From Gammaproteobacteria bacterium (GTDB lineage Bacteria > Pseudomonadota > Gammaproteobacteria > UBA4575), in contig CBDCTA010000018.1 of assembly GCA_965221955.1 (NCBI GenBank), positions 1 to 64,000 on the forward strand: a stretch of DNA of 64,000 nt. Direction: 5' to 3'. The notes under the pieces were generated by a model. The model was not told the origin of the DNA. It did no database searches and saw nothing but the letters and a program-made list of their open reading frames with translations. Of this stretch, positions 1 to 64,000 are shown piece after piece. Each line of letters begins with the position of its first letter. The first letter of the stretch is position 1. The position numbers and the translations under genes were made by a program.

Positions 1-754
1 ATCGATGCGATCAAGCACACCTCCATGGCCGGGCAAAATAGTACCGCTATCCTTAACGCCTGCCTTGCGCTTCAGCAAGCTTTCATATAGATCACCTACC
101 ACTGAAATTAATGCAGTAAACACACATAAGCCTATGAAGTAAATCCACACTTGTTTATCAATAGAAAATATTTGAATTCCAACACACGCTATTATGATAG
201 AAGCAACAAATGCGCCTAAAACTCCTTCACGCGATTTACCAGGACTGAGTTCTGGTGCCAATTTATTTTTACCAATTCGCTTACCAACAAAATAAGCAGC
301 TATATCTGCTGCCCAAATTAACGCTAAGAAAAACATGAGCATTGCAACACTATGGCTATGCAACTTAGCAGAGCGCAAGCCAAGCAGGAACTAAAACTAT
401 AAATCCTGAATACTTTAAAAGTGTTTGCAATAATTCTGACTGCAACCATGATGACTGATACAAGGTTAACATCACCACAACCACTACCCACCACAAACTT
501 GCTAATAGTAATACGATGTTTTCTTCTTCAGGTTGCAGAAAAAACCATATCGCTAAAATAAATAACCCCACTAAAGTAACGTACAAAAATTTTTTAGTGG
601 TATATCGAATATTAACTAAATTTGACCATTCCCAAGCACCTATAAGTGTTATTGCAGCAAATACGATTGCGAGCAATGGATTTGATAATTTAAAAATCGC
701 TAAAATAATAAGTGGCCCAATAATTGCCGCTGTAATGACTCTTTGTTTTAACAT
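1..754 (-). CDS. cdsA: Phosphatidate cytidylyltransferase; runs off the window; +1 frameshift near 370
   Basis: ATG at 754 gives MLKQRVITAA. After ...VPAWLAL the reading continues in another frame as AKLHSHSVAMLMFFLALIWAADIAAYFVGK...SPGKSREG...GDLYESLLKRKAGVKDSGTILPGHGGVLDRID, the CdsA signature. Follows uppS. Confidence 0.93.
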
Positions 755-758
755 CAGT

Positions 759-1484
759 TTAGCCCGCAAGCTGCTCTTGCGTGCGCCCAAATCTTCTTTG
801 TCTGGAACGATAAGATTCAAACGCCTTATGTAATTCATCTGGAGTAAATTCCGGCCACAACACTTCACTAAAATAAAGTTCCGTATAAGCAAGTTGCCAT
901 AATAGAAAATTACTGATGCGTTGCTCACCACCAGTGCGAATAAATAAATCTGGCACAGGCATCTCTTTAGTTGCTAACCTCGACTGCAATACCTGTTCAT
1001 TAAGATCATTTATCTTTAACACTCCATTCTGACATTCTCTAATTAAGGTTTTAGTCGCCTGCAAAATGTCCCACTTACCACCATAGTTAACTGCAATGTT
1101 TAAATATAACTTATCGTTGTTAGCTGTAAGTTGTTCAGCTTGCTGCATTTGCCGGGAAAGTTTTTTAGAAAAAGCATCCACTTGTCCTAAAAATTTTAGC
1201 TTTACACCGTTCTCTGCCAAATTTTGTACTTCATTTTCTAAAGAACGCAAAAATAACTCCATTAGCGCAGAAACTTCATTTTTAGGTCTATTCCAATTTT
1301 CACTACTGAAAGCAAATAACGTTAGGTACTTTACACCAGCCTCTCCACTGGCTTTAATAACTTCCTGCGTGGCTTTTACTCCTTCTTTATGCCCTGCAGT
1401 TCGTGGCAATTTACGTTGCTTTGCCCATCTACCATTACCATCCATGATAATGGCAACATGATTTGGAACAATCTCATCAGCCAT
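759..1484 (-). CDS. uppS: Undecaprenyl diphosphate synthase
   Basis: HVAIIMDGNGRWA, FSSENW and IRTGGEQRISNFLLWQ motifs. Confidence 0.97.
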   Translation of the reverse strand: MADEIVPNHVAIIMDGNGRWAKQRKLPRTAGHKEGVKATQEVIKASGEAGVKYLTLFAFSSENWNRPKNEVSALMELFLRSLENEVQNLAENGVKLKFLGQVDAFSKKLSRQMQQAEQLTANNDKLYLNIAVNYGGKWDILQATKTLIRECQNGVLKINDLNEQVLQSRLATKEMPVPDLFIRTGGEQRISNFLLWQLAYTELYFSEVLWPEFTPDELHKAFESYRSRQRRFGRTQEQLAG

Positions 1485-1539
1485 CTATAAAAAGTAAATA
1501 AGGAAAGGTGAATTTGCGAAAATACAGTCTAGATAATAA

Positions 1540-2097
1540 CTAAACTTCCATGAGATCTTTTTCTTTTTGCTCCAAGATCGTTTCAATCTCAGCAATAAAC
1601 TCATCAGTTAACTTTTGAATCTCATCTTGAGCTTGATGGTCTTCATCTTGAGAAATTTCTTTTTCTTTTAATAGCTCTTTAAAGTCCGCATTCGCATCAC
1701 GGCGAATATTACGAATCGCAATACGTCCCTTTTCAGCCTCCTGTTTAACCACTTTGACTAAATCTTTACGTCGCTCTTCCGTTAAAGGCGGCATCGCAAT
1801 ACGAATCACGTTACCTGCTGTAGTGGGGTTCAAACCTAGATCAGAACTCATAATTGCTTTTTCAATTTCTGGCACTAAAGCATTTTCCCAAGGTGTAACT
1901 GCGATCGTGCGCGCATCTTCCACAGCAACAGTAGCTGCTTGGTTGATTGGCACCTTATTTCCATAGTATTCAACCATTACATGATCTAGCAATCGCGCAT
2001 TGGCACGCCCTGTGCGCACTTTAGAAAGCTCATTTGATAGCGCATCGATACTTTTGCGCATACGTTGTTTAGCATCTTGTTTAATCTCTTCTATCAC
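1540..2097 (-). CDS. frr: Ribosome recycling factor
   Basis: [17 protein letters not shown] and IRNIRRDAN motifs; position after pyrH. Confidence 0.97.
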
Positions 2098-2099
2098 GA

Positions 2100-2826
2100 C
2101 TATGCTCCAGTAACTTCAGTTCCTATATTTTCGCCTTGAATAATTTTTGTAAAATCCCCTTGCTTGAATAAATTAAATACTCGTAATGGAATTTTGTTGT
2201 CTCTACATAAGACTAAAGCAGTTGCATCCATAACACCGAGTTTTTGATGTATTGCATCATCAAAATCTATTTTGTCATAACGTTTTGCATTTGGGTTTTT
2301 ATGCGGATCGTCATCATAAACACCATCTACCTTGGTAGCCTTAAGCATAATGTCTGCATTAATTTCTGAGGCGCGCAAACTCGCTGCTGAATCCGTTGTA
2401 AAATAAGGATTACCTGTTCCCGCAGCAAATACCACTACACGACCTTTTTCAAGATGTCTCACTGCGCGTCTACGAATATAATCCTCACAAACCTGATTAA
2501 TTTTTACTGCGGACATTACGCGACAATACACATTCAAATTTTCCAACGCATCTTGCAAGGCTAGACTATTCATTACTGTTGCCAGCATGCCCATATGATC
2601 AGCAGTCACGCGATCCATGCCCGCTTGCGCTAGACCCGCACCACGAAAGATATTACCACCACCAATTACGATCGCGACTTGTACCCCAAGTTGACTCAAC
2701 ATGTGCAATCTCAGCGCCGATGCGTGAAATAACTTCAGGATCAATACCGTAATCATATTGTCCCATCAATGCTTCACCGCTAAGTTTCAGCAAAACTCGT
2801 TTATATTTCAGGCTGTCTTCAGGCAT
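2100..2826 (-). CDS. pyrH: UMP kinase with +1 frameshift near 2700
   Basis: N-terminus [15 protein letters not shown] is in ORF 2653..2850; the remainder ([24 protein letters not shown]) is in ORF 2100..2756. One extra base at GCACATGTTG joins them. Confidence 0.93.
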
Positions 2827-2858
2827 TTCTATATTTTCAACTACTTGCATTTGATATC

Positions 2859-2899
2859 AAGACATAAAAAAAGGGGCGTTGCCCCTTTTTTTATGTCTT
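2859..2899 (-). terminator. Intrinsic terminator after tsf
   Basis: Perfect inverted repeat AAGACATAAAAAAAGGGGC-GTT-GCCCCTTTTTTTATGTCTT with T tracts on both strands. Confidence 0.85.
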
Positions 2900-2900
2900 C

Positions 2901-3776
2901 TTAATTTTTCATATCATCGATTTGTTTTTGCACCTCATCTGCAAAGTTCTCAGACCTTTTCTCAAGACCTTCACCCACTTCATAGCGAATGAATTTATTA
3001 ACCGATGCATTGGCCCCTTTCAAATACTTTTCAACACTCAAGCTATCATCTTTCACGAATGCTTGTCCTAGCAAAGTATTTTCTTTGAGGAATTTATTAA
3101 CTTTACCCAATACCATTTTTTCAACAATCTCAGGCGGCTTGCCACTTTCATCTGCTTGAGCCTTTGCGATGTCTCGCTCTTTTTCGAGCACATCTTCAGG
3201 CACTTCTTTTTCACTGATACAGATTGGATTCACCGCAGCAATATGCATCGCAACATCTTTACCCACTTCGTCATTGCCAGAATGAGCCACCAACACACCA
3301 ATACGTTTACCATGAGCATAACTTGATACAGCAGCATCTGAATTTAATTTATCAAAACGACGTACTTTAATGTTTTCACCAATCTTGGTGACCAGCTCAA
3401 GTCTTGCTTGTTCAACCGTTTGCCCAGACGGCATGACGGTATCATTTAATTCTTCTACACTGTACATATCACTCTGCAACACCATCTCTGCAAGCTGCTT
3501 TGAAAAGCTTTGAAATTGATCATCTTTAGCCACAAAGTCCGTTTCACAATTCACCTCAATGACTGCAGCCTGTTTGTCATTACTTGCTATGGCTATCGTG
3601 CCTTCTGCAGCAATGCGCCCTGCTTTTTTATCTGCTTTAGCTTGACCAGATTTACGCATCTGCTCAACAGCGGCTTCCATGTCGCCACTACAGTCCGTTA
3701 GCGCTTTTTTACATTCCATCATTCCTGCGCCAGTACGCTCGCGCAGCTCTTTTACCATTGTTGCTGATATTTGCAT
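2901..3776 (-). CDS. tsf: Elongation factor Ts
   Basis: VKELRERTGAGMMECKKAL and EVNCETDFVA motifs. Confidence 0.98.
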   Translation of the reverse strand: MQISATMVKELRERTGAGMMECKKALTDCSGDMEAAVEQMRKSGQAKADKKAGRIAAEGTIAIASNDKQAAVIEVNCETDFVAKDDQFQSFSKQLAEMVLQSDMYSVEELNDTVMPSGQTVEQARLELVTKIGENIKVRRFDKLNSDAAVSSYAHGKRIGVLVAHSGNDEVGKDVAMHIAAVNPICISEKEVPEDVLEKERDIAKAQADESGKPPEIVEKMVLGKVNKFLKENTLLGQAFVKDDSLSVEKYLKGANASVNKFIRYEVGEGLEKRSENFADEVQKQIDDMKN

Positions 3777-3815
3777 TACTTTTTCCAGATTATTAATTAA
3801 TTATGGTTTAAATAT

Positions 3816-5072
3816 TTATTCAGTTAACACAGCAGGCAAACTTTTTGCCTCTTTAATCCACGCATCAATAACTGACTCTTCAGGAACACTTGGCGCTAAT
3901 GATTTCTCAGCATTAGTTGCCTGCAGCTTGGTCAATACATCCGCAGCACTTGCTGCTGCAAGATCACCTATGCTGTTATAACCACTTACTTCTAACAGCT
4001 CTGCCTCGTTACCCGCTACACCAGATATACGGAAGAAATCGCCCATCTTCACCCAACGATCTAAAGATTTTGCATTCAGACCAGTAGATTCTGCACATGC
4101 CGCACGCGTTTCTGCTGAAGCGCATTGCTCTAGTAAGTCTTCAACGGAAGAAATACCAAATTTGTTTAAGGCTTCGCCGTATTTAGGTCCAATACCTTCG
4201 ATATCTGTTATCTTAGTACCATCACTTTTCTTACTTTCAGCACTTACTGGCTTCTCAGTAGATTTAGGTGCTGCTTTTTTCTTAACGGTAACTTTTTGCT
4301 TTGGTTTTGCTTTAGTCGTTTGTTGTGCAACTTTTCCAGATTCATCCACTTCAACAAATTCATCTTCATTGCCACCTGCCATAACACGTGCACTTTCTTT
4401 TCCTTCGCTAATCGCATCCGCGATATTCGCTGAATATAGTTTAATTGCTCGAATTGCATCATCATTACCCGGAATCACATAGTCCACACCGTCTGCTTTA
4501 TTATTCGTATCCACAATAGCGACGACAGGAATGCCAAGTTTGTTTGCTTCCTTTACTGCAATGGCTTCGTAACCTACATCAATTACAAATAAAACATCAG
4601 GTAATGAAGACATATTCTTAATGCCGCCTAAACTGCGCTCTAATTTGAATAACTCACGACGTAGTTCAAGCACTTCTTTTTTACTAAGTCTTTCTATTCC
4701 ATCACCACTTACCATTTGCTCAAGATCATGCAAACGTTGAATTGATTTCTTAACCGTATTGAAGTTAGTTAACATGCCTCCTAACCAACGGTGGTTAACA
4801 TAAGGCATGCTACAGCGAATGGCTTCTTCACGTACTGCATCTCGTGCTGAACGTTTTGTTCCTACAAATAAAACCGTGCCGCGATTTGCAGCCATATTGC
4901 CAAGAAAAGTTGCCGCATCCAGAAACATCGGCAAGGTTTTCTCAAGGTTAATAATATGAATTTTGTTACGTTCTCCGAAAATGTAAGGACTCATCTTCGG
5001 GTTCCAATAACGGGTCTGATGACCAAAATGCACGCCAGCCTCTAACATCTGGCGCATGGTGACGCTAGTCAT
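3816..5072 (-). CDS. rpsB: 30S ribosomal protein S2 with Lys/Pro-rich linker and C-terminal DUF4332-like HhH domain
   Basis: S2 core (GVHFGHQT...[15 protein letters not shown]) occupies about aa 1-230, followed by about 190 extra aa including [11 protein letters not shown] and [14 protein letters not shown]. Confidence 0.95.
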
Positions 5073-5089
5073 TATATGTTTTACTCCTA

Positions 5090-5166
5090 TGGGTTAAACC
5101 TCCGTATACCCCATGTGGAAACTCATCAGAGCACCCAACCACATGTGACGATATACGTGTGAATTT
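5090..5166 (-). ncRNA. rpsB 5' leader (t44/tff-like S2 autoregulatory RNA)
   Basis: Minus strand reads CACACGTATATCGTCACATGTGGTTGGGTGC...CACATGGGGTATACGGAGGTTTAACCC, matching the architecture of the enterobacterial rpsB leader from memory; directly upstream of rpsB. Confidence 0.75.
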
Positions 5167-5197
5167 AAATTATGCGAACTCGGCGATTTGCCTTGTG

Positions 5198-5217
5198 TGC
5201 GGGCGCTTTATAACATG
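5198..5217 (-). promoter_or_regulatory. rpsB extended -10 promoter with GC-rich discriminator
   Basis: Minus strand CATGTTATAAAGCGCCCGC (TGn-TATAAA followed by GCGCCC), like the conserved gammaproteobacterial rpsB promoter. Confidence 0.6.
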
Positions 5218-5294
5218 ATTGCTTATTCAGAACAATTACTTAGACAAACTATTCACTCAGCTACCAGACACCAACTACCACAAACCCTTCAAGT

Positions 5295-6062
5295 ATGAGC
5301 GTTACGATCAAAAACCCAGACGAAATTGAGAAAATGCGGGTAGCAGGAAAGCTCGCCTCTGAGGTGCTAGAAATGATTGAACCACATGTAAAACCAGGAG
5401 TAAGCACGCAGGAACTAGATCGTATTTGCCATGATTTCATCGTAAATGAGCTACAAGCTATTCCAGCACCTCTTAACTATCGTGGATTCCCAAAATCTAT
5501 TTGCACATCAGTAAATCATCAAGTTTGTCATGGTATTCCAGGCGATCGTACGCTTAAAAATGGCGACATTCTGAATGTCGATATCACCATCATTAAAGAT
5601 GGGTTTCATGGTGATACCAGCAAAATGTTTTTACTTGGCAAACCCACTGTACTTGCCCAACGTTTGGTTGATCTCACCTATGAGGCATTGAAGATTGGAA
5701 TTCAATCCGTCAAACCTGGCGCAACACTCGGAGACATTGGACACCAAATTCAAAGCTTCGTGGAAAAAAATCGCTGTTCGGTGGTGCGCGAATATTGTGG
5801 TCACGGTATTGGTCGAATGTTTCATGAAGACCCACAAGTTTTGCATTATGGAAAACCTAACTCTGGTATAGAATTACAAGCTGGTATGACCTTTACCATT
5901 GAACCCATGGTGAATGCTGGAAAGCGAAATGTTCGATTACTTCCCGACGGCTGGACTGTAGTCACTAAAGATCATAGCTTGTCTGCCCAATGGGAACACA
6001 CCATTTTAGTTACTGATAATGGTTATGAAGTACTCACATTGCGCAGTGACGAAAACCTATAA
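5295..6062 (+). CDS. map: Methionine aminopeptidase type I
   Basis: CTSVNHQVCHGIP, GHGIG...FHE, FTIEPM and SAQWEHT motifs. Confidence 0.98.
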   Translation: MSVTIKNPDEIEKMRVAGKLASEVLEMIEPHVKPGVSTQELDRICHDFIVNELQAIPAPLNYRGFPKSICTSVNHQVCHGIPGDRTLKNGDILNVDITIIKDGFHGDTSKMFLLGKPTVLAQRLVDLTYEALKIGIQSVKPGATLGDIGHQIQSFVEKNRCSVVREYCGHGIGRMFHEDPQVLHYGKPNSGIELQAGMTFTIEPMVNAGKRNVRLLPDGWTVVTKDHSLSAQWEHTILVTDNGYEVLTLRSDENL

Positions 6063-6107
6063 ACAAATTCTTATCTTTTCGCTTCACTCTTCGCGTCTAC
6101 AGCTCGC

Positions 6108-8792
6108 ATGATCAAACTAAATGTTTTTGAAGAACTAGAGCCAAACTCACCATTACTGAAGTTTTTAAAACCAAATTCTTCATCAGAGCTTTGTGTATCG
6201 GACTATAAAGAATTTGGAAATGAATTATTTGCGTTGCTGAGAAATCGTTTTAATAAAGACTCTGATATTTATTACTTAATTTCACTCAATACCTGCATCG
6301 TTGATGAATTATTAAAAAACGTTTGGAATCATTTTGGTTTTCCAAAACACCAAGCCGCACTTGTGGCGATTGGTGGCTATGGTCGTCGTGAAATGTTTCC
6401 AGGCTCCGACATTGATATCATGATCGTCTTAGAAGAGAATGCAGACTCAGCGCTCACATCTAAAGTTGAAAGCTTCCTAACCTTTCTTTGGGACATTAAC
6501 CTTCCCATTGCACAGTCGGTGCGCACAACCAAAGAATGTATGATTGAAGCCAAGAACGATGTCACCATAATGACTAGTTTAATGGAACATTACTTTTTAG
6601 CGGGCAATCAAACGCTTTACAAAACTTTTGTGGCTTTAATTCAAAACCGCAAGATATGGCCGAGTAAAAAATATTTTAAAGAAAAATTTATTGAACTAAA
6701 AAGTCGACATAAAAAATTTGGTGATACCGCAAACCATCTAGAACCTAATGTAAAAGAGAATCCAGGGGGGTTACGTGATATACACACATTGCGGTGGTTG
6801 ACAAACCGTCATTTCAATACCTATTCATTTGAAGAACTTGTTGATATTCAATTCTTTTCAAAAAATGAAATGGATATTTTATTAAAAGTTTATAAAGTTA
6901 TCGCAAAAGTTAGATTTGCATTGCACTTACATCTAGGCAGAGGCGAAGACCGTCTATTGTTTGACTATCAGCATGATGTTGCCACTCTATTAGGCTTTAC
7001 GAATGAAAATCGCAATCAACGTGTTGAAGAGTTTATGCAAACATTTTACCGAGCTAGCAATCAACTTTCTACTTTAGCTGAGATTATCATTAATCGCTTA
7101 CAATCTGCGATCTTTCCTTCAATCTTTAAACGCAGAACAAAAAAACTTAACGATCGCTTTCAGTCTCGCGCTAATTTACTCGAAGCCACTGAGGAAAATA
7201 TTTTTAAGGACCAGCCTGGTGCTATTCTAGAGCTGTTTAACCTTTTGCAAACAAATAAAAATTTGCAGGGACCGAGCGATAAACTGATTCAGCAGATCAG
7301 CGAGCATTTATACATCATAGATGAAAATTTTAGAAACGACCCTGAAAATCGAAAACTGTTTATGAGAATTTTGCAGGACGCAAAAATTAACAGCAGAGAA
7401 GTTCGCCGCATGGCGCAGTTAGGTGTGTTAGGCAAATATTGGCCTAGCTTTGATGCAATAACGGGAAGAATGCAATTCGATTTATTCCATATCTACACCG
7501 TTGAAGAACACACATTAAGTGTATTTAGCAATGCCTGTCAATTTAGCGATGCAACTGCTGAGGGTGAGTTTGCAACCTATCACGACATCTTTATTCAAAC
7601 ACCGAAAGCGATTGTTCTATATCTTGCCGCACTGTTTCATGACATCGCTAAAGGGCGTGATGGCGACCATTCAGAACTAGGTGAACATGAAGCCAGAGGC
7701 TTTTGCCTAAAACATGGCTTAGGTACATTCGATGCTAACTTAGTTGGCTGGCTAGTAAAAAGTCATTTGATGATGTCGATGACTGCACAAAATCGCGATA
7801 TTGACGACCCAACTGTTATTAACAAATTTGCTGAAAACGTTGGCAACTTAACAAGGCTAAATTACCTTTACTTACTTACAATAGCAGATATCCGCGGCAC
7901 GAATCCAAAACTTTGGAATGGCTGGCGCAGTTCCTTGCTTTCTGACCTCTATCAAAAAACTGCAAAAATTTTACGTCGCGGTTTAGACTCGCCCATAAAA
8001 CATGAAGAGTTAATCAATGAAGTTAAAGGTTCAGCACTACAAAAATTGGCCGAAATAGGTATCTCTGAAATAGATTCTTTATCTTTATGGAGTGAACTTG
8101 AAGATGAATATTTCTTGCGTTACTCAGATGAAGAGGTAATGCGCCACACACAAGCAATATTAGAACAAAGCAATAAAGATGATATTGTTGTTAAAATTCA
8201 TCAATATAGTGCCCGCGGCGCAACTGAAATCTTTGTTTACTGCAATGACCGTAATTACTTGTTTGCACACATCACCGCTACCTTAGCAAAGCTTGGTCTT
8301 TCCATTGCACACGCCAGAATCATTACCTCAAACAAAGGCCATGCATTAGATACTTTCTTGGTATTAGACAGTCATGGACATGCCATTAATGACGAGAAAC
8401 AATGCAAACTTGTTGAACATGAAATTAAACAAGCGCTTAATCATCCCGAACAAGTTAGTACCACTTTCAGTCATGGCTTATCAAGACAAGTTCGAGAATT
8501 GCAAGTACCACTCGAAATTTATTTCGAGGATGACAAGAATTTTGCATATACGATCTTAGAAATCAAGGCACCTGATTTTTCTGGATTGCTCGCTAGCTTA
8601 GGAAATGCTTTTATTGATTGTGATGTTGCTGTTCATAATGCACGTATCTCAAAACTAGGTGAACGTGTGCACAATATTTTTAAACTAAGTAATCTTGATA
8701 ACTCTGCACTTAATGAGGAACAACAAAACAATCTTGCAGAAGTCATTAGAGGGTATTTACAACAACCCAAGCAAATTGCACTCGCCGTGTAA
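6108..8792 (+). CDS. glnD: [Protein-PII] uridylyltransferase
   Basis: AIGGYGR...SDIDI nucleotidyltransferase, EPNVKENPGGLRD, HD domain (LFHDIAKGR) and C-terminal ACT domains. Confidence 0.97.
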   Translation: MIKLNVFEELEPNSPLLKFLKPNSSSELCVSDYKEFGNELFALLRNRFNKDSDIYYLISLNTCIVDELLKNVWNHFGFPKHQAALVAIGGYGRREMFPGSDIDIMIVLEENADSALTSKVESFLTFLWDINLPIAQSVRTTKECMIEAKNDVTIMTSLMEHYFLAGNQTLYKTFVALIQNRKIWPSKKYFKEKFIELKSRHKKFGDTANHLEPNVKENPGGLRDIHTLRWLTNRHFNTYSFEELVDIQFFSKNEMDILLKVYKVIAKVRFALHLHLGRGEDRLLFDYQHDVATLLGFTNENRNQRVEEFMQTFYRASNQLSTLAEIIINRLQSAIFPSIFKRRTKKLNDRFQSRANLLEATEENIFKDQPGAILELFNLLQTNKNLQGPSDKLIQQISEHLYIIDENFRNDPENRKLFMRILQDAKINSREVRRMAQLGVLGKYWPSFDAITGRMQFDLFHIYTVEEHTLSVFSNACQFSDATAEGEFATYHDIFIQTPKAIVLYLAALFHDIAKGRDGDHSELGEHEARGFCLKHGLGTFDANLVGWLVKSHLMMSMTAQNRDIDDPTVINKFAENVGNLTRLNYLYLLTIADIRGTNPKLWNGWRSSLLSDLYQKTAKILRRGLDSPIKHEELINEVKGSALQKLAEIGISEIDSLSLWSELEDEYFLRYSDEEVMRHTQAILEQSNKDDIVVKIHQYSARGATEIFVYCNDRNYLFAHITATLAKLGLSIAHARIITSNKGHALDTFLVLDSHGHAINDEKQCKLVEHEIKQALNHPEQVSTTFSHGLSRQVRELQVPLEIYFEDDKNFAYTILEIKAPDFSGLLASLGNAFIDCDVAVHNARISKLGERVHNIFKLSNLDNSALNEEQQNNLAEVIRGYLQQPKQIALAV

Positions 8793-8804
8793 TCGAGTCA
8801 TGCT

Positions 8805-9998
8805 ATGAATCCAAATTTACAAAAACTACAAACCTATCCTTTCGAGAAATTGAATGAATTACTCGAACATGAAAAACCTAACCAAAATCTTTCACCGATT
8901 TCCTTAGCTATAGGTGAACCCAAGCATAAAACTCCCTCAATAATCAAAGACACATTAGCAAATAATTTAGACCAACTCGCTAAATACCCAAGCACTAAAG
9001 GTTCTATTGAGCTACGTAATACTTGTGCAAATTGGACAGTTGATCGATTTCATTTAGACACAAATACTGTCAACGCAGATAATCTATTACCCGTTAACGG
9101 CACACGCGAAGCATTATTTGCTTTAGCACAATGTGTCATCGACCCCAGCCAAGAGCCCATAGTATTAATCCCCAATCCTTTTTATCAGATTTATGAAGGT
9201 GCCGCCCTGTTAGCAGGTGCGGAACCTGTGTACTACGACTGCAAAGTTAACAACGGCGATATCCCTGCACTGTGGGAAATTAGCGATGACATCTGGAAGC
9301 GTTGCCAACTCATATATATATGTACCCCAGGTAATCCTACTGGCTCTGTAGCTTCAGCAAGCACACTTCAAAAACTGATTGAATATTCACAACAACACCA
9401 CTTTGTGATTGCTTCCGACGAATGTTATTCAGAAATCTACTCTCCTAGCTCAACCCCACCCATGGGTTTACTTCATCATGCACAAGCTATGGGTAATGAA
9501 AATTTTCAAAACTGCATGGCTTTTTATAGTTTATCGAAAAGATCTAATGCACCTGGCTTACGTTCCGGTTTTGTAGCTGGATCAACAGTGCTTATAGAAC
9601 AGTTTTTCCAATATCGAACCTATCATGGTTGCGCGATGCCACTCTCAACACAAGCGGCGAGCATGACTGCCTGGTCCGATGAGCATCATGTAGAATCTAA
9701 TCGCCAACAATATGAGCAAAAGTTCCAGTCAGTCATCGAAATTCTCAATCCTGTACTTACATGCCAAAAGCCGGATGCAGGCTTTTATCTTTGGCCTGAA
9801 CTTCCCATAGATGAAATAGAATTTTGCAAACTGCTTTATTCCAATAAAAATGTCCTAAGCCTTCCAGGAAGCTACCTGGCTAGAGAGGTTAATGGTTATA
9901 ACCCAGGCAAAAACCGTGTACGCTTAGCGCTGGTTGCCCAACTCAATGAATGCACGGAAGCAGCCAAACGAATAAGAGAATTACTCGAAGAACTATAA
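8805..9998 (+). CDS. dapC: Succinyldiaminopimelate transaminase
   Basis: YPFEKL, NGTREALF, SDECYSE and SLSKRSNAPGLRSG; adjacent to dapD. Confidence 0.92.
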   Translation: MNPNLQKLQTYPFEKLNELLEHEKPNQNLSPISLAIGEPKHKTPSIIKDTLANNLDQLAKYPSTKGSIELRNTCANWTVDRFHLDTNTVNADNLLPVNGTREALFALAQCVIDPSQEPIVLIPNPFYQIYEGAALLAGAEPVYYDCKVNNGDIPALWEISDDIWKRCQLIYICTPGNPTGSVASASTLQKLIEYSQQHHFVIASDECYSEIYSPSSTPPMGLLHHAQAMGNENFQNCMAFYSLSKRSNAPGLRSGFVAGSTVLIEQFFQYRTYHGCAMPLSTQAASMTAWSDEHHVESNRQQYEQKFQSVIEILNPVLTCQKPDAGFYLWPELPIDEIEFCKLLYSNKNVLSLPGSYLAREVNGYNPGKNRVRLALVAQLNECTEAAKRIRELLEEL

Positions 9999-10022
9999 AT
10001 ATTAAGTACTGCAGGAGAGATC

Positions 10023-10850
10023 ATGCCCAACCAAGTAAAAGATGTCATTGAAAAAGCATTTGAAAATCGCGCCGACATCACCCCATCTAACACTGACCCT
10101 GAAGTTCGCAAAGCAGTCGAAGAAACTTTAAATCAAGTCGATTCAGGCGCACTCCGAGTTGCCGAAAAACAGGGCGACGATTGGGTAGTTAACGAATGGA
10201 TCAAAAAAGCCGTCTTGCTTTCATTCCGTATGAATGAAAATGAAATCATGGACGCCGGCTATACAAAATACTATGACAAAGTAAATCCAAAGTTTTCACA
10301 AATGAGTAATGATGAAATTAAACAAGCCGGCGTGCGGATTGTTCCAAATGCAATGGTACGTCATGGTGCATATGTAGCACCCGATACTGTGTTGATGCCC
10401 AGCTATGTAAATATTGGTGCTTATGTTGATTCGGGCACTATGGTAGACACCTGGGCCACGGTAGGTTCCTGTGCACAAATTGGTAAAAATGTTCACCTTT
10501 CTGGCGGTGTAGGTATAGGTGGTGTATTAGAACCCTTACAAGCCGCACCAACGATAATTGAAGATAATTGCTTTATCGGCGCCCGCTCCGAAGTAGTTGA
10601 AGGTGTCATTGTAGAACAAGGCTCGGTCATTTCTATGGGTGTGTACATTGGCAAAAGTACAAAAATTTACAACCGTGAAACGGGCGAAGTAACATTCGGA
10701 CGAATACCTGCAGGCTCTGTTGTCGTTTCAGGCAACCTTCCTTCAAAAGATGGAAAATATAGTTTGTACTGCGCTGTTATCGTAAAACAGGTTGACGAGA
10801 AAACACGTAGCAAAGTCGGTATTAATGAATTATTACGTTCAATAGATTAA
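10023..10850 (+). CDS. dapD: Tetrahydrodipicolinate N-succinyltransferase
   Basis: [25 protein letters not shown] and GGVLEPLQA motifs. Confidence 0.97.
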
Positions 10851-10852
10851 AT

Positions 10853-11197
10853 ATGCTGAAAATTTATGGCATTCCAAATTGTGACCAAATCAAAAAAACT
10901 CAAAAATGGTTGTCTGATCATAAAATCAAATTTGAACTGCATGATTACAAAAAACTAGGCGTTACAAAAAAGCAACTAACAGACTGGTGCAAATTAGTTG
11001 GTTGGGAAATACTGCTAAATAAACGCAGTCGAACTTGGAAAGAGCTGTCCGAGAAAAATCGATCTAACCTCACTCAAACTAAGGCGATCAATTTAATGCA
11101 ACAGTATCCAACCTTGATCAAACGCCCTGTTGTCCAGAAAGATAAAATCGTCTTAGTTGGATTTAATAGTAAAATATTTGCACAAAAACTTAAGTAG
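10853..11197 (+). CDS. ArsC/Spx family protein (YffB-like)
   Basis: IYGIPNCD and PTLIKRPV motifs; usual position before dapE. Confidence 0.88.
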   Translation: MLKIYGIPNCDQIKKTQKWLSDHKIKFELHDYKKLGVTKKQLTDWCKLVGWEILLNKRSRTWKELSEKNRSNLTQTKAINLMQQYPTLIKRPVVQKDKIVLVGFNSKIFAQKLK

Positions 11198-11211
11198 TAA
11201 TTTAAATAACC

Positions 11212-12339
11212 ATGTCTGAAACCCTCAAATTAGCAAAACAACTTATTGCTAAAGCTTCGGTAACACCTAAAGACGCAGGCTGCCAGACGGTAATTAGCGA
11301 ATACTTACAAACTTTTGGGTTTGATTCCGAAGTCATGCCCTTTGGAGAAGTCACGAACCTTTGGTTACGACGCGGTGAAGATGCTCCGCTATTTGTTTTC
11401 GCAGGCCACACTGATGTCGTGCCAACAGGCCCATTAGAGCAATGGCATTACGACCCCTTCTCACCCACGGTTCATGATGCGAAATTATTTGGACGTGGTG
11501 CAGCAGATATGAAATCTAGCATCGCCGCCATGGCTGTAGCATGTAAGAATTTTGTGCAATCAAATCCTGAACACAAAGGCTCTATTGCTTTTTTGCTTAC
11601 CAGTGATGAAGAAGGTCCCGCAATAAATGGCACCGTAAAAGTAATTGAAACGCTTCAAGCCAGAAATGAAAACATTGATATGTGCATTGTTGGGGAGCCC
11701 AGCAGCACAAACACACTTGGTGATACACTTAAAATTGGCCGACGTGGCTCACTTTCAGCGCAATTATTTATTTATGGCACACAAGGACATGTTGCATATC
11801 CACATTTAGCCAAAAACCCTGTACACGAATTTGCACCAACACTTAACGAACTTACTTCATTGCAGTGGGATGAAGGAAACGAACACTTCCCTGCAACGAC
11901 TTTTCAAATTTCAAATATCAGTGCTGGTACTGGTGCTAGCAACATCATCCCTGGAGTATTACAAATTGATTTTAATTTACGTTTCTCAACCGAAATCACA
12001 GCAGATGAAATTAAATCCAAAATTTTAAACCTGCTGGATAAACATGACTTAGATTACGAAATTGAATGGCATCTTTCTGGAAATCCTTTTTATTGTAAAC
12101 CGGGAAAATTAACTCATGCTTGTGAACATGCAATACAAGAAACAGTCAACATTAAATCTGAGCTCTCTACCGGAGGCGGTACTTCAGATGGCCGCTTTAT
12201 TGCTCCTACTGGCGCACAAGTCGTTGAGCTTGGACCTATAAACGAAAGCATTCACAAAGTAAACGAACATATTGAACTAGAAGCGCTAGATCAATTGACT
12301 AAGATTTATCAAAGAGTATTAGAAATACTACTTACTTAA
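11212..12339 (+). CDS. dapE: Succinyl-diaminopimelate desuccinylase
   Basis: FAGHTDVVP, GRGAADMK, TSDEEG, GRRGS and GGTSDGRF motifs. Confidence 0.97.
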   Translation: MSETLKLAKQLIAKASVTPKDAGCQTVISEYLQTFGFDSEVMPFGEVTNLWLRRGEDAPLFVFAGHTDVVPTGPLEQWHYDPFSPTVHDAKLFGRGAADMKSSIAAMAVACKNFVQSNPEHKGSIAFLLTSDEEGPAINGTVKVIETLQARNENIDMCIVGEPSSTNTLGDTLKIGRRGSLSAQLFIYGTQGHVAYPHLAKNPVHEFAPTLNELTSLQWDEGNEHFPATTFQISNISAGTGASNIIPGVLQIDFNLRFSTEITADEIKSKILNLLDKHDLDYEIEWHLSGNPFYCKPGKLTHACEHAIQETVNIKSELSTGGGTSDGRFIAPTGAQVVELGPINESIHKVNEHIELEALDQLTKIYQRVLEILLT

Positions 12340-12352
12340 ATGAATTTTTCTT

Positions 12353-12382
12353 AATGTCCGCTATCAGCCAATAGCGGTCATT
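12353..12382. repeat. 30-bp imperfect palindrome, copy 1
   Basis: AATGTCCGCTATCAGCCAATAGCGGTCATT; 23/30 identical to 12871-12900. Confidence 0.85.
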
Positions 12383-12492
12383 CACGATCCATTCATCAAA
12401 TCAATCTGATCTATGTTCGAAGGCACATCCCTAAATCTATTTCCTTACAACCAATTGAAGCAAAGCATCCATTACACTAAATTGTTATGACT

Positions 12493-12858
12493 TTAAAATT
12501 GAGATGTTCTCAGAAGGACTAAGGTACAAGCCATTTGTATTTCAATTCTTGCTTTTTCCAGTTGATTTATGGCGTTTTCATTTATAGTACCTGGATTGAG
12601 TATGACTCGATAAGGGGATGATTGAATGATGTCTTGGACTAAGGTGGATAAGATAGGTGGTCGGACATATACAGTGATCGTATCAATAGTTTGCGAACAT
12701 GATGCCAAATCGGGATAGCATTTGATCCCATCAATCATGTCATATTTTGGATTGATAGGAATTGTCGTGTGTCCTTTTTCAATCAGGAATTTCTGGGCCT
12801 TATTTGCGTACCGAGATTGATTTTTACTTGCACCAAGTATGGCTACGGTCTCTGTCAT
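12493..12858 (-). CDS. CoA-binding protein (YccU-like)
   Basis: VAILGAS, IPINP, IDTITVYV, ILNPG and ACTLV, typical of the CoA_binding_2 family. Confidence 0.88.
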   Translation of the reverse strand: MTETVAILGASKNQSRYANKAQKFLIEKGHTTIPINPKYDMIDGIKCYPDLASCSQTIDTITVYVRPPILSTLVQDIIQSSPYRVILNPGTINENAINQLEKARIEIQMACTLVLLRTSQF

Positions 12859-12870
12859 GGGATTGATTCT

Positions 12871-12900
12871 AATGTCTGCTTTGGGTCGTTAGCGGTCATT
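12871..12900. repeat. 30-bp imperfect palindrome, copy 2
   Basis: AATGTCTGCTTTGGGTCGTTAGCGGTCATT; contains the TGA stop of the upstream exonuclease gene (12896-12898). Confidence 0.85.
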
Positions 12901-13663
12901 TCCAGGCAGCTAAAAATCCATGCAAATGCTCTTCACCAGATTCTGCCAAGTAATCTCTCACCTGCTGGCATTTGTTTTTATATTCTTTTTGGTAAATCTT
13001 GCCACGCATAAGTTCAAAACGCAGAAAAACTAAATAGGTATTTAATACATCTGTCTCACAGTAATTTCGAATTTCTTCGATTTCTCCATTTAGGTAAGCA
13101 CCACATACTTTACTGCCATCCATGCCTAACTTACCTGGAAACCCAAGCATGGTTGCAATGTGGTCAAGTTTTGCATTGGCACGCATTTGATATCCTGCAA
13201 GCACATCCATTAAATCAATATGCCGCCAGTGGAAACGCCCTAGATAGTTGTTGTAACGAAAACTGGTATCTTCATCCCCCACTTGCCAATAATGATGTGC
13301 TTCTACACCATGCAGAAGTGCTCGATAATGGATAACAGGTAGATCAAAACCACCCCCATTCCAAGAAACAATGGTTGGATTGTATTTTTCCAATCCTGCA
13401 AAAAAACGCTCGAGCAATTCTTTCTCGGATGAGTCTTTCTCACCCAAAGACCATACTTTAAATTGATTACCTGATGATAACACGGCAGAAATAGCAACAA
13501 TTTGTTGCATATAGTGGGGCATAAAGCCACTACCTGTCTGTTGTGTGCGCAAATGCTCAATCGCTTTTATGACATCTTTATCAGACAATCCCTCAAGATC
13601 ATAAATTTTTTTACCTGACTCAACGTCAGGAACAGTTTCGATATCAAAAACTAAAACATTCAT
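12896..13663 (-). CDS. Predicted 3'-5' exonuclease (PolB-like DEDD family)
   Basis: VFDIETVPD, SWNGGGFDLPV, HIDLMD and YCETDV exonuclease motifs; follows cysM. Confidence 0.88.
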   Translation of the reverse strand: MNVLVFDIETVPDVESGKKIYDLEGLSDKDVIKAIEHLRTQQTGSGFMPHYMQQIVAISAVLSSGNQFKVWSLGEKDSSEKELLERFFAGLEKYNPTIVSWNGGGFDLPVIHYRALLHGVEAHHYWQVGDEDTSFRYNNYLGRFHWRHIDLMDVLAGYQMRANAKLDHIATMLGFPGKLGMDGSKVCGAYLNGEIEEIRNYCETDVLNTYLVFLRFELMRGKIYQKEYKNKCQQVRDYLAESGEEHLHGFLAAWK

Positions 13664-14553
13664 TGAGCAAATAAACCTGTTGATAAATATCGATCACCAC
13701 GATCACATACAATCATTACGATCACAGCATTTTCAACTTGCTCTGAAAGTTTTAAGGCGGCTACCATTGCACCACCCGACGACACTCCACAAAAAATTCC
13801 TTCTTCTTTACCCAATCTACGCATCATATTTTCTGCATCTTCTTGAGCGACTTGAATTACTTGATCAATATTTTTATCGTCGAAAATACTCGGCACATAT
13901 TCTTCAGGCCATTTTCGTATACCTGGTATCTTTGAACCTTCAGAAGGTTCTACTCCAACAATTTGAATATCAGGATTTACTTCTTTTAGAAACCTTGAGG
14001 TGCCCATGATGGTTCCAGTAGTGCCCATTGAGCTTACAAAATGCGTAATCTTGCCATCAGTATCCCGCCAAATTTCAGGGCCAGTAGTCTTATAATGTGC
14101 TAATGGATTATCTGGATTGGCAAATTGATCTAATACTTTGCCTTTTCCATCTGCCTGCATTTGCAATGCAAGATCCCTTGCACCCTCCATTCCCTGTTCT
14201 TCTGTAACCAGAATTAATTTAGCACCAAATGCTTGCATCGCATCGCGGCGTTCCTGACTCATATTTTCAGGCATAATCAATTTCAAATCATAGCCTTTCA
14301 TAGAAGCAACCATAGCAAGTGCAATTCCAGTATTGCCACTAGTCGCTTCGATCAAGCTGTCTCCCGGTTTAATTTCACCACGTTTTTCAGCTTCAACAAT
14401 CATACTAAGCGCAGGTCTATCTTTTACGGAACCAGCAGGGTTATTCCCTTCGAGCTTCCCTAAAATAATATTAGAGGTATCTCCAGGTAAACGCTGTAAC
14501 CTAACTAGAGGCGTATTACCAACAAATTCTTCAATAGTGGGAAAATTTTTCAT
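13660..14553 (-). CDS. cysM: Cysteine synthase B
   Basis: EGNNPAGSVKDR, EATSGNTG, MGTTGT and CDRGDRYLS motifs. Confidence 0.96.
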   Translation of the reverse strand: MKNFPTIEEFVGNTPLVRLQRLPGDTSNIILGKLEGNNPAGSVKDRPALSMIVEAEKRGEIKPGDSLIEATSGNTGIALAMVASMKGYDLKLIMPENMSQERRDAMQAFGAKLILVTEEQGMEGARDLALQMQADGKGKVLDQFANPDNPLAHYKTTGPEIWRDTDGKITHFVSSMGTTGTIMGTSRFLKEVNPDIQIVGVEPSEGSKIPGIRKWPEEYVPSIFDDKNIDQVIQVAQEDAENMMRRLGKEEGIFCGVSSGGAMVAALKLSEQVENAVIVMIVCDRGDRYLSTGLFAQ

Positions 14554-14560
14554 TGTTTTT

Positions 14561-14950
14561 TCATTCAGTGATAAGAGCTTGCGCGACTACATATTCTTTT
14601 TCGTCCGAAATACTAATATGTACTTCTAAACAATCCGCATTAATTTCTTTTGCAAATTCTTGCGTAAAAGCAAGAGAGGGTTTTCCTTTTTCATCATGGA
14701 TTACATACATCTTACGCCAATTCACATTATCTCGTATACCAGTACCTAACGCTTTAACAAAAGCTTCTTTTACTGCAAACCTTTTTGCTAAAAAAGAAAT
14801 TTTATTTGTTGATTCATCTAACTCAACAATCTCGTCATCATGCAATATTTTTGAGGAAAAATTTTCTTCATAACGCTCAAACGTTTTTGCAATACGAGAA
14901 ATCTCAACGATATCTATCCCGGTACCAATAATCTTCATGAATAGAACCAA
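14561..14950 (-). CDS. acpS: Holo-ACP synthase
   Basis: GIDIVEI, AKRFAVKEAFVKALGTG and HISISDE motifs. Confidence 0.95.
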   Translation of the reverse strand: MVLFMKIIGTGIDIVEISRIAKTFERYEENFSSKILHDDEIVELDESTNKISFLAKRFAVKEAFVKALGTGIRDNVNWRKMYVIHDEKGKPSLAFTQEFAKEINADCLEVHISISDEKEYVVAQALITE

Positions 14951-14954
14951 TCAA

Positions 14955-15689
14955 CTAAGCATTAAAAGACATTTTCTGTCGCATTTCTTGAACTGCGACC
15001 TCTAGCCCAACAAATAACGCACGCGCAACAATTGAATGACCAATATTTAATTCATATATATTATCTATATCAACAATCGACATTACATTTTCATAGTGCA
15101 AACCATGTCCTGCATTGACCACAAGCCCCAGTGACGCCGCATGTTTTACAGCATTTTTAATCCTTAGTAACTCAAACTGTTGCTTTTCACCCTCATTACT
15201 TGCGTAAGTACCAGTATGCAGTTCAATAACGGGCGCACCTACTTCCGCACAAGCATCAATTACTTTTAACTCCGGCTCTATAAACAATGAGACTGCAATG
15301 TGGGCTTCAGTTAATGCCGCTGTGATTTCTTTAATCCGTGCAGCATGCTCGATGACATCCAAACCACCTTCAGTAGTGAGTTCTTGTCGATGCTCGGGCA
15401 CAATACAGCAATTTTCTGGTTTTACCTTTAACGCAATATCTCGCATTTCATTCGTTGCTGCCATTTCTAGATTCATGCTGCTCTGAATGACTTGCTTTGC
15501 CAAATAAACATCATCATCTTGGATATGGCGACGATCTTCTCGCAAGTGCATGGTAATACCATCTGCGCCGGCTTGCTCAGTCAATAGGATGGCTTGTTTT
15601 AAATCTGGGTACGGTGTGAACCTTGCTTGACGAATAGTCATAACATGATCGAGGTTAACCCCCAGACGTACTTTTTGCTTATCTGACAT
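14955..15689 (-). CDS. pdxJ: Pyridoxine 5'-phosphate synthase
   Basis: LGVNLDH, HLREDRRHI, NAGHGL and ELNIGH motifs. Confidence 0.97.
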   Translation of the reverse strand: MSDKQKVRLGVNLDHVMTIRQARFTPYPDLKQAILLTEQAGADGITMHLREDRRHIQDDDVYLAKQVIQSSMNLEMAATNEMRDIALKVKPENCCIVPEHRQELTTEGGLDVIEHAARIKEITAALTEAHIAVSLFIEPELKVIDACAEVGAPVIELHTGTYASNEGEKQQFELLRIKNAVKHAASLGLVVNAGHGLHYENVMSIVDIDNIYELNIGHSIVARALFVGLEVAVQEMRQKMSFNA

Positions 15690-15715
15690 TTTAATTTTCA
15701 GTAACGTCCGAACGT

Positions 15716-16429
15716 TTATGCTTGCATAAATTGCAAAATTTCTCGACTGTGTAATGGACGACTATCTAAATGCCAATTAATGATGCCCCGCATAAGCCGT
15801 TTTGCTTCTAACTGACATGTTGCATCCATATTGAGAGGGGATTGCAGGGCAATCAATGTAGAGCCTTTAATCACATTCCATGCAGTGTTTTCCCTTGCAA
15901 CGTTTTTATTGGGGATCCTCGCAGGCCCTATTCCAACATCATAACGATATATAACATCTTCATGAATTGGAGTTTCATGATCTATTTCTTTATCCAGTGA
16001 CAGACCATGCCCCACTAACTCAAGCAATTCGATTTCAAATAGACGTAACACTTTTTCCTGACTACTACTCTCTTCCAGCAAACAAACTATATTTTGGTAC
16101 AAGTCAAAAATTTCCTTACTTGGACTAGATCTAGGTACCAGTTTTAAAATTAATTCATTCAAATACATTCCCACGATACATATTGCAGGAGAAGTCACTT
16201 GCTTAGCTGCAACAGACTCAAAGTGTATAAGTGTGAACAAATCGCCTCTACCACTCCAGGAGATTAACAAAGGCGAAAATAATAAATCCGTAGAAGAATT
16301 GATTTTCTTAGAGCTATGACCTAAACACGAAACTAAACCATGCTCGGGTGTAAGCATTTCCATAATACGACTCGACTCACGATAACGACGTGCGTGTATG
16401 CAGTAAGCTTGTTGTAGTTGAACTCTCAT
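15716..16429 (-). CDS. recO: DNA repair protein RecO
   Basis: HARRYRESS, YLNEL and LRLFE motifs; position between era and pdxJ. Confidence 0.92.
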   Translation of the reverse strand: MRVQLQQAYCIHARRYRESSRIMEMLTPEHGLVSCLGHSSKKINSSTDLLFSPLLISWSGRGDLFTLIHFESVAAKQVTSPAICIVGMYLNELILKLVPRSSPSKEIFDLYQNIVCLLEESSSQEKVLRLFEIELLELVGHGLSLDKEIDHETPIHEDVIYRYDVGIGPARIPNKNVARENTAWNVIKGSTLIALQSPLNMDATCQLEAKRLMRGIINWHLDSRPLHSREILQFMQA

Positions 16430-16435
16430 AACCCC

Positions 16436-16616
16436 AAGAAACTCTAATTTACATTTGATACGTCGTTAAAAAATGATCTTATGTTCACAGATGACTGTAT
16501 GCCAGTTTTACAAAAGCAAAAACTAGCCAAGTCGCTCATGTATAAGCTAATACATATCGCTCCTCTCAACATTTTTTCCTCGTCTCAAACATGGTATTAG
16601 CAAATCAGAGCTTCTT
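16436..16616. mobile_element. MITE-like element with imperfect terminal inverted repeats
   Basis: Left end AAGAAACTCTAATTT (16436-16450) versus reverse complement of right end AAGAAGCTCTGATTT (16602-16616), 13/15; fills the era-recO gap; no ORF. Confidence 0.55.
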
Positions 16617-16628
16617 AGATTTCATTTA

Positions 16629-17513
16629 TTAGTTTTCAAATTGTGCAACAATATCTTGCTGATCTTGCCAATTCTGTTTTACTTTTACCCAAGTTTTCAG
16701 CATAACTTTTTTTCTATACACACGCTCAAGCCTATTCCGCGCTTGTTCACCAATAGCTTTTAACTTTGACCCTCTTTTTCCAATAACAATAGCTTTCTGA
16801 CTATCTTTTTCAACCCAAATAATAACGTTTATGGTGATTAAATCATCCTCAAACTCTATATTTTCTACTTCAGTATAGATCGCATAAGGCAGCTCCTTGT
16901 GTAGCTGAGTGATAGCAGATCCACGAACAATTTCTGAAACAACAAAGTTTTCATCACGATCCCAAGTGACGTCTTCTGGAAATAAAAACATCGACTCTGG
17001 CAACTTTTTACATAAAACATTTATCAAGTCATTCATGTTTTTATCATGCAAAGCTGAAATGGGCAGGATATCCTCGAACGCATGACGCGCTTTGATATCA
17101 TTCATAATAGGTAACAAAGCAGATTTATCTTTGATTCGATCTATTTTATTAACCACTAACACAACCGGCCGGCCGGTCTGCTTTACTTGTTTTAGCAAGT
17201 AATCATCTTCATCATTCCAAGAGCCCATCTCAACCACCATCAGAATAATATCTACCTCTTGAAGAGCAGATAATGCATTGCTGATGAGCACTTTATTAAT
17301 TAAGCGTTTATTACCTAATTGAACACCAGGGGTATCTAATAAAATAAGCTGATGGTTTTTTAAGCTCAGAACACCGCGAATATTGTGCCGCGTCGTTTGT
17401 GGCTTATGCGTAGCGATAGATAATTGCTTGCCAAGCAAAGCGTTAAATAAAGTAGATTTACCAACATTTGCACGACCTACAATAGCCACAAAGCCACAAT
17501 ATTTTTCACTCAT
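16629..17513 (-). CDS. era: GTPase Era
   Basis: GRANVGKST, PQTTR, DTPG, NKID and KH domain IGKRG. Confidence 0.96.
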   Translation of the reverse strand: MSEKYCGFVAIVGRANVGKSTLFNALLGKQLSIATHKPQTTRHNIRGVLSLKNHQLILLDTPGVQLGNKRLINKVLISNALSALQEVDIILMVVEMGSWNDEDDYLLKQVKQTGRPVVLVVNKIDRIKDKSALLPIMNDIKARHAFEDILPISALHDKNMNDLINVLCKKLPESMFLFPEDVTWDRDENFVVSEIVRGSAITQLHKELPYAIYTEVENIEFEDDLITINVIIWVEKDSQKAIVIGKRGSKLKAIGEQARNRLERVYRKKVMLKTWVKVKQNWQDQQDIVAQFEN

Positions 17514-18184
17514 CTTGAATTAAGCTGCTTGATCATAAATTCAAAGGCAAGTTCAGCAGCTTCTTGTTCAGCCTTACGCCGACTAGCCCCTGTTCCAATG
17601 AAAGTTTCATCACAGTTCTCAATTTCACATTGGACGGAAAAAGTTTCATTACCTGACTTGCCATGTTTTTTGATCACAGTATAGGTTGGTAAGGCTTTGC
17701 TATTAGATTGTAGTAATTCCTGAATTCTAGTCTTTGCATCCTTAAGTTGCTCAACGGTTGGTATATTATTTAATCGCTTAGCATAAATTTTCTCAATAAA
17801 TTCACACGCGGCATCAAACCCTTCAGAAAGATATACTGCTCCTATCAGTGCTTCTAAAGCATCAGCTAATATTGATGACCTGTGTAGACCACCAGATTTC
17901 AATTCTCCAGCACCCAAAGAAAGATGCATGCCCAACTCATGTTCGCGCGCAATTTCTGCCAAAGTTTCTTTTCGTACTAGATGCGCACGAATACGGGTAA
18001 GGTCACCTTCTGGATAATCTGGAAAATGCTTGAACAGCCAGTTAGCAATAAAAAACCCTAACAGCGAATCACCTAGGTATTCTAAGCGTTCGTTGTTTTT
18101 ACTACTAACACTTCTATGTGTAAGCGCAAGACGGCAATGATCTGAGTTTAAAAGCTCTTTCCCTAGTAACTTTCCTAAACTCAA
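17510..18184 (-). CDS. rnc: Ribonuclease III
   Basis: NERLEYLGDS, ADALEALIGA and C-terminal dsRBD. Confidence 0.96.
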   Translation of the reverse strand: MSLGKLLGKELLNSDHCRLALTHRSVSSKNNERLEYLGDSLLGFFIANWLFKHFPDYPEGDLTRIRAHLVRKETLAEIAREHELGMHLSLGAGELKSGGLHRSSILADALEALIGAVYLSEGFDAACEFIEKIYAKRLNNIPTVEQLKDAKTRIQELLQSNSKALPTYTVIKKHGKSGNETFSVQCEIENCDETFIGTGASRRKAEQEAAELAFEFMIKQLNSR

Positions 18185-18202
18185 CTTACGTTCTTTAAAA
18201 AT

Positions 18203-18580
18203 TTATTTTTTTGTAGTAATTGTTTGACGTTGATCAAACTTAGCCACAGCATCCAAATTAGCAACCACAGGAACTCTAAGCTCATAGTCTAATCCAAATT
18301 CTATAGAATCCTTATTTTTACTATAAACAAAATGCTCTTTCTTCACACCACTGATACCATTAATGTTCAACCTCTTATCAATAGACTCCCATAATTGTTT
18401 TTTATTAGGTTTTTTACTTTTCATTTCTAATGAAATGTCTTCAATGATTTTCTCAGTTGTAAGTCCTTTATAGTAAACAGGAAATAATTTCACACCTAAC
18501 ATTAACAAGAAGCCAATTAATGCTGCAAAAAATACCCAAAATATAAATGTTGCGCCACGTTGCTTGTACATACTTATCAT
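18203..18580 (-). CDS. DUF4845-like membrane-anchored protein
   Basis: KQRG followed by an N-terminal hydrophobic helix; conserved position between lepB and rnc. Confidence 0.75.
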   Translation of the reverse strand: MISMYKQRGATFIFWVFFAALIGFLLMLGVKLFPVYYKGLTTEKIIEDISLEMKSKKPNKKQLWESIDKRLNINGISGVKKEHFVYSKNKDSIEFGLDYELRVPVVANLDAVAKFDQRQTITTKK

Positions 18581-18595
18581 TTGACCACCCTCATA

Positions 18596-19441
18596 TTAGA
18601 TAATTTTTTTACCTATTCTCTTAAAATTAAATTTCTTACCTGCAAAATCCCAATTCATCCAAACTAAAAAAGCTCTTCCAACCAAATTCTCTTCCGGAAC
18701 AAAGCCCCATATTCGGCTATCACTACTATGATCTCTATTATCACCCATAACAAAAAAATGATTTTGTGGAACTGTAAATTCTCCAGGCATGCTGTAACCA
18801 ATTTTCTTTAATAAAATATCATGCGGACGAGGATCCAGATTTTCACGGAAAATCATTGCGCCATTCATAACACTATTTGCGCCATCACCTTGGTACGTAC
18901 CATTTTTTTCCTGATGCACTAATATCCCATTGATGTACAGTTTTTTATCGCGGTAAGCAATGTGATCACCCGGCAATCCTATTACACGTTTAATATAATC
19001 ATCTGCTGGATTTTTTGGAAAGCGAAACACTGCTACATCACCACGTTGAGGCGTTCCTATATTCAATATTTTTTGATGCCACACGGGTAAACGAACCCCA
19101 TAACTAAATTTGTTTACTAGAATAAAATCACCATGTAACAAGGTAGGCATCATTGAACCTGATGGAATACGAAATGGCTCAGCTACAAAAGATCTCAGAA
19201 TTAAAACAATCAAAAGAATTGGAAAAAAAGACTTACTAATATCAACTAACCATGGCTCTCGATAGTCTTTATTCCTAGTTCCAACAGCCTCTTGACTGTG
19301 CACAGCATTGTAAGACTCCTCAAGCGCTCTCTTGCGTCGCTTATCGCCAAGAAACAGCTTATCTAATAACCATACTAAGCCTGTAACTAAGGTTCCAATT
19401 AATAGGGCGAGCTCTAAATCAAAATGCATAGCGGGTGACAT
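18596..19441 (-). CDS. lepB: Signal peptidase I
   Basis: EPFRIPSGSMMPTL, YIKRVIGLPGD and GDNRDHSSDSR motifs. Confidence 0.97.
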   Translation of the reverse strand: MSPAMHFDLELALLIGTLVTGLVWLLDKLFLGDKRRKRALEESYNAVHSQEAVGTRNKDYREPWLVDISKSFFPILLIVLILRSFVAEPFRIPSGSMMPTLLHGDFILVNKFSYGVRLPVWHQKILNIGTPQRGDVAVFRFPKNPADDYIKRVIGLPGDHIAYRDKKLYINGILVHQEKNGTYQGDGANSVMNGAMIFRENLDPRPHDILLKKIGYSMPGEFTVPQNHFFVMGDNRDHSSDSRIWGFVPEENLVGRAFLVWMNWDFAGKKFNFKRIGKKII

Positions 19442-19636
19442 ATGGGTTTATCAAATATCGATAATAAATAAAAATAGATAGCTAAATACTATCCATTTGA
19501 AAATACTTTATAAAAAGGAGGTTTTACTCTATGAGGAACCATGAAATCACGTAGCTTATAAGTATAGAAGCTAATCCCGGCAAGTGCGAGCTTGAGACCG
19601 ACTATCTGTAACGATGTCTGTGCCGCCATACATGAT

Positions 19637-19659
19637 ATGCGACTAGTAGATAGTCGCAT
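19637..19659 (-). terminator. Hairpin immediately 3' of tRNA-Pro
   Basis: ATGCGACTA-GTAGA-TAGTCGCAT perfect 9-bp stem; no strong U tract. Confidence 0.45.
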
Positions 19660-19662
19660 GTC

Positions 19663-19739
<77 letters not shown>

Positions 19740-19778
19740 ATAAAAATGAAAATTACGAATTGATTATAGAGCGGTTGC

Positions 19779-20135
19779 TTAGCGTTTTAAAACTTGCAGT
19801 AAATCTTCAAGCTCTACGCGCATTTGATGCACGACTTGTTGGCTTTGATTTTGATCTTCTTTAGCATCTGAACCAGAAAGCTTCTGTCTCGCACCACCAA
19901 TAGTGTAGCCCTGCTCATAAAGAAGACTACGAATTTGGCGGATTAGAATCACATCATGACGCTGATAGTACCTACGGTTACCGCGCCTCTTGACGGGCTT
20001 CAGAGAAGGAAACTCTTGTTCCCAATATCGAAGCACATGTGGTTTAACACCACATAATTCACTTACTTCCCCAATTGTAAAATAGCGTTTCCCTGGAATC
20101 GCCGGCAATTCGTTATTATTGTTGATTTCCAGCAT
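19779..20135 (-). CDS. MerR-family transcriptional regulator
   Basis: YFTIGEVS...[11 protein letters not shown]...RRYY; conserved partner of ihfA; start placed at MLEINN (20135). Confidence 0.92.
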
Positions 20136-20415
20136 ATGCCTCAACTCTCGCTTTTAATTTCTGACCAGGACGGAACGTAACTACACGTCTTGCAGAAATT
20201 GGAATCTCCTCACCTGTTTTTGGGTTTCGCCCAGGGCGCTGGTTTTTATCACGCAGAATAAAATTACCAAAACCCGATAACTTTACTTCATGCCCTTCTT
20301 CGAGCGCGACACGAACTTCCTCAAAAAAAATTTCGACGAGTTCTTTTGCTTCACGTTTGTTGAGGCCTAACTCCTCAAACAAATTTTCTGCCATGTCTGC
20401 TTTTGTGAGCGCCAT
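20116..20415 (-). CDS. ihfA: Integration host factor alpha
   Basis: MALTKADM...KLSGFGNF...[10 protein letters not shown]. Confidence 0.97.
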
Positions 20416-20420
20416 TATTA

Positions 20421-22808
20421 TTAGCTTCTTATTTCTGCTCCAACTTTATCTTCAAGTTGAGAAATAATTGATAAGACGGTTTGTTCTAGTTCTTTATCTG
20501 TAAGGGTGCGCGAAAACTCTTGCAAAATCAAGCCTAAAGAGACGCTTTTCTTTGTTTCTGGGACACCCTTCCCTTTATAAATACTGAAGACCTTAATAGC
20601 TTGCAAACATGCAATCTCCATTTGCTCAATGTTTGAACGAATCTCTGCCAAACTAATATTGTCATCGACAATGAGAGTGATATCCCGACGATTCGCAGGG
20701 TATTTGGAAAGTGGTCGGAAAACATTTGTTTCATCTTCACCAAGCAATTCATTCAACTGTAATTCAAATAAATAAATTTGAGCATCGATACCTAATACAG
20801 ATTGAATACGAGGATGCAGTTTACCAAGGCGCCCAAGTAACGTTTTCCCATGTAAAATTTTTGCAGATTGTCCCGGATGTAATGACACATCATCAGCCAC
20901 AACAAATGAAATTTGATCTTCAGGTAATACCGAAATTTTTAGTAGCTGCTCTACATCACCTTTTAAATCAAAGAAATCTACTTTACGGTTTGGTGAACCC
21001 CATTGTTCAGGCTCACAATCACCTACTATCAGCCCTGAAAGACTTGGTAATTGCAGCAAGCCTTCAGCAGTATTCTTAAACTGTAATCCTTGCTCAAATA
21101 TACGGATACGCTCCTGCTGACGATGTAAATTATATTGTGCTGCTTTGATTAAGCCTGGCCATACGCTGTTGCGCATGATCGCTAATTCTTGGGATATGGG
21201 GTTAGAGAGTTGTTTTCCAGCTTGTTGAGGGTTTAATAACTCATCGATCTCTTGATCGACAAAACTAAAGGTAATGACTTCATGATAATTACGCAGCACC
21301 AACGCTTCTTTCATCAAAGCCAACTGGTTTTTGTCATCTGCCACAGAAGTAGTATTGATCGCTAATGCTTTCACATTCGCGGGGATATTTTTATAACCTA
21401 CTAACCGAGCAATTTCTTCAATTAAATCGACATCGATAGCGAGATCAAAACGATAACTAGGAGGTATAACCTTTAAACAATCTCCATCAATGTTTACATC
21501 ACAATGCAAACGTTGCAAAAGCGACTGCACCTCTTCAATAGACAATTGAATCCCGAGTAACGATTCCACTTTAAAATGTTGCAAAGTAATTGGCAACGCT
21601 TTTGGTAGCGCTGCAGGATTTTCTTCACAAATCACTTCTCCAGCTTTACCACCCACAATTTCTAAAATTAATTGTGTTGCACGTTCAATGGCTTTTGATG
21701 CAAGTTCAGGATCCACTCCTCGTTCAAATCGATGTGATGAATCAGTGTGCAAACCATGTCTTCTAGCTTTACCCGCAATCACTTCAGGCTTAAAGTGCGC
21801 ACTTTCTAAAAATATTCTTTTAGTATTAACTTGAATTGCAGTAGTAAGCCCACCCATGATACCTGCAAGCGCAATAGGACGCTTTTTATCTGCAATGATC
21901 AGCTCATCTTCACTAAGGTCAACCTCCTGACCATCTAACAACGCTAGTTTTTCAGAGGATTTAGCCAATCTAACAACTATCTCACCGTTGAGTTTATCCA
22001 AATCAAATGCATGCATGGGCTGACCCATCTCTAACATCACGAAATTAGTAATATCCGTGATCGCGTTTATTGAACGTACTCCCGCACGACGTAACTTTTC
22101 TTGCATCCATAATGGACTTTGTGCAGAACCCGAAATATCTTCGATGACTCTACCTACATAACGCGGACATTCTTGTGTGGCTTGAATAGAAACAGGAAAA
22201 GTAGATTGAACTGAACTACTGACATCATCTACTTGAAAATCTTTTAGAAGCGGTTGATCTAACAATGCAGACACTTCACGCGCCACACCTTGAACACTTA
22301 AACAATCTGAACGGTTAGGCGTTAAATCAATATCGATGACTTGATCGTCTAAATCAAAGCTTGTGTAAACATCCGCACCTAGTTCAGCATCGTCAGGCAA
22401 CTCCATAATGCCATCAGAGCTATCTGACAAACCCAGTTCGCTCGCCGAACACAACATGCCAAATGATTCTACACCGCGTAACTCTTTTGCTTCGATTTTA
22501 AAATCATTAGGCAACACCGCCCCTACTTTGGCAAAAGCAACTTTTAGGTCTTTACGTACGTTCTTTGCACCACAAATGACTTTGCTTGTTTCGCCTTTAC
22601 CGTCATCGACTTGGCAAACTTGTAGTTTCTTTGCATCAGGATGCGCTTCAACGTCTAATACTTTTGCAACCACCACACCGGAAATATTTGCGCTTGCAGG
22701 CTCAATTCCATCGACTTCTAAACCTGCCATCGTAAGCGTGTCTGCCAATTGCTGAGTATCCACTTCAGGGTTAACCCACTCACGTAACCAATTTTCGCTA
22801 ATTCGCAT
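20421..22808 (-). CDS. pheT: Phenylalanyl-tRNA synthetase beta subunit
   Basis: [29 protein letters not shown] and DLIEEIARL motifs. Confidence 0.97.
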
Positions 22809-22829
22809 CTTTATTATCCAACTTATAGA

Positions 22830-23843
<1,014 letters not shown>

Positions 23844-23850
23844 TTAAAAC

Positions 23851-23880
23851 AAAAAAGGGAAAGACAATGCCTTTCCCTTT
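23851..23880 (-). terminator. Intrinsic terminator between rplT and pheS
   Basis: Minus strand AAAGGGAAAGGCATTGTCTTTCCCTTTTTT: GC stem plus U tract. Confidence 0.75.
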
Positions 23881-23919
23881 CAACAAGTAAAACCTAATGC
23901 TGTGTATACAGATTATGTA

Positions 23920-24279
23920 TCAACTGGCTAAATTAGCTTTGGCTGTTTCTGCAAGTTTTCCAAAAGTGTCAATATCGTTTACCGCTAAATCCGCTAACAC
24001 CTTACGATCAATTTCAACTGAAGCTTTATTCAAGCCATCAATCATTCTGCTATAAGACAAACCAAATTGCCTTGCTGCAGCATTAATACGCACAATCCAA
24101 AGTGAGCGGAATTGACGCTTCTTTTGTCTACGATCGCGATAAGCATATTGACCTGCTTTAATAACTGCTTGTTTTGCTACGCGATAAACATTTCTACGCG
24201 CACCGTAATAACCTTTTGCCTTAGCGCGCACCTTCTTATGTTTTGCGTGTGCGGTAACGGATCTTTTTGCTCTTGGCAT
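23920..24279 (-). CDS. rplT: 50S ribosomal protein L20
   Basis: [32 protein letters not shown]. Confidence 0.98.
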
Positions 24280-24348
24280 ACTTTTATCTCTCTACTAAAT
24301 TATTTTCGTAAAATCGTTATGGCTAATTATTAAATTAGATCTTAATCA

Positions 24349-24546
24349 TTAAGCATATGGCAACATTTGCTTAACCGCTTTAACATCAGCTTCCGCAATC
24401 ATGGTACTACTACGCAATTGTCTTTTTCTTTTCGTACTCTTCTTAGTAAGAATATGGCGCAAATGCGATTGTGTACGTTTAAAACCGCCTTTAGCAGTTT
24501 TTTTGAAACGCTTTGCAGCACCTCTATTTGTTTTTAATTTAGGCAT
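24349..24546 (-). CDS. rpmI: 50S ribosomal protein L35
   Basis: [17 protein letters not shown]...HILTKK. Confidence 0.98.
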
Positions 24547-24598
24547 TCTAGTTCACTCGTTAGCTATATTTATGTTTTAACTCTTATTTCTTTAACAC

Positions 24599-25120
24599 TT
24601 ACTTCTTCTTAAGGGGCGCAAACACCATCACTAGTTGTCGTCCTTCTAACTTAGGTCGTTGCTCAACTTCACCATATTCTTTTAAATCATCTTCGATTCG
24701 GTCTAATAATTTCACACCTAACTCTTGGTGCATCATTTCTCGACCTCTAAAACGAATGGTTACTTTAGTCTTGTCACCATTTGTTAAAAATTCAACTAGC
24801 TTTTTTAACTTTGTTTGGTAATCACCTTCTTCTGTACCAGGTCGAAACTTAATTTCTTTGACATGAATTAGTTTTTGTTTCTTTCTTGCAGCGTGTGCTT
24901 TTTTACTTTGTTCAAATTTAAATTTACCGTAATCCATCACCCTGCAAACCGGAGGTTTGGCATTGGGTACAATTTCAACTAAATCTAAATCGGCATCTAA
25001 TGCAATTTGTTGGGCTTCATCAATCGCGACGACTCCAACATTTTCACCATCACTCCCGATCAAACGAACTTCATGATCGGTTATTTCTTCATTTAAACGA
25101 TTCTCTTTCGCTGCGCTAAT
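24599..25120 (-). CDS. infC: Translation initiation factor IF-3 with ATT start codon
   Basis: GGAGG Shine-Dalgarno, 8-nt spacer, then in-frame ATT at 25120-25118 giving (M)[12 protein letters not shown]...; [12 protein letters not shown] and KEIKFRP motifs. Confidence 0.95.
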
Positions 25121-25140
25121 ATTCTAATCCTCCAAAAACA

Positions 25141-27050
25141 TTAAAGGCCGCGGTTCGCGCTTTCATCAGTGAATTTTTGCACGATAGCATCAACATCCAT
25201 CGAGCCAAGATCTTCACCGCTGCGCGTACGGACGGCCAGCTGATTCGCTTCGACTTCACGGTCACCCGCCACTAACATATAGGGGGTGTGGGTAATCGTG
25301 TGCTCGCGAATCTTAAAGCCAATCTTCTCATTTCTCAAGTCAGAAATGACCCTGAACCCTTGATTTTTAAGCATTTCTAGCACTGACACGACATATTTGC
25401 TGTGTTTGTCTGTAATATTCATGATTACGGCCTGTGTTGGCGCTAGCCAGAACGGTAAATTACCGGCGTAATTCTCAATGAGAATACCAATGAAACGCTC
25501 TAATGAGCCTAATATGGCTCGATGGATCATCACAGGTACATGCTTCGAGCCATCTTCAGCTACATAGGTCGCATCCAATCGACCTGGCATGGAGAAATCC
25601 ACCTGGATTGTGCCACATTGCCAAGCACGACCAATACAATCTCGAAGAGTGAATTCAATCTTCGGTCCATAGAATGCCCCTTCACCGGGTTGTAATTTAT
25701 AGTCCAAGCCTTGTTTCTTAAATGCTTGCTCAAGAGCTAGTTCCGCCTCATCCCAGAGTTCATCTTCTCCTACACGTTTCTCGGGTCGTGTGGATAAAGC
25801 CAATTCTATATTTTCAAAGCCAAAATCATTGTAGACATCAAATGTGAGCTGGATGAGTTCAGCCACTTCTTCTTGCAATTGTTCACGTGTACAAAATATA
25901 TGTGCATCATCTTGAACAAAACGTCGCCCACGCATCAATCCATGTAAAGTACCAGAGGGTTCATTGCGATGCACCAAACCAAATTCAGAAAGTTTTAAGG
26001 CAAGTCACGATAACTTTTTAAACCTTGATTATAAATTTGCACATGTCCAGGACAATTCATTGGTTTAATCGCATATTCACGATTTTCTGAGTGTGTCGCA
26101 AAAATCATGTCACCAAATTTATCCCAATGCCCTGACTTCTCCCAAAGCTTTCGGTCCAATATCTGTGGCGTGAGCACTTCTTGATAACCACGTTCACGAA
26201 TCTTGTCACGAATATACTTTTCAACAATTTTATATAAAGTAAAGCCTCGGTCATGCCAAAACACCATGCCAGGCGCCTCTTCTTGAAAATGGAACAAGTC
26301 CATTTGCCTTCCAAGTTTGCGATGATCACGCTTTTCCGCTTCTTCGAGTTGCGTTAAGTACTGTTTGAGTTGCTTTTTATCAGCCCATGCGGTGCCGTAA
26401 ATACGTTGCAACATTTTATTATTAGAATCACCGCGCCAATATGCGCCCGCAAGCTTTGTTAATTTAAACGCACGAAGATGACGCGTATTAGGCACATGTG
26501 GCCCACGACACATGTCGGTATATTCTTCATGATGATATAAGGCAATGATTTCACCATCTGGAATTTCAGAAGCAATTTCTACTTTGTAATCTTCATTGCG
26601 CTCTTTAAAGGCAGCAACCGCTTCATCCCGGCTTACTACTTTACGAATCACGTCGTAGTCTTTTTTTACCAGCTCCGCCATGCGTTTTTCAATGGCTTCT
26701 AAATCTTCAGGCGTAAACGCACGTTCAAATTCAATGTCGTAATAAAAACCATTTTCTATCACGGGACCAATTGCCATTTTCGCAGTTGGATAAAGTTGTT
26801 TGATCGCATGCCCCATTAAATGCGCGAAGGAGTGACGGATGATATCGACCCCATCTTGATCCTTGCTGGTTATGATTTCTAATTTAGCATCGCCCTCAAT
26901 TTCTACACATGCATCTGCAAGTACTCCATCAATACGCCCAGCGATGGTAGCTTTCGCTAAACCGGGCCCTATAGATTCAGCAACTTGTTGGGTAGTAACA
27001 GGGTGATCGAATTGTTTTTGAGTTCCGTCAGGAAGAGTAATAGTAGGCAT
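25141..27050 (-). CDS. thrS: Threonyl-tRNA synthetase with -1 frameshift near 25996
   Basis: MPTITLPDG start at 27050; [13 protein letters not shown] and MIHRA zinc ligands. ...GAC TTG CCT TAA AAC TTT CTG becomes DLPLKLSEFG if one T is added to the T run. Confidence 0.95.
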
Positions 27051-27064
27051 ATAATTTTCCAGTG

Positions 27065-27085
27065 GTGACCGATACCAGAGGCCAC
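27065..27085 (-). promoter_or_regulatory. Putative thrS translational operator (tRNA-Thr anticodon-arm mimic)
   Basis: mRNA GUGGCC-UCUGGUAUC-GGUCAC: 6-bp stem with loop CU-GGU-AU, 14 nt upstream of the thrS ATG. Confidence 0.65.
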
Positions 27086-27284
27086 GTGTCATAATTGTAG
27101 TTATTTCAGTTTGCGCAGGATGAGTATAATTTTTCCTACAAATAATTGTAATGCTTTGTATACATTCGCACCAGATAGGCTCTAGGAGATAGATTGCTCT
27201 ATTAAACGTGAGCTATCCCCATAAATCTCTGGTATGAATCTGTATACTAATTAGATCATTTATTGACTTTAATTATATAGCTCC

Positions 27285-28160
27285 ATGTCTACTAAACAAG
27301 ACTTTGCTTATCTGATTATTAATGCCGATGACTATGGTTATTATGACTGCATCAGCAAAGGAATAATTGAAGCCCATCAGTCTGGCGTAGTCACATCAAC
27401 CGGAATATTTGCCAATAGCCCCAACCTAGACAAACAACTTTCTTGGTTGTCTAGCGTTCCTAACTTGGATTTAGGCGTTCATCTAAACCTTACAGACGGA
27501 GCTCCACTAAGCGCCTCATTTCGTGACGAGTTAGTCGACACAAATGGAATTTTTCCAAATAAAGTTCAGCTAATCCTCAAATTACTTTCTGGGAAAATCA
27601 GCATCAATGCAATTGAAATGGAATGGAGAGCACAAATCGAAAAATGCTTAAGTAAAAATACAACACTCTGGTTTTTAAACTCACATGAACATATACATTG
27701 CTTTCCGTCATTATTTAAACTCTTTCAAAATCTTGCGGACGAATATAAATTTCATTACACCAGATTTCCAAGCTCTGAATGGCAACATACTATAAACATA
27801 AGCAGCTTAATTAGAAATACAGCTTTAGGGGCCATGAGTCGAATAAATAAGCATTCAATACGCTCCATGCCTCCTAAATTATTAGGGCTTGGCCAAAGTG
27901 GTAAACTGAGTTTTCCGTACTTGAAAAAAATCTTTTCAAAACTGGTGACTGGCGAAATTTATGAATTAATGTGCCATCCAGGAATTTTAGACACTGAAGA
28001 AGTCAACCGGAAAGAACTTCTGCAATACCATGACTGGGAGCTAGAAAAAGAAACACTGACTTCACCCGAAACTAAGAAGCTTATAAAGAAACATTCAATT
28101 AAGCTGATCGGCTACCGTCATCTAGAGCAAATCAATCACAACTTACCACTAATCTCGTAA
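27285..28160 (+). CDS. YdjC/ChbG/HpnK-family carbohydrate deacetylase
   Basis: LIINADDYG, LGVHLNLT, NSHEHIH and ELMCHPG motifs. Confidence 0.92.
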   Translation: MSTKQDFAYLIINADDYGYYDCISKGIIEAHQSGVVTSTGIFANSPNLDKQLSWLSSVPNLDLGVHLNLTDGAPLSASFRDELVDTNGIFPNKVQLILKLLSGKISINAIEMEWRAQIEKCLSKNTTLWFLNSHEHIHCFPSLFKLFQNLADEYKFHYTRFPSSEWQHTINISSLIRNTALGAMSRINKHSIRSMPPKLLGLGQSGKLSFPYLKKIFSKLVTGEIYELMCHPGILDTEEVNRKELLQYHDWELEKETLTSPETKKLIKKHSIKLIGYRHLEQINHNLPLIS

Positions 28161-28183
28161 ACACGAGATAAAAAAATAATTTA

Positions 28184-29182
28184 GTGTCTACATTCAAACA
28201 AATTTCTATAAGCAAGCCAACATTAAGTATCGTTGTGCCGGCACACAATGAATCCGATGGGATTATTCAATCAATAAAAACGATTGCTTCTTTTGCAAAA
28301 CAATGTGAACCCAAAAATGAAATTATAGTCATTGATGATGGTAGCAGCGACAATACTTTCGAGTTGATAACAAGCTTTTCTAAGCAAAATCCTGATATTA
28401 ACCTCAAAGCTATTAAATTTAGTCGAAACTTTGGTAAAGAATCTGCCATTTTAGCTGGCTTAAAGTCTTCCACAGGAGAAGCAGTCATAACAATCGACGC
28501 AGACCTTCAACATCCCCCAAATTTAATCGTCGATATGATAAATTGTTGGAAAAACGGTGCCATGATTGTTCATGGGGTGAAACGCAATCGTGACCATGAT
28601 TCTAAGATTGCAAAAATGAGAGCAAGGTTTTTCAACATCCTCTTCTCATGGTTAGGAGGCATCGATTTAAGTAATGCTTCTGACTTTAAGCTACTAGATC
28701 GACGAGTCGTAAATACAATTGTCCACCAGATGCCTGAATGTAAACGCTTTTATCGAGGATTAACAAGCTGGGTTGGTTACCCATCAGTTAAATTAGAATT
28801 CAATGTTGCCGAAAGGATCGACGGAGATGGCAAATGGTCATTATTGGGATTACTAGATCTTGCAACCACTGCACTAGTTTCATTTACAAGTGCACCACTT
28901 CGAATCGTGACTATACTAGGGTTCTTATTTCTGGTTTTTGGGTTTGTTATTGGAACGATTACACTGGCTTACTGGTTCATGGGCGAAGCTGTTTCTGGCT
29001 TTACTACTACGATTTCTACTTTATTGATCATAGGAAGCATTATCATGATCAGTCTTGGTATCATCGGGGAATATATCTCCAAAATTTATGATGAAATTAA
29101 AAATAGACCCCCTTACCTGATTGAATCTACTGTCAAACTAAACGAAAACAAACAAGATACGGAAGAAACAGATTCAAACTAA
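28184..29182 (+). CDS. GT2 polyprenol-phosphate glycosyltransferase (GtrB/YfdH-like)
   Basis: IVVPAHNE, DDGSSD, SRNFGKE, DADLQHPP, two C-terminal TM helices and GEYISKIYDEIKNRP. Confidence 0.92.
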   Translation: MSTFKQISISKPTLSIVVPAHNESDGIIQSIKTIASFAKQCEPKNEIIVIDDGSSDNTFELITSFSKQNPDINLKAIKFSRNFGKESAILAGLKSSTGEAVITIDADLQHPPNLIVDMINCWKNGAMIVHGVKRNRDHDSKIAKMRARFFNILFSWLGGIDLSNASDFKLLDRRVVNTIVHQMPECKRFYRGLTSWVGYPSVKLEFNVAERIDGDGKWSLLGLLDLATTALVSFTSAPLRIVTILGFLFLVFGFVIGTITLAYWFMGEAVSGFTTTISTLLIIGSIIMISLGIIGEYISKIYDEIKNRPPYLIESTVKLNENKQDTEETDSN

Positions 29183-29200
29183 ATAGTATATTTAAAATCT

Positions 29201-29265
<65 letters not shown>

Positions 29266-29277
<12 letters not shown>

Positions 29278-29655
29278 ACTTACAAAGTACGAAAGTATCA
29301 TATTGAATCGAAAACATACATCTAACTATGGGCAAGGATAAAAGCGAATTACATCACGCTGAGAAGCGCAAGATATTCTCAGATTAAGGCGAGCGGTGTT
29401 TGAACGTAGCGACTTTGCGAGCAGCTGAAAATCGAGCATTCTCAGATGAAGTGATGTTAGCGCAAGTGGTTTTGGGAACTTTTCCTAAACAAAAGCTCCT
29501 CGGCCCTAAACAAAAGGGTTCTCGAACCCAACTACAAAATTTAAAAAACTAGATTGCTTCGCTTCACTCGCAATGATGAATCGGTTGCATCATCCCTGAT
29601 GAACATCATATTCGCGCATCCTTGCGCTCACCAAAGCTACGCGCCTACTTACAAA
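29266..29655. repeat. 21-bp exact direct repeat of the tRNA-Val 5' end plus leader
   Basis: AGCTACGCGCCTACTTACAAA at 29266-29286 and 29635-29655; both are followed by AAGTATCATAT and later ACATCTAA. Confidence 0.85.
29345..29576. repeat. Cluster of palindromic REP/MITE-like elements
   Basis: Nested stems ACATCAC(29351)/GTGATGT(29451) and CTGAGAA/TTCTCAG; GGGAACTTTT...AAAAGCTCCT hairpin; CCTAAACAAAAG twice (29484, 29505); GATTGCTTCGCTTCACTCGCAATGA (29552-29576). Confidence 0.55.
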
Positions 29656-29988
29656 CCAAACATCAGAAGTATCATATGACACGTAAATCACAGAAGTAAC
29701 TACTTACACATCTAAATATTAGCCGAAACTAATGAAGGCGATATTTAATAAATTACAAGAAAATTGAGGAATTCATGTAGCCCTTATGAATGACAAGGAT
29801 CACCAAACTTTAATCTGATTCATTACTCCTGATGGAACTCATATTCGCATGGACGCTTTCGATATCTCATTTTCTGTATCACTAGCAACCCATGTACATC
29901 GTCCTTGTGCGCGTAGGATCCACGCGCTCGTTACAAAATATCAAACTTACGTATATATTTAACAAGTTTACAGATTTACGTCACAATT

Positions 29989-31218
29989 TTAGTTTGTCAT
30001 CAATCTATCTTTTGCAATCTTAGAAAAATTAGTTAACCCCAAAGGACAAAGTTCAGGAGTTTGAAGAATATCAACGGCCATGTTGCCATTTGTTTCAATT
30101 ATAACTGGACCATCATTAGTAACTGCAATGTCCCAACCAAGAAATACAAATCCAGGAAATGCTTTATGTGCGCACACACCAACTCGCTTGAGTTCATCCC
30201 AGAATGGAATTTTGATGCCTTTGATTTGTTCTTCCGTGTCTGGATGTTTTGTAACAAATTTAGAGAGTATTTTTTTACTCACAGCTCGCCCAACCATTCC
30301 TGAATTTAAATCTATAGCTGCTGAAAAACCGCCTCCTGCAAAATTATCAGTTATTTGGCCTTTAGCTGGAATTTTAAGAACTGCATATACGATTTCAACA
30401 TCACCAGATGACCACATCCCAGTAACTAACCGAATAGATGAAACAGATTTCGGTGCAAATTTTTCTAAAAGTGTATGATTTTTTAAACATGGTTGCATGA
30501 GGTATACACATGACATCGATAGTTCACTAACAAAATTATTTACCTCGTCTTCTCCTACAATCTCATCACAGAGTTTATATTTTTTATCACCACAATATTC
30601 AATAAAGTAAATATCTCTTCCCAACATCCCATCATTAGGTTTTAGAATCATATTTTTATCTAATAATCTATATTCTGCACCCTTTATGGAAATAAAATTT
30701 TTTCTATCTACAACAGCAAATGTTTTAATGGTTGGTAAAGAACTTGATATCAAAATTTTTTCAACATTCAATTTATCTTCAATTAACGTTTCTTTATCTC
30801 GATTAATTAAATCAAAAAACGAGGAGCCAACATTTGCAGCAAGAAAATATTCAGCTTTTGAAAACCTCTTTGGGATAAACAAATGATATCGATAATATAA
30901 TTCAGGCGAAACCCTCTTAAATACGGCAAGTTTAAATTGTTCATATACTTGATATAACACACTTTTCGCACCATGCGCTTTTGCTTCATTACTATACTTA
31001 TTCGTATATTCAAATATTAAAAATGGAAATTTAAAAAACCATATGAAGTATACAAATACTCTAGAGATATAATTTTTAAGCCCACTCGCCCACTGAGGAC
31101 AGGGCGCTTTCGCTACCGCATATAACAGATAATCAAAATCTGTATCTTTACTAACAAATAAACTCGGCATAGGGGCTCTCCCCCAGACAACAGAAATATA
31201 GGTGACAATTTTTTTCAT
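29989..31218 (-). CDS. Sugar-transfer-associated ATP-grasp protein
   Basis: EDK, ILKPNDGMLGRDI, QPCLKNH, SSIRLVT, TDNFAGGG, HPDT and GWDIAVTNDGPVIIETN; likely start MKKIVT at 31218. Confidence 0.85.
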   Translation of the reverse strand: MKKIVTYISVVWGRAPMPSLFVSKDTDFDYLLYAVAKAPCPQWASGLKNYISRVFVYFIWFFKFPFLIFEYTNKYSNEAKAHGAKSVLYQVYEQFKLAVFKRVSPELYYRYHLFIPKRFSKAEYFLAANVGSSFFDLINRDKETLIEDKLNVEKILISSSLPTIKTFAVVDRKNFISIKGAEYRLLDKNMILKPNDGMLGRDIYFIEYCGDKKYKLCDEIVGEDEVNNFVSELSMSCVYLMQPCLKNHTLLEKFAPKSVSSIRLVTGMWSSGDVEIVYAVLKIPAKGQITDNFAGGGFSAAIDLNSGMVGRAVSKKILSKFVTKHPDTEEQIKGIKIPFWDELKRVGVCAHKAFPGFVFLGWDIAVTNDGPVIIETNGNMAVDILQTPELCPLGLTNFSKIAKDRLMTN

Positions 31219-31228
31219 TCTGCCGGTG

Positions 31229-32350
31229 TTAAAATACTTTATTGAATATTCTCTTACATCTTCCCCCAAACCATGCGTAATCAAGGTTGACTAATGCTTT
31301 TCGAGCCATATATTGTTTTTCTACTTTTAGTAAAACTTGATATAGCTCTTCATCACCTACATTTTCTGCTAATTCCAGGTTTTCTCTTAAGAATAGAAGC
31401 TGTGATTGATCTTGCAATCTAAGAGATTTTATTGGTTGCACCGAATCAAGCGTGGGAAAAGTTGAAGTATTTATGCCCAATAGTCTCAAGGTTATCATCG
31501 TTCGCAAACATTTTTCACATTTACCACAATTATAACCTTCATCATGCCAGCACACTCTCAACATTTCTAACACGCTTAGATCTTTAGAGATTCTCAAAAG
31601 CTTATCTATTCTTTTAATATCAATTCCATCGTGAACAATTTTTGTTTTTTCTGTACTGAACAGATAATCTAAAATTGGATGAGAACCATCACCCATTAAT
31701 TCCTGGGCTGATTGAGATCCAGCAATATAGACTTTGTTAAAAGCAAAAGCATGAGCAACAGCTGATAGACCAGCAGCAATAGCCATATTCCAAGTAAAGC
31801 CTTTGTCAGTAAAAAAGTATCTAATATTAGAGCGAACAATAACAATTTCTTTATTCTTGCTCTTTAGATACTCAAAGTTTTTTTCTTGCGCTTTCTTCAA
31901 GGCCAACTTATTTTTAAGATGAATATCTATGCCCTCAATAAATACTAAATGTGTAATTTCATTGATATTCTTTAAAAACGTATACGTACCATCAACACCG
32001 CCAGAAAAAAAACTGGCTACTCCAGCAGACAGATCGTGTGTTTTTTCGTTTATGTTACTTGCATGAATTTTAATTTTAGAAAGTTGAGAGAACCAGAGTG
32101 TGAGTATATTTTGAATCTCGTCTAAATTTTGTAAAAACAATTCAGAAACAGGTATATCTGACTCTATATCTATATCTTCATTATTAAACATGGCAGGAAT
32201 AATCGCAGCACAAATGAATGGCTCAATATTACAAAAAAGCTCATGTCCTGATTTGCATTCAAACCACAACTCCTCTTTGCCAATCAATCCAGACAACTTA
32301 TATTTGTCTTTTACCTTGCTGACGGAAATATTTTTAATAATCACCTTCAA
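31229..32350 (-). CDS. Hypothetical protein with PP-loop-like and QueC-like Cys motifs
   Basis: FFSGGVDG, GSHP and LRVCW...NCGKCEKCLRT motifs. Confidence 0.7.
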   Translation of the reverse strand: MKVIIKNISVSKVKDKYKLSGLIGKEELWFECKSGHELFCNIEPFICAAIIPAMFNNEDIDIESDIPVSELFLQNLDEIQNILTLWFSQLSKIKIHASNINEKTHDLSAGVASFFSGGVDGTYTFLKNINEITHLVFIEGIDIHLKNKLALKKAQEKNFEYLKSKNKEIVIVRSNIRYFFTDKGFTWNMAIAAGLSAVAHAFAFNKVYIAGSQSAQELMGDGSHPILDYLFSTEKTKIVHDGIDIKRIDKLLRISKDLSVLEMLRVCWHDEGYNCGKCEKCLRTMITLRLLGINTSTFPTLDSVQPIKSLRLQDQSQLLFLRENLELAENVGDEELYQVLLKVEKQYMARKALVNLDYAWFGGRCKRIFNKVF

Positions 32351-32437
32351 ATACCCCCAAATTTATCACTAGCAATATTTTATGGAATTAACATCCCTAA
32401 CTTGATTTAATTTCTTTGACTACATAAGAAACTATCG

Positions 32438-34459
32438 CTATTGAGTTCCAATAATAATGCCTTTCAATTTCACCACTTCATCCCGCATTTTTGCTGCTTC
32501 TTCAAACTCTAAATTCTTTGCATGCTCATACATCTTTTGTTCTAGCTGTTTGATTTTTTTCATCCCATGTTCGGGACTCGTACGCGAATATTCGATCACT
32601 TCTTCTGCTACTTTTGATAGCTTTTCACGTTTACCAATGTCATAAGGCATTCTACGAGCGCCCTCCATAATATCGGCAACTTTCTTTTTTATTCCTTTAG
32701 GTGTAATACCGTGTTTTTCATTAAACTCTAATTGTTTGTTACGCCTACGATTGGTTTCTTCAATCGCTTTCTTCATCGAACCTGTCAGGTCTTCTGCATA
32801 CATTATAGCTTTACCATTTAAATGCCGTGCTGCACGTCCCACCGTTTGAATGAGTGATCGCTCGGAACGCAAAAAACCTTCTTTATCTGCATCTAAAATA
32901 GCAACTAAAGATACTTCTGGAATATCTAAACCCTCACGCAATAAATTGATTCCCACTAATACATCGAAATCTCCTTTACGCAGACTACGAATAATTTCGA
33001 CACGCTCTACTGTATCAATATCTGAATGCAAATAACGAACACGTACACCATGGTCGCCCAAATATTCAGTGAGATCTTCTGCCATACGCTTAGTAAGAGT
33101 TGTAATTAAAACACGTTCATCTTTTTGAACTCGTTCGGTAATTTCTGACAATACATCATCCACTTGTGATGCAACGGGACGCACTTCAATTTCTGGATCA
33201 ACAAGTCCTGTAGGACGTACAACTTGTTCTGCCACCGCATCCGATTTTTCTTTTTCGTATGGACCGGGAGTAGCTGATACGTAAATCATTTGCGGTGCTA
33301 AGGCTTCAAACTCTTCAAACTTTAAAGGCCGATTATCTAATGCCGATGGTAAACGGAAACCATATTCCACCAAGGTTTCTTTGCGGGAACGATCTCCTTT
33401 ATACATACCACCAAATTGTGGAACGGATACATGACTTTCATCCATTACCATCAACGCATTATCAGGCAGATAATCTAACAAGCATGGAGGTGGCTCGCCG
33501 GCTTCACGTCCTGAAAGATAACGTGAATAATTTTCAATACCATTGCAGTAACCGATTTCTTGAATCATTTCTAAATCAAAACGCGTGCGTTGTTCTAAAC
33601 GTTGTTCTTCTACTAAACGATTCGCATCGCGTAACACTTGCAAACGCTCTTTGAGTTCTAGCTTAATTTGCTCAATTGCATTGAGCAGGATTTCACGTGG
33701 TGTTACATAATGAGTTTTAGGATAAATCGTTAACCGTGGCACTTTACGGATCAATTCACCTGTGAGTGGATCAAAATAGCTGAGATTTTCAATTTCATCA
33801 TCGAATAATTCGATACGAATACCTTCACGCTCAGATTCAGCAGGATGCACATCAATGACTTCACCATGCACTCGAAAGGTGCCACGCCGTAATTCAAAAT
33901 CGTTGCGACTGTATTGCAACTCAGCCAACCTTCTTAGTAACTTGCGTTGATCAATACGATCACCACGATCGAGATGCATCACCATACCCAGATAAGCTTT
34001 TGGATCCCCTAAACCATAAATAGCGGAAACGGTTGCAACGATTATCGTATCCGACCTCTCAAACAAAGCTTTTGTTGCCGAGAGTCGCATTTGCTCAATA
34101 TGATCATTAACGGAAGCATCTTTCTCAATAAAAGTGTCGCTGGAAGGCACATATGCTTCGGGTTGGTAGTAGTCGTAATAGGACACGAAATATTCCACTG
34201 CATTTTTAGGAAAGAACTCTTTCATCTCTCCATATAGCTGCGCGGCCAGAGTTTTGTTCGGCGCCAAAATAATAGTCGGGCGCTGAACTTGCTGTACGAC
34301 ATTTGCGATGGTGAAGGTCTTACCTGAGCCCGTTACCCCCAACAACGTTTGATGAGCCAAACCATCGTTTAAACCTTCAACTAATGCGGAGATCGCTTCA
34401 GGCTGGTCACCTGCTGGATCGAACTTGGTATTTAGTTGAAATTGGCCTTGTATAGACAT
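32438..34459 (-). CDS. uvrB: Excinuclease ABC subunit B
   Basis: [22 protein letters not shown] and [10 protein letters not shown] motifs. Confidence 0.98.
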
Positions 34460-34577
34460 GATGATATTTTGCGCTGATTCAGACTTATCTCTTTTAGAAA
34501 GTACACCTAGGCTGCCCTGCCCCTGTAAAGTGCTTATCCAAGCAATTCATACAGATACACACATATAGGAAACCTTC

Positions 34578-35756
34578 GTGAGCAGTTTATTAGCCAATCG
34601 CGTATCGCGCATCCAGCCTTCTGTCACTTTAGCCATAACCGCACGTGCAAATCAAATTCGTGCTGAGGGTGGTGATATTTTAAACCTGGCTGCAGGGGAA
34701 CCTGATTTTGACACACCAGAACACATTAAAGCCGCTGCTCAGCAGGCAATGAATGAAGGTAAAACAAAATACACACCTGTTCCAGGCACGCTATCTTTAA
34801 AAGATGCAGTCATAGATAAATTTAAGCGGGATAACGGGCTTGACTATAGCCGTGACGAAATCATGGTATCTAATGGAGGTAAGCAAGTATTCTATAACTT
34901 GTGCCAAGCAATCTTAAATGAAGGCGATGAAGTTTTAATCCCTGCACCTTACTGGGTCTCATATCCCGACATGGCCCTTTTAGCAGGGGGAGAGCCCGTC
35001 ATTATCCCAAGTGACGATGCGCATCGCTGCAAAATTACAGCTGCTGACTTAGAAAAACATATAACACCTAAATCAAAATTATTCGTCATCAATAGTCCAT
35101 CTAACCCATCGGGCATTGCATACACTGAAGATGAATTAGCTGCACTTGGAGAAGTATTAGAACAACATAAAAATATTGTAGTGGTCACGGACGATATCTA
35201 TGAACACATTATGTTCGGTGGTCAAAAGTTTGTGAATATTTTAAACACTACTCCGTTACTTAAAGATCGAACAGTTGTGCTCAATGGAGTATCAAAAGTG
35301 TATTCCATGACTGGTTGGCGTATTGGTTATGCTGCGGGACCAACTGACATCATCAAAGCGATGACAAAAATTCAATCACAGAGCACTTCGAACCCAAGCT
35401 CTATTTCACAAGCTGCAGCTGAAGCTGCACTTACTGGTGATCAAGATTGTGTTTCCACCATGTGCAAAGCGTTCGAAGAACGACATGACTATATTGTCGA
35501 CGCACTTAATAAGCTGGAAGGTGTAAGTTGTATGCAGTGCGACGGTACATTCTATTGCTTTCCAAATGTACAAGGCTTAATAGATCGCATAGAAGGGGTA
35601 GCGGATGATGTACAATTCGCTGAATACTTACTCATTGAAGCCGGTATCGCAGGGGTACCCGGCACCGCATTTGGCTCACCAGGACATATGCGTTTTTCAT
35701 ATGCTACGAGCATGGATGTATTAGAACAAGCGATGACTCGCTTGACTGAGTTATAA
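34578..35756 (+). CDS. Class I/II PLP-dependent (aspartate-type) aminotransferase
   Basis: GEPDFDTP, NSPSNPSG, DDIYEH and SKVYSMTGWRIGY; divergent from uvrB. Confidence 0.93.
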   Translation: MSSLLANRVSRIQPSVTLAITARANQIRAEGGDILNLAAGEPDFDTPEHIKAAAQQAMNEGKTKYTPVPGTLSLKDAVIDKFKRDNGLDYSRDEIMVSNGGKQVFYNLCQAILNEGDEVLIPAPYWVSYPDMALLAGGEPVIIPSDDAHRCKITAADLEKHITPKSKLFVINSPSNPSGIAYTEDELAALGEVLEQHKNIVVVTDDIYEHIMFGGQKFVNILNTTPLLKDRTVVLNGVSKVYSMTGWRIGYAAGPTDIIKAMTKIQSQSTSNPSSISQAAAEAALTGDQDCVSTMCKAFEERHDYIVDALNKLEGVSCMQCDGTFYCFPNVQGLIDRIEGVADDVQFAEYLLIEAGIAGVPGTAFGSPGHMRFSYATSMDVLEQAMTRLTEL

Positions 35757-35785
35757 GACTTGTTAGAGTTTTTAATACAAGGCTA

Positions 35786-35828
35786 TTCCAGCGTTTAGGT
35801 TATATTGGAAATTACCTAAACGTTGGAA
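35786..35828. terminator. Inverted repeat between convergent genes
   Basis: TTCCAGCGTTTAGGT ... ACCTAAACGTTGGAA, 14/15 Watson-Crick complementary. Confidence 0.55.
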
Positions 35829-35849
35829 GCTTATTTAATCTAGACTGGT

Positions 35850-36230
35850 TTACCCTTGACTAGCGTACATAGTCGGTGAAGCACCGTTAGTATACTGAGG
35901 CATCACTTCACGTTGTACGTGCTGCTTGAATCGTTGCACATCAAGACTGTCTGAAATGCGTAGCATTTTATACATACCGTCTTCAGACAAAATCATCATA
36001 TCAATCCACGGATTTTTTGGATTTTCAGGCGTATCGATTCGATACTTACGTTTTTGATCATCGCCTAAATTTCGTGTCGCTACGGTTACATTTGGTTTGC
36101 CAGTTCGCTTATTAATCGCTAAACCCAGACATCGACAAATATCAGCCGCAACAAACCATGCTACACCGGCCTCATCCTTGACGACCCGTATTTGGTGGCC
36201 ACTATAGTCAAATAGCGTTACGTTACTCAC
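35850..36230 (-). CDS. Bro-N domain (phage antirepressor-like) protein
   Basis: FDYSGHQIRVV...WFVAADICRCLGL...ILSEDGMYKML...RFKQHVQREVMP. Confidence 0.85.
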   Translation of the reverse strand: MSNVTLFDYSGHQIRVVKDEAGVAWFVAADICRCLGLAINKRTGKPNVTVATRNLGDDQKRKYRIDTPENPKNPWIDMMILSEDGMYKMLRISDSLDVQRFKQHVQREVMPQYTNGASPTMYASQG

Positions 36231-36533
36231 TTTGTGTCACTCCTTGTATTCACACAATATGCAAACACGGCACGAGACCGTGAATTGAGGAATATTTATA
36301 GAACGATCAAAGACCTACGGATTATGATTGCCGCTTATTGGTACTATAAGACTGATAACCTGAACGGTACTTTTGACGAACAAAAACCAAAGGTGGCTGA
36401 CGCCGATGAATGAAACTTGCCATTCCCCAGTATCCGCAATCACAAAGAGAGATGGATAGATAAAAATAGTTCACAAAACATTGAATCTCGCCACCGTTAG
36501 GCAAGACGATTGATGAATACTACTTAATCCATG

Positions 36534-36562
36534 TTGACCGCAATGATATGGGTCGATACCAT
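36534..36562 (+). promoter_or_regulatory. Sigma70 promoter of tRNA-Asn
   Basis: TTGACC-N17-TACCAT followed by GC-rich CTGCCGC, just upstream of the tRNA. Confidence 0.7.
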
Positions 36563-36578
36563 CTGCCGCTTCCCTTAT

Positions 36579-36654
36579 TCCCCGGTAGCTCAGTTGGTAG
36601 AGCGGGTGACTGTTAATCACTAGGTCGGCGGTTCGAGCCCGTCCCGGGGAGCCA
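36579..36654 (+). tRNA. tRNA-Asn(GTT)
   Basis: TCCCCGGTAGCTCAGTTGGTAGAGCGGGTGACTGTTAATCACTAGGTCGGCGGTTCGAGCCCGTCCCGGGGAGCCA. Confidence 0.97.
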
Positions 36655-36866
36655 ATATAGCTGCTAGTTGAGCACTTTATCACAGACAATTCTGAGAATT
36701 GCTTCCATGATAAGCCTTACTAACTAATCACCATAAATCTGCTAGCAACAATATTACTTCGTATTAGTATATTTAAACAAAAAATTGTATTTCATAGATG
36801 AATACTTTACTCAATCCTCAACTTCTTTAGCGGACACACTACTTTTTCTTTAAAAAATTTACTTCT

Positions 36867-38429
36867 ATGCTAGACCTGAACTTAAAACGTGACACGCTTG
36901 AGAAATGGGAAATTACCATTTTTTGGGCAACGATACTTTTTTCATTAGGGTTTTTTTTATTTATCGCTTTTGACCGTAGTTACTTTAACTACGGGACAGA
37001 AACCGACACCATAGGTGGATTTATTCCCGAAGCAAAAAGAATACTTAATGGACAACCATTAGCGCTTAACTTTCATCCCCCTCTATACTCATTTGCACTT
37101 TCAATTGCTTTTAGCATATCTAAGCATTGGTTATATGCAGGAATTGCGATATCAATAATTAGTGCTTGTATCGTATATCTCTCTACATACTTCACTTTCA
37201 AGCCTATGGTTGGGAAACTACCTGCTATATGGGCTTGTATCGTTACTGCCACGTCTCCAGTATTTTTAAGCTATGCAACACAGGCCACTACTGATCTTTA
37301 CTTTTTTGCATTGTATTCGCTAACTATCTGGAGTGCATTTCACTCTTTCAATTCGAACTCAATAGCTTCATGGCTAGCAACTGGTTGCCTGATTGCTTTG
37401 ACTGTTCTTACTCGAGCAAACGGCGTCATATTGCTTCTATTATTGGCTCTTCCTCTCTTTGCAAACATAAAAGTACCATTAAAAATTAAGCTCATCTCAA
37501 CTTGCTTAACAGGAATAGTCATCTGCTGCGGAATTTGGGTTATTTATGCATTAATTACCGATTCAAACTTAAGTCCTGGCAACAACTATAGAAATGTTGC
37601 GATGACGTATTTTGGTACAGGTAATCAAATTTCTTATGAATCTTTAAACTCTATCCCAGAGAACATTAATAGTTTATTTGATGTTTTCATTTATGATCCA
37701 AAAAGTTTTTTAATGATTTATGCAAAAGATTTTTACCTTCTTTTTGCCGATAAATTATATACCCTGCTAGTTTTTCCATTCTCTAAAATCGTATTTGCAG
37801 GTATATTACTAATTGCTGTTTTGTGTTGGAAAAATAAAAATTTGTTTTTATATACAACCATAACGGTTGCTCACATACTATTAATTAACTTGAAAACATT
37901 TGAACCTAGGTATTACATGTTTCTAATACCCTTGTTTGGCATAGGGATTGGCATGATTATATCTAGCCTTATACGACTATTGCCCTCTACCAAAATAACT
38001 CAATTTGCTTCTGCTGCTATAGTAGTGGGTTTTATTATTGTTTCTTTTTGGACAGCACAGTCTCAAGCAATTAACTGGACATATAAGAATCGTACAGAAT
38101 TAAATGAATTTTTGCCTATCGCGCATTCTTTAATAAAAGACGACGACTTTTTTATTGCGAGAAAAAATGTAATAGGCTTTCATACTAACTCCATTACACC
38201 CCCTTATCCTAATAAAAATAGTATAAAAGAACTTAAACAAGCTATTTGCTCCAACCTAGCTGAGAAGAAAAAAAATATATGGCTTTTCTATGGGGCTGAA
38301 GAAATCAAGAAGAGAAAACAATATCAAGAATTGCTAGACCCTACATCTCATGATTTTTTCATACCTGCCGCCCAAGGTAAGCAAAGTAAGTGGGTTCTAT
38401 ACAAAGTCCTTTGTGATAAAAATTTATGA
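36867..38429 (+). CDS. GT-C fold membrane glycosyltransferase (ArnT/PMT_2-like)
   Basis: More than 10 TM helices, acidic first loop ETD, HPPLY, TD, LTR and EPRY motifs; soluble C-terminal domain. Confidence 0.8.
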   Translation: MLDLNLKRDTLEKWEITIFWATILFSLGFFLFIAFDRSYFNYGTETDTIGGFIPEAKRILNGQPLALNFHPPLYSFALSIAFSISKHWLYAGIAISIISACIVYLSTYFTFKPMVGKLPAIWACIVTATSPVFLSYATQATTDLYFFALYSLTIWSAFHSFNSNSIASWLATGCLIALTVLTRANGVILLLLLALPLFANIKVPLKIKLISTCLTGIVICCGIWVIYALITDSNLSPGNNYRNVAMTYFGTGNQISYESLNSIPENINSLFDVFIYDPKSFLMIYAKDFYLLFADKLYTLLVFPFSKIVFAGILLIAVLCWKNKNLFLYTTITVAHILLINLKTFEPRYYMFLIPLFGIGIGMIISSLIRLLPSTKITQFASAAIVVGFIIVSFWTAQSQAINWTYKNRTELNEFLPIAHSLIKDDDFFIARKNVIGFHTNSITPPYPNKNSIKELKQAICSNLAEKKKNIWLFYGAEEIKKRKQYQELLDPTSHDFFIPAAQGKQSKWVLYKVLCDKNL

Positions 38430-38811
38430 CATTCTTCCTCCAAGCATTAAATATGCTTTTGTAGGGATATTAAACACTGCAACAGATTTTTTAATATTTG
38501 TTTGTTTAATAAAAATATTTGGACTTCACGCTCTAATCGCGAACAGCTTAAGTTTTATGATAGCTGTAATTCAAAGTTTTATCATTAACCAAAACTGGAC
38601 TTTCAAAAAAAATAAAAATTCGATGAGCTTTAACTCAAAGTTTACTCGTTTCTTTATTGTATCAATCCTCGGACTGTTCTGCTCAAATTTAGTAATTTAT
38701 ATTTTAGCTCCGGTAATGAATGTCTTTGCTGCAAAAGCAGTTGCTGTACTCGTAGTTTTTTTAGTAACTTACACCGCAAATCAAAAATATGTTTTTTTCT
38801 CTGAAAAATAA
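38413..38811 (+). CDS. GtrA-family flippase
   Basis: KYAFVGILNTATDF, SFIINQNWTF, RFFIVS and KYVF; 4 TM helices; start uncertain (GTG 38413 or ATG 38350). Confidence 0.88.
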   Translation: MIKIYDILPPSIKYAFVGILNTATDFLIFVCLIKIFGLHALIANSLSFMIAVIQSFIINQNWTFKKNKNSMSFNSKFTRFFIVSILGLFCSNLVIYILAPVMNVFAAKAVAVLVVFLVTYTANQKYVFFSEK

Positions 38812-38960
38812 TAATAGCGATTACATTCACGCTTTATGAGCATATGCGGACATGTTTATACCTAAGCTACCGTCTATTCGCGTTAATTGGTAATTCGATT
38901 ATTAAGCATTTAGCCTTGAATTTGTTTCTGTAACTAGTACTGTAATATTATTTTATAAAT

Positions 38961-40145
38961 ATGATCATTTTTAAACGCTGGTGGGTTTTTGTACTTATTG
39001 TTGATTTTTTTCTGATCGCACAAACAATACTCTACGCGCATACACAAAATTTTTCGCAACAATGGCGTCTAATCACCCCTTTTACTCTAAACATAGAAAA
39101 TAATATTGCTGCATGGTGGTCGAGCATGACACTTTTAGCAGCATCAATACTTTGTTTTCAGAAATATATAAATAATGCAAATAAAACAGGTATTGCATGG
39201 CTAATATTTGCAGGGCTTTTTGCTGGGTTATCGCTTGATGAAATAGGCTCTATTCACGAGAGAGTGGGAGGGTGGAGCAGAATAATACCCATCGCATTAG
39301 TTTTTTCTATTTTAGTCTTCTTCAGTCTTTTAAGGTTATTCAAACACGAAAGTAGCAGAAAAAGCGCAAGTTATTTACTTATTGGCTTTTTCTTATTTGC
39401 TAGTGTTGTAGTACAAGAATACATAGAACACATAGTAGAATGGAAACCTTGGATGCTTGGAATACGTGCTGGAATTGAAGAAGGAACAGAATTATTCGGT
39501 ATATTTTTTATTCTAATGGCGCTTGTGAATCAGCAAGAAACACAATCCCAAAACATACTTAACTCACTTTTAGTAAAACGAGATACTTTACTAAAACTAA
39601 GATTCATATTAGCTATTACACTTCTCATTCATGCAATAGGTAGTTATGTAATCATAAAATATGGGGACCCCTTGACAAAAACAGGTGATCCTCGTTACTA
39701 CGGAAACCCCATGAACTGGTATCCTACAAGTGTTTTTTTATTATCTTCTATGCTTGCTATGTGGAAACTAATCCACTTTCCTAGGGTGATAAATATTAAG
39801 TGGCTTGTAATATCTTTAGCATGCATTTTATGCTCAATGGATGTAGCGACAAATATTTTCGTCGTTGTTATTCCAAATCTGAGCAGCTTCGTAAACATTA
39901 GCTATGTGGAAGATAACTTTTTAATTCTTTACATATTACAACTACTCATAGTTTGCATATTGGCATGGGAGAATAAGGAATATTTAATTCGCCATTTAGC
40001 ACTTGGAACATTGATCATTTTTATAGTGATTTTCACAATTTATGCTAATCAGAGCATATGGCTACGTTATTTTTCTGTTGGCTTCCTTGCTTACTTCTTA
40101 TATATAGCACTCATCACACATAGAGCCCGAACTCAGTCTAGCTAA
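38961..40145 (+). CDS. Hypothetical polytopic membrane protein
   Basis: About 12 hydrophobic segments; LNIENN, LSLDEIGSIHE and IEEGTELFG motifs. Confidence 0.7.
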   Translation: MIIFKRWWVFVLIVDFFLIAQTILYAHTQNFSQQWRLITPFTLNIENNIAAWWSSMTLLAASILCFQKYINNANKTGIAWLIFAGLFAGLSLDEIGSIHERVGGWSRIIPIALVFSILVFFSLLRLFKHESSRKSASYLLIGFFLFASVVVQEYIEHIVEWKPWMLGIRAGIEEGTELFGIFFILMALVNQQETQSQNILNSLLVKRDTLLKLRFILAITLLIHAIGSYVIIKYGDPLTKTGDPRYYGNPMNWYPTSVFLLSSMLAMWKLIHFPRVINIKWLVISLACILCSMDVATNIFVVVIPNLSSFVNISYVEDNFLILYILQLLIVCILAWENKEYLIRHLALGTLIIFIVIFTIYANQSIWLRYFSVGFLAYFLYIALITHRARTQSS

Positions 40146-40474
40146 AAAACCTTAATAATTTTGTTGTTACATTTTATACATTTTGGAAACTATTAATAGA
40201 ATCAACTAAAAAACAGGCTTACCTGAATAATTATATCTAATTATCAGCAACTTATAGCTAATTCAAACTCATTTTACTCTTAATTTCATAGAGTTATACT
40301 GCAAATATAAATTTAGTATTAAGTATTCATATAAAGATACTGTAATATCGAAGCGCTAAAATTTTAAGCACCCAAAAATAACACATGGTCATAGAACTTT
40401 AACATGAGATCTAACATCTCATTAACAACAATACATTTTCTCTTCATTTATTTGCTGAGGTCGGCACAAAAACA

Positions 40475-41233
40475 ATGAATATAAAAAAAATAGTTGCAGC
40501 AATTTTTGCTAAGTTTGTCTTGCCTCTAACATATATTGAACAAGACTCTTTTGATCATTTATGTAGGAATGTGACTAAGTTTAATTCGAATAAAATTACA
40601 CAAGATGAATTATTAAAACTTTTACAATTATACTATTCGAGAATTAATACAGAAAAACTTAAGACTGACCTTAATTTTACTGATATTAAAAATAGCCTGA
40701 TCCAAACAAATGGGTATAAACACACAATAAATGATAAAAAAGAACCTGGTATATACAATAAGCTTTCACTTTACAGTCGTAAATTTGCAATCATGCGACA
40801 TTTAGGCATGAAAGTAGACGTAATTATTCTACGAAAAAATGAATATATTCCCCCACATGGACATAAAAGAATGCTTTCAGGGTTCTATGTATTAGAAGGT
40901 ACAATTGGTGTTCGTCATTATGATCTCGTTGATAAAAACGATAAAACAATGCTTATTAGAAAAACTTTAGATACCATGTATTCCAAAAATGAATACACCA
41001 CTAATTCTGATAATTTAGATAACATTCACTGGCTAAAAGGCATAGCTAGCGAATCATTTCTTTACCGAGTTTCTATCATCGACAAACAACGTGAAGAAGG
41101 AAATGACAATATGGGAGCAGAAGAAAGAATATATATTAACCCCACGATCACTCCTGACAACAATGGTTTAATACATGCTCCTTATATAAATGAAGATTTA
41201 GCTAAAACTTTAACCTTCCCGAATGCTGCTTAA
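40475..41233 (+). CDS. Cupin-fold protein, thiol dioxygenase-like
   Basis: IPPHGHKRM...VLEG and DNIHWL give three His in cupin motifs 1 and 2. Confidence 0.65.
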   Translation: MNIKKIVAAIFAKFVLPLTYIEQDSFDHLCRNVTKFNSNKITQDELLKLLQLYYSRINTEKLKTDLNFTDIKNSLIQTNGYKHTINDKKEPGIYNKLSLYSRKFAIMRHLGMKVDVIILRKNEYIPPHGHKRMLSGFYVLEGTIGVRHYDLVDKNDKTMLIRKTLDTMYSKNEYTTNSDNLDNIHWLKGIASESFLYRVSIIDKQREEGNDNMGAEERIYINPTITPDNNGLIHAPYINEDLAKTLTFPNAA

Positions 41234-41245
41234 CTGATACAATTT

Positions 41246-42115
41246 TTATTTTAAGTTCTGCAAATATTTTTCAAATGAATTTCCAACATTAGGATGCTTC
41301 AAAGCTAACTCTACCGTAGCTTCCAAATAACCTAATTTACTACCACAATCATATCGTTTTCCTTCAAATTTATATGCCAACAACTTTTCTGACTTAGCTT
41401 GGGCTGCAAGAGCATCGGTAAGCTGAATCTCGTCACCAGCACCACGACCTGTTTGTTCAAGAATTTGAAATACAGAAGGCTCTAACAAATAGCGACCAAC
41501 CACTGCAACGTTTGAAGGTGCATCTTTTGGATCTGGCTTTTCAACAAAAGTATCTACATCCCATAGATTTTCTTGCACACGTGCTCCTGAGATCACACCG
41601 TAGTTTTTAACTTCTTCCTGATTAACTTCTTGCACACCAACCACACCGCATTGAGATTTTTCATACACATCGATCATTTGTGATAAACAACCCCTAGCAT
41701 CATCATCAATTAAGTCATCAGCAAGAATCACCGCAAAAGGTTCGTCACCTACAACTGGTTTAGCGCATAACACCGCATGCCCCAGCCCTAACGGCTCAGA
41801 TTGTCTTATATAAATACAATCAACATTTCCAGGAAGAATATTTTGGACCATATTCAACATGGTTTCTTTCCCATCAGCCAAAAGTTCGCTTTCTAACTCA
41901 TAAGCTTTATCAAAATGATCTTCAATCGAGCGTTTATGGCGACCTGTGATAAAAACTAATGTATCTATTCCAGCAGCAACCGCTTCTTCAGCTGCATATT
42001 GGATCAGCGGTTTATCCACCACTGGTAACATTTCTTTTGGGCTTGCCTTAGTCGCAGGAAGAAATCTTGTCCCCATACCTGCAACAGGGAAAACTGCTTT
42101 ACGTATCGTTTTCAT
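41246..42115 (-). CDS. galU: UTP-glucose-1-phosphate uridylyltransferase
   Basis: [30 protein letters not shown] and EIQLTDA motifs. Confidence 0.97.
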
Positions 42116-42228
42116 ATGTTGTTAAATTATTTTTGCACTAAGATTTGAAGGTTAATTTTTTAGATTATCATGCATGAAAGCAATACTTTATTCTTAGACC
42201 CACATAATTAAACGACAAAGAGCGCGAT

Positions 42229-42492
42229 CTACCTTACAAGAATATTCTGTTTATTTTTTTCTAACGTTTTAGGACCAATTCCTTTTACATTAACAATTTC
42301 TTCAGCGCTATAAAAAGGACCATTCTCTTTTCTATATTCTATAATTGCCTGCGCTTTTTTCGGACCAACCCCAATTAAGTTTTCAGCCAGCTCCTCTGCA
42401 CCTGCCTCATTGATATTGACAGGCTCAGCACTTGCAACAGATATAAATAAAAAAACAAATGAAATTAGTAATACGCGCAACATCAAACCCAC
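42229..42492 (-). CDS. comEA: ComEA-family HhH DNA-binding protein
   Basis: Signal peptide, VNINEA, GVGPKKAQAIIEYR and VKGIGPKT. Confidence 0.88.
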   Translation of the reverse strand: MGLMLRVLLISFVFLFISVASAEPVNINEAGAEELAENLIGVGPKKAQAIIEYRKENGPFYSAEEIVNVKGIGPKTLEKNKQNILVR

Positions 42493-42583
42493 CCAACATT
42501 GTTTTTCAGTTAATATGATTTTGTTTAGTTAATCTATCCAGTTTATCTAAAATATTCAAATAAGCTGAAAAAATGATTTGTAA

Positions 42584-43303
42584 TTAATCACTAGAAGACC
42601 AGTTCTCAAGGTATTGATTCATTGTGGCAATTGGGTCCACTGCACGAGTAATTGGCCTACCAACCACAATATAACTTGCACCCACATCATGCGCTTGCTG
42701 GGGAGTAGCTACTCTACTTTGGTCATGTAATTGATCGCTTTGCAAACGTATTCCTGGGGTTACGATCATTGGCTGTACGCCCCATTTTTTCCTAATCTCG
42801 GCTACTTCGTGAACGGAACACACTAAACCGTCCATGTTAACAGCCATCGCGGTTTCCGCCAAAGTTAAAACCGATTCACTGGGTGACCGCTTAATTCCTA
42901 CTCCATTTAATTGCTGCTGATCCATTGAAGTCAAAACCGTTACTGCAACTAAGTTTATTTTTTGAGATGCGCTAGATATAGACTCTCTTGCCGCTTGTAG
43001 CATATTCGCACCACCTAAAGCATGTAGGGTCATCATCCAAACACCTAGACTCGATGCAGACTTGCAAGCTGAAGCAACGGTATTTGGAATATCATGCAGC
43101 TTTAAGTCTAGAAATACCTGATGCCCATTTTTTACCAATTTTTCAACAAACGACGGACCTTCAGCAATAAACAACTCTAAACCTACTTTTAATTTACATG
43201 GATATCCTTGAATATTTTGTAAAAAACTTTCTGTCTGCTTAGCATTTGGATAATCCAACGCAACAATAATTGGATTCTCTTCTCGTATTTCTTCTTTTGG
43301 CAT
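42584..43303 (-). CDS. pyrF: Orotidine-5'-phosphate decarboxylase
   Basis: IVALD, FLDLKLHDIPNT, VTPGIR and VVGRPI motifs. Confidence 0.97.
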   Translation of the reverse strand: MPKEEIREENPIIVALDYPNAKQTESFLQNIQGYPCKLKVGLELFIAEGPSFVEKLVKNGHQVFLDLKLHDIPNTVASACKSASSLGVWMMTLHALGGANMLQAARESISSASQKINLVAVTVLTSMDQQQLNGVGIKRSPSESVLTLAETAMAVNMDGLVCSVHEVAEIRKKWGVQPMIVTPGIRLQSDQLHDQSRVATPQQAHDVGASYIVVGRPITRAVDPIATMNQYLENWSSSD

Positions 43304-43317
43304 TGCTATTTTATTTC

Positions 43318-44478
43318 TTAATTTAAACTAGGCATTATGGGTACTACCGTACCCCAGTTGTGACAACTTGGGCATTGCCAATATAGTAATTTGCCATGAA
43401 AACCGCATTGCTTACATTGATGCGTGCTACGATTGCTAATAAACTGCTCTACACTTTCTTGAATTTTAGCCAAACCTAACTCGCTTACAGATTCATGCTC
43501 AGACGTTTTACTTTTTAAAAAACCATTTACTTCAAGCAAGGATAATTCAGATTTTTCTAATAGCCAATCTAGGATTAATTTTTTTTCTGCATCATCCTCA
43601 TCTAAATTCTCAAGCAAGTTGGACAAAGTCAGACCACCTAGACTTGAATCTTTTATATTGCGCAAAAATTGCTTAAATCCTTCATAATCATTTTGCTCAA
43701 TAAAAGCTTTTCGTAAATCCATAAACACTTCAGGAAGATATTCTGGTTTTTGTTTTGCCACCGCAATATAAAATTTTATTGCAGATTTGTAGTTTTCCTC
43801 ATGCATAGCAATATGACCTAATAAAACGCTGGCACGTGCGCAATTTTTATCACTGGAAAGTGCTTTCTTAGCTAATTGTTTTGCAATTTTCTGCGGGTCA
43901 TCATCTGCTTTATCTAAAGCCACTTCGCTAAGTTCACAATAATAATGGGCAGTAATATGATTCAATTTTTTACCCATCACCTTTTCTAGTTTCTTAGTGG
44001 TTTGGATAGCTAATTCCCACTCTTTTTCCTGCTCATATAAACCTAACAAGAGTGGATAAGCCTCATCGGTCTGTATACCAATATCAATAACGTCTTTGAG
44101 CAAAGATTCAGCGCGATCAAGCAAACCTGCTTTAAGGTAGTCTTTGGCAAGTTCAAGCAAAGCAGTCGACTTATCTACCGCTTCAAGTGTAGGTCGTGCA
44201 ATTAAATTTTGATGAATACGAATCGCCCGATCCACTTCGCCTCGACGTCGAAACATATTACCAAGTACTAGATGTGTTTCGACGGTTTCAGTATCTACAT
44301 CAACCAAATCAATAAACACTTCCAACGCCTTATCAGGCTGTTCGTTTAACAAATAATTTAAACCTTTTAGATATTCGCCTGGAATTTTAGGCTTGGAACG
44401 ATTTTTGTAAAAAATTTGTGCTAGAAACCAACCCGCAACACCTGCTAATAGAAGCAGCAACCAGTATAACTCTGGCAT
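43318..44478 (-). CDS. lapB: LPS assembly protein B
   Basis: GLNYLLNEQPDKA, TPR repeats and C-terminal CKQCGF...CPSC rubredoxin. Confidence 0.95.
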   Translation of the reverse strand: MPELYWLLLLLAGVAGWFLAQIFYKNRSKPKIPGEYLKGLNYLLNEQPDKALEVFIDLVDVDTETVETHLVLGNMFRRRGEVDRAIRIHQNLIARPTLEAVDKSTALLELAKDYLKAGLLDRAESLLKDVIDIGIQTDEAYPLLLGLYEQEKEWELAIQTTKKLEKVMGKKLNHITAHYYCELSEVALDKADDDPQKIAKQLAKKALSSDKNCARASVLLGHIAMHEENYKSAIKFYIAVAKQKPEYLPEVFMDLRKAFIEQNDYEGFKQFLRNIKDSSLGGLTLSNLLENLDEDDAEKKLILDWLLEKSELSLLEVNGFLKSKTSEHESVSELGLAKIQESVEQFISNRSTHQCKQCGFHGKLLYWQCPSCHNWGTVVPIMPSLN

Positions 44479-44771
44479 TAATGTGAACTCTTGATAGGTA
44501 GCTGTCTAAGATTTGCTACTTCTTGCTCTGCCACAGCAACTTTTTTTGCTAATACACGGGCTTTATTTTTGTTTTTTAGCACTAAACTTATACTAAATAA
44601 CAAACCTACTAATGCGCCTAAAATAAAGCACACCAACATCGTTAAGCCCAGAGGGACTTGAAAACTCTGTATAACCAAGTTTAAAGAAACTAAGTCAAGA
44701 TTTTCTAGTGTGAAAATAAAAAATAGGAGAACGAGTGCGAGAAAAAAAATAAATAGTAAAAAACGTACCAT
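44478..44771 (-). CDS. lapA: LPS assembly protein A
   Basis: Two TM helices and coiled-coil tail; position between ihfB and lapB. Confidence 0.85.
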   Translation of the reverse strand: MVRFLLFIFFLALVLLFFIFTLENLDLVSLNLVIQSFQVPLGLTMLVCFILGALVGLLFSISLVLKNKNKARVLAKKVAVAEQEVANLRQLPIKSSH

Positions 44772-44810
44772 TTAATTTAAAACAAATTGCAACCCAACTA
44801 TAAAATAGAA

Positions 44811-45131
44811 CTAATCTTGTGAGGCGCTACGGTTTACTCGCTCACGCAGCTCTTTACCTGGCTTAAAATGTGGCACATGTTTTCCCGGTAAGGATACGGC
44901 ATCGCCAGTTTTAGGATTACGACCAATTCGTGGAGGCCTAAAATGTAACGAGAAACTCCCAAAACCACGAATCTCAATACGATCACCTTGAGAAAGAGAG
45001 GTGCTCATTTGCTCAATGATACTTTTAATCGATAACTCAATATCTTTATGAGCGAGATGATTTTGTTTTAACGATATTTTTTCAATCAGCTCCGACTTGG
45101 TAATCATGTTTTTATCATCGTTTATACTCAT
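44811..45131 (-). CDS. ihfB: Integration host factor beta
   Basis: [23 protein letters not shown] and [12 protein letters not shown] motifs. Confidence 0.97.
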
Positions 45132-45171
45132 GAGTTACTCCTAACATTTGGAACTTAAAATTCTACAAAGT

Positions 45172-46857
45172 TTATTCAGCCGAACTTTCGTTTTTATCCT
45201 CGATAGACTCTTTCAAAATATCTCCGAGATTCATTGAAGCCGACTCATTACTGCTGTATTCCTGCATGGCTTCAGATTCCTCTTCATAGTCCTTAGCTTT
45301 GATGGATAAGTTTATCGTCCTAGATTTTTTATCTACACCGATAAATTTAGCTTCAACCTGTTCACCCTCTTTCAATACTGTTCTCGCATCTTCAACACGA
45401 TCCCGTGCAATTTCAGAGGCCTTAAGTATACCCTCTACACCCTCTGCTAATACAATAGTTGCTGCTTTTGCGTCCACCTCGCTTACCGTTCCTGTAACGA
45501 TACTGCCTTTAGGATGTTCGGCGAAAAAGCCTGAAAATGGATCTTTCTCCATCTGTTTCACGCCCAAAGAGATACGCTCACGCTCAGCATCTACCGATAA
45601 CACCATAGCACGCAACTCGTCACCCTTCTTATAATTACGAACGGCTTCTTCGCCTGTTTCATTCCAAGAAAGATCAGACAAGTGCACCAAGCCATCGATA
45701 CCCCCATCTAAGCCAACAAATATTCCAAAGTCAGTGATTGATTTAATCGTACCGGTAACTTCACTGCCTTTATCATGGCTGCTGGCAAAGTCATCCCATG
45801 GGTTCGCTTTACATTGTTTCATTCCGAGGGAAATTCGTCGACGCTCTTCATCAATATCCAAGATCATCACTTCGACTTCATCACCTAGGGATACAATTTT
45901 CGCAGGATTTACATTCTTATTGGTCCAGTCCATTTCAGAAACGTGTACCAAGCCCTCAATCCCTTCTTCGATTTCAACAAAACAACCATAATCAGCAATG
46001 TTGGTAACCTTACCGAATATACGAGTACTTTCAGGATAACGACGATTAATATCTCTCCAAGGATCATCATCCAACTGTTTCAAACCAAGTGACACGCGCG
46101 TTTTCTCTTTATCAAACTTCAGTACGCGTACTTCAATTTCATCACCAATTGCTACAATTTCTGATGGATGCTTAACCCGCTTCCATGCCATATCGGTGAT
46201 GTGTAATAAACCATCCACGCCACCTAAATCTAAAAACGCGCCATAATCGGTCAAGTTTTTAACAATACCCTTAACCACTGCACCTTCTTTTAGCGCCTCA
46301 ATAAGCTCTTCGCGTTCTGCACTGTATTCCGATTCAACTACAGCACGACGTGAGACCACAACGTTATTACGTTTGAGATCGATCTTGATGACTTTGAATT
46401 CTAATTCTTTGCCTTCGAGATATGAGGTATCGCGTACAGGACGTACATCGACTAAAGATCCTGGCAAGAAAGCACGTAGATCACCAAGCTCTACTGTAAA
46501 TCCACCTTTAACTTTGCCTGTAATGGTGCCAGTAATGGTTTCACCTGACTCATGAACCGCTTCTAATTCAGTCCATGCTTTAGCACGGCGTGCTTTTTCA
46601 CGCGAAAGTTTTGTTTCACCATAACCATCTTCAAGCATGTCTAAAGCAACTTCAACGGAGTCACCTACCTCAACTTCTAACACACCATCAGTAACCTTAA
46701 ACTGATCAATGGGAATGATGCCTTCAGACTTCAAACCAGCATAAACGATTACGGCATCTTTATTGATATCAACGACAGTACCGTTGATGATGGTACCCGG
46801 CTGGGTATTTAGATTAGATACGCTCTCTTCAAAGAGCTCTGCAAAACTTTCACTCAT
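45172..46857 (-). CDS. rpsA: 30S ribosomal protein S1
   Basis: [12 protein letters not shown] and six S1 repeats ([26 protein letters not shown]). Confidence 0.98.
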
Positions 46858-46896
46858 AGTAATTTTAAAACAATTCCTATTATTCTTAGGGATCGG

Positions 46897-47598
46897 TTAA
46901 GGCCGGCCGCGAACAAGATCAGCAATTCGATTTACGACTTGCTCAATCGATAAATTTGTCGAATCAACAAGTAGAGCGTCAGCGGCAGGACGTAATGGAG
47001 AGACTTTGCGATTTTGATCCCTAGAATCTCGCGTCTCTATGTCACTCAAAAGGGGGCCAAGGCTAGCACTAATGCCTTGTTTCTTCAACTGTTTTTGCCT
47101 TCTCAACGCTCTCTCTTTAGGGCTGGCTGTAAGGAAAAATTTATCCCCAGCATCTGGGAAAACCACAGTCCCCATATCCCTGCCTTCAGCCACCAAGCCT
47201 GGAGGATGTCGAAAAGATCGCTGTTTATCCATCAAAGCTTGCCGAACTTTTGGAATAGCGGCTAACTGAGAGGCCCTCGCCGCACATTCTTCCGTACGCA
47301 ACTCAGAAGAGATTTCTTTATCGTTCAAAAATACCGTTACATGTTCATGTGAAGATTCGCTCAAATCTTGAGCATCAAAACCAAAACGAACTTGCATTTG
47401 CTCGCATAAACTCAATAGGCCATTAATATCTGAGACATCTACATTTTGTTGCTGGCTTTGTAACGCCAAAATTCTATACAACGCACCACTATCTAAATAG
47501 TGATACTGCAAAGTGGCTGCCAACTGCCTGGCGACGGTTCCCTTCCCCGATCCAGCAGGTCCATCAATCGTGACAACAGGGATCGTTTTATCAACCAT
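46897..47598 (-). CDS. cmk: Cytidylate kinase
   Basis: IDGPAGSGKGT, LDSGALYR and EGRDMGTVVFPDA motifs. Confidence 0.96.
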   Translation of the reverse strand: MVDKTIPVVTIDGPAGSGKGTVARQLAATLQYHYLDSGALYRILALQSQQQNVDVSDINGLLSLCEQMQVRFGFDAQDLSESSHEHVTVFLNDKEISSELRTEECAARASQLAAIPKVRQALMDKQRSFRHPPGLVAEGRDMGTVVFPDAGDKFFLTASPKERALRRQKQLKKQGISASLGPLLSDIETRDSRDQNRKVSPLRPAADALLVDSTNLSIEQVVNRIADLVRGRP

Positions 47599-47612
47599 CA
47601 GTTACACATATA

Positions 47613-48921
47613 TTAATGTTGTGAAATATTCAAACCGAGTGCTGCAGTAATTTCTACAAAGCCAGGAAAGGAAGTAGAAACATTTTCTGTGTTATGCACG
47701 ACAATTTCTGTTTCAGATTGTATGGATGCAATTGCAAAAGCCATAGCAATGCGATGATCACCATCGCTATCAATTTCCCCACCTTTAAAATTTCCACCGG
47801 TTATTGCGATCCCATCCGGTTTTTCTGTGACTTCTATACCTAAGGCTTGCAAACCTTTTGCCATATTGGCAATGACGATCTGATTCTTTAACACGTAACT
47901 CTTCAGCACCTTGCAAAGTAGTAACCCCCTTCGCACAGGCTGCGGCAATAAAAATGATCGGAAATTCGTCAATGGAGTTTGCTATTAAATGCTGTGGAAT
48001 TTCAATTCCATGTAATTCGCTATTGTGCACAACAATATCCGCGACGGGTTCTTCACCAAAATGAGTTGGGTTAATAATTTCAATTTTTGCACCCATGCTA
48101 CGTAAAATTTGGATAACACCATCACGAGTTGGGTTCACGCCTACTTTGCGAATGGTAAGCTCAGCATGTTTTGAAATTAAAGCCGCAACCATTAAAAATG
48201 CTGCAGATGAAATATCACCAGGCACTTGTATCAAGTTGGCTTTTAAGCTGCCATTGCCTTGCAAACATATAGACTTACCATCAACTTCTACAGGATAAGA
48301 AAAGCTTTGCAACATTCTTTCTGTATGATCACGTGTAACTGTATTTTCTATTACACAGGTTTTACCTTGAGCGAATAAACCTGCTAATAAAACGCATGAC
48401 TTCACCTGTGCACTGGGCACTGGCAGTGTGTACTTAATCGCATGCAGTACATTGACCGGATGAATCACTAGAGGTGGTGTGTAATTCTCTTCACTCGCAA
48501 TATCTGCACCCATTTCTTTCAATGGCATTTGTATGCGTTGCATCGGACGCTTTGAAAGAGAAGCATCACCAATTAAAGAAGATGAGAAATCTTGCCCACA
48601 GAGAATGCCCGCGATTAAACGCATAGCGGTACCTGAATTACCCATATCAAGTACACCACTAGGCGCACATAAGCCCCTCAATCCAACACCATTTATACTT
48701 ATATTGGTGGCTCCTTGACGATCAAAGCACACACCCATGTTCTGAAATGCGCTTAATGTCGCTTCGCAATCGCTAGAAGGTAGAAAACCACTCACTTGGC
48801 TTTCACCCTTCGCAAGTGAAGCCAACATGATTGCACGATGCGATATCGACTTATCACCAGGGACTCGCGTTTCACCGCTACAAAATGAACCAGGTTGCAA
48901 ACGGAAATAGGCAGAAGACAT
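47613..48921 (-). CDS. aroA: EPSP synthase with +1 frameshift near 47875
   Basis: PGDKSISHR, GNSGTAMRL, SAQVKS and RDHTE. ELRVKESDR then an extra C before ATT GCC; the other frame continues IANMAKGL...DHRIAMAF. Confidence 0.94.
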
Positions 48922-49781
48922 TAATTATTTATATTTTCATTACGCAGCTGTTTTGCTCGCATAAATAATTCATGGATTGCAGCCTTGTCTTGATTAGCAA
49001 TCTTCAGTTTTAAATCTTCAAGACATTTGATATAGCCTTCTATCGATTTAATAATTTCGTCTTTGTTTCCCACACAAATGTCTGCCCACATCGTTGGATC
49101 ACTCGATGCAATACGAGTAAAATCATAAAAGCCGCCAGCAGCGTAGTTGAAAATACTCTTTGCATCCTCACGCTGACCTAAATAATTCACTAAATTATAA
49201 GCCACCATATGCGGCAAATGACTGGTAGCAGATAAAATAGAATCATGCAGCTCTGCAGACATCACATCTACGTTAGCGCCCACGTTCTGCCACATTTTTG
49301 TTACCACATTCAACGCATTTTCCGCTGTTTTCTCAGTAGGTGTTAAAATAACTTTGCGATCTTTGTATAGATGCTCACGCGCATACTCAAAACCGCTTTG
49401 CTCACTTCCAGCAATCGGATGACCAGGCACAACATTCTCAGGTAACTCACCAAATACCTCACATGCAGCTTGAATAACATTCAATTTACTGCTTCCAACA
49501 TCTGTCAACAATGTCTTTGAATTTAAAGTTGGTTTAATTACTTCAAAAGAAGCTTTAATTTTTGTTACAGGTACACCGATGACAATCAAATCGGCGTTCG
49601 TAACATCAACATTGTTCAACACCTGATATTCATTAATGATGTTTAAAGATTGTGCTTTGGCTAAACGATTTGCATCACGGCCAATCCCCACAACTTTCTT
49701 AGCAAGTTGTTGCTGTTTTAAGTCTTTCGCAAGCGAGGCATTAATAAGGCCAACGCCAATTAGATAAACACTATCAAACAT
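48921..49781 (-). CDS. tyrA: Prephenate/arogenate dehydrogenase
   Basis: IGVGLI, TDVGSSK, GHPIAGSE, SHLPH and DFTRIASS motifs. Confidence 0.93.
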   Translation of the reverse strand: MFDSVYLIGVGLINASLAKDLKQQQLAKKVVGIGRDANRLAKAQSLNIINEYQVLNNVDVTNADLIVIGVPVTKIKASFEVIKPTLNSKTLLTDVGSSKLNVIQAACEVFGELPENVVPGHPIAGSEQSGFEYAREHLYKDRKVILTPTEKTAENALNVVTKMWQNVGANVDVMSAELHDSILSATSHLPHMVAYNLVNYLGQREDAKSIFNYAAGGFYDFTRIASSDPTMWADICVGNKDEIIKSIEGYIKCLEDLKLKIANQDKAAIHELFMRAKQLRNENINN

Positions 49782-49800
49782 ATAAGTATGGAATAATTAG

Positions 49801-50883
49801 CTACAAAGCGGCGCGAGGATAGGAACCTAAAACTTTCAAAAGATCTGCTTCAGCTTTTAACTCTGCAATACAATTTTTTATGGTTTCCGTTTTCATATGG
49901 CCTTCCAAATCTAGAAAGAAGACATATTCCCAATTCACACAGTGTGAAGGTCTGGATTCTATGCGTGTCATGCTGACATTATTTTTCGCCAAAGGCTGCA
50001 ATAAATTATAAAGCGCTCCTGGTTTATTACGTGCAGAAATTAGCAAGGTGGTCTTGTCATCACCGGTTGGTTCTACATCCTGTTTGCCAATTATTAAAAA
50101 CCGGGTGGTGTTGTCTGGCGAGTCTTCGATATTTTTATTTTGAATCGTTAAACCATACACATCCGCTGCAGTTTCGCTAGCAATCGCGGCAGCATTTTTT
50201 TCATTTGCAGCACGTCTTGCAGCATCCGCGTTACTACCTACGGGCACACGTTTAACACCTGGAAGATGTGTTTCCAGCCATTTCTTACACTGCGCAAGAG
50301 ATTGCTGGTGAGAATACAATACTTCTATATCCGCAAGTTGTTCAGTATTACATAACAAATGTTGATGCACTCGCAGTTCTACTTCGCCGACAATACTCAA
50401 CGTCGATTCTAAAAACATATCTAGAGTACTGTTTACAATTCCTTGGGTAGAATTCTCAATCGGCACTACACCATAGTTTGCGTTATCGGATTCCACTTCA
50501 CGAAACACATCATCAATGCTATTAGCCGCCAAAGTTTGAATGGAATGTCCGAAATGCTTGTAGGCTGCCTCTTCAGTAAACGTTCCTTCTGGGCCAAGAA
50601 AAGCTACTTGTAATCTTTGCTCTAAGGCAAGACATGCAGACATCACCTCACGAATGAGTCTTGCCATTTCTTCGTCAGACAATGGTCCTTGATTATGCTC
50701 CAACACACGCTTCAAGACACTCGCTTCACGATCAGGACGGTAATAAACACTTCCTTCCCCTGACTCCGCTTTCACTTGTGCCACTTGTTGTGCAAGCTTG
50801 GCACGATTACTGATCAGTTCAAGCAATTGCTTATCAACTGCATCAATTTGCTCACGCAGCTTGGTAAGTGATTTTTTACTCAT
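49801..50883 (-). CDS. pheA: Chorismate mutase/prephenate dehydratase (P-protein)
   Basis: LREQIDAVD, FLGPEGTF, VPIENS, NTTRF and IESRP; likely start MSKKSL at 50883. Confidence 0.96.
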   Translation of the reverse strand: MSKKSLTKLREQIDAVDKQLLELISNRAKLAQQVAQVKAESGEGSVYYRPDREASVLKRVLEHNQGPLSDEEMARLIREVMSACLALEQRLQVAFLGPEGTFTEEAAYKHFGHSIQTLAANSIDDVFREVESDNANYGVVPIENSTQGIVNSTLDMFLESTLSIVGEVELRVHQHLLCNTEQLADIEVLYSHQQSLAQCKKWLETHLPGVKRVPVGSNADAARRAANEKNAAAIASETAADVYGLTIQNKNIEDSPDNTTRFLIIGKQDVEPTGDDKTTLLISARNKPGALYNLLQPLAKNNVSMTRIESRPSHCVNWEYVFFLDLEGHMKTETIKNCIAELKAEADLLKVLGSYPRAAL

Positions 50884-51008
50884 AATCGATGTTGAAAATC
50901 TAGTGAAGATAGGCTGACATGAATCAACCAAATCGCTGTACTCTAATATAGCCAAGCAGAATACTACAAATTCTTAGTGAGATAGGCACAGAATTTAACA
51001 ATACGCAT

Positions 51009-51035
51009 AAAAAAGCTCGCTATAAGCAGGCTTTT
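51009..51035 (-). terminator. Degenerate terminator, copy of 53164-53198
   Basis: AAAAAAGCTCGCTATAAGCAGGCTTTT versus AAAAAAGCCCGCTTAAAGCGGGCTTTTTT. Confidence 0.6.
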
Positions 51036-51058
51036 ATAAATAAATGGTTATTTAGAAG

Positions 51059-51619
51059 CTAAACTAGACTTTGCTTTATTCGTGCAAATCCCAAGCCCAA
51101 TAGGCCTAAACTCATCAAATCAAAAGTTGCTGACTCAGGGACTTCCACTTTAGGACCTCAAAGATCTAACCCAACCCATATTGAGCCACACGAATATCCA
51201 TACGCATTTGTACAAGTTAAATCCGCACTACCCCATAGTTTCAGGTCAGAGTATGACACATAGTTATCGTACCAGCCGCCATACCAGCCATCGGCTTTAA
51301 ACCTAAATGCACCTGTATAGGTTCAGTAAGCTTTTTCAACGTTAACATACAACCTTCCCCAGCCATTCTCATTCAACCTACCTCTTAATACATTTATAGT
51401 AGTTCCACCATTTAAACTTGTAAGAGAACCATAGATGTTTTTAAACCACCCACCATCAGTTCATTTATCGGATAGTGATCCATTTAACCCAAAGTTCCAA
51501 TCACCATGTACAACATTCCAATTATTATTAGTGTTCTCAAATGTGTAACTACCCTACCTGGTATTGCCCAAGCACTTATATACTTAAAAACAGTTGGAAT
51601 GGTTACAAGTTTATTTCAT
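51059..51619 (-). pseudogene. Decayed PEP-CTERM protein gene, paralog of 53224..53793
   Basis: Manual translation: ...NFGLNGSLSDK*TDGGWFKNIYGSL...AY*TYTGAFRFKADGWYGGWYDNYVS...LKLWG...IWVGLDL*GPKVEVPESATFDLMSLGLLGLGFARIKQSLV*; three in-frame TGA plus frameshifts near the 5' end. Confidence 0.88.
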
Positions 51620-51684
51620 AAATCACTTTAATATTAATTTAATTAACTCGTTTTCAATCATGAGCAATATTTAAATTAGATCAA

Positions 51685-53061
51685 TCAAGATGAAGCAGCT
51701 CTGCAAAACTCTTCATAGCTCACATTCTCAGGTAGTGATATGAGCGCATTAATTCTCACTCTAACAACAGGTTTACCAAAACAATCTGCCACAATATTTT
51801 CTAATATATTTTCTATATCATCCTTAATTAACGCTGATTTAGTATTTACTCCAGCCTTATATAAGCTATGTATTGCACCTTCCTTAAGATTATTTGCATA
51901 CTGCAAAAGTGCGACATCAATCATTGCTGTTGATAGATCATCCTCCACTAAATTTTTTCTCTTTATTCTTTCAAGGTTCTTTTCTATAGCTATTGATCGT
52001 GCAGAGATTGCTGATTTTTCATCACCTAATTCCGTATACACCACAGCAAGACGTGAATGAATTTTATGAGCATTTTCTAGAGTGAGATTGTTCTTTAACT
52101 CTCCTTCAAGACGTATAAGAATCGTATTGGCATTATCTAGCTCATTTAATTGCTTCATTGCCTTTGCTCTAATTAAGTTAGTATTCCAACGTTTCGCATT
52201 AGCTCTAGATTCGACATAATCAAGAACAGTAATCGCTTTATCTCCCATACCACGTTTAACAAAGCTATCTGCAATACCATGCCATCGAGTAGACAAACTA
52301 TACTCAGTACCTCGCTCAAAAGTGCAAATTAATGCAACAATCAATGCAATGCCCAAAGCTATCAGATGGATAGATCTTACAAATTTGAAGTGAAACGAAG
52401 CACTTAGCCAATGCACTGAAAGAAATAACATGCTTAAACCTATCAACAGCTCACCAATCTCTGACCCCTTGTATGTATGATTAAACGCTAACATATACCC
52501 TGTAATTGCTATTATTGGAGCAAGAAATAATGGCGCGGTCGGCAACTTAATTATTTCCTGCAGATGACCCAGTTTAGGAACAAGTTTTACAAATAATGGA
52601 TAGCATGCATAAAGAATAAAACTACAACCTACTATTATGTACGTTAGCTTATCGGGCGAAAGTGCTCTTATATTATGAAACCCGATTTCATTTTGAAAAT
52701 TATATGTCTTAAAGAATTCTGGACTATCTAGCCAGAATATGCGTTGACCCCAGCTTATCTCCTCCATGCTAATCAAAAACAAGCCTATCATTAGTATGGC
52801 ATACCAAATTTTTGCCAAAGAGTGTTCTTTAGAGAAAAATACGATTAGCGCCAAAATGAATGAAGCTAGCCCTAGAGATGAAAACGTTAACCACTCACCA
52901 ACTTGGTCTTCAGTAACTAAATAAATATAAAAATGCGGATAAAGCAAATACGTAAAAAGTATGCCAAGCAAAATAAGTCCCTGAACAATAATCATAAAAA
53001 TAGTAGGACTTAATACTGAATCACCTTGAACAGGTCTAGAGCTTTGAGTCAATATCTTCAT
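51685..53061 (-). CDS. Hypothetical membrane protein with C-terminal TPR-like region
   Basis: About 7 TM helices with EDQVGE, EEISWGQRIF, NFQNEIGFHN and SEIGE motifs, then a helical soluble domain. Confidence 0.7.
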   Translation of the reverse strand: MKILTQSSRPVQGDSVLSPTIFMIIVQGLILLGILFTYLLYPHFYIYLVTEDQVGEWLTFSSLGLASFILALIVFFSKEHSLAKIWYAILMIGLFLISMEEISWGQRIFWLDSPEFFKTYNFQNEIGFHNIRALSPDKLTYIIVGCSFILYACYPLFVKLVPKLGHLQEIIKLPTAPLFLAPIIAITGYMLAFNHTYKGSEIGELLIGLSMLFLSVHWLSASFHFKFVRSIHLIALGIALIVALICTFERGTEYSLSTRWHGIADSFVKRGMGDKAITVLDYVESRANAKRWNTNLIRAKAMKQLNELDNANTILIRLEGELKNNLTLENAHKIHSRLAVVYTELGDEKSAISARSIAIEKNLERIKRKNLVEDDLSTAMIDVALLQYANNLKEGAIHSLYKAGVNTKSALIKDDIENILENIVADCFGKPVVRVRINALISLPENVSYEEFCRAASS

Positions 53062-53163
53062 TTAATAATATTACTACAGCATTTGTATTAGATTTTATAT
53101 GCGCCTCACACAACCAAAAAATAAGTCGTTTACGCTTACGTTTAGATCGAAATTAAATATGCA

Positions 53164-53198
53164 ATTAAAAAAGCCCGCTTAAAGCGGGCTTTTTTAAT
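53164..53198 (-). terminator. Intrinsic terminator after PEP-CTERM gene
   Basis: ATTAAAAAAGCCCGCTT-A-AAGCGGGCTTTTTTAAT perfect inverted repeat. Confidence 0.88.
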
Positions 53199-53223
53199 GC
53201 AAAATAAAATAGTTATTTTACAC

Positions 53224-53793
53224 TTATAAATCTTGCTTCTTGCGCGCAAAACCTAAGCCCAACAAACCTAAACCCATCAGCGCAAAAGTTGTAGGCTCTG
53301 GTACAGTTGTAGTAGGTGTTCCATGACCCCAAAGATCTATCCCAACCCACCAATCACCAAAATCGTAAGCATGCTCAGACCAAGGTGCAGTCCATGTCAT
53401 ATTTAGATAACTTCCACCCCATAAATTTAGGTAGGTATCCGATACGCTATTGTTATACCAACCACCATAGTAACCACTATCGTAAAAGCTAATGGTTCCA
53501 GTGTAGGTGCTGTAATAACGATTGATGCTGAGGTCTAAGCTTCCTGCACCATTTGCAGCAATAGATCCACCCGTAATATTTATTGATCCATGATAGCCAT
53601 TAAGCATGCCTGAAATGTTATATAAGTTAGAACCGTCCCAAGTTCCTGACAGACTTCCAAGAGATCCAAAATTTGAAATCGCCCAACCATGAGCGTAACC
53701 ACCAACATTGTAATTAACTTGTGAGATTGCCCATGAATTTATAGGTGAAAACGCTACTAACAATAACGCGCAAACAAACAGCTTCCTTAGCAT
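53224..53793 (-). CDS. PEP-CTERM sorting-domain secreted protein
   Basis: Sec signal peptide; Gly/Ser/Tyr/Trp-rich body; C-terminal VPEPTTFALMGLGLLGLGFARKK. Confidence 0.93.
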   Translation of the reverse strand: MLRKLFVCALLLVAFSPINSWAISQVNYNVGGYAHGWAISNFGSLGSLSGTWDGSNLYNISGMLNGYHGSINITGGSIAANGAGSLDLSINRYYSTYTGTISFYDSGYYGGWYNNSVSDTYLNLWGGSYLNMTWTAPWSEHAYDFGDWWVGIDLWGHGTPTTTVPEPTTFALMGLGLLGLGFARKKQDL

Positions 53794-54005
53794 CTAACTC
53801 TCTCCTTAAGAATAAAATCCTATAACAACTGTAATTATTTTATTTAATTTCAAGCACTTAACAAAGTAATTAAGTCGATTTTTTTGTGACACAGTGAACA
53901 AATTTACAAAGAAATTCTGAATAATTTGCATCAACTTTTAAAACTATATGTTAGAAGTACTTATGGGTTGTTGTTGCTAAGCTGCAATTTGACTCAGGAA
54001 AAGTA

Positions 54006-54947
54006 TCAGTCAATTACTTCTTCAATTTCATATTCGTCTATTTCGGTTGCATGTGTAAATATAACTAATTCACCAATTAACCCAAGAACAAATATTTGTA
54101 CCCCAAGCACTACTAAGAGCGAACTAAGCAATAACGCTGGCCGATCCGCAAGCGGCATACCCAAAAAAAGTCTTTCGGCAATTACATAAAATAAAAAAAG
54201 TAGGCCAAGTATAAACACAATAGAACCAATTAGCCCAAAAAAACGTAAAGGCTTTTTAGTAAATTTAACCAAAAAGAAAACTGTTAAAATATCGAGTATT
54301 CTTCGCATGTATACACCTGGCTTATAAAGCCTTTGCTGCATATCTGACTCCGATTGAGGTAGCTCTACCTCAGCTACTCGAAATCCTTTTTGACTTGCTA
54401 ACAATGGTAGGAACCTATGTTGGTCACCATAAACATTCACTTCATTAGCAACATTCTTAACAAATGCACGTACACCACACCCTAAATCTGAAAAACCACT
54501 CTTTGTAACTAAACTTTGAATTTTATGAAAAATCTTTGTTTGTAACTGATTAAATTTAGAATCAACACGCGGCCATCTTTTACCAATGACCATGTCATTC
54601 CCTTCTAGTTGTTGCAAGAATTTTACCAAACTATCTGATTTAACCTGCAAGTATGCTGGAAGCGTAAGTAAAATATCTGCACGTGCATGCTCAAACCCAA
54701 CTCGTAAAGCAGCTGCCTCACCGAACCAACTTGAAAAGCTAAATATTCTTATTTCTTCACCCTTACTTTTTAAAACTTTGAGCTTTTCCATAGCTTCTGG
54801 ATGTTGTCCATCAAGCACATATATAAATTCATATGTCTCAGTAGCGGCCTTCAATGCATTTTTGTATTCGTAAAATACAGTCTCAACATCGCCATACCGT
54901 TCCCCAATAACGATAATCACTGAAATATTTAGATTAGTTTGACTCAT
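54006..54947 (-). CDS. GT2 family glycosyltransferase (DPM/ArnC-like, divergent)
   Basis: YVLDG, FGEAAAL, SDLGCGVRA, HRFLP, KPLRFFG and GLIGEL; the DxD site is replaced by LPAYLQ. Confidence 0.8.
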   Translation of the reverse strand: MSQTNLNISVIIVIGERYGDVETVFYEYKNALKAATETYEFIYVLDGQHPEAMEKLKVLKSKGEEIRIFSFSSWFGEAAALRVGFEHARADILLTLPAYLQVKSDSLVKFLQQLEGNDMVIGKRWPRVDSKFNQLQTKIFHKIQSLVTKSGFSDLGCGVRAFVKNVANEVNVYGDQHRFLPLLASQKGFRVAEVELPQSESDMQQRLYKPGVYMRRILDILTVFFLVKFTKKPLRFFGLIGSIVFILGLLFLFYVIAERLFLGMPLADRPALLLSSLLVVLGVQIFVLGLIGELVIFTHATEIDEYEIEEVID

Positions 54948-54980
54948 GTACTCTTGGGAAATTTATACAAAGCAGATTTA

Positions 54981-55931
54981 TTACACTTCTTCTTTAGCTG
55001 TAAGCAAACGCAATTTATACATATCCATATTGCCTGACTTATAAATTAACTCTGCTAGCACGCCATTAAAAAACAAAAACACTGCTAGTACTAAAAACAA
55101 TACAGAAGTGCTAGGCAATACAAGAGGGCTGATATTATTTCCAATCAATAACATCACTATAAATACCGTGCTAATCAGCAGAAATATCAAAATTGGTATG
55201 ATCGCTGCGTATGAAAACCAAACCAATGGTTTTGCTTTAAACGAGGAAATCATCTTAATAGTCATTAAATCAATAACGACTTTATAGACTCTAGATAAGC
55301 CATATTTTGATTCACCAAATTGACGCGCATGATGCTTCACTCTTACCTGTGCAATTTTTGAACCCGTAATAGATGCCATTGCAGGAATAAAACGATGCAT
55401 TTCTGAATATAACGGTACATTTTTAATGATTTCTGAACGATACGCCTTTAGCGAACAACCATTATCTTTAATTGGTACACCAGTTACTTTACCAATAATC
55501 CAATTTGCAATGACAGAAGGAATTTTCCTTGAGATTAACTTATCTTGTCGCTTATGACGCCAGCCTACAACAATGTCATACCCTTCATAGATCTTTTCTA
55601 CTAAAGTTTTAATATCACTAGGATCATTTTGTAAGTCACCATCCATTGTAATAATAATCTCTCCAACAGCTTGCTTAATTCCAGCCACCATGGCAGGCGT
55701 CTGTCCATAATTTTTTCTAAATTTAACTACCCTTATATTCTGGTTTTTTGTAGCTAGTTTTTTCAATGAATCAAATGTCCTATCAGAGCTACCATCATCT
55801 ACACATATGATTTCATAATTAAAAGACTCTTCACTCATCTCAGTTACGATCTTTTCGATCAAAATTGGGACATTCTCTTCTTCGTTATACAAAGGAACCA
55901 CTATCGAGAGCTGCTGATTTGCTTGATTCAT
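54981..55931 (-). CDS. GT2 family glycosyltransferase (DPM/ArnC-like)
   Basis: VVPLYNEE, DDGSSD, KNYGQTPA, DGDLQNDP and MHRFIP motifs. Confidence 0.9.
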   Translation of the reverse strand: MNQANQQLSIVVPLYNEEENVPILIEKIVTEMSEESFNYEIICVDDGSSDRTFDSLKKLATKNQNIRVVKFRKNYGQTPAMVAGIKQAVGEIIITMDGDLQNDPSDIKTLVEKIYEGYDIVVGWRHKRQDKLISRKIPSVIANWIIGKVTGVPIKDNGCSLKAYRSEIIKNVPLYSEMHRFIPAMASITGSKIAQVRVKHHARQFGESKYGLSRVYKVVIDLMTIKMISSFKAKPLVWFSYAAIIPILIFLLISTVFIVMLLIGNNISPLVLPSTSVLFLVLAVFLFFNGVLAELIYKSGNMDMYKLRLLTAKEEV

Positions 55932-56326
55932 GAAAGTTGTAAAGTAAATAACCTCAAAAGACCATTCATAGTATATGCATTTAATCCAAATTTAATTTGC
56001 GTGACTTCTAAATTATGAACAAACAAAAAATTTCTTAGATAAATTGATAGAGAGTTGGCTAAAAAACTAATTCAAGCCCGTTTGTCCTAAAATTAATCCG
56101 TTTTATCCATTGCATACAGAAATTTACTGGGTAATGTGTACATTTACGAAAGTGTGACGAAGTTCAAATAAATGCATTTGCTAACAGTAAGTTAGTTTCC
56201 ATATAAATTCAGTACCTTATTCATATATCACTGTAAATTAGAGAGTTTTTCTGAAGCAACCAACCGCTTCAGACGCAAATATTTTATTCATAATTATTTT
56301 ATATATACACATAAAACATAACGGAC

Positions 56327-57556
56327 ATGTTAATCAAAAAAACGTACAAATTTGTAACGATCGCTTTCAGCAAAATTCTAAAATCTTCTTCCAAACTATT
56401 GTCGATAATCCCAATTTCATGCTTACTAATAGCATGCGGGGGAGGTTCTGGAGGAAGCTCTGATGACACCGAAAACACAAACGCTCAGGCACCTGCGTCT
56501 TTAACAATGAATGCCAATCCAAAAGCTGTAAAAACTGGGCAGTTTACAACAATCACATGGGAAGCCTTAAACTCAGACAGCTGTTTCGCAAAGGGTGAAT
56601 GGACTAAAGATACAAGTACCACTGGAGCCGCTACAGTAAAACCTGAGCACAATAAGAACACCTATACGATGATATGCCATAGTAAAGGAAAATCTATCTC
56701 AGAATCTATCTCAATCAGCTTTAATGATAACTCAACTCCACCTGCGGACGATTCAACACCTGAGCCTGACAAAAGAAATACACCAGCCCCCAATAAACCA
56801 AATTCAGCACCTAGCTTATCATTATCAGCTGATGCTAACAGTGTTGAACAAAATACATTTACCACGATACGGTGGAGTTCAAAAAATGCTATTAGCTGTA
56901 AAGCATTTGGGAACTGGACAGAAAAAAGAACACCTTCTGGTTCACAAAAAGTTGGTCCTTTGAAAAAAACTACCTCGTACATGCTAACTTGCTCAGGAGC
57001 CGGAGGCAGTTCAACTAAATCGGTCCGAATCAATGTGCTCGACAAAAAAGAACCTTCCATAATCATCGCTGCTGATCCTGAAACAGTAAACGAAGGTAAG
57101 TACTCAACTATCCGCTGGGAAAGTAAAAATACAGATCTTTGCACCTCAACAGGAGGCTGGACAAATAAAAATAGTATTTCGGGAACTGAAAGTGTCGGCC
57201 CACTCTCTAATGACACAGAATTCAGTATCACATGTGAAGGTAATGGGAAAGCCATAACAAAAACTGTAAAAGTCACTGTGACACCGAAAGATTCATTAGG
57301 GTCAGTTGAGCTTTCATGGACTCCACCTAATACAAATGAAAATGGCACAGCTTTAACTGACTTAGCTGGATATACTATTCATTATGGAATCTCTAAAGAG
57401 GACTTAAATAAAAAAATAAATATCAATATGCCGGGAGTTAGTTCACACGTTATTAATAATTTAACTAAGAACACCTATTACTTTGCAGTTAGCGCATTTG
57501 ATGCATCAGGCAATAACAGTAAAAAGTCCGCAGTAGCACGTAAATCCATAAATTGA
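56327..57556 (+). CDS. Lipoprotein with three Ig-like repeats and a C-terminal fibronectin type III domain
   Basis: Lipobox LLIA-C followed by GGGSGG; three repeats of T(I)xW...C...GxW...G...C; FN3 LSWTPP...LAGYTIHYG...YYFAVSAFD. Confidence 0.8.
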   Translation: MLIKKTYKFVTIAFSKILKSSSKLLSIIPISCLLIACGGGSGGSSDDTENTNAQAPASLTMNANPKAVKTGQFTTITWEALNSDSCFAKGEWTKDTSTTGAATVKPEHNKNTYTMICHSKGKSISESISISFNDNSTPPADDSTPEPDKRNTPAPNKPNSAPSLSLSADANSVEQNTFTTIRWSSKNAISCKAFGNWTEKRTPSGSQKVGPLKKTTSYMLTCSGAGGSSTKSVRINVLDKKEPSIIIAADPETVNEGKYSTIRWESKNTDLCTSTGGWTNKNSISGTESVGPLSNDTEFSITCEGNGKAITKTVKVTVTPKDSLGSVELSWTPPNTNENGTALTDLAGYTIHYGISKEDLNKKININMPGVSSHVINNLTKNTYYFAVSAFDASGNNSKKSAVARKSIN

Positions 57557-57622
57557 ATTGAAACTTATTCATAAATTTAAAATATCTTGAAAAAGATGCA
57601 TGATAAAAAATAGCTAAAAAAT

Positions 57623-59203
57623 ATGATATTTGCTCGACATTACACTTTATTCTTTTTAATCGTATTTTGTTTTTACGCCTCCCCTAGTTTTCTCTTAGCA
57701 GCTGGCAGTATTCCATTGTATGGAATGTATGAAGAGACTATTAACTATAAAACAGTAACGGGTAATAGCCATTCATTTACTGCTCCATTCTATGGAGTTG
57801 AATTAAATGCCACATTCACAAGCCCATCCGGGAAAAGAATTACATGGTTTGGGTTTTATGATGGTGACGGCAAAGGCGGGCAAACTGGAGATATTTGGAA
57901 AATTCGTTTCATGCCAGATGAAGTTGGCAAGTGGACTTATACATGGCAGTTCAGCTCCCAAGGCGTGAGTGGAAGCGGAAATTTCACTGCAACGACTACC
58001 GGCGCAAAACCTGGCCCATTAAAACAAGATAAGAACATTCCACAATGGCTTATTACTGCAGATGAAAAAAAATATGTGTTTTTAAATATGAATCATACGG
58101 GAGATTTTTCTGCACATACTAATCCTAATAGAGCTATCACAGACACAAAAAATAATCGATATGACGCCTTAATGATCCCTGGACCAGCTCATCCTCATTG
58201 GGACGGACAAACAAAAAATAGCTCTAATCCATATCAGTTTATGGATACAAATAGTTTCACACCTCGCTTACAAGGATGGCACTTTGCTGAGAACGGGTTA
58301 TATAAAGAAGCATATGACAACAATATTTATATATACGAATTTCTTGGCTTTTATGCTGGTAATAAATTTTATTTACTACATCAAAAGTCTACTTCGTTTC
58401 AAAACAAAGTTTTAAAATACTGGCTTGCACGCACCGCTGCAAATTACATCTTTCTATATAATATTGGTTTCGAATTAGCTGAGTATGTCAGCGTCCCTTC
58501 TTGGCCAGAAGAACGAGCTAGATACATCAAATCTCTCGATCCTTTTAACCATTTAATAACAGGACATCAGAAAGGAGGCAGATGGAGTTATGGAAGTGGC
58601 TCATCGGCCATGGGGTTTAGCGCACTACAAACTAACGAAGACTTTCACAAAATGGGGCTAAGAGTTTGGAACTCACCCTCAAAATCACACCCACATTGCA
58701 ACGAGTGTATTTGGAGTGGGTTTCCACAGTATCAAGCTCCTGGCACCGAAAGTTCACATCGTAGAGATCTCTGGGACGGAATCACTGCTGGTATGAGCTA
58801 TGCTTTTATTCCTTGGATGGGCGATAAAACGGGCACAAGTTCATTCAAACATGCTAATACCTTTCTAAAAAGTGGAGTTAAATGGTGGAAAATGTCTCCA
58901 CATGATGAAATCGTTATCAGCGACAATGCATATGCATTAGCAAATTTGGGTAAAGAATATATTGTTTACTCAAATTCAGGGAGCAAAATAGAGCTAAAGC
59001 TTCCCAATGGTACCTACATGCAACAATGGTTTAATCCTGCTAGTGGATCTTTCACAGAAAAAAAATCTTTAGTGAGCGCTGATGGAAAAGTAGAATTAAA
59101 TAAACCAAACACCAAAGACTGGGTACTTCATCTAGAATTTAGCAGCTCGAACGACAAGGATACTATTCCACCCTCATCTCCCACCAATCTAAATGTAAAT
59201 TAA
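57623..59203 (+). CDS. Secreted DUF5060/putative glycoside hydrolase with collagen-binding-like C-terminal domain
   Basis: Signal peptide; ATFTSPSG...GFYDGDG...WKIRFMPDEVGKWTY; ALANLGKEYIVY...WFNPASG...DWVL. Confidence 0.7.
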   Translation: MIFARHYTLFFLIVFCFYASPSFLLAAGSIPLYGMYEETINYKTVTGNSHSFTAPFYGVELNATFTSPSGKRITWFGFYDGDGKGGQTGDIWKIRFMPDEVGKWTYTWQFSSQGVSGSGNFTATTTGAKPGPLKQDKNIPQWLITADEKKYVFLNMNHTGDFSAHTNPNRAITDTKNNRYDALMIPGPAHPHWDGQTKNSSNPYQFMDTNSFTPRLQGWHFAENGLYKEAYDNNIYIYEFLGFYAGNKFYLLHQKSTSFQNKVLKYWLARTAANYIFLYNIGFELAEYVSVPSWPEERARYIKSLDPFNHLITGHQKGGRWSYGSGSSAMGFSALQTNEDFHKMGLRVWNSPSKSHPHCNECIWSGFPQYQAPGTESSHRRDLWDGITAGMSYAFIPWMGDKTGTSSFKHANTFLKSGVKWWKMSPHDEIVISDNAYALANLGKEYIVYSNSGSKIELKLPNGTYMQQWFNPASGSFTEKKSLVSADGKVELNKPNTKDWVLHLEFSSSNDKDTIPPSSPTNLNVN

Positions 59204-59242
59204 TATTTCCTATACTTTCTTAAATTTTAAAATTAATGTTAA

Positions 59243-59980
59243 TTATATTTTTTGACCAATCACCACAATATGATCATACAAGTTTTTGTGCACTTTAAAA
59301 ACAAACTCTTTTCCAAATATTGCTTTAAGTATACTTATAACAATTCCATTTCTTGCAAATATAAGCACAATGTTTGCCAATACTCGATCAAAGACGTTTA
59401 ACAGCTTATTAGAAGATAAACCGTAATTAGTTAAAAACGGTCTAGACTCAATAATCTTAAATCCTGTTTCAACAAACATCGTTTCTATTCTTCTTAAAGT
59501 AGTTACAAAACTATGTTGATACTCATACAAATAAAACAATTTCCCTAACGTTTCATAGTTAGGAGCAATAACTACAATATGTCCATTTACTTTCAATACT
59601 CTATTTGATTCTTCAAAAAACCTGACTACATCAGTGAACAATTGCAAATGTTCGACCACATCAAACGAGTAGACCATATCCACCACATCATTTTGCAAAT
59701 TAATTTCAGGAATTGCCTCAGAAATTAGCTCTAAATTCCTATCGGCTAACATTTCTCGCAATTTAGAGCTTGGTTCAATTCCAATGTAGTTATATCCTTT
59801 TTTAGTAATTTCTTGAGCAAATTCTCCTCTTCCCGTACCAACTTCCAGTACACTTGCATTCGATGATAGATATTGGCCTAACAAACCGACAATAACTTCT
59901 ATAGCCTTGGATTTTCTCTTCCTACCTAGGCTTGTGGTGCTACTCAATGTATATATATCTTCACCTGAGCTCATTGCCAT
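59243..59980 (-). CDS. Class I SAM-dependent methyltransferase
   Basis: VLEVGTGRG, GIEPS, DVVEHL and RVLKVNG motifs. Confidence 0.88.
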   Translation of the reverse strand: MAMSSGEDIYTLSSTTSLGRKRKSKAIEVIVGLLGQYLSSNASVLEVGTGRGEFAQEITKKGYNYIGIEPSSKLREMLADRNLELISEAIPEINLQNDVVDMVYSFDVVEHLQLFTDVVRFFEESNRVLKVNGHIVVIAPNYETLGKLFYLYEYQHSFVTTLRRIETMFVETGFKIIESRPFLTNYGLSSNKLLNVFDRVLANIVLIFARNGIVISILKAIFGKEFVFKVHKNLYDHIVVIGQKI

Positions 59981-60075
59981 CCTCTTTAACGAATAACTTA
60001 GAATATTTACCTAAAATATAGTACACAATGTTCGGAATAATTATTTAAATCAGCTTCTCATTCTGCCCAATATCG

Positions 60076-61518
60076 ATGACTAAAAACCATGAAAAATCGC
60101 GAACAGCTCGCATATTCCAAAATTTTGGCTATTTAACCATAGGCAAACTAATAGGTGACGCCTTCACATTTGCGCTATTCGTAATTCTATCACGCACCTA
60201 CGGTCAAGAAGGTATAGGACAATACTCCTTTGCTATGGCACTAACAGGTTTTTTTGCAGTCGTCTCTGACTTTGGTTTATTTCATCTTTCAATTAAAGAA
60301 ATAAGCCGTATGGGAAAAGATATTAATAGCTATGTTGGAAAACTCTTGTGCGTCAGAATCTTGTTAACACTTATTATTTTTAGCGCATTACTCATTGTAG
60401 CCTTTGCACTTAAGTTTTCTCCTGATTTACTGAGTATTATTCTTTTAATTGGAGCATATCAAATAATTTACACACTGGTAGACGGACAAGTTGCAATATT
60501 CATAGCGAAGGAGAATATGCTGACCCCAGCAATACTTGAATCTTCGCTAAAAATACTCATCGCAGTAATTGGCATATCTATTGCTTTATTAGGCGGTACA
60601 CTAGCAACAGTTGTGGGCGTGTTTCCACTTGTCACTTTTATATATATATTTTTAACTTTTTATGTAGTAACAAAGTTTTACAGAATTCCCAAAATGCATT
60701 TTTCTTTTAATGCTGCTTATCTATATTTAAAAGAAGCAGTGCCTTACGCATTCATGCTTTTTTTAAATCAACTCTCAACACGCATTGATGTAGTATTTCT
60801 TGGATTCATATTAGGAGTTGCTGCTGCGGGTATCTATAATACAGCCTATCGCTTAATTTTCATGCTGTTAATAATTTCTAATTTCGCTAGCATGGCATTA
60901 TTTCCTGTAATGTCAAAATTATATGTAAGCTCGAAAAATAAATTACAAGAATTATATGAGCACGCATTAAATACAATTATTATTATCGGTATTCCAGCAA
61001 CTGTTGGATTATGGATGATTGCGCCAGAACTTATTCTTTTAATTTATGGGGATCAATTCACTGATTCTATTTTTATACTGCAACTTCTAGCATGGCTATT
61101 ATTGATTGTGTGTATACATCAATTAATTGGCACTGTATTAACTGCTAGTGATAGACAACATAAAAGAACAAAATGCCAATGGATAGCAGCTATATGCAAC
61201 ATAGTAGGAAACGCTATATTAATACCTACTATTGGTATCAAAGGAGCTGCGATTGCTACATTGCTGTCGGAGTCTATATTAGTACTTTTGCTGGCGTATG
61301 AAGTCAAACAATACCTTACCTGGCCACACATTGGCTCAAGACTTATCATTAGCAGTATAGGTGCAACGGCATTCTGTTTACCCTACTTCTACTTTAAACC
61401 TATTCCAATAATTGTGGCCATACCATCAGCTGCAATAATCTATTTTGTTACTCTTTATTCTTTTAAAGAAATCAGAACAAATGAACTAAATACTATAATT
61501 AATATAATAAAAAATTAA
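60076..61518 (+). CDS. Wzx-type polysaccharide flippase
   Basis: About 14 TM helices; GQYSFA, SDFGL, RIDVVFL, GIYNTAYR and GAAIAT motifs. Confidence 0.9.
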   Translation: MTKNHEKSRTARIFQNFGYLTIGKLIGDAFTFALFVILSRTYGQEGIGQYSFAMALTGFFAVVSDFGLFHLSIKEISRMGKDINSYVGKLLCVRILLTLIIFSALLIVAFALKFSPDLLSIILLIGAYQIIYTLVDGQVAIFIAKENMLTPAILESSLKILIAVIGISIALLGGTLATVVGVFPLVTFIYIFLTFYVVTKFYRIPKMHFSFNAAYLYLKEAVPYAFMLFLNQLSTRIDVVFLGFILGVAAAGIYNTAYRLIFMLLIISNFASMALFPVMSKLYVSSKNKLQELYEHALNTIIIIGIPATVGLWMIAPELILLIYGDQFTDSIFILQLLAWLLLIVCIHQLIGTVLTASDRQHKRTKCQWIAAICNIVGNAILIPTIGIKGAAIATLLSESILVLLLAYEVKQYLTWPHIGSRLIISSIGATAFCLPYFYFKPIPIIVAIPSAAIIYFVTLYSFKEIRTNELNTIINIIKN

Positions 61519-61547
61519 TTAGATTAATAATCTACTAAAAACGAAAT

Positions 61548-62639
61548 ATGTTACATATAAATTATATTCGCAGCTTAGACGAGCTTGAGGCAATGAAATC
61601 GATTTGGAACCAGCTTAAATCTAACAATAAAAACGCTACTATATTTCAATCTTGGGAGTGGAATCATATTTGGTGTAAATATGTACTTCCTACATATAAA
61701 AATGCGAATTTAAAAATTATCGTTTTAGAAAATGAAAACAAAGAAACTCTAGGCATCTTACCTGTTTTTGAAGACAGCCTTGCTGGACCTTTTGTGAAAT
61801 TATTCCAATTTATAGGCCATCATGTATCTTGCCAAAACGACATAATTCTTGCTCAACCAGAAAATAAAGAACTCGTTGAAGAAGTAATAGCTACATTACA
61901 AAATGAACTCGGTCTAAATGCTTTTTTATTCCTTAAACATTTAGATAGTAATTCACTTTTTACCAAAAACTTAGCTGATAAAAGATTAGCAGAAGTTCAA
62001 TACCCACGAATTATAATTAATAATGACCCAGAAATTAAAGACCAACGAACTAGACTCAGAAAATCAACCCGTAAAAATTTTCGTTGGAGAGAAAACAAAT
62101 TAAAACGTGATTATGAAATTAGATACTCAATCAAATCAGGAGAAGAAGCTTTGCCTGCTTTAAGTGGGTTAATCCAGCTGCATCAAAATCGTTTTAAATC
62201 AACGAACCGAGAAACATTTGTTACAGGACCTGTAATTAAATTTTTCGAAAATTGTACATTAAAGATGCATGATAAAATTGAACTTATCGAATTATATGCA
62301 AATGACAAAGTAATCGCATCAGAGTTGGCAATTCATGATAATGGCCAGTATTTTTTTATGGTCGGAGGCTTCGATACAGACTTCCAAGAATTTTCGCCTC
62401 TAAGAATCTTGATGACGGAATGCATGAGGTTAGCTTTTGAGGAATACAATTGTGAGTTTTGCGATCTAGGTCCTGGCTATGAAACTTACAAATATGATTG
62501 GAATCCAGATATTCTCAGCAATTATTTTGCTTCTATTTCAGGACCAGGGCCATATTCTAAAATATTAGCTAATTTATACAAAAGAGCTTTTATAAAAAGA
62601 TTGCCGCCAGACCCTAGACAAAATTTAAATAAAAAATAG
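61548..62639 (+). CDS. GNAT acetyltransferase (CelD/BcsL-like)
   Basis: IFQSWEW, RKNFRWRENKL, LHQNRF, SPLRILM and DLGPGYETYKYDW motifs. Confidence 0.82.
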   Translation: MLHINYIRSLDELEAMKSIWNQLKSNNKNATIFQSWEWNHIWCKYVLPTYKNANLKIIVLENENKETLGILPVFEDSLAGPFVKLFQFIGHHVSCQNDIILAQPENKELVEEVIATLQNELGLNAFLFLKHLDSNSLFTKNLADKRLAEVQYPRIIINNDPEIKDQRTRLRKSTRKNFRWRENKLKRDYEIRYSIKSGEEALPALSGLIQLHQNRFKSTNRETFVTGPVIKFFENCTLKMHDKIELIELYANDKVIASELAIHDNGQYFFMVGGFDTDFQEFSPLRILMTECMRLAFEEYNCEFCDLGPGYETYKYDWNPDILSNYFASISGPGPYSKILANLYKRAFIKRLPPDPRQNLNKK

Positions 62640-63431
62640 TCATGGTTTAGGAGAATTCTCAACTTTTATTTCAAATAACTTTGGCCACAACTTCCCTGTA
62701 ACGAAAAGTCGATTATCTTTTTTATCATAAGCAATACAGTTCATTACATCTACATCGTGTTCTTCTCTATCACGCTTATTTAATATATCTGTCAAATCTA
62801 TCCACCCTAATACACTTCCGTCTTTTGGTGAAATTCTTACAATGAAATCACTGAAAAGTATATTTGCATAAATTTCATTATTTACATATTCCAATTCATT
62901 AATTTTATCAACAGAAAATCCATTATTACGAACTTTTATTCTACGTATTTCGCCAAAAGAATCAGGGTCTAAAAATCGAATAATTGAACTCCCATCACTC
63001 ATGATTAAATTCTCTCCATCATGAGTTAAGCCCCAACCTTCAGTCGAGTACCTAAATTCAGAAAGCTTGTTAAAAGTATTTTTTTCATAAACAAACCCCT
63101 CACCTGAAGTATAAGTAAGTTGAATAATATTACCCTCCCATAATGTTATACCTTCTCCAAAGTATTTTTTATCTAAAGATATAGATTTCAAAACCTTCCC
63201 TGTCGCGATATCCACCTTACGTAATGAAGACAAACCTTTTTTTCTTCCTGTTCCTTCATATAAATAACCAGCATCATAAATAAGGCCTTGGCACCAAGCA
63301 TTTGTATCATGTGGATATATATTGGTGATTTGGTATCCATAAACTAAATCTTTTCTATTTTTAAGGTGATTGATATAGCCAAATAAGAAAATCACACCTA
63401 AAAACAATATTATGAATACATACTTTTTCAC
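62640..63431 (-). CDS. Glutaminyl-peptide cyclotransferase (bacterial/plant type)
   Basis: YPHDTNAWCQGL, YEGTG, FGEG, EGWGLT, MSDGS, NELE and TGKLWP motifs. Confidence 0.92.
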   Translation of the reverse strand: MKKYVFIILFLGVIFLFGYINHLKNRKDLVYGYQITNIYPHDTNAWCQGLIYDAGYLYEGTGRKKGLSSLRKVDIATGKVLKSISLDKKYFGEGITLWEGNIIQLTYTSGEGFVYEKNTFNKLSEFRYSTEGWGLTHDGENLIMSDGSSIIRFLDPDSFGEIRRIKVRNNGFSVDKINELEYVNNEIYANILFSDFIVRISPKDGSVLGWIDLTDILNKRDREEHDVDVMNCIAYDKKDNRLFVTGKLWPKLFEIKVENSPKP

Positions 63432-63566
63432 AAATTAACCTATATGAAATGTTATATTACTCTCGTTTTAATTAAATAATATTTAATATAATCTTAGTTT
63501 TAGACTATTAATATTTCTATGGTATCAAGTGATATCTTAATAACATAATGTTGCATATTTTATCTG

Positions 63567-64000
63567 ATGTACTATAAAAATAATAAAGTAGCTAGAATTT
63601 GGAATAAGCATTCTGATGAAATCTCAGCCTTTTTTTTGCGACGTTATCCTAGTTTTGTAATATCGAGAAAAACTTCAAAACCATTATCTCAAATTCCAGT
63701 ATTTGTTTTTCATGAAGTAAATGCTAATGACTTCGAATTTCAATTAAAGTATTTATCAGAAAATAATTACAGATCTCTAAATTGTAAGGAGTTTGAAAAT
63801 GCTAAACTTACTGGGAAAAGAGAAGGCAATGAAGTTGTATTAACCTTTGATGATGCTACTTCAACATTTTGGACTTATGCATTCCCATTACTAAAAAAAT
63901 ATAATCACAAAGCAATTCTATTTGCTATTGCAGGACTCACACCCGATGACACTCAAGATTATCCTAATCTAGAAGATTTATGGTCAAAGAAAGCAACATT
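63567..64000 (+). CDS. Polysaccharide deacetylase (CE4/NodB), 3'-truncated by the window edge
   Basis: Not in the ORF track. Manual translation: MYYKNNKVARIW...IPVFVFHEV...FEFQLKYLSENNY...VVLTFDDA...YAFPLLKKY. Confidence 0.85.
   Translation, partial: MYYKNNKVARIWNKHSDEISAFFLRRYPSFVISRKTSKPLSQIPVFVFHEVNANDFEFQLKYLSENNYRSLNCKEFENAKLTGKREGNEVVLTFDDATSTFWTYAFPLLKKYNHKAILFAIAGLTPDDTQDYPNLEDLWSKKAT

Follow-up and report, generated by a model that had tools for sequence, protein, structure and literature searches.

A ribosomal protein S2 fused to a DUF4332 double helix-hairpin-helix domain in an uncultured gammaproteobacterial family

Introduction

We describe a genuine gene fusion in which ribosomal protein S2 is extended at its C-terminus by a DUF4332 domain, carried on a tether that is predicted to be disordered. 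In bacteria, S2 usually consists of one domain, has ~240 residues and anchors S1 beside the mRNA exit. The fusion was found in the window, that is, the whole stretch of 64,000 nucleotides of gammaproteobacterial DNA that was analysed. Taken as a whole, the explanation that we favour, and to which we give about an even chance of being right, is that the captured S2 tail acts as a ribosome-tethered binding head that would contact backbones.

The rpsB gene and its operon

The rpsB gene lies on the minus strand at 3816..5072 and encodes 418 residues followed by a TAA stop in a single frame. As the initial annotation held, this open reading frame (ORF) has neither an internal stop nor a separate start. 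Two profiles place its product in the S2 family: TIGR01011 (rpsB_bact) matches with 334 bits against a cut-off of 76.3 (profile positions 2-224 of 225), and Pfam PF00318 with 317 bits against a cut-off of 26.1. The latter match spans the complete profile (1-216 of 216, E 5.6e-95) and sets the S2 core domain at aa 9-224 (4401..5048, minus strand). Among the matches from its own genome, this gene's is the only one that covers the S2 core; the other two are DUF4332 paralogues.

Solved gammaproteobacterial S2 chains have 239-246 aa, in line with the figure of about 240 aa first given for a typical S2, and their alignments to the window protein stop at query residue 241-243. These ends mark a canonical acidic S2 C-terminal motif (aa 234-243; 4344..4373, minus strand), whose residues are invariant in 38 fused homologues. 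The ‘acidic patch’ noticed earlier behind the core (EDEFVEVDE) is indeed present, but it is the ordinary S2 C-terminus and not part of the extension. Judged by alignment, the true extension is approximately aa 244-418; the range first annotated (3816-4390) takes in aa 228-418 and the stop codon.

The operon is a normal one, as had been claimed. Upstream of rpsB is the Rfam t44 leader (RF00127; 5093..5179, minus strand), aligned over model positions 1-95 of 95 with E 3e-15 and 71.7 bits against a gathering score of 44; we take t44 to be the S2-responsive rpsB leader. Downstream is tsf, the gene for EF-Ts (2901..3776, minus strand; TIGR00116, 334.5 bits against a cut-off of 104), which starts 39 bases past the rpsB stop codon, a normal operon spacing. 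The GC content of the tail (0.39-0.46) is the same as that of its flanks.

The fusion could be an artefact in which an assembly or frameshift error has merged rpsB with a DUF4332 gene that really lies separately downstream. On the same contig, pyrH is split by an apparent one-base insertion, a sign that the assembly may contain indel errors. Contigs from four public runs (two studies), which are of low depth, show no stop or indel, with positions 4281-4320 bridged by none of them; two of the runs (X1 and X2) leave 4242-4329 uncovered and may be the window’s source sample. On the other hand, the fused S2 has the same unbroken frame in 13 of 41 related genomes and, with PF00318 and PF14229 together, in 58 of 64 protein clusters matched by word search, and these come from several sources. 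Moreover, the length of the tether differs among relatives in multiples of three bases, and the distance from the stop codon to tsf is that of a normal operon. We regard an artefact of this kind as almost certainly not the explanation.

The tether and the predicted fold of the tail

The S2 core is followed by a tether (aa 244-290; 4203..4343, minus strand) of ~45 residues, rich in Lys, Pro and Ala and predicted to be disordered. In the full-length S2 model, pLDDT is below 50 over aa 224-283; the other marks of the tether are its dN/dS (see below) and a conserved basic motif (aa 256-266; 4275-4307, minus strand). In the alignment of fused homologues, residues K258, Q259, K264, K265 and K266 of the tether are invariant. 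A comparable basic motif is also seen in S2 tails that have no helix-hairpin-helix (HhH) domain. The linker and tail motifs quoted in the initial annotation can all be read in the translation exactly as they were written.

Beyond the tether, the DUF4332 domain covers aa 292-412 (3837..4199, minus strand). The earlier recognition of the tail as a DUF4332 double HhH is borne out by a full-length Pfam match to PF14229 (profile 1-122 of 122, E 3.1e-28, 98.8 bits against a cut-off of 23.2), and the match scores 101.8 bits in a profile search of the genome. In addition, Pfam HHH_5 matches at aa 288-341 (E 1.1e-10). The AF2 model of the tail has eight helices (pLDDT 95.0, pTM 0.88) and predicts, with high confidence, two packed five-helix HhH/SAM-like sub-domains. 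The N-terminal sub-domain (aa 286-347; 4032..4217, minus strand), supported by the HHH_5 and fold matches, holds the invariant hairpin IEGIGPK (hairpin 1), in which none of E292, G293, I294 and G295 varies in 48 sequences. The C-terminal sub-domain (aa 348-415; 3828..4031, minus strand), supported by fold matches and an alignment gap, is absent from the ‘half’ forms of relatives. Comparing sub-domain 1 with sub-domain 2 by BLASTP gave E 2.0; that is, no sequence repeat is detectable between them.

The N-terminal sub-domain resembles the Rad51/RadA N-terminal domain, the thumb of Y-family polymerases and the RNAP alpha-CTD (Z 5.7-8.1, with the alpha-CTD at 5.7-6.1). The C-terminal sub-domain resembles the HhH domain of the Pol theta helicase (Z 9.0), DisA and UvrC. 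It also resembles NusA AR2 (2jzb_B; Z 7.7, rmsd 3.1, 66 aligned residues) and NusA AR1 (1u9l_B; Z 7.0, one sub-domain covered), where values of Z <8 may reflect a common helical arrangement. The fold matches at Z 7-9 each span only half of the tail model, and a common helical arrangement alone can score so. Foldseek returned nothing at E <= 1e-3 for the tail model against the PDB, the best match being the Pol theta helicase domain at 3.3e-2. For the whole two-sub-domain arrangement we found no solved counterpart in the PDB, and we claim no new fold.

A PDB sequence search with the tail gave weak matches only, the best being the N-terminus of Haloarcula L32e (E 0.0035). This match pairs query residues 8-62 with chain residues 10-56 and covers a single motif at a weak score. 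Like the S2 described here, L32e of Haloarcula marismortui is a ribosomal protein with an HhH motif outside its core; unlike it, L32e is archaeal and its extension is N-terminal.

Spread, origin and selection

In genomes of the same genus, the match reaches residue 414-418 in 11 of 15 (the window’s own genome included), and it does so in two of ten genomes from other genera of the family. At five of 43 genome-contig loci an S2 core lies immediately upstream of the tail. A search of 1.84 billion representatives gave an alignment running through the tail for one (P0065) of the 150 matches listed, ten of which were Pfam-checked; an S2-DUF4332 fusion whose S2 core has diverged far would rank below these best 150. 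The organisms of the fusion-bearing clade are uncultured marine gammaproteobacteria, which public records label as ‘Thiotrichales’ or ‘Gammaproteobacteria’ metagenome-assembled genomes (MAGs).

In the tail tree, the 13 S2 tails form one clade (support 100/100) on a stem of 1.2 substitutions per site, outside the clades of the genome’s own paralogues. The HhH-bearing S2 proteins are also one clade (100/98) in the S2 core tree. Since the tails all fall into a single clade, the fusion arose once, within one family. Stand-alone DUF4332 proteins start exactly at the domain boundary. At the level of sequence, these comparisons show a single capture of the module, from a gene of the stand-alone DUF4332 type, by the common ancestor of one clade inside an uncultured gammaproteobacterial family. 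After the capture the tail diverged fast, lost ~7 basic residues, turned acidic and was then held by purifying selection. Later the fusion was halved in six genomes, which keep only the first sub-domain (a gap of 65 columns in the alignment), and lost in two, which have no tail.

Median dN/dS, with dS near saturation, is 0.030 for the core (62 of 78 pairs), 0.158 for the tether (71 of 78) and 0.075 for DUF4332 (48 of 78); the two sub-domains of the tail give 0.079 and 0.092. By this estimate the tail is under purifying selection.

DUF4332 and related units on other proteins

DUF4332 had been described as usually stand-alone. Stand-alone forms do exist, but the domain is also fused to ribosomal proteins S1, L20, L21 and L13e and to membrane anchors and PAS domains. 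Among the matches listed, DUF4332 is found on S1 in at least five clusters (three Pfam-confirmed), on L20 in 18 of 120 matches (four Pfam-confirmed), on L21 in at least two clusters and on archaeal L13e in at least one. Going by these architectures, DUF4332 is a promiscuous C-terminal module. It occurs on redox proteins as well as on membrane anchors and PAS domains, and so does not have to have a ribosomal partner.

The fusions to S1, L20, L21 and L13e are built like the S2 fusion, with a low-complexity linker followed by a full-length DUF4332 at the C-terminus. Unlike the S2 fusion, their DUF4332 keeps the basic motifs and has a net charge of -4 to +2. Moreover, the host proteins differ (L20, L21 and L13e are on the other subunit), and the sequences come from public metagenomes. 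For the S1-fusion tail, the Atlas gave a lead to Bacteroidota at low scores (0.84 and 0.76).

Stand-alone DUF4332 proteins (PF14229; COG3743-type, ‘predicted flap endonuclease-1-like’) have the full domain in common with the S2 tails at 33-45% identity, including the same invariant hairpin and helices. They are ~131-136 aa long and near neutral to basic, whereas the S2 copy is acidic and sits on a long branch. Around 38 stand-alone loci, the 72 neighbour ORFs showed no translation-related pattern by Pfam; the commonest neighbour was DUF937 (six of the 72), and one was LepA. The literature searched (full text) held nothing relevant on the function of DUF4332/COG3743.

The curated NCBI family NF008966 (PRK12311), whose older CDD title was presumably ‘S2/unknown domain fusion protein’, already covers S2 proteins with one related HhH-like unit. 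Of 201 Pseudomonadota genomes sampled, 13 have a match above its cut-off. Like the window S2, its members run from an S2 core through a linker of low complexity to an HhH-like unit at the C-terminus, which ends in W-x-x-x-A-K-x-L; unlike the window S2, they have one unit, a total length of 327-353 aa and a place in other classes of the phylum. The six NF008966 tails that were read are, at -1 to -5, mildly acidic as well, and one near-member (P0105) has no Pfam DUF4332 or HHH_5 match at E 0.1. The NF008966 profile aligned to window aa 3-343 at positions 5-325 of 334, that is, through the first sub-domain, with 313 bits against a cut-off of 526, so the window S2 is not a member. Nor does it belong to NF051451, the ‘sunset domain’ S2 variant (273 bits against 710), whose profile aligned at 1-247 of 382, the core. 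Among other S2 proteins, we also saw tails of a zinc-finger-like type and of another, globular type.

In the literature searched we found no characterisation of the S2-DUF4332 fusion, nor any study of fusions between ribosomal proteins and HhH domains (those of S2, S1, L20, L21, L13e and NF008966 included); S2 with a single HhH-like unit has, however, already been curated as a family.

These observations bear on whether the tail has any work to do on the ribosome. A neighbouring or transposed DUF4332 gene may simply have fused to the highly expressed rpsB and been tolerated there as a largely neutral passenger, acting as the free protein acts and with no ribosome-specific role. Loss of the tail in two genomes of the clade and its halving in six would fit this, and would make whatever role the module has dispensable; the many unrelated partners that DUF4332 joins point the same way. 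However, both sub-domains are under purifying selection, the divergence is marked and specific to the clade, and independent fusions have occurred repeatedly, on five ribosomal proteins and on the S2 of a second class. We consider a mere passenger distinctly unlikely.

Charge of the tail and its binding potential

The S2 tails have a net charge of -6 to -10 (-9 for the window tail) with 11-14 Lys+Arg. Stand-alone DUF4332 proteins from other genomes range from -4 to +13 with 13-27 Lys+Arg; that is, the S2 tails have ~7 basic residues fewer. In particular, the basic motifs KKGRK, RNR..NL and LVR, which are conserved elsewhere, are replaced in the S2 tails. The initial annotation took the tail for a putative nucleic-acid-binding module that might affect mRNA recruitment or transcription-translation coupling. 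Nucleic-acid binding is a presumed property of the DUF4332 family. Because the S2 tails are net acidic and have lost basic residues, a simple electrostatic model of nucleic-acid binding is weakened, and on sequence grounds the acidity and the lost motifs argue against strong generic binding of nucleic acids.

The acidic double HhH may instead be a protein-protein adaptor like AR1/AR2 of NusA, linking the 30S subunit to RNAP, NusA or another factor and so serving transcription-translation coupling or factor recruitment. NusA AR1 and AR2 are HhH-type folds that bind proteins such as the RNAP alpha-CTD, not nucleic acid. Like the tail, they and the alpha-CTD are small acidic HhH-type helical domains on flexible linkers, placed at the transcription-translation interface. 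The sub-domains of the tail resemble them structurally (Z 5.7-7.7), but one sub-domain at a time and within the range common for helical domains; a sequence-family relation is lacking (no Pfam RNA_pol_A_CTD match). An adaptor would also account for the charge of the tails and the loss of the basic motifs found in stand-alone forms, and the long stem branch after the fusion fits a change of ligand. In TTC-B, NusA KH1 touches S2 and S5, and AR2 binds the alpha-CTD (bioRxiv 10.1101/2020.03.01.972380). Against this, hairpin 1 retains the canonical GIGPK of DNA-binding HhH motifs, and the genome’s own NusA ORF is normal, so nothing is obviously being replaced. An adaptor role is, in our judgement, possible but doubtful.

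Two proposals of outright replacement were rejected. The module does not stand in for S1, as rpsA (45298..46851, minus strand; TIGR00717 profile 1-516 of 516, 712 bits against a cut-off of 577) encodes a full-length product without an HhH tail. Nor does it stand in for NusA, whose ORF is of normal length (505 aa).

Paralogues in the same genome

Besides the S2 fusion, the genome has genes for two further DUF4332 proteins, one soluble and one with a transmembrane helix (a 214-aa ORF), and for two membrane-anchored coiled-coil proteins with terminal single HhH units. The S2 tail might pair with such a partner, or with another S2 tail, and thereby cluster ribosomes in a hibernation-like manner or hold them at the membrane or nucleoid. 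The presence of soluble and membrane-anchored DUF4332/HhH paralogues in the same genome speaks for bridging of this kind. In addition, a match to the soluble-type paralogue is found in ten of 11 full-tail and none of three half-tail genomes of the genus, although these genomes are kin, so that the counts are not independent and the co-occurrence may be mere phylogeny. The membrane-anchored paralogue is acidic (-7), as is the S2 tail, which speaks against their pairing. Complex prediction for two copies of the tail scored 0.00 against a mark of 0.42, a verdict of ‘no answer’ that tells neither for nor against pairing. We think bridging or localisation through paired tails quite improbable.

Proposed function

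On the 30S body, S2 is found on the solvent face, at the site of S1 docking and of the contact that NusA makes with the ribosome in coupled complexes. S1 docks on S2 itself, and an S2-S1NTD chimera reproduces the contact (PMC4288201). With S2 in this position, the tether would display the HhH module as a mobile binding head. Under our preferred reading, the ribosome-tethered head, this mobile module could range over the side of the small subunit that holds the mRNA exit and S1 and that faces RNAP. Hairpin 1 would then make weak, sequence-independent contacts with nucleic-acid backbones, which we consider the most likely mode of action. The backbone might belong to structure in mRNA leaders, to rRNA or to DNA close to a translating ribosome, and by touching it the module would make template locally more concentrated around the ribosome. 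More broadly, the domain on its leash is probably a binding head that works close to where S1, the mRNA exit and NusA are found on the 30S subunit, and its ligand may be nucleic acid or protein.

The independent fusions of DUF4332 to S1, L20, L21 and L13e, together with the related unit on S2, suggest that the job of the family is linked to the ribosome. A bolder proposal can be built on them. DUF4332 and the related single HhH units would be recurrent, so far unrecognised appendages of the ribosome surface, each acquired independently (on S2 twice, on S1, L20, L21 and L13e, with an echo in L32e), the stand-alone proteins would be free ribosome-associated factors, and the units would tether the ribosome to nascent mRNA, to DNA where it is being transcribed or to RNAP/NusA. 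We offer this tentatively and think that it is probably not the case in full.

Implications

A folded domain on a 45-residue leash at this site of S2 would change what the small subunit can touch, and the lineage concerned is represented in public records mainly by metagenome-assembled genomes. If the module is inert, the case still shows how readily the C-terminus of S2 takes add-ons. The wider point may be the weightier one: a single uncharacterised family is found on at least five ribosomal proteins, and HhH-type tails are found on S2 in two proteobacterial classes. This moves DUF4332 from a domain of unknown function to a concrete, testable ribosome-linked candidate. If the units are indeed recurrent appendages of the ribosome, some lineages would have a built-in, factor-independent means of coupling or localising translation.

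The S2-DUF4332 gene and its setting

The rpsB gene occupies positions 3816-5072 of the window (minus strand) as a single frame of 418 codons. Its product combines a Ribosomal_S2 domain (aa 9-224; Pfam, E 5.6e-95) with a complete DUF4332 domain, a double helix-hairpin-helix (HhH) family (aa 292-412; Pfam profile positions 1-122 of 122; 98.8 bits, gathering score 23.2), and Pfam also reports the single-HhH family HHH_5 at aa 288-341. The protein scores 334 bits against the NCBIfam rpsB equivalog (cut-off 76.3). The initial annotation had proposed that S2 is fused in frame to a DUF4332-like double HhH, and the single ORF, the full Pfam match and conservation across genomes confirm it: the fusion is real. 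An acidic patch had also been placed after the S2 core. The patch is present (EDEFVEVDE) but is not an extra. Solved S2 chains of gammaproteobacteria (239-246 aa) align only as far as this motif, ending inside it at query residues 241-243; it is thus the normal S2 C-terminus, and the genuine addition, as judged from these alignments, is about aa 244-418.

The ribosome-binding site of the gene reads AGGAG, and there is upstream a full-length Rfam match (71.7 bits against 44) to t44, which we take to be the rpsB leader. The rpsB stop codon lies 39 bases before the tsf start, the opposite strand carries map and glnD upstream, and GC content over the tail does not depart from its surroundings.

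In the same window, pyrH (UMP kinase) is broken near 2697-2700 into two minus-strand frames that overlap (2653-2850 and 2100-2756). Both pieces match TIGR02075. At the break the window's copy has one base more than every one of the 11 aligning loci from relatives, through either an indel in the assembly or a genuine frameshift in this essential gene. This apparent extra base made an assembly slip worth excluding for rpsB too. Contigs from four public runs (two studies; two of the runs possibly being the source sample of the window) carry no indel or stop in rpsB, positions 4281-4320 being bridged by none of them. Since the tail is conserved across genomes, comparison of the sequences excludes a slip.

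Conservation across genomes

Among 41 related genomes searched with the S2-tail protein, the match runs without stops to residue 414-418 in 11 of 15 same-genus genomes (own included) and in 2 of 10 from other genera of the family. It ends at about residue 343-347 in three same-genus genomes and three others, and no S2 match was found in one same-genus genome, which is 61% complete. A word-based tail search of a 5.8-billion-protein collection returned 64 matches, 58 of them with PF00318 and PF14229 together; their source names, where given, are mostly '30S ribosomal protein S2' of gammaproteobacterial MAGs. In a species-representative genome collection, an S2 core stands directly upstream in 5 of 43 loci (titled 'uncultured Thiotrichales bacterium', 'Gammaproteobacteria bacterium' and similar), four of the five having the same S2 sequence as genomes already counted.

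Tether length differs between relatives by whole codons. Pairwise dN/dS among the 13 full-length genes has a median of 0.030 in the core, 0.158 in the tether and 0.075 in DUF4332, rough values given that dS is near saturation (62, 71 and 48 of 78 pairs, respectively, had usable dS). That the fusion is an artefact is practically excluded; that the tail is a near-neutral passenger seems improbable.

Origin and later history of the tail

A tree of S2 cores (31 rows) places every S2 protein with an HhH unit in a single clade inside the family (support 100/98). This clade comprises 13 full forms with both HhH sub-domains, six half forms with the first only, and two proteins without the tail. One of the latter, from a small-genome relative (1.7 Mb; L064, G023:C1:508-2599), ends at 246 aa, and the 41-genome search match continues there through an in-frame TAG, as if a stop codon had cut the tail off. 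The other has a 393-aa low-complexity tail instead. Sister genera and seven same-class outgroups have only Lys/Ala/Glu-rich S2 tails. In the half forms, 65 alignment columns are missing between '...EKS(I/L)E.W' and the last helix, yet DUF4332 profile positions 1-54 are still matched above the cut-off; we infer from this that the half forms arose from the full form by deletion, in one or more events.

A second tree was built from 71 DUF4332 domains, after removal of duplicates, of one weak locus and of the seven matches below 100 residues. It unites the 13 S2 tails in a single clade (100/100) whose stem measures 1.2 substitutions per site and which is nested in neither paralogue group of the same family. 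Stand-alone DUF4332 proteins start exactly where the tail domain starts, as expected from capture of a whole gene.

The own genome holds two further DUF4332 genes (G000:C22:178410-178811 and G000:C29:217509-217910). One encodes a soluble protein, about 131 aa long, that starts MANHKIEAVEGIGPKY. The second is an ORF of 214 aa whose product bears a coiled linker and, at its N-terminus, a transmembrane helix. In the 41-genome search, the soluble-type paralogue occurs in 10 of 11 same-genus full-tail genomes and in none of three half-tail ones, counts that are not independent among such kin. A role for the tail in bridging to these paralogous modules appears improbable. Contig G000:C29 also encodes two membrane-anchored long coiled-coil proteins of 627 aa (L098:332-2215, minus strand; two terminal single HhH-like units) and 495 aa (L099:290-1777, minus strand; one such unit), their units being of the type seen on S2 proteins of the curated family NF008966. 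Among 72 neighbour ORFs scanned, the context of stand-alone DUF4332 genes gave no hint of function. DUF937 is the commonest neighbour family (6 of 72), and in Bacteroidota-type loci (L025, L029, L035, L036, L038, L042, L043, L050 and similar) a same-strand ORF of about 147-159 aa often precedes the gene.

HhH-type units on other ribosomal proteins

NF008966 (334 positions) describes S2 proteins whose tails hold a single related unit, whereas the window's S2 has two sub-domains: it aligns through the first and scores 313 bits, under the family cut-off of 526. Of 201 genomes sampled from the phylum, 13 exceed the cut-off, all outside the window's class, which argues that S2 gained HhH-type units at least twice. 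Six of the S2 proteins that pass NF008966, from another proteobacterial class, are L101-L106 (from G094, G086, G204, G126, G182 and G047; 327-353 aa, one C-terminal HhH-like unit). A literature search found no study of S2 with HhH-type units, though the architecture stands in curated databases.

Domain-profile searches of longer proteins listed at least five clusters of S1 proteins (761-778 aa) in which six S1 domains are followed by a C-terminal DUF4332, three of them confirmed. L20-DUF4332 fusions numbered one in the first listing and then 18 among the 120 matches listed in a follow-up search, together with two L21 and one archaeal L13e fusion, the counts from both listings being made by hand; Pfam confirmed six of the L20/L21/L13e fusions. 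DUF4332 also sits on many membrane anchors, PAS domains and redox modules. Judged by domain architecture, C-terminal full-length DUF4332 is a recurrent partner of the ribosomal proteins S1, L20, L21 and archaeal L13e, a pairing on which we found no paper. Public-metagenome examples are P0219, P0221, P0222, P0224, P0243; P0239, P0285 and others; P0321, P0325; and P0344. The window's S2 is a new two-sub-domain form of a catalogued kind, in which S2 or other ribosomal proteins carry HhH-type add-ons.

The S2 C-terminus seems to take extra modules readily. A 469-aa S2 (P0071) has a globular tail of no assigned family, and a 339-aa one (P0204) has a C2H2-like zinc-finger motif at its extreme end.

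Tether, tail and possible function

The full-length AlphaFold model has pLDDT below 50 for aa 224-283 and 89-96 for the tail, its core being only moderately confident because the alignment held close homologues only. Five residues of a basic motif in the tether are invariant among 38 fused homologues, and similar motifs occur in S2 tails without any HhH. Many S2 proteins of this class (L063, L065-L074; 275-412 aa in total) have long Lys/Ala/Glu/Pro-rich low-complexity tails in which a K-K-V-T-V-K-K-K-like motif, also conserved in the fused forms' tether, is frequent.

Modelled alone from 48 diverse sequences, the tail is predicted as eight helices (pLDDT 95.0, pTM 0.88). Foldseek gave no match to this model at E <= 1e-3, and an exhaustive VIA structure search matched its halves separately. 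Residues 1-67 resemble the Rad51/RadA N-terminal domain, Y-family polymerase thumbs, the RNA polymerase (RNAP) alpha-CTD and BAF (Z 5.7-8.1). Residues 63-135 resemble the Pol theta helicase HhH domain (Z 9.0) and the NusA acidic repeats AR2 (Z 7.7) and AR1 (Z 7.0), with further matches to DisA, UvrC and a Listeria Cdd1-family protein. Z values of this size are, as the tool warns, common among small helical domains, and these model-based matches only agree with Pfam's HhH assignment.

After fusion the charge shifted. S2 tails carry a net charge of -6 to -10 with 11-14 Lys+Arg, against -4 to +13 and 13-27 in soluble stand-alone forms; the own genome's membrane-anchored paralogue (-7) is the sole acidic exception. 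Copies on S1 have -3 to -4, and the copy on L20 +2. Where nearly all other DUF4332 members have basic motifs, S2 tails have substitutions, while hairpin 1 (IEGIGPK) is invariant, S2 tails included. This acidity makes a protein-binding role like that of the NusA acidic repeats the main rival, if a rather unlikely one, to a weak contact of the backbone type between the conserved hairpin and nucleic acid, which we favour and consider about an even bet.

PMC4288201 describes S1 docking on S2, with the native contact reproduced by an S2-S1NTD chimera, and bioRxiv 10.1101/2020.03.01.972380 describes NusA KH1 touching S2 and S5 in the E. coli transcription-translation complex TTC-B while AR2 holds the alpha-CTD. 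Given these contacts, a folded module joined to the S2 C-terminus by some 45 residues of disordered tether could reach the mRNA-exit and S1 side of the 30S body as well as its RNAP-facing side. That the tail replaces S1 or the NusA repeats is not supported, rpsA being full length and the nusA ORF of normal length. The architectural reading of the S2-DUF4332 protein is supported, and its interest would grow if the recurrent attachment of DUF4332-family domains to ribosomal proteins reflects a shared, ribosome-linked function.
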